From Magallana gigas (Eukaryota), in the NCBI RefSeq assembly GCF_963853765.1, contig NC_088859.1, positions 13,578,001-13,642,000 of the forward strand: 64,000 nucleotides of DNA, written 5' to 3'. The notes below the pieces were generated by a model that saw only the letters and a list, made by a program, of their open reading frames with translations, was not told the origin of the DNA and did not search any database. Both the position numbers and the translations under genes were made by a program. This document shows, one piece after another, positions 1-64,000 of this stretch (positions are counted from its first letter, which is position 1; the number at the start of each line of letters is the position of its first letter).

Positions 1-302
1 CGTGATCCAGGTGTGGTGTTTGTTGTCATGCAAGTTCTGAGAATGTCAAGAAACTCGAAAGGCAGCGATGTGTTTTCATACCCTTATTAAAACGTTGGTT
101 GCTTGGTGAAGGCAAAAAAATTAACCTCTACTAAAAATACAAGGACGCATTTATCCACGTACTAGGTTTTACGTGTGTCTAAGTCAATTTGATATTAATC
201 CTGAAATTGAAAAAAATATATACATGCATGATTCAATTTCACATCTTAGTTTGATTTCAATGAAGTTAGGAGTATGCACTTTTCCGATGAAAGAAAGAAT
301 GG

Positions 303-1802
303 TCACTGTAGATACTTGTACACTTTCACATTGTTAGTATTATATTGTGTAACATGAAGACTGTTCTCATCATCCACAAACAAACCAACAGCATCTTCTA
401 TTCCATATTGTCTAGTGAGTAGTTGACACAAGAACTGGCCACCCTCATTCAGAACAAAAACCGTTCTAGTGTAACGATCGCATACCAGGATATGGCCAAG
501 GACATCAGTGCAAATAGCATGTGGACTAAACCTTGACTTGCGCTTTGTGTAGGAAAACCTGTGTTTGCCTGATTTATTTACCACCACTACGGCTCCTCTC
601 GTCCAGTCTGATGTACAGATATCATCGTTAATGTTTTCTGTGATGTTGTGTGGATCAATGTACATACTATTTCGAACGTTGTATCTCCTCTGTATGTTCT
701 GTATTTCTTTCCCTGCCTTGTTGTACCTGGTTACTTTACCCTCATTTGCATGCCTCATCCCCACCAGTATGTCCCCGTTGATGTGGGAGGAGTGTATACT
801 GAGTGGTACCCAGTCGCCTGTTTTAATGAATTCAGTGATTGTAAAATCCGGTGTTATCCTATTGATGACTTTGTTGTCTCCGTCTGTATAAATCATATCC
901 CCGTCTTGTATGGCTGTAATGGACGCTTCCGATGCAAATTTGGCTAGTATTACCACCTGCGTAGTATTAAAAATTGATTCAAGAAGACCTCTATCATCAA
1001 TAATCCAAAGTCTGTCTGGTTTACCTAGTGTTATTTGACGTACACTACCAGCACACATCACTCTGTACTCCCTGACCTTGGTGACAGAAGAAGACAGAGA
1101 CAGTGGTTGTTTCGCATCAGATTTCTCTCTTTCTTGTTTCTTCATTTTCTCTATTGTTTCAAATCTGTAGAGTCAGTCTTCATGGATTTTATTTTTCTGT
1201 ACTCTGGTTTAGCATCAGGAACAATTGCTCTTCCCAGTAGTTTGGCAACATCCTCCTTACTGTATTGACCAGCAGTAATTACTGGAGGGACTGGCTTCGT
1301 GGTCTCTGGAATGGGTCGTACTTTTAAATTGTCATGAGGGGAAAAAATGATTGGATTGTTATGAAGTTTAGAAAAGACCAGGAAGCGATAGAACCCTTTG
1401 ACAAGGTGTCCAAGATAAGAGATGTAATCTTTGTATGTGTTGTCTTGGCTCTGAAGCTCTTCCATTAGTAATTCTTCCATTCTGTTGGCTTGTTCTATAT
1501 TTTCAGACATCACTGTGTCCACCACACTTTTGAAAGTTTCCGCTTCAGCCTTCATGGATTTTCGTATTTTATCCATTGTTGCTTTTATACTTTTGATATC
1601 TTTTAATACATCTCTTTGTATATCTTGAGAAGTTGGGAGAAAATGCTGATTGATTTTATAGATCTCATCATTGCAGAGAATAGATCTCTCTGAATAAAAA
1701 TTCTCTAAATCAATCAGTGAATGTTTTCGATGGTCTTTTAATGCGCATTTGGAACACGGTGGAACTTGACAATCCTCGCACAGAACGTCTATATCTTTAT
1801 TC
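303..1802 (-). pseudogene. 3' portion of intronless TRIM-like gene (second half of B-box2, coiled coil, NHL-like beta-propeller); frameshift near 1146-1153
   Basis: ORF 1151-1882 gives NKDIDVLCEDCQVPPCSKCALKDHRKH (B-box) and then a helical coiled-coil region. ORF 303-1145 has NHL-like repeats (MIYTD, GDILVG, DICTSD, AICTDVLGHILVCD). The two ORFs are in different frames (TAG-AGAAA-ATG). The 5' part of the gene lies beyond the DIRS insertion. Confidence 0.88.
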
Positions 1803-2015
1803 ATGTATTTATTAAAGGTATGATGACACGTGTGTCTATCGAACACGTGTTTTTGTTTATTTATATTTATACCGGAAACCAAATTTGATTGGTTTCTATA
1901 ATAAGTATTTCACCTGTTATACAGGTATTTAAATTAGAGAGGCGCGACTTCTCGTGTTAAGTGAATAAAGAATTTAGCGCCATTCGAAGGCTCTCTCTTC
2001 GTGCAGTTAGACGTG
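1803..2015 (+). repeat. Split direct repeat A1 (213 bp; partner A2 at 6422-6634)
   Basis: Direct comparison by eye shows 2 substitutions (1882 A vs 6501 G; 1946 G vs 6565 A). Confidence 0.95.
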
Positions 2016-2032
2016 TTTTGGTTAGCTTCCTC

Positions 2033-2780
2033 ATGGCAGATAAAAGCGACGAAGAGATGCTCGAAGAAGTTATCATAACCCCAGGAGAAACTACAAACAA
2101 TTCTTTCGCTTTGACTGATGCCGTGAAACTGCTGACATCAACAATAAATTCTCAATTTCAACAGTTAGCTGAAAAATTACAGGAAGACAGCACAAACTCT
2201 GCACAGTTGCTCAAGAAAAAGCTGAAAGATAACATCGCCGGAAAGCTCAAGTTCGAAGGTAACAGAGTGCAATACATATTCAACGAAGAGTGTATTGAAG
2301 AACTTGATAAGTTAAAAGATTTGTCTTCCAACGATAAAGATACTGTTAAACGTTTGAGAGAGAAAATTAACACAAGACAAAAGCATATAAGAATTGCAGA
2401 TGGGTCACCAGCTGGGTGGAAAACGGTACAGGAGTACCAACTCAACGATGTGGCTGAAAACTCGGACGACGAGAAACGAATCCGCAGTGCAGAAAACAGG
2501 GCGCTCAAACAGACGAAACGGGAAGAAGTCCCGGTTCTCTCCTTATCTCAAACCTGCACAAACAGCTGCGGCTGGTTCTCCTGCTCAGCTGCCTTCTTAT
2601 GGTCTGCAACAGCAGAACAACGTCCTACAGACAGCAAACCCATTCCTTCAGCCCTTTCGTGCAGCTAGCAGGCGCACACCGCAACCAAGTGACGTCTGCT
2701 ACAAATGTTTCCAAACGGGACACTGGAAATCAAGATGCCCCTCTCAGTTCGGCAGCACTGCGCCCTCCTCCTCAAAATGA
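2033..2780 (+). CDS. Gag-like ORF1 with C-terminal CCHC zinc knuckle, broken by a +1 frameshift near 2519-2523
   Basis: MADKSDEE... reads to AENRALKQTKR. The +1 frame continues KKSRFSPY...CYKCFQTGHWKSRC (CX2CX4HX4C) to the stop at 2780. Confidence 0.85.
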
Positions 2781-4800
2781 AGTTGATGATAAGTATTTAC
2801 TCAGTTTTGACATGTTTGATCAATGTAATGATAATGATATCTTAATGAAAGAACATATTCAATTTTTTGATGAAATGAATTTTAGTGGTTCAGAAACCAA
2901 TCAAGGAATAAAGAAAAGCTTGTCAAAGAATTTTAATTTCTGGAAAAGAATAGGTACTTATGATCAAATCTTGCGTATTATTGAGCACGGGTATCATATC
3001 AATTTTGAACAAAATCCCCCCAAGATATTTCTAAAGAATAACAAGTCCGCTGAATCTAATTCTGATTTTGTTTCAGATAGCATTGGTGAATTGCTGGAAT
3101 CAGGTTGCGTTGTACAGGTTCCGTTCAAGCCTTTTGTTGTCAGTCCTTTGAGTGTAGCTGAGAACAGGGAAAAGAAGCGTCTAATTTTAGATCCAAGTGT
3201 TTTAAACAACTATATAAAGAAAGAAAAGATTAAATTTGAAGATTACAAAACGGCTTTACAATATTTCAATAAAAATTGTTTTTTAGTTAAGTTCGATTTG
3301 AAATCCGGATATCATCACATTGATATTAGCAAAGAATGCCAAACATTTTTAGGTTTTCAATGGAAAGAAAAATATTATTGTTTTACGGTACTACCTTTTG
3401 GTCTATCGAGCGCACCATTTGTATTTACTAAGTGTCTTAGATCTATGGTTAGATACTGGAGAGCATGTAACATCAGAATTGTTCTGTATTTAGACGATGG
3501 TTTAGTTATGGCTCAGACGTTTGAGGAATGTCAAAGTATTTCAGATTTCATACAAAAATCCCTGGAACAGGCCGGTTTATTTATTAACCATAAGAAATCT
3601 GTTTTCAGTCCAGTGCAAGAAATTGAATGGCTTGGCATAATTTGGAATTCTATAGAATTTAATATTTCCATTCCAGAAAGAAGAATAAAAGATGTGGAAG
3701 AGACATTATCTAGATTTATCGATATGTTACCTCATGTTTCAGCAAGATGTCTGGCAAAGGTTGCAGGAAAGACCATGTCTTTACATTCTGTTTTAGGAAA
3801 CATATGCAGATTAATGACCAGATTTTCTTACATGGAGATTGTTTTAAGGAAATCTTGGGATTCAAGACTTAATCTCAAATTTCAGGAAAAGACAATTAGA
3901 GAATTGCGATTTTGGTTACAAAACGTACGTAATTATAACATTAGAAAGCTTGCAGATACTGGTCCAGAATGTATTATTGTTTATTCAGATGCTAGTAACG
4001 TTGCAGCGGCGGCCTGCACGGTTGGGGTAGACGAATCGAAATTTCACCTGATGTGGAACGAACAAGAAGCGCAAAAGAGTTCCACCTGGCGGGAAATGAG
4101 AGCAATTGAACAGGCTTTGTTTTCATTTAAAAATAATTTAAGCTGCAAGTCTGTCAAATGGTTTACAGATAATCAAAATTGTGTCAAAATATTCGAATCA
4201 GGTAGCATGAAATTAGAACTTCAAAAATTGGCATTAAGCATTTTTGAATTCTGTAAACGACATAACATCTCAGTCAATATTCAATGGATTCCAAGGGAAG
4301 ATAATGAAAAGGCTGATTATCTTAGTAAATTGATAGACTATGATGATTGGGGTGTGTCTGTAGATTTTTTTCAGTTTATTGATTCAAAATGGGGTCCACA
4401 TACCGTCGACAGATTTGCAAATGCAAATAATAAAAAGTTACAAAGATTTAATTCTGTTTTTTGGAATCCTGGCACAGAGGCTGTGAATTGTTTCACACAA
4501 GATTGGAGAAATGAAAATAATTGGCTTGTGCCACCAGTTTCTTTAGTTATTAAAACTATTAAATATGTAATTAATTGCAATGCTAAAGGGACTTTGATTG
4601 TCCCAAAATGGGTTTCAGCGCCTTATTGGCCCTATGTGTTCAAAGATAACTTGAAAACGTTTGTTTACGTATCAGATGTACTCGAGTTTGAAGACAGTAC
4701 AAAGATTTTTATTCAAGGAATGAATAAAAATTCCATATTTGGTTCTGAAAGATTTTATTCATCAGTATTAGCTATTCGGCTGGACGCTACAAAAATGTGA
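2599..4800 (+). CDS. Pol: reverse transcriptase, RNase H and C-terminal DIRS-type methyltransferase-like (MT) domain, intact 733-aa ORF
   Basis: RT motifs KFDLKSGYHHI, LPFGLSSAP, LYLDDG. RNase H motifs YSDAS, STWRE, FTDNQ. MT-like segment WGPHTVDRFAN...NNWLVPP...IVPKWVSAPYWP. Confidence 0.93.
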   Translation: MVCNSRTTSYRQQTHSFSPFVQLAGAHRNQVTSATNVSKRDTGNQDAPLSSAALRPPPQNEVDDKYLLSFDMFDQCNDNDILMKEHIQFFDEMNFSGSETNQGIKKSLSKNFNFWKRIGTYDQILRIIEHGYHINFEQNPPKIFLKNNKSAESNSDFVSDSIGELLESGCVVQVPFKPFVVSPLSVAENREKKRLILDPSVLNNYIKKEKIKFEDYKTALQYFNKNCFLVKFDLKSGYHHIDISKECQTFLGFQWKEKYYCFTVLPFGLSSAPFVFTKCLRSMVRYWRACNIRIVLYLDDGLVMAQTFEECQSISDFIQKSLEQAGLFINHKKSVFSPVQEIEWLGIIWNSIEFNISIPERRIKDVEETLSRFIDMLPHVSARCLAKVAGKTMSLHSVLGNICRLMTRFSYMEIVLRKSWDSRLNLKFQEKTIRELRFWLQNVRNYNIRKLADTGPECIIVYSDASNVAAAACTVGVDESKFHLMWNEQEAQKSSTWREMRAIEQALFSFKNNLSCKSVKWFTDNQNCVKIFESGSMKLELQKLALSIFEFCKRHNISVNIQWIPREDNEKADYLSKLIDYDDWGVSVDFFQFIDSKWGPHTVDRFANANNKKLQRFNSVFWNPGTEAVNCFTQDWRNENNWLVPPVSLVIKTIKYVINCNAKGTLIVPKWVSAPYWPYVFKDNLKTFVYVSDVLEFEDSTKIFIQGMNKNSIFGSERFYSSVLAIRLDATKM

Positions 4801-4845
4801 CTGATTTGATTGTTTTATATTTCAGAGGTGTGTACTGCAGTGAAA

Positions 4846-5200
4846 GGTCCTGGTACACTAGATATATTATTGATAAGGTCCTGGTACGGAGGTACTGCAG
4901 ACGATCGAATTTTTTAAAAACTGCTATTTAATGTTACGGTCCTGGTACTATGGTACTTCAGACGACAATAGTGTTTATATACTTTATACATGTGTATGTT
5001 AGATTCCTTGTGACGGCGTATTTATTGAATGGACCTGATACGATGGTACTCCAGACGATATTAAAATAAAATTATTGGTTAAAATTGATAAAGGTCCTGG
5101 TACGAAAGTATTGCAGATGATTTGGTAAAATTAAATATATTAATTAACGATTTGTTTTATTTTACAGAAAGTAAGAATCATCTGATAAGATGTTCCTGGT
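4846..5200 (+). repeat. Array of 28-bp GC-rich repeats (GGTCCTGGTAC-N4-GTAC-NN-CAGACGA) separated by unique AT-rich spacers
   Basis: Full copies at 4877-4904, 4938-4965, 5031-5058 and 5093-5120. Half or degenerate copies at 4846-4856, ~5002-5020 and ~5191-5202. Spacers between full copies are 33, 65 and 34 bp. Confidence 0.9.
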
Positions 5201-5284
5201 ATATATAATGATTTTGCATACTTAGACTTGATGTTTTTAGATATACATATTCATGTATATGTATTCATTTTATACGATTTGCAG

Positions 5285-6306
5285 ATATATTTTCGGTGGG
5301 GAGGTGGAGTAATCTATTTTCCAGAATACAAGACCCAAAGCTCCAAGAGTTGGCCGAACTCCTACCATCGTATTGTCTTAAAGCAAGGGCCGAAAATACA
5401 ACCAAAAAATACAGGTACACATTTAACAGATTTTCTAAGTGGTGCAAGACTTTTGAACCTCATGTCAAAAATCTACCAACAACAGATGTGAATGTATCTC
5501 TCTATCTGATTTACATTGCGAAAACTTTTAAATCTGCTCCCAAAATAGAAGAGGCTGTTCATGCTATAGCTTGGGCACATAAACTGGCAGGTTTTTCAAA
5601 CCCATGTGACTCAACTTTGGTGAAGTTCACAAAGGAAGGTTGTTTACGTGATACCAGTCAACCCGTTACAAAAAAGGACCCTATAACACCAGAAATTCTG
5701 TCTTCGATCGTGTCTTTATTGGGAGGAAAGCAAGCATCGCTTTTCGATTTACGTACTTGTTCCATTTTTTTGTTGGGTTATGCAGGGTTTCTGCGTTTTT
5801 CTGAAATTGTCAATATTCAAAGATCTCATGTAACTTTTCATGAATCACATTTGAAATTATTTGTTCCCAAAAGCAAAACTGATGTTCAAAACAAGGGTAG
5901 TTGTGTATATATTTCACGCACAAGTTCTCAAAACTGTCCTGTGAACCTACTAGAGAGGTATTTGAATTTGTCTGGTATAGAAGAAAATTCAGATGAATAT
6001 ATTTTCAGACAACTGTCTTATAGCAAGAAATTCAATATTTATAGACTCAAGAAATGTAAGGCACCACTGTCATATACCAGAGTTAGAGAAATTGTTTTGT
6101 CTACATTAAATACTTTGGGTTTAGACTAAAAAAAGTTTGGTGTGCATAGTCTGCGGTCGGGTGGGGCCACGGCTGCCGCAACTTCAGGAGTGAGTGATAG
6201 ACTCTTTAAAAAGCACGGGCGGTGGAAAAGTGATAATGCTAAAGACGGCTACGTTCACGAAAATTTAAAAAGTAAACTTTCTGTTTCCAAAAATCTTGGT
6301 ATATAA
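5285..6306 (+). pseudogene. Tyrosine recombinase (YR) of the DIRS element; no ATG of its own; in-frame TAA at 6127-6129
   Basis: Contains FLRFSEI (catalytic R) and KSKTD (K). After the TAA the same frame continues KKFGVHSLRSGG...KHGRWKSDNAKDGY (H-x-x-R, H/W, Y) to TAA 6304-6306. Confidence 0.92.
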
Positions 6307-6324
6307 CTCTTTCTTTATTTGTCG

Positions 6325-6421
6325 AAACTGCACTCTTGAGAGCGCTTCTGTACCTACACACTGTGTTTATTTATTTTATAAATTATTTATGTTCGGTTGA
6401 GTGTAACGAATTAGAACATAA
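6325..6421 (+). repeat. Split direct repeat B1 (97 bp; partner B2 at 6754-6850)
   Basis: B1 and B2 are identical by eye. B1 directly abuts A2. Confidence 0.95.
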
Positions 6422-6850
6422 ATGTATTTATTAAAGGTATGATGACACGTGTGTCTATCGAACACGTGTTTTTGTTTATTTATATTTATACCGGAAACCA
6501 GATTTGATTGGTTTCTATAATAAGTATTTCACCTGTTATACAGGTATTTAAATTAGAGAGGCGCAACTTCTCGTGTTAAGTGAATAAAGAATTTAGCGCC
6601 ATTCGAAGGCTCTCTCTTCGTGCAGTTAGACGTGGCCCCCACCCACCCACCCTACTTGTTTTCGTGTATCATTTTATTGTAATTAACAATTTTTCTCATT
6701 ATTGTAGAGAACTGAGGAGAACTGAAGATATTTGTCTATAACTTTATTCGAATAAACTGCACTCTTGAGAGCGCTTCTGTACCTACACACTGTGTTTATT
6801 TATTTTATAAATTATTTATGTTCGGTTGAGTGTAACGAATTAGAACATAA

Positions 6851-7101
6851 GGGTGATCACTGCACATCTCCTTAGGAAGTTGTCGTTTTCGTTGTCGGTA
6901 AAGAACAACTTCATGGTTCTTGGTTTTTGGACTCTTCTGATGTTCGTCCCTGCATTGTTCACACATTGGTTGGTGACAAGGATTGCAGTAAAATTGGGCA
7001 TTCCTTTCACAGTCTTCATTGCCACACTCCAAATAGTGCTGCGCTATGACTGGTAACCCTTCGACACTATCAGCTGGAGCTAATGGTTCGGATAACACCA
7101 T
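6851..7101 (-). pseudogene. 5' portion of the DIRS-interrupted TRIM-like gene (B-box1 and start of B-box2)
   Basis: ttcag|ATG at 7101. Reads CGNEDCERNAQFYCNPCHQPMCEQCRDEH...MCSDHP, then runs into repeat B2. Confidence 0.9.
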
Positions 7102-8284
7102 CTGAAATTGTTATTTTGATTGTTGCATGCATATTTCAAAATATTGAAAATAATTTAATTCTATATTGAGAATTCACAATTCTTAACGTATATAAATAAA
7201 TACATACCGGGGCATTAGAGTGAAAGTAAACATTTTATTTTTAATTTTTCTGGTAAAACTGCTATTAATAAACATTTAAAAAGAAATGATTTGTGATACT
7301 TTCATATATTCAATAGGTGTCATAACTATACATACATTATAAAATAATTCGCTCTGGCTCAATCGGCGAAACAACACGCCCTGTCTAATGTGAATGTGTT
7401 CTAAATGTTATCTTCAATTTTGTTATCGCCGCTGCGTCTAGTGAACTGTAAAGGGTCCATTGGTCCTTAATAATATATCTACTATAAAAAAATAGTGCAT
7501 GTATTCGCATAAGTCAATTTTCACTAAATTCCGTTCGTCTCTTTTATATTACGTTAAAGTTTATTTTGAATTTAAGTTAATTATTGGGGGGTTTTTTCAG
7601 GCTTAATTATTAAAGACGTTAATGGTTTTATCTTTGATAAATATTTATTTAAGCGTGTCACGTGCGTTTATATAATTTACTAGAAGCATTGTATGAATTA
7701 ACTGTGTCGTGAAAGATTGTCACGTTTTGCTTTACTTTTATACATATGGGGATTATCAGTTTAATGCCCAACTATATGGATGTTTTAAGTTTCATCGTCT
7801 TTGAAAATTTTCACACTCACTTTCACCACACAATTCATTACTTTCGTTTTGAAAATAAAACTGGCGTATTGGAAAACTGGGGGTGATCAGTGACACAACG
7901 TGTGTTATGAACATTCAAACCACTTGTGGAAAACGAAATGATAGTTTCTCATTTAGAAAATATAGAGAGATGCAATGTGGGGCCTTAACATTATAGAGGC
8001 AACAAAACACTGTGGCCATCATGCAGTTCTTTGAAAATTCAGCTTTGTAGATATACATAAAGAATAAGAATCGATTCCAAAATAAAGGTTAGTTGATATT
8101 TCATGCATTATTTGATATGCACGTCAATATCTAACCGGTAGATACTGATCAAGAAAAGGATGAGAAGGTTTCCCAAACCCTCTTCTTTTCTATGGCGATT
8201 GTTTTCTTCCGAAAGGGGAAATGGCGATCTGTGCTGCAACGCAAAATGATATTAAAAATTGATACAAAATGTAATAAATTCCAA

Positions 8285-8657
8285 TTATTATACTTTCATA
8301 TTGAATACTGAAATCTGATTGGTTTAGACGCAGTTAATAATTGTTCTATTACCCTCAGCGTTAGCAACACACTTGGTAACGGGTAACCCAACGAATTGTT
8401 ACCTGCGCGTAAACTATGCGTGTACGGTTCGTCGTAGAATTCACGTCATTCCTATATAAAATCAGTAAAGTTTTCTTTGAAATTAAGACATTTAGTATAA
8501 TAAAATAAATTTTGCCTGTTTAGAGGGTAACAGTTGAAATTGAAACCCCTCGAATACCATTGTCAACCTCCAATTCGCGTCGGTTGACAATGGTTTTCTC
8601 GGGGTGTCAATTTCAACTGTTACCCTCCCAATATTGCAAACAGGCACTATTTATATA
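8285..8657. mobile_element. Non-autonomous long-hairpin element, copy 1 (more diverged)
   Basis: Colinear with 15124-15496 over ~370 bp and carries the same 3' long imperfect palindrome. Confidence 0.8.
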
Positions 8658-8960
8658 CTAATACATTTTGTATTATCACATGTACATTGTGATTCTGTAT
8701 CTTCGCCAAATGTAACAACACGATATGAAAAAAAGGTAATTTTTTCATAAACTATATTTGTGATATTGAATATGCAGGATGTATTGTGCCTTTCTATGCG
8801 AAAGAAAATTAAAAGTAACATTGTACCAATTTGTCATTAAAAACGTTCACTGTAATTATGAATGCATTTTTAAATATATTTCCTAGAGGGAATAGTGAAA
8901 AAGAATCGACATTTTAAAACTCAGTAAAGCAAGATCTGAAAATATAAATAAGAGTCATCG

Positions 8961-22054: not shown

Positions 22055-23603
22055 CGTCATTATACATTGTAATTTGTTCTGTGTTCAAGAATGTTTTGTC
22101 AATTCTATATTTTATGTGCCATATTAATGTATTAATTTTTATGAGTGGTAAATTATAGTGAACTGATGTACGCATATATGATATGGAATGCATGTGTTTT
22201 ATTTTTTATTAAAACTTCTTCAGTTTTTGTTGTAGACATTGGTATCCATTGTTCTATTGATTATGGAACTTAAAGAATTTACATATAGCTGCATATTAGT
22301 ACGGGCCTAGGGGGTTGATTGTCAAATCAATGATTTTGTAGCAGCTGTTGCTATGATTTTAACACTAAAGTTTATGGAAGACGATATCATGTACATATAA
22401 TCTGTCTTGAAGCTGAAATTATACAAAAGTGTGCGTGTGTGTGGTAAAAAAAATTATCGGGATGGTAAAAGCAATAGCTCTCCTTACATCAAGTTAGGTT
22501 ATACTCAGCTAAGATTTCTAGTACTTTCGCACTATTTTTACACTTCGCATTGTGTAAGTTATTCATAATTATTTTTAGAGAGCTCACTGTTACAGGGAGA
22601 TGAAATCTCGACTCTTTTGTAATGACAATCGGTTTTGACAGTAACCTTATATTCTTTGACCTGGGTCTGTATTAGAGTGGCAGGTCATTAACATTTTTCT
22701 TATTTCACGTCTCAAAAGATTTCTTGCTTTGGCAAAAAGATACACACAGTGTAGCTTAAAGTTTCATCCATTATCAAAACGTGAATGCAAAATTAGCAGG
22801 GGAAAACAGTCGATAATCTCATCACTATTGAAAGAAATCTTTATAGTATTCGGTTTCTCTACATTACATCAATTAAAGCTAGGTTCTATCAACGATAAAA
22901 CGCTTGCTTGGTATGTGGATGGTCGGTGTTCGAGTCTGGTCCGCATCGTAGGGGGTCAGCAAGAAGTTCCTAACCGAGCACTTGATGGGGCCCTTATTTT
23001 CGAAACCAGTGTCGCTTTTCCGCGATATCTCCTTTTTAGAAAAGTGAGATTAAGTTCTAATGTGAACTCATCAAAGTTGTATGGCCCCTGAGCTTGGCCA
23101 TTCTCTAAAATTTATTAAAGAATCGAAATTATGACGTCATCAGTGCCCATGGTAGACACAAGACAAATGAGAGGGAAATCAACAGAATTATATCGAGTAA
23201 TAAATTTTGCAGAGAAGGTTTATATGCTTATGATATGTCTTTTGTTGATGGACACTAGGATAGGATTTCAACCAATTATTTTTTTAAAATCTAAACTGCT
23301 CTTCATGAATATTTGAGAATAATGCTGGTCCCGTATAACACTTGGCGTATCTGTCTATATGCCCGCATGCCGTGGATTGCTCGCCAATTTGGCATTGGTG
23401 TTAGATAATTTGTGACCGCGTATATTTTTATAGTTAAGTTTAAATTGATAAAATTTAAACTTTTAATGTAACAAATTTATCCATTCAATTCAATTCTACA
23501 GCTTAAGACAACTTTTCCTTTGACCTTAATACAGGGAAGTTAATGACCAAAAACAAACGAAATGAAAAAACTAAAAAAAAACAAACAAACAAAACCAAAG
23601 CCC

Positions 23604-23676
23604 GAACATACACTATCAGTAGAACATACACTATCAGTAGAACATACACTATCAGTAGAACATACACTATCAGTAG
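23604..23676. repeat. 18-bp minisatellite x4 (GAACATACACTATCAGTA)
   Basis: Four perfect tandem copies. Confidence 0.95.
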
Positions 23677-25412
23677 CAGCTTGTATTTTATTTAGATGAA
23701 AATGTAAGTACACTACATGTAGATAGCACAAGTAATATTTCAAGAATTATTTGAAAATATTTTTGAGAAAAGAAATATCACAGAGACTTTAATGTGATGA
23801 AATATGTTGTATATTGGTACATTGTCAATGTAATGTAGGGATATTTAATACACAATCTGATCAGACATATACATGTAATTTTGCTATTCTTTGAAAGTAG
23901 AGCAAGCGCAAGTTAAAAATAGGAGAAAGTTGGATTTTTATATCAAATATACTAAATGGAGAACTAATTTTGAATTTTATCATTAGTATTGTTTATGATG
24001 AAATAAATTGTGATCCAAAAATCAATATGCCAGACACTTAGTTTTTCATGTACACATATTCAAATGTCTTTTTTCTCCCTTAAAATACCTTTTTCTATTT
24101 TTAAATGTAATTATATGCTCGCAAAAATTTAAAGATTAGAGCAATTACAGGTGCTTGAGGACCACACCGACCCCCCCCCCCCCCTCCTCCATTCCCCATC
24201 CCAAATATCTAGACCTCCAGGATTTTACTCATGATCCTTTTATGACATATTTATAATCTCATGGATATGAACTTGGTTGTTCACGTGACCAAATTCTATG
24301 AAGTTCGTTCATAAAATCCGACCCACCAAACAACGTTTATTTTTCCACGTTACCCTACTTAAATTGTGACGTCATGAACGTCGGGATATTCCTCGTGGTA
24401 AGCAACGATTGCTATCAAGTTGACGTTGCTAAAATATAACCATATCACAGAAAAATGGCGGAGGAGTCGTGGGTGGTGAGTACCTTCCAAATCTGCTAAC
24501 TTTTCTGAGACTGCTCTGACAACACGTTTGTAAGCATTTGGTTTACTTGCAAACGTTGCCCACTTCAATTTTGATGCATTCCAATATTATTCTCTCCAAA
24601 CACTTAAAGATATATCAAGAAACTAATGCTTTACTTACAATGTTAATACGTACATGGGAAAATTGTTAACTAAATGGTATTGTTAGCTCTGTCATGCAGG
24701 TTAAATAGTGATTTAATAAATATTCGTTGAGCACCAATTCTTTTATAGATTTTTTCCGTTGATTTCATTCATGAAATCAAATGTTTATTGAAGTTCAATT
24801 TCTAATAACATATTGTATTTGATTGATAACATCATTTGCCATTTACATATCCTTCTTTCCATGAAAGCCACGAAAATTGATGACCACAAATATTGGTAAA
24901 GCCATTACAAGTTAAAATAAAACAGAACTACAAATATTATGTAATAAAATAATGGTTTTTACTACTTCCTTTCTCCATTAATTTCTGATTTTGAAGAACG
25001 AAGTCTTGGATTTTGGGGATGAGCCTGTAAAAGATTTGGTAAGTTGTCTGTTATGAGTTGACAGTTAGAATGAAATGCAATATATTATCTTTTCATTTGT
25101 TATTCATTATTGCTATGATCTATTCATGGATAACTTGCGTTGTTCAGTGTCCCGAAGGGGCTTCCCTTCCATCGCATGTAAAATGAAGATGCGAAATTGC
25201 AATGGCGAAGAAGCGAGAGTCAGACAGAGACATAATGTGTGTCATAATATTGGTTTTGCATGTTCATTCTTCATGTTTAATTACTCTCCTTGGTCCACTC
25301 TCCATCCCATATTCTTGTTCTTTTCGATTATATGTCCACTTATGGTCCCTTACAACTGCACAAAAATTCTGTTCAGAGATAATGGTACAAATGAATAGGA
25401 AGCGATTGAGCG

Positions 25413-25865
25413 ATGGCTGAAATGGCCCCAGAGGACCACCATAGCTCACTAGCTTCTTTACTTCAAGCAAAAATCCAATCGATTTTAATTAAACAAAATA
25501 CTAATACTTTGGCACTCGATGTTAAAATACTATATATAATCCAAATACTTAGGAAGGTGGCTCATCTTAATGTACTCATGAGAAAAATCTACCTATAAAA
25601 AGAAATCATTCGAATACCGATACATATGTAGAAAGATAACACCTGCAATGGTTAATAGTATACTTCATTTTGCAGGAGACCAGACTGGCCATCTTCAAAT
25701 TCAACTACAGTTGGGCGGACATGGTAGAGAAGGAAGAAAAACGAAGGGTAATTACATATTGGATTAATTTCAGTTGCAAAGAAAAAAAAAGACTTTCAAA
25801 GTTTCTGCACAAGACTTTAAAGATTTATTCTTCAAAACCAGAATTAGTTATATATATATAGTTAT

Positions 25866-25930
<65 letters not shown>

Positions 25931-26103
25931 TGGTCCGTATATTTCAGGGTAAACCAGACATCCCCGAGCGGTGGCCGGACCACATCCCTGACTGGATGAG
26001 ACTGACAGAAATGATGCCCTCCCTCAAACGCCGACCCAAACTGACCAGTTCTATGGTAGGGGGCTTCTCAAGTCTCAAAGCGGCAGACTTATTACCTTTC
26101 TAA
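25413..26103 (+). CDS. Candidate 3-exon orphan gene (~123 aa): 25413-25556, 25676-25747, 25948-26103
   Basis: Exons 2 and 3 have good acceptors (ttttgcag, atttcag), are GC-enriched and join in phase 0 (ETRLAIFKFNYSWADMVEKEEKRR-GKPDIPERW...). The exon 1 donor (GTGGCT) is weak, so the true first exon is uncertain. Confidence 0.45.
25871..25922. repeat. (CT)n microsatellite
   Basis: Visible dinucleotide run. Confidence 0.98.
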
Positions 26104-27430
26104 TCTACTTAGAAATTATGAATATAACATTTTTATCCAGCGGTAAATATTTTTTTTGAATGAAACAAAAAATCAACATTTTCTATCTCTAAAAATCAAA
26201 TTAATTTGAAATTTTGAATATTTTTCTATGTATCAACACCAGCCTCTTCATTTTCCTTTTTAAGTCTTATATTTTTTTTGTAATGGCCTGCATTATCCAA
26301 TCGTTTTAACTCAACATTATGTACATTTAGAAATTACCCCTGTCCTTAACGAAAAATACGACATTTATGAATCTGAATTTATGAAGGACACTACCTTTGA
26401 TTGGTCGATGTCGTTGATCTTTCATCAACTTATTTTCCTTACTGAATTCTGAATATTATTCATTTGACAGAAAGGAAACATTAAAAACATGAGTTCCTCC
26501 TCCGAGATTGTGTGGATGAAGAGGGAGCCCCCACCCACGCGCATTCGTATTCTTACACGTGCCAGGAAGTAAGTTGGGTTCAGCAAAGGAGAGCATACAC
26601 AGAATATCAAATCGAAACTCATGTGAAACTTTTTTTATGACTTTTTATGTACATACACATATTTCTATTTCATAATTATTTTGGTTTTAAGAAATAATCC
26701 ATGTACTTTTGTCTCGTAGGAATTTTAGTTTTTATTAATGTATTTTTATACCATTATACATTTTGAAATAATAATTCGATGATTTTTAAAGCACTGACTT
26801 GGATACAACTCATCTCATGACAATCAAGTATAAATCGTGATAAAACTTTAATGTGAAAAACCTTATAAATCAAGGAAATAACAAAGATGCTGTTACGTTC
26901 AAATGTTGCTGTTTTAATTTTGTAAATTTGCCAAAATAAAAAAGTTTGAATTCTTTTTCTAAAAATGTTGCATTAAAGAAGATAACATCGACATAGAACT
27001 ATCTCAAATTTAGAGCAAGAAACAGCTAGAGAAGTCTGCATTTTACAAAATTTGCAACTCTCAGACGTATTCATATATACAAGAGTTGTCCGACTTTGCC
27101 CAATATTTCCTCAGTCTTGAGTTCCAAAATTGCACATAAAATTAATGAAAAAGAAATTAACAAAAAATGACTAATTGTATCAAAATGTGCGGATTAAGGG
27201 AACAAAGTTTACGTCCGTAAAAATTTTTCGAGTTCCAGAGGAATATTTTCAAGCGATTCATGTAAAGTACGGTAAGGCGAAACTTGCAGTACTTTCAATT
27301 CATTCAGACTTTGAAGTGGTGTACTTAGCAATCTCTTACGTTTTCGAGATTGTATCAGCTCACATGACTCTTATTAATAGTTAAGGTGCATACTTCAGTG
27401 CAAAAAGTGAAGGACAAATCATCATAAAAA

Positions 27431-27433
<3 letters not shown>

Positions 27434-27498
<65 letters not shown>
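27434..27498. repeat. (CT)n microsatellite
   Basis: Visible dinucleotide run. Confidence 0.98.
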
Positions 27499-27500
<2 letters not shown>

Positions 27501-29525
27501 GTATGTGAAAAAGGTGAAGTTTGTTATCTAAACCTTTTTAGTTGCCAATAGTTCTTAAACATACTTAAAAAAATAAAACAAGCAATTAAACAAATCATAT
27601 TTTTATTTTATTTCATACGTCAAAAATAAAACATACATAGAAAATGTTTGAAAGCCTGTATTCGAAAAGAAAAAAAAGAGTAGTAAAGAAGAAGAAAAAA
27701 ATGTCATAATTCATGTTTTTTTTTTTAAATTGGAAAACCCTGGTTTGCACCAGCAAGTCGCCCCGACCCCTACAAGTACACTCTGATTTCGTTTCTCGGG
27801 ATTCGGACAATTGATTCTTTGTTCATCCCATCTTATGTGCGCCATGGAAATTTCACGTTTCACCCAAATTTACCGCAAGAACATTTCGACTAGATACACG
27901 CAGGGTGAATACTTTCATATCTAGGTCATAAATTTCGTCAAAGCAAGACCCCGATACAGAAATTAGGACATTCTATCACCAGGACCGATCCCTGAGGGGT
28001 GAATGGGTATTCAGGAATGAATGGTCCTCAAGTCGAAAAAGTATATCACACTATCTTGAAATTAATTTGTACATGTACTGGAATTGTTCGTAATGTAGAA
28101 ATCTGCACAATTGCACGGGACAGTTTGAAAATACCAACACCTCTTCCCTATCTCTTTCATTCAAACTCCATCATGGGTAAAATTTACAGCAGAACTTTAC
28201 ATTCAAATCTGTATTTTCATATTAACCATAATGCAAATCATTAGTACTATACGCTATATATATATATATTCCCCATTTAATTAAGGCCGTTGATTTATAG
28301 TAACCAAAATGTATAACATTTTCTCTGTTAGCTGAATGGGTATTCATGGTGTTGTATACTCAATAAGCAACGTAGAAATTCATAGAAATGATTAGTCTTC
28401 TTGATTCATTATTATATATTAAATTTATGAAATCAAAATAAATGTAAAAGAAGACACATGCAAATGACCCAGTCAACAAAATGACCATTACAAACTTAGA
28501 AGGGGAGGGGTGGCTTCTTTTTTTTTAGGGGGGGGGGGGCAATATTGTCATTTTTCCCGCTGCACCCAAACTTGGAACTTTGGACCCCAGGTGCTCACGA
28601 GGACCTAAAACAAAGAATGACAGTAAACGATTTGTAGTGTATTTGGACAAATCACGATAAAACCATTACTGTTTGAAATGGACGATGTATGAATTTATAT
28701 TGGATTATAGCTCCTAGTTCTCTCGTGAATACTGATACTGGTTAGAAGCATTGCACGCAACATTAATTAATATGCATATGTAAATTAATCTCCGACTTAT
28801 ACATAAGTCCCTTGTTTATTTACAAATTAATACGATTTCAGAACTGTGAACTATGTATTTACCTGTTCACGGTCAGTTTGATTTAAATTGAAAACATGGA
28901 ATTACGGCGCCTAATCCCTTTAAATGACACCGGATTCGATTTATTATTGTCTAACAGAATGGGAATAGTAGTCCACAGTCGACGACGACGAGCTTCCTGA
29001 TTTGGTCACTGATAACCAAAGACAACTTGCCGTGTTTTGATTGACTCGTGTTTACTTTCGGGATCGCTTGAGCAGTATAAGAAACAGTTGCTTTAGGTGT
29101 GAGTTATATTACGTGTGCGCGGTGCGCGCGCTCTCTCTCTCTCTCTCTCTCTTTCTTTATCCCATTGACCAGTGACTGACAATTAATACACAAGTATCTC
29201 TTGCTTAATGGACGCCCGGTGGGTGTTGAAATTCCTTATATGCCACAGCGTTAAAAACGGCGGGAGCGTAAGGCAGTGATTTACTCAGCTCATGCGAACA
29301 AAAAAGATATACAGCGCATGAAAAACCGAAAAAAGGGACAATGCTTATTTACAGTGCCTGGTGTGATACGCTAGGATCAAAGTGAAAGAGTTTTACATAC
29401 GTATACATGTATAAATGAACTGACCCAGATAACGAAGACTGAATCAATGTTCTGTGCATGTTAGAGGAGCTTTAAGCAGTACCCTTTGGACTCTTCGGCG
29501 ACACGCAATATCGCCAACCAGAAAA

Positions 29526-32500
29526 ATGCCAACCATAAGGAAAATTGGATATTATACGACACTTTCGGTTTTATTAATTTTCTTGATCAGGGCTTGTTTT
29601 CCATTACTTGTGTTCATTCAGGAGACTTTATCTACTTGGAGTTTGGTCACTGCACTTTGTTTGGGTCTGGCGTTAATTCTCATACCTTGGCCCAGGGGAA
29701 CGGTCTCACCAGAGGACAAGGCTGTTTTGATTACGGGTAAATATTCATCTTGAGGAGCAAACATTGAACCTCTTGATAGTTTATGACTGATTAAAAATCT
29801 TTTTTAGGTTGTGAAGATTCGCACAGGTATTCTCGAGTCTGACAAAATTTATCACTGTTTATTTCGCTTGATGTCAGGTTCACCAAGGCACGTCGTAAAT
29901 TTTAGGAGATTGAATATCTCTATCCCCAAGATAAAAACCATTACCCCCAAACAAGAAAAATCTGGCATGCAATTGCCAAATCTCCGTTCTTCCTGTGTAA
30001 ATCGTCCAAGTGCCATTAATACGACTTTAAATCTCTTTAATCAACAGCCCATATATTACTTTACTTGAAAAAAAAATTATTTACAAGTCTTGAGGACATA
30101 TTTGGGTTCACTGCCTTGTGCTATAAACAAATATTGATACTGAATATATGCATAAAAACATTCACAAACTTAATATGATATTTAATTGAAATTAAAGTTT
30201 CTTTTGTATTATATATTTTAGGTTGTGACAGTGGCTTTGGGCACAGTTTGGCCCTGAATCTGGACAGACAGGGCTTTACTGTTTTCGCTGGTTGTCTGTT
30301 TTCGGACCGCGAGGGCGCAAGAAGTTTGAAGGAAAATTCCAAAAACATCCAAGTGGTACAACTGGACGTGACTGATGATTGGCAGGTCCGGAAGGCCGTC
30401 CAGACCGTCAAAGAAAATCTGAACGGAAAAGGTGAGAGTTCCGGAGAAAGTAACTAAATAATTATCTACAAATCAATGAAAAAAAACCTTTCACATATCA
30501 TTTATAGTCGTTTGTTAGAAATCGAATTAAAACCTGACGTCTATTTTGCTGCTACATTAGACAAATCTAATCTCTTTTTTTCGGGGTTTAATGTTAATGT
30601 AATTTGAAAAACGAGAATTTCAAAAGGCTGTACTTTATAGCAGACATAAAATACCCTTATCGTTTGGGGGTTTGACGCTATGAAATTTGTTGAGCTGTTC
30701 AACCTTAAACTCAAACGTGTAAACAACGTATTTTGCACCCATCTACCGTATATATATTCATTGAATATGAACAATGGAGTGGGGACGATATATATATATA
30801 TATAATAGTAAGTTCACAATCATATATCCTTACGAAACATCTTCACATTTAACAAAAGTTGGTTCCATGCTGTCTTAACACCAATAAGTGTGGGAAAGGT
30901 TTGCCTATGAATTATTCATTTATCAAACATCAAAACAAACGAACGTGAATCGCATATATGTACCTACATTGTGCAAGTATGGATAGGGAATACGAAATAG
31001 ACAATCTATCATTGCCAACGATACATCAGTTTTAAAACGTGAAATAGATACCAAAAATTCCATGGAAACAAACTTTTTTGTTATTTGCTCGAGAAACGTC
31101 ACGAAGAGATGTTTTGCAAACTTTTTTTCTGGAAAGATTCAAGATAGCAGAACTGTGCGCGGTTCTTGCATCAAGATTTGTAAAATTATACCTACTCTGC
31201 GAGGAAAAGTTCGCCGGTGCAGTTAATCGGAAAAGCTTTTTAAAAAGGAATTTGTTTCAGTAATAAGCTAACATTCCGAGTTATATACATCCCATTAGAT
31301 GAGCGAGTCATTTAATTGTCCAATTCCCTCCGTTAACTTTCTATCCGAGCATTGGTTTATTAGTTTAAAATATTTGCTTTGGCCCTGAAACACAGGAAAA
31401 ATCAATATGATGGACCCATAAAAATCTTTATTAAATACAGAATATCATTAAAAAAATACAGACTCAAAGGGTAATAATGATGTAATTGCACGAAACATTT
31501 GTTTAATTATTTTATTTAGAAAACCATAACAAACTTATCAGGTTATGGTTCTCATTTTCCCGATTTTTTACTTTTTCTCCAATTTCTTAAATTATTCTGT
31601 CTGTCTTAATCTGTACAGTTCTGTGGGCTCTGGTGAACAACGCTGGCATAGCAACGTTCCAGGAAATAGAATGGTGCTCCGTCACGCAATTCCAACAGAT
31701 AATGGACGTCAACGTCATTGGCGTTGTCAGGGTTACCAAAGCGTTTTTGCCGCTTCTACGCGGAGGAGAGGGGCGTGTGATTAACGTGGCTAGTCTGGCA
31801 GGTGAGAAATAGAAACTGGAATCAAATCTCTGATGAAACCACCATGACGCACTCACACAATAAAAATAAACATTTGTTATATCGATTTAACTCTTGGTAC
31901 TATATGTGTCTTTTATTGCTTGTAATATATACCATACTCTTAGTAATATTGTACTATAAATGGAAAATGACATAGGCATTTATACTGAGATATGTAATGA
32001 TTTATGCACGGCATTTGAAAGTGAAACTGGGACAATGTACTTTCAAATGTTGGTAACCTGTGTATCTGCATGCATTACGTAATTCTGGAACTACTTTCCT
32101 AATCTTTCTCGTGTCTTTGAAGGTCGTTTTACAGTTCCTGCCTTTGCTGCTTATTCGATGTCAAAGAAAGCTTGTATAGCATTTTCTGACGGGCTCCGAC
32201 AAGAAATGGCCAAATTTGGGGTCAAGGTCATCACCATAGAACCCGGATTATATAGGTAAAATTTCACTTGCGCTTAAAGAGCACTGCAATATTTTCATAT
32301 TTTTAAAGTTTTACTAAGTAAAAGTCATAAGATATTGACCTTTCTGGGAACTCTTTGTAGATAACACCGGTAGCTTTTTTTAAATTAAGTTCAAAAGAGG
32401 TTAACTATGTGACCAGCATTCTTGACTGTTATATAGTGAACAACTGGGACCCTAACGCTGTCGTCTTATGCTAACTAATAGTAATCGTCTTTTTGTAGAA

Positions 32501-32922
32501 CTCCAATCGTTGAATCGGATTATCTTATAAATGCCAACCGGAGGTCGTGGGCAGAGACTCCTTCAGAGGTCAAGGAGGTTTATGGAGAGGAGTATTTCGA
32601 TGCGTTCTGTAAGAGCATCAGCTTGCACATGCGCCGCGCACGTAGCAACGTTGGGGAGGTCGTCAAACAAATGGAAGAGGCCGTTACATCGGCCAATCCA
32701 AAGCATCGTTACGTACCGTACTGGATGTCGGATTTAAGGGCAACTATTCTGGGTGCACTGTCGGATGAAACTAGGGATAAGTTTTTCCTTAGCACGTACA
32801 AACTGCCAACAAAACCAGCTCAGGCACCCAAAAGTTTTTCCCGGCAAAACTCCCATTCGCCAACTTTTAACCTTACTCTGAAAAATGTATTCAGACAAAA
32901 TTCTGAGTCTAAAAAACCTTAA
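29526..32922 (+). CDS. Membrane-anchored short-chain dehydrogenase/reductase (RDH/HSD17B6/BDH1-like); exons 29526-29736, 30222-30431, 31619-31801, 32123-32255, 32499-32922
   Basis: N-terminal hydrophobic segments, TGCDSGFG (TGxxxGxG), LVNNAG and YSMSK (YxxxK). All introns are GT-AG with consistent phases. Confidence 0.93.
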
Positions 32923-34145
32923 AAGACATTGGACAATTTGGGGGGAATTTTTTCACACAGACAATCCGTCTAGGATATTAAAGCCTGCAGTTTTGAAAAT
33001 GTTTGAATTCACAACACAAACAAACAATTTGAAGATTAATATGTTGTTGTTGGCCAACCTTGTGGTTCAGGTGTGCTTCAAAGCAACGCGTCTGTTTACC
33101 TGTAAACATTTCCTTTTGAATCATTTGTTTTTTAAATATCACTGGCAATGTTGCGTCATTTTTTAAAATCTTGGTTGTCTCTGTTTCTGCGTTGTGTATA
33201 TATTTCAACACTGATAAAATCGGTGTACTTTAGCGCGAGTTATCAAGGCGTATTACATAGTTTGTCGGTTTGTTCATTTTATAAAAAGTTATGATAATCA
33301 ATGCATTTTATATTATGTACGGGTTTTAATATTGATCAATCATTTTATGTTTTTACTTATACTCATAAATATTTAATTCTTTTATAACTCGTATTTTTAG
33401 GTTTAAGTTTTCCCGGAGTTTAATCTACGAAACTCTTGGATGTTTTGCTTTTAGCTTTAGCATGATATATACCTTGTACTTTCATTATCAATGAAAATTA
33501 AAACAAAATGTCATTTATTGTTTAAAAATTAAATAAATTTAGTTACATGTGACCTTTTCTTTTTCGCATTTTTCTTTTGATACGGTTACTGACAACCAAA
33601 ATATTAGGATTTCGCTTTAATCCATGAAATTCTGGCTGAGGATTTGATTACACAGAGGGCTAATCTTGTAAGGATGTTCACGCCAGACACAAAGATCTGA
33701 ATGGCAGGCCCTGATTGTATACATCTCCGATACTTTAAAAATGTTTGCGTTTTTGTCTTTTGTGTATACTAGTATATTGTAATTGGGAGGGGATCAGGAG
33801 AATACTAGAGCTGATGGAGGCCAGTTCTCCGTGTATTCAGCTGCTTAATGAAACCTATTGGGTTTTGTTACTTGTGTGTTATCTGCACAACAGTTTTTGG
33901 ATATAAAACATATGGCGTCTTTACATTGCTGAAACAATTTACAGAGGGGGAATCTCAAATTGCACGACCAAAAGATGTAGCGATTTGACTAGTTACACGA
34001 GTTTCTGTCGTCTATTATATGCTAGTTCATACATCAATGAACCTAGTAAGACAAAATACATGGTCGATAACTGTATGATTGATGTAGTATCTGGATAAGG
34101 CAATTTTTAAAAGACCAAAATGGTATTGAGCCGAATGCTCCGTCG

Positions 34146-34247
34146 CATAACACGCTGTTCAGCTAGCACTACTTCACATTACACGCTGTTCAGCTAGCAC
34201 TACTTCACATAACACGCTGTTCAGCTAGCACTAATTCACATAACGCG
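34146..34247. repeat. 31-bp tandem repeat x3 plus partial copy, followed by a CpG-rich degenerate repeat region to ~34490
   Basis: Unit CATAACACGCTGTTCAGCTAGCACTACTTCA. Inverted motif CAATACAACTTCACTT (34257) pairs with AAGTGAAGTTGCATTG (~34474-34489). Confidence 0.85.
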
Positions 34248-34602
34248 CTATCGCGCCAATACAACTTCACTTAGACCTTGCACTCGCGATAACACATTCT
34301 ACGCTGAACGTAGCTTATAAATACAACTTGGCATAACGAGTTCGCACAACCGCATACAATATAGCAATAGCGATAGTCCTTGCGCTTTGCAATAGCGCAA
34401 CGGCGTGTGGCATGAAGTTGGTTAGCGGGACGGTGTATTGTAGTGTAAGTTTTTGTGCGCGCTACGACGTTAAAAGTGAAGTTGCATTGCGCATGAAAGC
34501 ATGTGGGAGGGGGGTTTAATGCAGCGGTGTTGTCTTGATACAAAGCTATACATGTATATAGTCTGTCTAAATTATTGTTTGTTTTCATTTGGGCGATTTT
34601 CA

Positions 34603-34950
34603 CATAAAAATACATAACTGTGAAAGAGGTACAATTGAAATCGATGAAAGGGAAAATATCAAAGATATCTTCAATGAAACACTATTATTTTTTACTCGGA
34701 AAAATTTATAGAAACGAAAAAAGATTTCGTACGGAAATTTATAATGGGAAATGTTGACACATTTTTTTTATTCGATAGTCACTCCGAAGACCCAGCACAA
34801 TTTCTTGGTACTTTTATGTCAGTTGCAAGGCAAAATTCCCGTAGACTTCTTTATTTTTTAGCTGTGAATTGACAAGCTAGAAAGGGGGGGGGGGGTTAAA
34901 TGAGAAATCTATAATTTTTTTCACACTTCTGAATAAACATCATTTGAACC
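34603..34950 (+). repeat. Dispersed DNA-transposon-like repeat, copy A (copy B at ~61656-62000)
   Basis: Shared blocks CTGTGAAAG...TTGAAATCGATGAAAGGGAAAATATC...TTTATAATGGGAAATGTT. Ends not resolved. Confidence 0.7.
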
Positions 34951-35429
34951 CTGAGGTTTTTTTATAGATATCAAGTAATTAAGCAAAATGTGAATTGAGG
35001 TTATCTTGGGACAGAGAATTGTCACGTTTTAGAACATTTTATGAATATCTTAAAGGACGTGTTGTGATTTTTTGCAATGTGAAGGGAACTTTTTGGTCCT
35101 ATATTTTGACACCATTTACACAAGGGTGCACCATTCAAGCAGTAATTTTAAGTAAGAGTCAATGCACATGTATGTAAAAGGAATTTTAAAGGACAGAATA
35201 TATTTGCAAGGAAATTTTCAAGTAGAAAAACAATGCGGATCAGTCACTATCCATATCTCTAATACTCTATACACACAGGTTAATGATATTTTACTTATCG
35301 GAAAAAAAATCGCAACAGAAATTTTACGAAAGTCATATGCATGCTTTGGTCCACACAGTCATTAGTGTCATTCTTATTTAAATAGAATGATACTGAAAAG
35401 AATTCTTATCCCATCTAGAACTCTATTAC

Positions 35430-57918: not shown

Positions 57919-58624
57919 TGTGTATATATTTATATTCATTAGCTTTGAAACACTTTTAAAATGGTGTTTAGTTTCATAAATCTATGCAATATTTGATACA
58001 TCATATACATGACTGTATATTTTGTTATATTTTTCAGATTTTATTTTTGAAATTTATTGCTCAGGTTGTGCACATAAAGGAATGTTTAAATATTTTAGGC
58101 TCATTTTTGTGTACACATAGATTAATATATGTTTAAACCAAATAGAAAATGCTCCATTTGATTTTTTCATATGTTGTACAGGTCATTTCATTAATATATC
58201 ACAAAATGATGTTATATGATGAAAAATTAAAAAAATATGTACAGTACATATTGAATTACGGTATATTTTGCATTTTTAATTAATACAAGTATTTTATCCA
58301 AGTGATTTTTTGTTCATTCAATACAATATATGCAGTTTTGCATAATAAGGAGTTGCTAAATGAAGATATATCAGTAGATCTATTAACATACATTGTATTA
58401 TAAAGAGTATTCGTGGACTGGGAAAGGTTTTGTACTAAAGAGTCTGTTATTGGGCAGTTTCAGGAAATTGACAATCATTATAACATATCTTTTCTTTTAA
58501 CTTTAAACATAATTCTTGAACAACTCCTGACAATAAGAAATTATTTCTTAAGGTTTTTGCTACGATCAGCAATATTACCCATAAATCTCTTGCTGAATTT
58601 TTTGACACAGAAATATATATGACG

Positions 58625-59514
58625 TCACTGAATGTCGTAATTTAACTCCAGCACGCTTATCAAGCTCCTGTCCTGGGAGGCGCTCTCGATGAATTCTTGG
58701 AGGGAGATTTTTTCGTCATGGTTTTTATCCATCTCCCGGAAGACCTCGTGTATTTTCTGTTGCACGGCTTGTTCGCTTTCGTTTTGCGTCATAATTCCAG
58801 CAATTTTGTGAATAGCCTTTAAAATAAGGAAATTGTATAATATTTACTGATTATAAAAATTGAACTTTATTTGATATAGTATTTGTGGAAAGAATTTTGC
58901 AATTATGACTGTTAAAAAAACCAATTATTTATACACGACTAGTATTTAAAAGTTATTTTATAACATTTAAATAGAGTACTGAACAAGATAATTATTCTGG
59001 AATTTAAAAGTAACTGGTCACAATATTTTTAAAGTTGCAATCTTTTCAAGCATTTGTCATATACTGTCATCTAGGTAACTTTAGCGCTTGCTTGTTGTGA
59101 TGACATCTTCTCTAAAAGTTTGTCTAGGTCACTTACCGAAATGATATCCTTCATCTCGCCTTTAGAGATAAATCCATTTTTATCAATGTCATAGATGCTA
59201 AAAGCCCACTTGAGTTTCTGTACAGTGGTACCACGCAGGGTGGCGCTGAATCCGCAAATAAATTCCCGAAAATCGACATGTCCATCGTCATTCAAGTCGA
59301 AAGCTCGAAAAACGTGTCTGGCAAATTTCGAAGCGTCTCCTTTCGGGAAGAATCCCGCGTACATTTTTTCGAACTCTTCGACATTCATGTAGCCTTTGGG
59401 CCAGTCTGCTATAAAGTCTTTGTACCAATCCTGTATTTCTTTCTCCGTGAACTCTGTTTGTTTTCTTAGATCCGCCATTGTTTCTGGTTTCAGCGCACTG
59501 CTCTGAGAACCCAT
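58625..59514 (-). CDS. Neuronal calcium sensor family protein (neurocalcin/hippocalcin-like, 189 aa); exons 59514-59137 and 58816-58625
   Basis: MGSQSS myristoylation motif. EF loops [24 protein letters not shown] and [12 protein letters not shown]. Exon 2 (AIHKIAG...LELNYDIQ*) is not in the ORF track but joins in phase 0. Confidence 0.93.
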
Positions 59515-61655
59515 TCTGAATCGCTGTTGCAGTTGAAATAATTTATTTTTTACATTCAACGAATTTTATTTACGCTTACTTATTTCAATCAAAATTTGTT
59601 TGTACATATTTAATGACTCCACTGTGGTCCATACAAATGTCTTAATGCTTGACTTGTGTTCGGATTAAGTTCTTTGTGCTATGTTCAGAAAATGACCACT
59701 GCTAATAAAATGGTCATTCAATTTTCATACGTCAACAATTTTTGAATGTAAATATTGTTCTGATCCCAGGTATAAAGGGCTGTGACTAGAAAGCTCAAAA
59801 GACGAAAACACGTAATTAAAAAGGATAAAACCATACGTATATATGTATCTAAAAATATACATTTTATTTACATCTTCAAGTGGTAGAAAATATGTTTAAC
59901 TGTAGTACAAGGTTGATCCGGGGATTATGATTGACAAGTACTGTAGTACATGAATATAACGAATATTGATTCTTCCGTGACCCCGCTACACCGAACACGA
60001 GATCCCGCTATACCGGACACGTGTCCCATGGTTTACGACTGTGCGATCGAAAATTAAGTCTCGTTGCTAACTCGAAAAACGAACGGTGTCGAACTGTTAG
60101 TGTATGTTAACACGAACAGTTCCAGCGATGGATTAATATCTTCGTTAAGTCACGAGAACCACACATAAAAAAAATCGCTTTTATCTTTATGACAGATGTG
60201 AATTATTTCTTGCAATTTGGTGCTAAACAACGAAATCGCGAAATTAAATGTTCGCGTTATATCAGAAATTTGCAGAACAGATTGAATGAATGGTTGGTTA
60301 ATTTATTGAATGATACAACGATAAGTCGTTGCCACTGCGGCGAAACCAATGCCAACTTCTCGGGCGCCGTTTTTTTTTATCGAGCTCCGTCGAAAAAGCC
60401 TAAAGTTGCGACTAGAATGGTCATTAATGGATAAATTCACAAAATCAATCATTCAAAACTGTGTTGGTAACCTTTGTAAAGTTAACATTTATAGATTAAA
60501 ATTGTTAGTTCTTGCTGCTAAGTGTCGCGGGGTCTTGTGAATAAATGACACTGGGTACCTGGTATTGATTTCAGTTACACTGGTCTGTTTTGTTATTTTG
60601 AGGATGATATTTTAAAACAAATAAAACCTATAAGTTTAAACACACTCAAACTCAAAAAACAGTTACCCAATTCATACGCAAAATTCACGTTAGTTTAGAA
60701 CATCTGAATAAAATGAATTAAAAGTGATTTACAATTATAACTATATATAGAGATCAATTACAATGTAAACGGAAGCTTACCAGGTATCCAGAAATATTGG
60801 TTAACAAAATAAGTGTATATTTTTGAATACGTAAAGTGGTATAGGTAAAATGCATACATGTGTAGTATTTACCATGAAGGTAAAATTAAGTCGTGGGGTT
60901 CGGAAATTGGCGGGATTTTCGCTATTTATAGTGAATTAGTAAATCATGGATATTAAATAATGAATTCAGTCGTAAATGTCTGTTTGTCGGCTTTAGTATA
61001 GGAAGAAACAGTAAACACGTAGTCAACACACCCGTTAACAACATTGTCACGTGACTAAACATATTCACTCATTCACCATTTATACACCCTCGATTGGCAA
61101 GGCGCGCCAAGTCCCAAGTCAAGACATTAATAAATACTTTTTTACACATATGTACATGAATATATGGAAATACTAGATTTAAAATGTCTTTGACCATGCA
61201 GATTAAAAGTCAAGGTCATTATATTTTATGTTAATACCCAATTTAGTCAGTGTATCATATATCAAAATCTTCGAATAGCAAGTTGGGGATGGGGTAAATA
61301 CGAATTGATTGGGAAAAATTCTTAATTTTGCGAAAAGACATTGTGGCGAAAAAGCTAAGTACGAACAGGTCTTGGTTTCTTCAACTGTTTACTTTTTCTT
61401 TCAGTAGTTTCTATTGTATTCTTTGTAAATCATCAGTACTCAGTAAAGTAACCACTGATTGCACTATAACTCGATGTAAACTATAATTAGCTTACCGGTA
61501 TCTTATCAATTTTGTTTCACGAGTTGTGAGATTATGACCACCAATTCTTAACTAAAGTTAATTAATTAAGAATTATAAAGTATAGTTTACAGATGTGAAT
61601 CTACACTATAGTCTATCCCAAGTTAATGCTTACATCACTTTTTTATGATTTTTTT

Positions 61656-62000
61656 ATAAAAATACTTATACCTGTGAAAGAAATACAGTTGAAATCGATG
61701 AAAGGGAAAATATCCAAGATATCCTCATTGAACAATTATCATTTTTTACTCATAAAAGTTCACAGGATCGAAAATAAGTTTCTTGCGGAGATTTATAATG
61801 GGAAATGTTTACATCTTTTCTCCATTCGGAAGTACTCGGGATACCTCGCGCAATTTTTTAACGTTATCATTCGGGCTTATTAATGGCTTATACAATGCAA
61901 AATCTTTCTATTTTTGGATGTGTATTGAAACCTGAAGCAGTAGAGGGGGCGTTTCAAAACAGATGATCTGGACATTTTTCATATTAGTGGATGAACGTAG
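61656..62000 (+). repeat. Dispersed DNA-transposon-like repeat, copy B (copy A at ~34603-34950)
   Basis: Same shared blocks as copy A. Confidence 0.7.
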
Positions 62001-62391
62001 TTAGAGCACAAAGGTATTCATGATTATCGAAATATCAAGCAAAAAGTGGTGGAAGCAAAAACTCTGGACAGAGTATAGTATTTATCAGCAAAATTGTTGA
62101 TATTTAATTACAGACAAATAAATCTAAATCATCAATCGTAAAACTATAGTTTAAAACTGCTTTGTAAACTCGATAAACATTGTATGTTAAGCTCTGTTTT
62201 TGTGAAATGCCAGGTCATATCAGCTTCTTTGTAAATGCTTAGCTCAATAAAAGCGGACTACCAAAGATAACATTTTAACGTGCAGGCAAATACCATGATA
62301 TTATAAAAGTGCATCATATTATGCTACTCAAATGGTTCGAGTATGATGCACCCTACTTTCAATTGATATTGATTTGTCAATTTGAGTTAAA

Positions 62392-64000
62392 ATGGCTACC
62401 GCTGGAAACAAATCTCTTACCACCAATTCGCCAGGTGACACCTTCCGCTGTCCAGTATGTCTGGAAGAGGTCAGGAATCCAAAGTACCTGTCGTGTCTTC
62501 ATACTTTTTGTGAATCGTGTATTCAAACATATATATCGAGTACTGCAACATGTAATGACACATTGAATACAAAGACGATTAATTGTCCGGTATGTCGAAA
62601 ACGCATTTATGCTCCTAGGAAGGAAATTTCAGATGAAGAATGGGCAACTTCCTTGCCAGAAAATAATCTTATTGTAAGCATGTGGCTGAATACAAAAGAC
62701 ACCGACAAGCAATTGTGCAAGTTCTGCGAACGAAAAGAAAAATATGTTCCTGCTAAATATTGGTGTAAACCATGCATGGCAATCATCTGCGACGAATGTA
62801 AGGCTTTGCAAGAATTTGTACCAATTCTTAAAAACCATAAGATTGTTAACATAGATGATACTATTGAAGATTGTGGAAAAAAGGTTAAGATTGAAGAGCT
62901 GTGTCCAGAACGCGAAGGAAAGACGATTGATGCATTTTGCCAAATACATCAGAAATTATATTGTTGTATTTGCCTTGCTAAACATCACAGATCGTGTCAG
63001 CTGGTAGAAATTTTAGCAGACATGGCAGTGGAAACAGGACAAACCGATGTTCAAAATATTTTAGCATAATTTTCTGACTTGCAGAAATGTATTGAGAATA
63101 TGCAGCTGGAAAATCAGACCAAATTTGCCCTTCTCAATTCAAAGAAACAAGAAATTTGCGTTAGCACTGAAAATGCCATTCAAGAGATGAAGTAATTTGA
63201 TTGTCAATGCATTTGCGGCATGGATCAAACGATTTGAACAGACTCATGTAGATTCTGTCGTAAACTTAGAAGTTGCATGTAATGAATTATAACAGCTTCC
63301 GACCACAGTACTTGAAACCAAATTTCTTTTGCAATTATTGCTAGAGAAAGGATCCCCTAAACAACTAATTATCACAAAACAAAATCAACTGGCGCGAATT
63401 TTTGACCATATTTCTCGTTTGAAACATCAGGATATTTGGAATTTTCCTGATGTGAACACACAGCCAGACACTAATTTCCAGAAACAACTTTTGAACCAGG
63501 AGAAGTTTGAAGATGTAAAGTTTTCAAAAACTCCCTCTGAAATGGTTGAGACTCTTCTACAATCTGTCTCGAAAGCTACCTGCAGCAATTTCTTGAGAAG
63601 GAAACATGAAACGTCTGTGAAGGACTGGATTGAAGTCACCTTCAAATTAGTATCCCAGATAACCAATTAGCCAGAGAGGTCTTATTATGGTTTGTTCGTT
63701 CATGACACAAGCATCATTTTGAGCTTTATGAAACACCCTTCACTCAAGATTTTCGATATTAGCGAACCTGTCGGGAAATGTATTCACACTAAAAAATGCC
63801 CGAGCTTACCGTACGGTATGTGCCACTCCAGGGTGAACGAGAGCTTGAATGAGGTCTACGTGTCTTTCTAAAACTTTGTCATCCTGTATTTGATTGATAT
63901 TGGAGACAAAGTTACATTTACAAAACTCCAAAAAAAATTCTTTGAAACAACCCATGCAGGCAATTTCATGTGGACTGACGACCGTATTCGCAGCAAATGA
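62392..64000 (+). pseudogene. RING/B-box/B-box/coiled-coil TRIM-like pseudogene, truncated by the window end
   Basis: C3HC4 RING CPVC...CLHTFCESC...CPVCR and two B-boxes. In-frame stops at 63067-63069 and 63193-63195, then a frame change (ORF 63329-63670) and further stops. Confidence 0.85.

Follow-up and report, generated by a model that had tools for sequence, protein, structure and literature searches.

The tyrosine recombinase (YR) of a Pat1-like retrotransposon in the analyzed window (64,000 nt of the Magallana gigas genome) is very probably made from a spliced subgenomic RNA, through removal of a single intron, 2789-5275, that takes out the reverse transcriptase (RT)-RNase H-methyltransferase region. 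This prediction rests on the splice sites, their phases and their conservation as revealed by sequence comparison, together with agreement with a public gene model. The terminal dinucleotides of the putative intron, AT and AC, come from the comparison and the gene model, not from reads, and given the U2-type /ATAAGT donor of this AT-AC intron, the major spliceosome probably removes it. A literature search found no description of an AT-AC intron route to the recombinase for this class of mobile DNA.

Judging from its repeat layout and domains, the element (Table 1) is an echinoderm-form Pat1-like YR retrotransposon (PAT group, order DIRS). The split direct repeats A1, B1-A2 and B2, with the internal pair 3' of the YR, reproduce the echinoderm-form Pat1 layout (A1...B1-A2-B2) given in the text of PMC4157794 (Szitenberg et al. 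2014), and YR and pol share strand and orientation. Pfam searches detect RT (RVT_1, about 3238-3642, E 3e-24) and RNase H (RVT_3, E 1.6e-5) followed by a Dam-like methyltransferase (about 4339-4671, E 5e-6, 26.7 bits, under the Dam cut-off of 28.1), as well as the Gag zinc finger, which exceeds the zf-CCHC cut-off of 20.8 bits. The Dam-like domain is at odds with assignment to Ngaro, and the direct repeats with the inverted terminal repeats and internal complementary region of Dirs1-like elements; no terminal inverted pair is present among the 25 longest repeats listed for the element. The phylogenetic tree comprises elements fetched in this analysis only, and no relative was found among viral contigs. 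Some individuals are without the element, as indicated by the empty-site joint 1802>6851, which four run X22 reads and one run X1 contig contain. The window copy is damaged in both gag and YR. Its gag has a frame break near 2520 and a stop at 2778-2780, related families being open, and its YR has a stop at 6127-6129 that precedes the HxxR, HGRW and Tyr motifs; natural YR proteins (P0001 and P0323) continue to 336 aa. The gag frame break, the split direct repeats, the AT donor and the AC acceptor are missing from an earlier note on this DNA.

Table 1. Features of the element in the window (a slash marks a splice site)
Feature	Positions	Strand	Details
Whole Pat1-like YR retrotransposon	1803..6850	+	5,048 nt, without target-site duplication
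Split direct repeat A1	1803..2015	+	213 nt, 99% identity to 6422-6634
gag with CCHC zinc knuckle (about 2694-2744)	2033..2780	+	ORFs; Pfam zf-CCHC E 1e-4, 22.5 bits
+1-frame leader over 3' half of gag	2391..2788	+	common to Pol and predicted spliced YR
pol frame: RT, RNase H, Dam-like methyltransferase	2458..4800	+	Pfam
Predicted U2-type AT-AC intron, phase 1 (5' G/ATAAGT, 3' TTTTATAC/G)	2789..5275	+	2,487 nt; nearly all of pol plus spacer
pol-YR spacer, tandem CCTGGTAC...GTAYTGCAG repeats	4801..5275	+	includes proposed microexon 4826-4852
Tyrosine recombinase exon	5276..6306	+	Pfam Phage_integrase E 7e-4 on portion ahead of stop
Probable second acceptor CAG, phase 1	5282..5284	+	9 nt 3' of AC; kept in 10/10 close families
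Second intron, GT-AG, inside YR to terminal acceptor between A2 and B2	5415..6707	+	one run X1 contig
Repeat B1	6300..6421	+	repeat comparison
Repeat A2	6422..6634	+	99% identity to A1
Repeat B2	6729..6850	+	AATAAA at 6751-6756, not in B1

The donor of the predicted intron (2788/2789) lies 8 nt past the gag stop, and the acceptor AC (5275/5276) just 5' of the YR domain. Given this position, the +1 frame running across the 3' half of gag would continue into Pol in the unspliced RNA and into YR in the spliced RNA. This leader frame is open for 107-276 codons across 10 families, versus 1-144 codons for the +2 frame. In the window copy, its ATGs are located at 2400 and 2448, before the gag break, and at 2599, after it, the last being the start of the RefSeq model; translation may begin at an internal ATG within gag or through a +1 shift from Gag. 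The U2 machinery would excise the intron in vivo at a useful level, and the weak AT-AC ends may leave enough unspliced RNA for Pol and the genome.

The RefSeq model XP_065922975.1 (P0322, M. gigas), which came to light only after the junction peptide had been predicted, aligns to the window copy with 0 mismatches only with the join 2788/5276 (1 of 130 in-frame joins tested); the RefSeq models could be supported by protein alignments from related species rather than by reads. Ten 481-aa models from Mytilus californianus read N-G-F-S-D, and the unspliced forms N-D-K-Y and L-R-F-S-D. By codon logic, the Mytilus acceptor cannot be AG, and these models imply the same junction as the oyster 2788>5276. 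A single open +1-frame leader-YR frame of 524 codons is found in a pol-less element with complete split repeats (L064), and one of 426 codons in another (L076), which is not base-exactly alignable to a parent element at the junction. Among 21 short or broken loci compared, there are no precise intron-loss copies in the element's own clade; where an aligned full-length partner is available, the breakpoints lie elsewhere than the intron ends.

Conservation was assessed in 10 close families with YR identity of at least 43%, a cut-off set after the data were seen; the tree later placed these families on one branch (support 99/98). Each family is counted by one representative; F4 and F8, with one end unreadable, were dropped. 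Not used as representatives were L040, whose phase is shifted by a deletion close to the gag stop, L093, in which the stop was called wrongly, and L096 and L104, both with degenerate donors. Both AT-AC ends are retained, in frame, in 8 of the 10 families, where G/ATRAGT in phase 1 (ATAAGT in seven, ATGAGT in one) scores highest of all donors up to 50 nt from the gag stop and AC occupies a fixed place, also in phase 1. The G/ATRAGT motif occurs just 6 times in 22,735 nt of pol and spacer of the same elements. The U12 donor /ATATCCTT and the branch site CCTTRAC are absent in all 10 families, and every one has a TTRAY or CTRAY branch-like motif, variably placed, no more than 50 nt from the AC position. 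The two families without AT-AC ends, F9 and F11, have an A/GTATGT donor shifted 4 nt downstream and an AG shifted 1 nt downstream, both in phase 2 and with the frame kept (the AAG acceptor of F9 was taken by eye, and two other donors of F11 scored above the paired one). Because F9 and F11 are sisters, this difference represents one coordinated change, and a Fisher p = 0.022 for AT-AC/GT-AG covariation was withdrawn on this account; the binomial and Fisher values overstate the case because the families are related. The tree supports the AT-AC group as a clade at only 84/91. Among the more distant families, F12, F21 and F25 carry a GT-AG pair in phase 0/0 at this place, the phase in F19 being 1/1; F14 has AG/ATAAGT but most copies are without an in-frame AC partner, a point against the proposed intron.

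The 2788>5276 joint was not found in 4 runs (one shallow mapping). Three raw runs sampled at about 1 in 100 gave 32, 112 and 67 placed reads, too few for any junction, and raw-read depth at the two intron ends was only 0-1.1. In run X1, one unbroken contig (depth 22.7) spans 2649-5414, and this unspliced path alone across pol is what would be expected if YR were translated off unspliced RNA, by a non-AUG start, internal entry or reinitiation, with the splice-like motifs doing something else. Frameshifting has been proposed for Ngaro (Poulter and Butler 2015, cited through a passage of PMC13003380). Such translation is nevertheless highly improbable in this case, given that YR and pol do not overlap, a 486-nt spacer with stops lying between them, and that donor and acceptor phases agree across families having three different phases.

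The earlier note had proposed another spliced route skipping pol, in which Gag 1-75 is joined from a donor at 2258 through a microexon, 4826-4852, to the acceptor at 5284. The motifs are all in place in the window copy (ATG 2033; GAAG/GTAAC at 2258/2259; CTGAT at 4801; TTTCAG ending at 4825; the 27-nt segment followed by GTAC; tttgcag/AT at 5284/5285), the frame arithmetic is right (226+27+1022 = 1275 nt in one frame, with the internal stop at 6127-6129), and the YR is ATG-less as claimed, with no Met across its frame 5212-6306. The idea of a splice past pol to an ATG-less YR stands; the specific donor, leader, microexon and paired acceptor find no support. GT at 2258 is present in 3 of the 10 families, being absent also from the nearest one, and in 8 of the 31 loci, out of 41, that were mapped, which is the chance level when set against GGT at 22 of 83 Gly codons. 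The leader belongs instead to the +1 (pol) frame, with the donor at 2788/2789 rather than at 2258 in the Gag frame. Just one of the 10 families has an equivalent stop-free exon right behind the pol stop; CCTGRTRC, a spacer-repeat motif present five times, closes the window segment, whose peptide occurs in 0 of 336 fetched proteins. As for the acceptor, CAG at 5284 is conserved beyond chance, but it is the AC 9 nt upstream that pairs with 2788. No read carries 2258>4826 or 4852>5285 (shallow mapping), and run X1 contigs continue without interruption across 2258, 4825 and 4852, where the binned depth is not raised. A distant hemichordate element does have gene models that join the Gag N-terminus to YR (P0228 and P0321, with the donor some 30 codons later), and Pinctada has one that joins the whole of Gag to YR (P0122); even so, the microexon isoform appears exceedingly unlikely. 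A 3-nt or 31-nt exon from an internal acceptor at 5167 was rejected as well: only the window copy has it, and its 31-nt version is interrupted by a stop. The spacer has no Rfam match, and folding of single repeat units is not above that of shuffles (z -1.2 to +0.3).

That CAG at 5284 is better conserved than AC counts against the AT-AC intron. A GT-AG splice from 2792/2793 to this CAG would yield an almost leaderless YR, started at ATG 2777 or 2786 by stop-restart; both the GT at 2793 and the CAG are present in 10/10 close families, in 8 of them, by visual reading, an ATG close by shares the frame of the 2792>5285 join, and in F23 and F30-F32, families with fused gag-pol, the same A/GT agrees in frame with CAG. 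As the route to the recombinase, this splice is very unlikely: the stop-restart ATG is absent in F6 and F9, the fixed AC and its shift to AG are left unexplained, and the RefSeq models P0322 and P0043 use another join. The 2792>5285 join could be a minor second isoform next to the preferred AT-AC splice. The CAG is also the junction of the Mytilus X1 and oyster gene models that have pol-internal donors, and is probably a second, real acceptor for GT donors inside pol.

The joint of the second intron, 5415-6707, has a depth of 12.3 versus 11.5 for the unspliced path, with 28 letters on its short side, and a T-rich YAG acceptor is found in the A2-B2 spacer of all 7 close families whose spacer was printed. 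It seems rather probable that animal Pat1-like elements follow a one-transcript splicing programme, in which unspliced RNA would provide Gag, Pol and the genome, removal of the post-gag intron the leader-recombinase, and the terminal intron would drop YR and the internal repeats, with one large clade keeping U2-type AT-AC ends under selection as an integration throttle. If this is the case, Pat1-like elements are a large, unrecognised source of the rare AT-AC intron class in molluscs. The finding supplies junctions in a farmed bivalve that are exact and can be tested. The actual YR protein would be a fusion whose leader is read from an alternative frame, a redefinition that bears on enzyme biochemistry and annotation. 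The finding would also offer a natural example of a U2-type intron that has switched between AT-AC and GT-AG ends without losing the frame, and of a splice signal, rare and presumably weak, that a parasite has preserved.

Spliced subgenomic RNAs encode retroviral and gypsy env and foamy-virus pol, likewise balancing proteins against genome. The same balance through one transcript, whole or spliced, is described for the short Gag RNA of Ty1/Copia in PMC5580714. Unlike these LTR-element RNAs, the oyster product would be the integrating enzyme, share an alternative-frame leader with Pol and depend on an AT-AC intron. Echinoderm-form Pat1-like elements, which passages of PMC4157794 report from a mollusc and a cnidarian, likewise have split direct repeats, a Gag zinc knuckle, RT-RH-MT and a same-orientation YR; the word "intron" occurs 0 times in the main text of that paper, and its relevant passages are without a splicing route to YR such as the one predicted for the oyster element. 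Ngaro elements share the repeat layout and the YR 3' of RT/RH but are without the methyltransferase, and their YR overlaps RT/RH, with a frameshift as the proposed way of reaching it (quoted in PMC13003380), whereas a spacer and the predicted intron intervene in the oyster element. In the relevant sections of PMC5029451, /ATAAGT is the consensus donor of metazoan U2-type AT-AC introns. Host introns of this type, as covered in sections of PMC5029451 and PMC3584512, have the same donor, an AC acceptor and no U12 donor or branch site, but number only a few dozen, whereas the oyster intron would reside in a mobile element, span a coding gene and recur in at least 8 families.

We regard a single pol-spanning intron of the U2-type AT-AC class as very likely the better-supported model for expression of the tyrosine recombinase (YR), relative to the Gag-microexon-YR isoform proposed in the earlier note. 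Searches of the oyster's own genome gave 138 scored YR matches among 455 candidates and 127 Gag matches; 80 stretches, chosen on the basis of score, diversity or a small separation of gag and YR, were fetched together with 14 metagenome contigs. A YR match in 73 of the first 75 loci yielded 33 families at 75% identity, and the test set consists of the 10 families with YR identity of at least 43% and both ends readable, which form a single branch in the tree (support 99/98). In eight of these 10 families, the best-scoring donor just 3' of the gag stop is G/ATRAGT, with phase 1 relative to the +1 (pol) frame in every case, and in the same eight an AC acceptor ends exactly 11 nt 5' of the conserved I/V-F of YR, likewise in phase 1; the ATRAGT-type motif occurs six times in 22,735 nt of pol and pol-YR spacer of the same elements. 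Across the 10 families, the open stretch 5' of the gag stop measures 107-276 codons in the +1 frame and 1-144 in the +2 frame; copies whose gag has a frame break account for the 107 and the 276/144 values. A Leu/Val-rich hydrophobic run is frequent in this +1-frame leader (2560-2600, pol frame, and relatives) and also appears in Amphiura and Mytilus models.

The donor agrees with /ATAAGT, the consensus for U2-type AT-AC introns, a class with a few dozen metazoan members according to the accessible text of PMC5029451; neither a U12 donor nor a U12 branch motif was found in the 10 families. Mixed AT-AG ends are described as disfavoured in the accessible part of PMC3584512, which fits an AT donor choosing AC. 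The remaining two families, F9 and F11, have neither end; they show A/GTATGT 4 nt further on and AG 1 nt further on, in phase 2 with phase 2, so that the reading frame is kept (the F9 acceptor was picked by eye, and in F11 two other donors, one of them in frame with the CAG at 5282-5284, outscored the paired one). These families are sisters in the tree (100/100); therefore, the two together represent a single coordinated switch between AT-AC and GT-AG ends, and the Fisher value for covariation does not stand. Among more distant families, F12, F21 and F25 have GT-AG in phase 0/0 and F19 has phase 1/1, all at the same place; F14 has AG/ATAAGT but no in-frame AC in most copies. Under the proposed mechanism, the genome, Gag and leader-Pol would all come from unspliced RNA, leader-YR would come from RNA that has lost the intron, and the presumably weak AT-AC ends would leave most RNA unspliced.

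Features of the element and of a pol-less relative
Feature	Position	Length	Description
Predicted AT-AC intron	2789-5275	2,487 nt	ATAAGT...TTATAC; family comparison
Repeat A1	1803-2015		split direct repeat
Repeat B1	6300-6421		split direct repeat
Repeat A2	6422-6634		split direct repeat
Repeat B2	6729-6850		split direct repeat
L064	G000:C3, about 6521176-6523823	about 2.65 kb	pol-less; gag and leader-YR frame intact; all four repeats

Two sources led to the AT-AC model: the DNA comparison and RefSeq models of Mytilus californianus. In this species, ten models of 481 aa read N-G-F-S-D and a longer isoform reads N-D-K-Y; an unspliced model of M. galloprovincialis has L-R-F-S-D. By codon logic applied to the protein models rather than mussel DNA, the acceptor of the 481-aa models apparently cannot be AG. 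The junction peptide of the window copy was predicted from the family comparison before the M. gigas protein P0322 (XP_065922975.1) came into view. This protein starts at ATG 2599, contains the predicted junction and ends at the stop of the window copy; among 130 in-frame joins tried, only that of 2788 to 5276 matches it with zero mismatches. Three further models, P0106 and, from scallop, P0079 and P0146, share the junction register. To our knowledge, the NCBI pipeline accepts AT-AC introns only from alignments; those behind the RefSeq AT-AC models could have used proteins of related species.

A single read mapping of four runs contained no 2788>5276 joint, with a raw depth of only 0-1.1 in the bins at both sites. 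Contigs of run X1, which may contain DNA and in which rare forms are lost, follow only the unspliced path across pol (depth 22.7). The CAG acceptor of the earlier note is kept in all 10 families and fits the junction of the Mytilus isoform X1 and of oyster models with pol-internal donors; hence both it and the AC acceptor are probably real. A stop-restart alternative, in which GT 2793 is spliced to this CAG, fits eight of the 10 families, the exceptions being F6 and F9, and the join appears in no gene model.

The motifs of the Gag-microexon-YR isoform are all present, its exon lengths sum to one reading frame, and the YR frame lacks a Met. Its gag donor at 2258 has GT in three of the 10 families, excluding the nearest, and in 8 of the 31 loci that could be mapped, against a background of GGT in 22 of the 83 Gly codons of gag; the 3' end of the microexon 4826-4852 belongs to one of five spacer-repeat motifs, with an equivalent exon in one of the 10 families. 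X1 contigs are continuous over 1803-2448 and 2649-5414, with no excess depth in the bins holding 2258, 4825 and 4852. The earlier note's view that splicing accounts for the ATG-less recombinase holds, but its isoform is not supported, and its choice of donor, leader, microexon and main acceptor was wrong. Given that two Saccoglossus models, P0228 and P0321, join the Gag N-terminus to YR at two different junctions, such an architecture may exist in other lineages.

A second splice is suggested by a GT..AG joint in X1, 5414>6708 (depth 12.3 versus 11.5 via YR; 28 letters on the short side). Its acceptor lies between A2 and B2 in all seven close families whose spacer was inspected, its donor GT is present in seven of the 10 families, and the Mytilus X3 model P0157 has the same kind of ending from a nearby donor. 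An RNA of this kind would encode Gag and Pol but lack B1-A2, which suggests a translation-only message; the joint may instead be a DNA deletion in the X1 sample. In families F23 and F30-F32 (L066-L071, L106), Gag and Pol share one frame, and (A/T)TAAGT follows the zinc knuckle at a distance of about 8-12 codons; the hexamer has phase 0 in F30-F32, where joining its GT to the CAG is the simplest way to keep the frame and gives a Gag-YR fusion. Since the YR acceptor is in the same frame as this GT, a choice between Gag-Pol and Gag-YR by splicing is predicted for these families. The pol-YR spacer (4801-5275; also L033-L062) carries tandem repeats in most families, many of them resembling hairpins, and the changes in their arms appear compensatory on visual inspection (GTAC/GTAC, ATAC/GTAT, GTGCA/TGCA); the repeat units of F12, F21 and F25 are unrelated. 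The repeats, which have no Rfam match, are possibly a packaging or splicing-control array.

Two pol-less elements, L064 and L076, have the architecture of the spliced RNA, each with gag and a single leader-YR frame in +1, of 524 codons in L064 and 426 in L076; no base-exact alignment of either to a parent was obtained. L064, with its complete split repeats, was probably mobilised in trans. The 2,281-nt metagenome contig L077 has an identical 123-nt overlap at both ends and therefore consists of a pol-less gag-YR unit that is either circular or tandemly arrayed.

In the literature searched, to which Repbase notes did not belong, neither a spliced YR RNA in DIRS-order elements nor an AT-AC intron in a transposon was found, although earlier mentions are possible; the words "intron" and "splic" do not occur in the accessible text of PMC3783388. 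For the Ngaro YR, frameshifting has been proposed (Poulter and Butler 2015, as quoted in an accessible passage of PMC13003380).

The element (1803-6850) is a YR retrotransposon that lacks a target duplication; its ends are set by the empty-site joint 1802>6851, seen in one X1 contig and in four reads of RNA run X22. The insertion splits the coding sequence of a minus-strand TRIM-like gene (303-1802 and 6851-7110; B-box zinc fingers, a coiled region and NHL/beta-propeller by weak Pfam matches), the empty allele of which is present in runs X22 and X1. The window copy is dead because the gag frame changes near 2520 and the YR stops at 6127-6129; natural proteins of the same family, P0001 and P0323, extend to 336 aa. 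A CCCACCCACCC tract directly 3' of A2 (6635-6660), found in most close families, may be linked to reverse-transcription priming. The long inverted repeat at 8484-8675 (46-nt arms at 91%, outer arms of 38 nt) is probably a small non-autonomous DNA element. The coding regions of the retrotransposon are gag, which carries a CCHC knuckle, pol, whose frame holds RT, RNase H and a Dam-like methyltransferase, and YR, a feature set that, with the split direct repeats, fits the echinoderm-form Pat1-like group as far as described in the accessible part of PMC4157794. Assignment to Ngaro was rejected given that Ngaro has no methyltransferase, and assignment to Dirs1 given that Dirs1 has inverted repeats, whereas those of the present element are split and direct.

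Follow-up and report, generated by a model that had tools for sequence, protein, structure and literature searches.

The window (the whole 64-kb stretch of Magallana gigas DNA that was analysed) contains a retrotransposon with gag, pol and tyrosine-recombinase (YR) genes, the parts of which are listed in Table 1. The pol product matched the Pfam families RVT_1 (3.6e-24), RVT_3 and RT_RNaseH, and also Dam (5.7e-06, 26.6 bits), the last slightly below the curated Pfam cut-off of 28.1. The repeats of the element follow the order A1 ... B1A2 ... B2, with the internal pair located 3ʹ of YR; the Pat1-like, or echinoderm-form, repeat layout has been defined earlier (PMC4157794). Judging from the RT/RNase H and Dam-like domains, the YR, the repeat layout and the Gag zinc finger, all of them read from sequence, the element is an echinoderm-form Pat1-like member of the PAT group, DIRS order. 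The copy in the window is dead: its gag is frameshifted between ~2513 and 2586, relative to the intact gag of the family copy L093, and its YR, for which the YR protein search returned homologues up to E = 1e-182, carries a premature stop at 6127-6129. The CCHC zinc knuckle of Gag (CX2CX4HX4C, nt 2697) is in frame in L093 and out of frame in the window. Among the related loci, L005 was found to hold two complete element copies head to tail (357-4571 and 5419-9633, period 5062 nt), and in L093 (3659-4010) B1 is joined straight to A and gag; both arrangements resemble a tandem or circle junction.

Several other features were noticed in the window. An adjacent ORF pair at 35487-38911, encoding an APE-type endonuclease and a reverse transcriptase, indicates a LINE-like retrotransposon, and a 46-nt inverted repeat at 8523-8627 (91% complementary, 13-nt gap) could be a MITE-like or hairpin element. 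TRIM-like pieces at 303-1882 (-), 62392-63069 (+) and 49581-50165 (-) were listed together with a trefoil-domain ORF; the B-box and NHL-like ORFs abut the A1 end of the element, and a RING ORF lies near the end of the window. Short tandem repeats are present at 34146-34270, 44051-44238, 23604-23676 and 10209-10315 (periods of 31/62, 64 and 18 nt, and a three-copy 25-nt repeat).

Table 1. Positions of the element, its genes and repeats, the stem-loop units, the gene models and the hairpin arrays of distant families. Positions refer to the window unless a locus is named.
Feature	Position	Strand	Remarks
Whole element	~1803-6850	+	Pat1-like, DIRS order, Magallana gigas
Terminal repeat A1 (split direct repeats)	1803..2015	+	99% identity to A2 6422-6634
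gag	2033..2760	+	AUG at 2033; broken in window copy
pol ORF	2599..4800	+	reverse transcriptase, RNase H, Dam-like methyltransferase domain (Pfam)
3ʹ half-unit then 5ʹ half-unit (GTACTGCAG ... GGTCCTGGTAC)	4826..4860	+	permuted hairpin possible; fold z = -0.02
Stem-loop unit 1	4871..4909	+	core 4877-4904; loop GGAG; covariance model 35.9 bits
Stem-loop unit 2	4932..4970	+	core 4938-4965; loop UAUG; 36.4 bits
Weak part-copy	5002..5016	+	positional counterpart in L004
Stem-loop unit 3	5025..5063	+	core 5031-5058; GGACC/GAUAC variant; 33.7 bits
Stem-loop unit 4	5087..5125	+	core 5093-5120; loop GAAA; 37.4 bits
Part-copy (GTTCCTGGTAT)	5191..5203	+	9/11 match to repeat start
Pyrimidine-rich tract ending CAG	5262..5284	+	predicted 3ʹ splice site of YR mRNA, phase 1
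Tyrosine-recombinase (YR) ORF	5285..6306	+	without AUG; Pfam Phage_integrase
Internal repeat B1	6300..6421	+	92% identity to B2 6729-6850
Internal repeat A2	6422..6634	+	99% identity to A1
Terminal repeat B2	6729..6850	+	92% identity to B1
XP_065922975.1, exons	2599-2788 and 5276-6129 (L091 3001-6531)		'integrase/recombinase xerD homolog'
Element locus with Mytilus splice model	L092 3001-7211		
Different array in a distant family	L042 997-1190		
Different array in a distant family	L045 2986-3165		
Different array in a distant family	L013 1382-1450		
Different array in a distant family	L014 2856-2990		
Different array in a distant family	L061 3022-3115		
Different array in a distant family	L026 5816-5855		
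Different array in a distant family	L034 2908-3060		
Different array in a distant family	L063 3411-3700		

The repeat array between pol and YR

A 496-nt gap separates pol from the YR ORF, and the stretch with the array is the only sizeable non-coding stretch inside the element. The first-pass annotation, made from the letters of the window, had described in this place four 28-bp repeats with accompanying half copies, and all four units are flanked by the pol stop and the YR ORF. When the 28-nt pattern GGTCCTGGTAC-NNN-GGTACTGCAGACGA was searched on both strands of the 64 kb, we obtained exactly four matches, all on the + strand, with 0, 1, 3 and 3 mismatches at 4877, 4938, 5031 and 5093, respectively; 100 shuffles searched with the same pattern gave zero matches. 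The coordinates, the start-to-start distances (61, 93 and 62 nt), the spacers (33, 65 and 34 nt) and the loops (GGAG, TATG, GATG and GAAA) were reproduced as annotated, and so was the count of eight GTAC sites in 4832-5103. GTAC is over-represented across the whole 64 kb (210 sites vs 152 +/- 12 in shuffles), and the array is not special in this respect. The half copies fared unevenly: the first 11 nt of the repeat are found again, exact, at 4846, the copy at ~5191 is recognizable at nine of 11 positions, and the one at ~5002 is weak but matched in L004.

The half-unit pair at 4826..4860 gave no match to the full covariance model described below, and this model, run with filters off on the window's element, found nothing beyond the four units. 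The T at 4958, in the UG bulge of unit 2, is private to the window copy. The proposed higher-order period of ~155 bp was borne out by the comparison of block 4840-4995 with block 4996-5150, in which the repeat cores were 72% identical and the sequence outside the cores 39%. Tandem Repeats Finder did not call the array.

Two readings of the repeats were rejected at this stage of the argument. The likeness to CRISPR, pointed out earlier, holds for the geometry but not for the identity: the sequence belongs to an oyster chromosome (OY970751.1, to which it is identical over 9129 nt), the neighbours of the array are gag, pol and tyrosine recombinase, the repeats differ by 0-3 mismatches, and the spacers, of unequal length, are fixed family sequence common to 12 assemblies of the family. 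A coding repeat (GPGT-x-VLQT-I/T, with many synonymous-looking changes) was rejected because the copies do not share a frame (4877 and 5093 are in one, 4938 and 5031 in another) and because the loop, at 4, 6 and up to 11 nt, varies in length by non-multiples of 3 (by 2 nt in L004 and by more in other relatives).

The same unit in related elements

Relatives were gathered by the YR protein search, and their contigs were then fetched. The array is not private to the window copy, as it is present in 11 further assemblies of the family; over the 12 assemblies, 4 of 551 columns were variable, the copy number did not change and the spacers were fixed. Six bivalve families, whose recombinases are 45-65% identical, have 2-7 copies of the unit each, without exception in sense orientation and within the interval from the pol stop to YR. 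In L004 (YR 65% identical), we found two full units, which align with window units 3 and 4, and two part-copies. Between the window and L004, the units and the splice-site region stand out as conserved islands, and the intervening spacers are barely alignable; together with the block comparison within the window, this agrees with the earlier claim that the core has been preserved while the spacers diverged. The stem mismatches reported for copy 3 were also present, but they do not represent decay, since the same GGACC/GAUAC variant, with its two conserved mismatches, occupies the matching position in L004.

The number and period of the units vary among the other families. In the Mytilus family (L005, L006, L011 and L092; YR ~51-56%), 6-7 units recur every ~49 nt; there are four units in L009 and two in L010, and in L040 (YR 45%) five units recur every 62 nt. 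The array starts at the pol stop codon or up to ~85 nt after it. More distant families have different hairpin arrays in the same place between pol and YR (Table 1), some of them with compensatory changes; they include six hairpins with G(G/A)AU loops in L042, ACUG loops in L013, L014 and L061, UCGGU loops in L026, L031, L034 and L055, and a five-fold 46-nt repeat.

Pairing, covariation and the folding strand

Read from 5ʹ to 3ʹ, the unit consists of a 3-bp helix GYC/GRY, a 2-nt 3ʹ bulge, a 3-bp helix CUR/YAG and a UG 3ʹ bulge, beyond which lies an apical helix of 4-9 bp, free in sequence, closed by a loop of 3-11 nt. GGYCCUR is conserved on the 5ʹ side, and on the 3ʹ side UG-YAG, separated by two free nucleotides from GRY. 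The core is thus foldable, as had been claimed, but the register proposed for it, in which GTC(C)TG pairs with CAGAC and leaves a 5ʹ bulge, fails in L005 and L010 and was rejected; the register with 3ʹ bulges works in both. The MFE folds of units from L040, L092, L005 and L010 recovered both 2-nt bulges, with the basal helix placed under a 3x3 internal loop in L040, L092 and L010, and the fold of the L040 unit had a z of -2.6. In the window, single units folded no better than shuffled sequence (z of -0.2 to -0.95 on either strand) and the whole spacer equalled its shuffles (z = -0.02); thermodynamic significance of the window units and spacer was therefore dropped as an argument. A long-range partner for the conserved 5ʹ flank was dropped as well, because the complementary motif was not enriched and was absent from the + strand within the element.

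A covariance model was built from a seed alignment of 18 units. In a search of 396 kb on both strands it gave 42 matches, all on the sense strand and all in pol-YR spacers; among them were loci outside the training set (L040, L011, L006 and L092), and none lay elsewhere in the 64-kb window. In the alignment of the 26 distinct matches (A4), 91.4% of 304 cells paired, in comparison to 14-50% with partners slid, and in the seed 87% of cells paired, in comparison to 15-48%. Changes on both sides were seen at 6 of the 12 pairs in each alignment, in 34 cells of the seed and 60 cells of A4, counts which overstate independence, since the units are paralogues and A4 was fitted to the model. Covariation across families, which the first-pass annotation had named as a check on the pairing, is in this way present. 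Examples are CUG/CAG changing to CUA/UAG and GUC/GAC to GCC/GGC, and the apical helices are paired as GUAC/GUAC, GUACAC/GUGUAU, GUAUGC/GCAUAU, GUGUGU/ACACAC and GUAUCAUAU/AUAUGAUAU.

G-U and U-G combinations outnumbered A-C and C-A by 30 to 8. This indicates that the + strand is the one that folds, and therefore that the folding molecule is RNA, rather than a double-stranded site or antisense cDNA. Rfam gave no match at the array (E up to 1, window 1-12000) and no match at all in L004, L005, L006, L009 and L040 (E up to 0.1). As far as comparison of sequences goes, the repeats represent a conserved, foldable sense-strand RNA stem-loop, repeated in the pol-YR spacer.

These results bear on the suggestion that the array is a neutral, decaying internal minisatellite, in which the unit would be palindromic by chance and the hairpin would be kept not by selection but by a mutational process such as template switching in quasi-palindromes. 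The non-coding parts of retrotransposons often contain tandem repeats, and the spacings near multiples of 31 nt, the part-copies, the 155-nt higher-order block, the unremarkable folding energies and a copy number of 2 to 7, depending on the family, would all fit such an origin. However, the unit is kept in six families with unalignable spacers, both bulges are kept and not 'corrected', all matches lie on one strand with G-U favoured over A-C, the copy number is constant in the 12 assemblies of the family, and Tandem Repeats Finder saw no array. Because covariation is present, with compensatory changes at six pairs, the neutral reading is largely refuted, and we regard it as improbable. The hypervariable internal tandem repeats of plant LTR-retrotransposons are similar in that they, too, occupy a non-coding region inside a retrotransposon. 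To our knowledge, those repeats vary rapidly and no structural covariation has been reported for them, whereas the oyster array is fixed within the family and its structure is conserved across families.

The units could also act at the level of DNA, either as YR binding or recombination sites (as inverted repeats or as folded single-stranded DNA resembling attC) or as targets of the Dam-like methyltransferase. With its extrahelical bases, the unit forms an imperfect inverted repeat, and the array lies beside the recombinase gene; with the attC sites of integrons it shares the imperfect palindrome, the conservation of structure over sequence and the context of a tyrosine recombinase system. DIRS-1 has been reported to replicate via single-stranded cDNA, and its cDNA intermediate has been described as antisense (PMC7192593). 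On an antisense cDNA, however, the 30 G-U pairs turn into A-C mismatches. In addition, the bulges are one-sided, the apical helix is free in sequence, in contrast to a sequence-specific protein site, and no unit was found in or beside the terminal or internal repeats, the expected places of recombination. On these grounds the phased YR binding sites suggested in the first-pass annotation are disfavoured. An attC-like folded site was rejected, as the units are flanked by GGYCCUR and YAG..GRY instead of the attC outer boxes, and it is the RNA-sense strand that folds, away from the recombination junctions. GTAC as a target of the Dam-like domain turned out to be unsupported: it is not conserved across families, and GTGCAC, GTATGC, GTGTGT, CTAGCT and other paired sequences stand in its place in relatives. 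A target motif is not given in a 2026 preprint on the Dam domains of transposons. A role of the array in DNA form hence seems hardly probable to us.

The recombinase mRNA and the possible role of the array

In addition to the lack of an AUG in the window's YR ORF, the intact recombinases of the family (P0001 and P0074) contain no Met besides the gene-caller's GTG start. In 26 of 35 loci from many families, the conserved N-terminus ([IV]F..G.W) directly follows a pyrimidine tract with YAG in phase 1. For the codon bearing the YA, the amino acid is S, A, T, P, L or I, which places the constraint on the nucleotides and not on the protein, as expected of a 3ʹ splice site. Several loci have a stop codon shortly 5ʹ of the YAG, and no AUG in between.

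The acceptor was predicted from the sequence before the Mytilus RefSeq models that use it were found. The models XP_063405934.1 (Mytilus trossulus) and XP_071169628.1 (M. edulis) begin with the 12 N-terminal residues of gag, followed by D-IFRVGRW. The sole canonical (GT-AG) two-exon solution for L092 has exon 1 at 3001-3037, the donor CCGAAG^GTGAGA (the caret marks the junction) and exon 2 from 6205, with the acceptor TTTTTCAG^AT, to which the first 12 codons of gag plus 1 nt are joined; the modelled intron of 3167 nt comprises the rest of gag, pol and the 6-7 hairpins. A third model (M. galloprovincialis) has the same acceptor and another donor.

For the window locus itself, the RefSeq model XP_065922975.1 runs from the pol AUG and uses an AT-AC junction located 8 nt 5ʹ of the canonical acceptor. 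We regard this junction as doubtful, and the model, which is placed on a dead transposon copy, has the look of an annotation artefact. The window's family, the intact copy L093 included, has no GT at the site that corresponds to the Mytilus donor. A candidate donor in the window lies between 2258 and 2259, at gag codon 76 in the conserved gag EGN motif, where the codon is GGT in the window and L003, and GGC in L005 and L011. A phase-1 GT at the end of pol, also a candidate donor, was present, as read by eye, in L003 and L004 only.

From the acceptor and the gene models we infer that YR is probably made from a spliced subgenomic mRNA, in which the gag AUG and a few gag codons are joined to the acceptor, and that the pol-YR spacer would be the 3ʹ part of the intron of this mRNA. 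If the gene models hold, the array sits in the intron and would for that reason be present only on unspliced genomic RNA. In ALV/RSV, the env mRNA is formed in such a way, by splicing of the gag AUG and six codons to env. The Mytilus models similarly join the gag AUG, 12 codons and 1 nt to an AUG-less ORF, with the differences that the downstream gene is a tyrosine recombinase and that the evidence for the splice comes from gene models and conserved sequence.

Alternatively, the array might drive internal, AUG-independent translation of YR from unspliced RNA, like the intergenic IRES of dicistroviruses, as suggested by the presence of a structured intergenic region directly 5ʹ of an AUG-less ORF. 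However, a single simple hairpin, repeated in 2 to 7 copies, is unlike known intergenic IRES folds, and no match to the Rfam IRES families was obtained. As the missing AUG of YR is explained more simply by the canonical acceptor at the ORF boundary and the spliced gene models, we consider internal initiation to be extremely improbable.

The explanation we favour, tentatively and somewhat short of calling it probable, is that the array is a set of conserved, intronic sense-RNA stem-loops which form a repeated protein-binding platform, putatively a packaging or reverse-transcriptase recognition signal. The YR mRNA would be spliced from the gag start region to the acceptor, so that the array would be removed with the intron and the full-length unspliced RNA would keep it. 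The array would bind a protein, most likely one encoded by the element, with the CCHC-bearing Gag nucleocapsid and nascent Pol as the two candidates. Through this binding, unspliced RNA would be singled out for packaging and reverse transcription, by analogy with retroviral Psi, and use of the nearby acceptor may be restrained by the array as well. An element-encoded partner is favoured because no more than ~85 nt separate the pol stop from the start of the array, and because distant families hold different hairpin arrays, where a fixed host factor would be expected to keep the motif constant. The Gag of the family carries a CCHC knuckle and is a candidate partner; by analogy, a Gag zinc-knuckle packaging signal appears to be the best candidate among the options offered in the first-pass annotation.

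In HIV-1 and MLV, the packaging signal Psi follows directly on the major splice donor in the 5ʹ leader. Like Psi, the oyster array would be a group of clustered short stem-loops which splicing removes and which only genomic RNA retains, and the CCHC zinc-knuckle nucleocapsid, which is the binding partner of Psi, is for the array a candidate one. In contrast to Psi, the donor in the oyster element would be inside gag, with the array ~3 kb downstream and made of repeats of a single hairpin type. LINE reverse transcriptases recognise 3ʹ stem-loops, and hepadnavirus epsilon is comparable. Recognition of a bulged hairpin by the element's own polymerase could apply here too, and the location of the array up to ~85 nt from the pol stop suits binding in cis; the oyster array, however, is internal, not 3ʹ-terminal, and has several copies.

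Some observations count against a packaging or reverse-transcriptase recognition signal. The window units fold no better than shuffles, two mismatches are conserved in unit 3 and its L004 counterpart, and XP_065922975.1 uses the AT-AC junction instead of the canonical acceptor, in a family with no GT at the Mytilus donor position.

Moreover, the evidence from structure and strand fits equally well the control of splicing or nuclear export through host factors by hairpins just 5ʹ of the YR acceptor, which is a serious rival, even if we find it on balance unlikely. In its splicing form, an intronic silencer or a sequestered decoy UGCAG/UGUAG acceptor would keep enough RNA unspliced; in its export form, the hairpins would recruit an export factor for intron-containing RNA. 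The RSV negative regulator of splicing and the suppressor of src splicing are analogues of the former, and the MPMV CTE and RSV DR1 of the latter; DR1, the CTE and the negative regulator of splicing act through host factors. Control of splicing has become a more concrete option because a conserved 3ʹ splice site lies just 3ʹ of the array. The array falls within the last 70-450 nt of the predicted intron, and the 3ʹ strand of each unit ends with U-G-Y-A-G, like the real acceptor UUGCAG^AU. However, the last unit lies anywhere between about 65 and 172 nt from the acceptor, the hairpins of distant families are without YAG, and families taken from a single sample (L003, L009 and L010) have unlike motifs, which is unexpected for a fixed host factor. 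Like DR1, the CTE and the negative regulator of splicing, which keep retroviral RNA unspliced, export it or help to package it, the array is a repeated, structured RNA element; it differs in that the oyster motif changes between families and that no Rfam element, transport element included, matches it in sequence or model.

The preferred reading, a packaging or reverse-transcriptase recognition signal, may extend beyond the window's family. It is possible, although we hold this with less confidence than the proposal for the array itself, that YR elements of the PAT/DIRS kind share a retrovirus-like plan, in which a spliced YR mRNA that takes its start codon from gag is combined with a family-specific intronic stem-loop array for packaging or RT recognition. 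If this is true, the array would be the first cis-acting RNA signal defined for the DIRS order.

Cis-acting stem-loops on retroelement RNA are already known as a kind. The motif, its repetition, its position and its link with the intron of the recombinase mRNA were not found in Rfam or the searched literature, in which no hairpin arrays or recombinase splicing are described for DIRS/PAT elements; older papers of Goodwin and Poulter were outside its scope, and a prior mention is possible. According to a study of DIRS-1 from 2020, the start of reverse transcription is not understood (PMC7192593). The present analysis provides handles on the choice of RNA for reverse transcription and on the expression of the recombinase in DIRS/PAT elements, namely a repeated conserved hairpin at a fixed place, an acceptor before the AUG-less YR gene, and arrays specific to families. 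The stem-loop is a candidate new RNA family, and the array is a practical annotation marker in bivalve genomes, where YR is now labelled as a host 'integrase/recombinase xerD homolog'.
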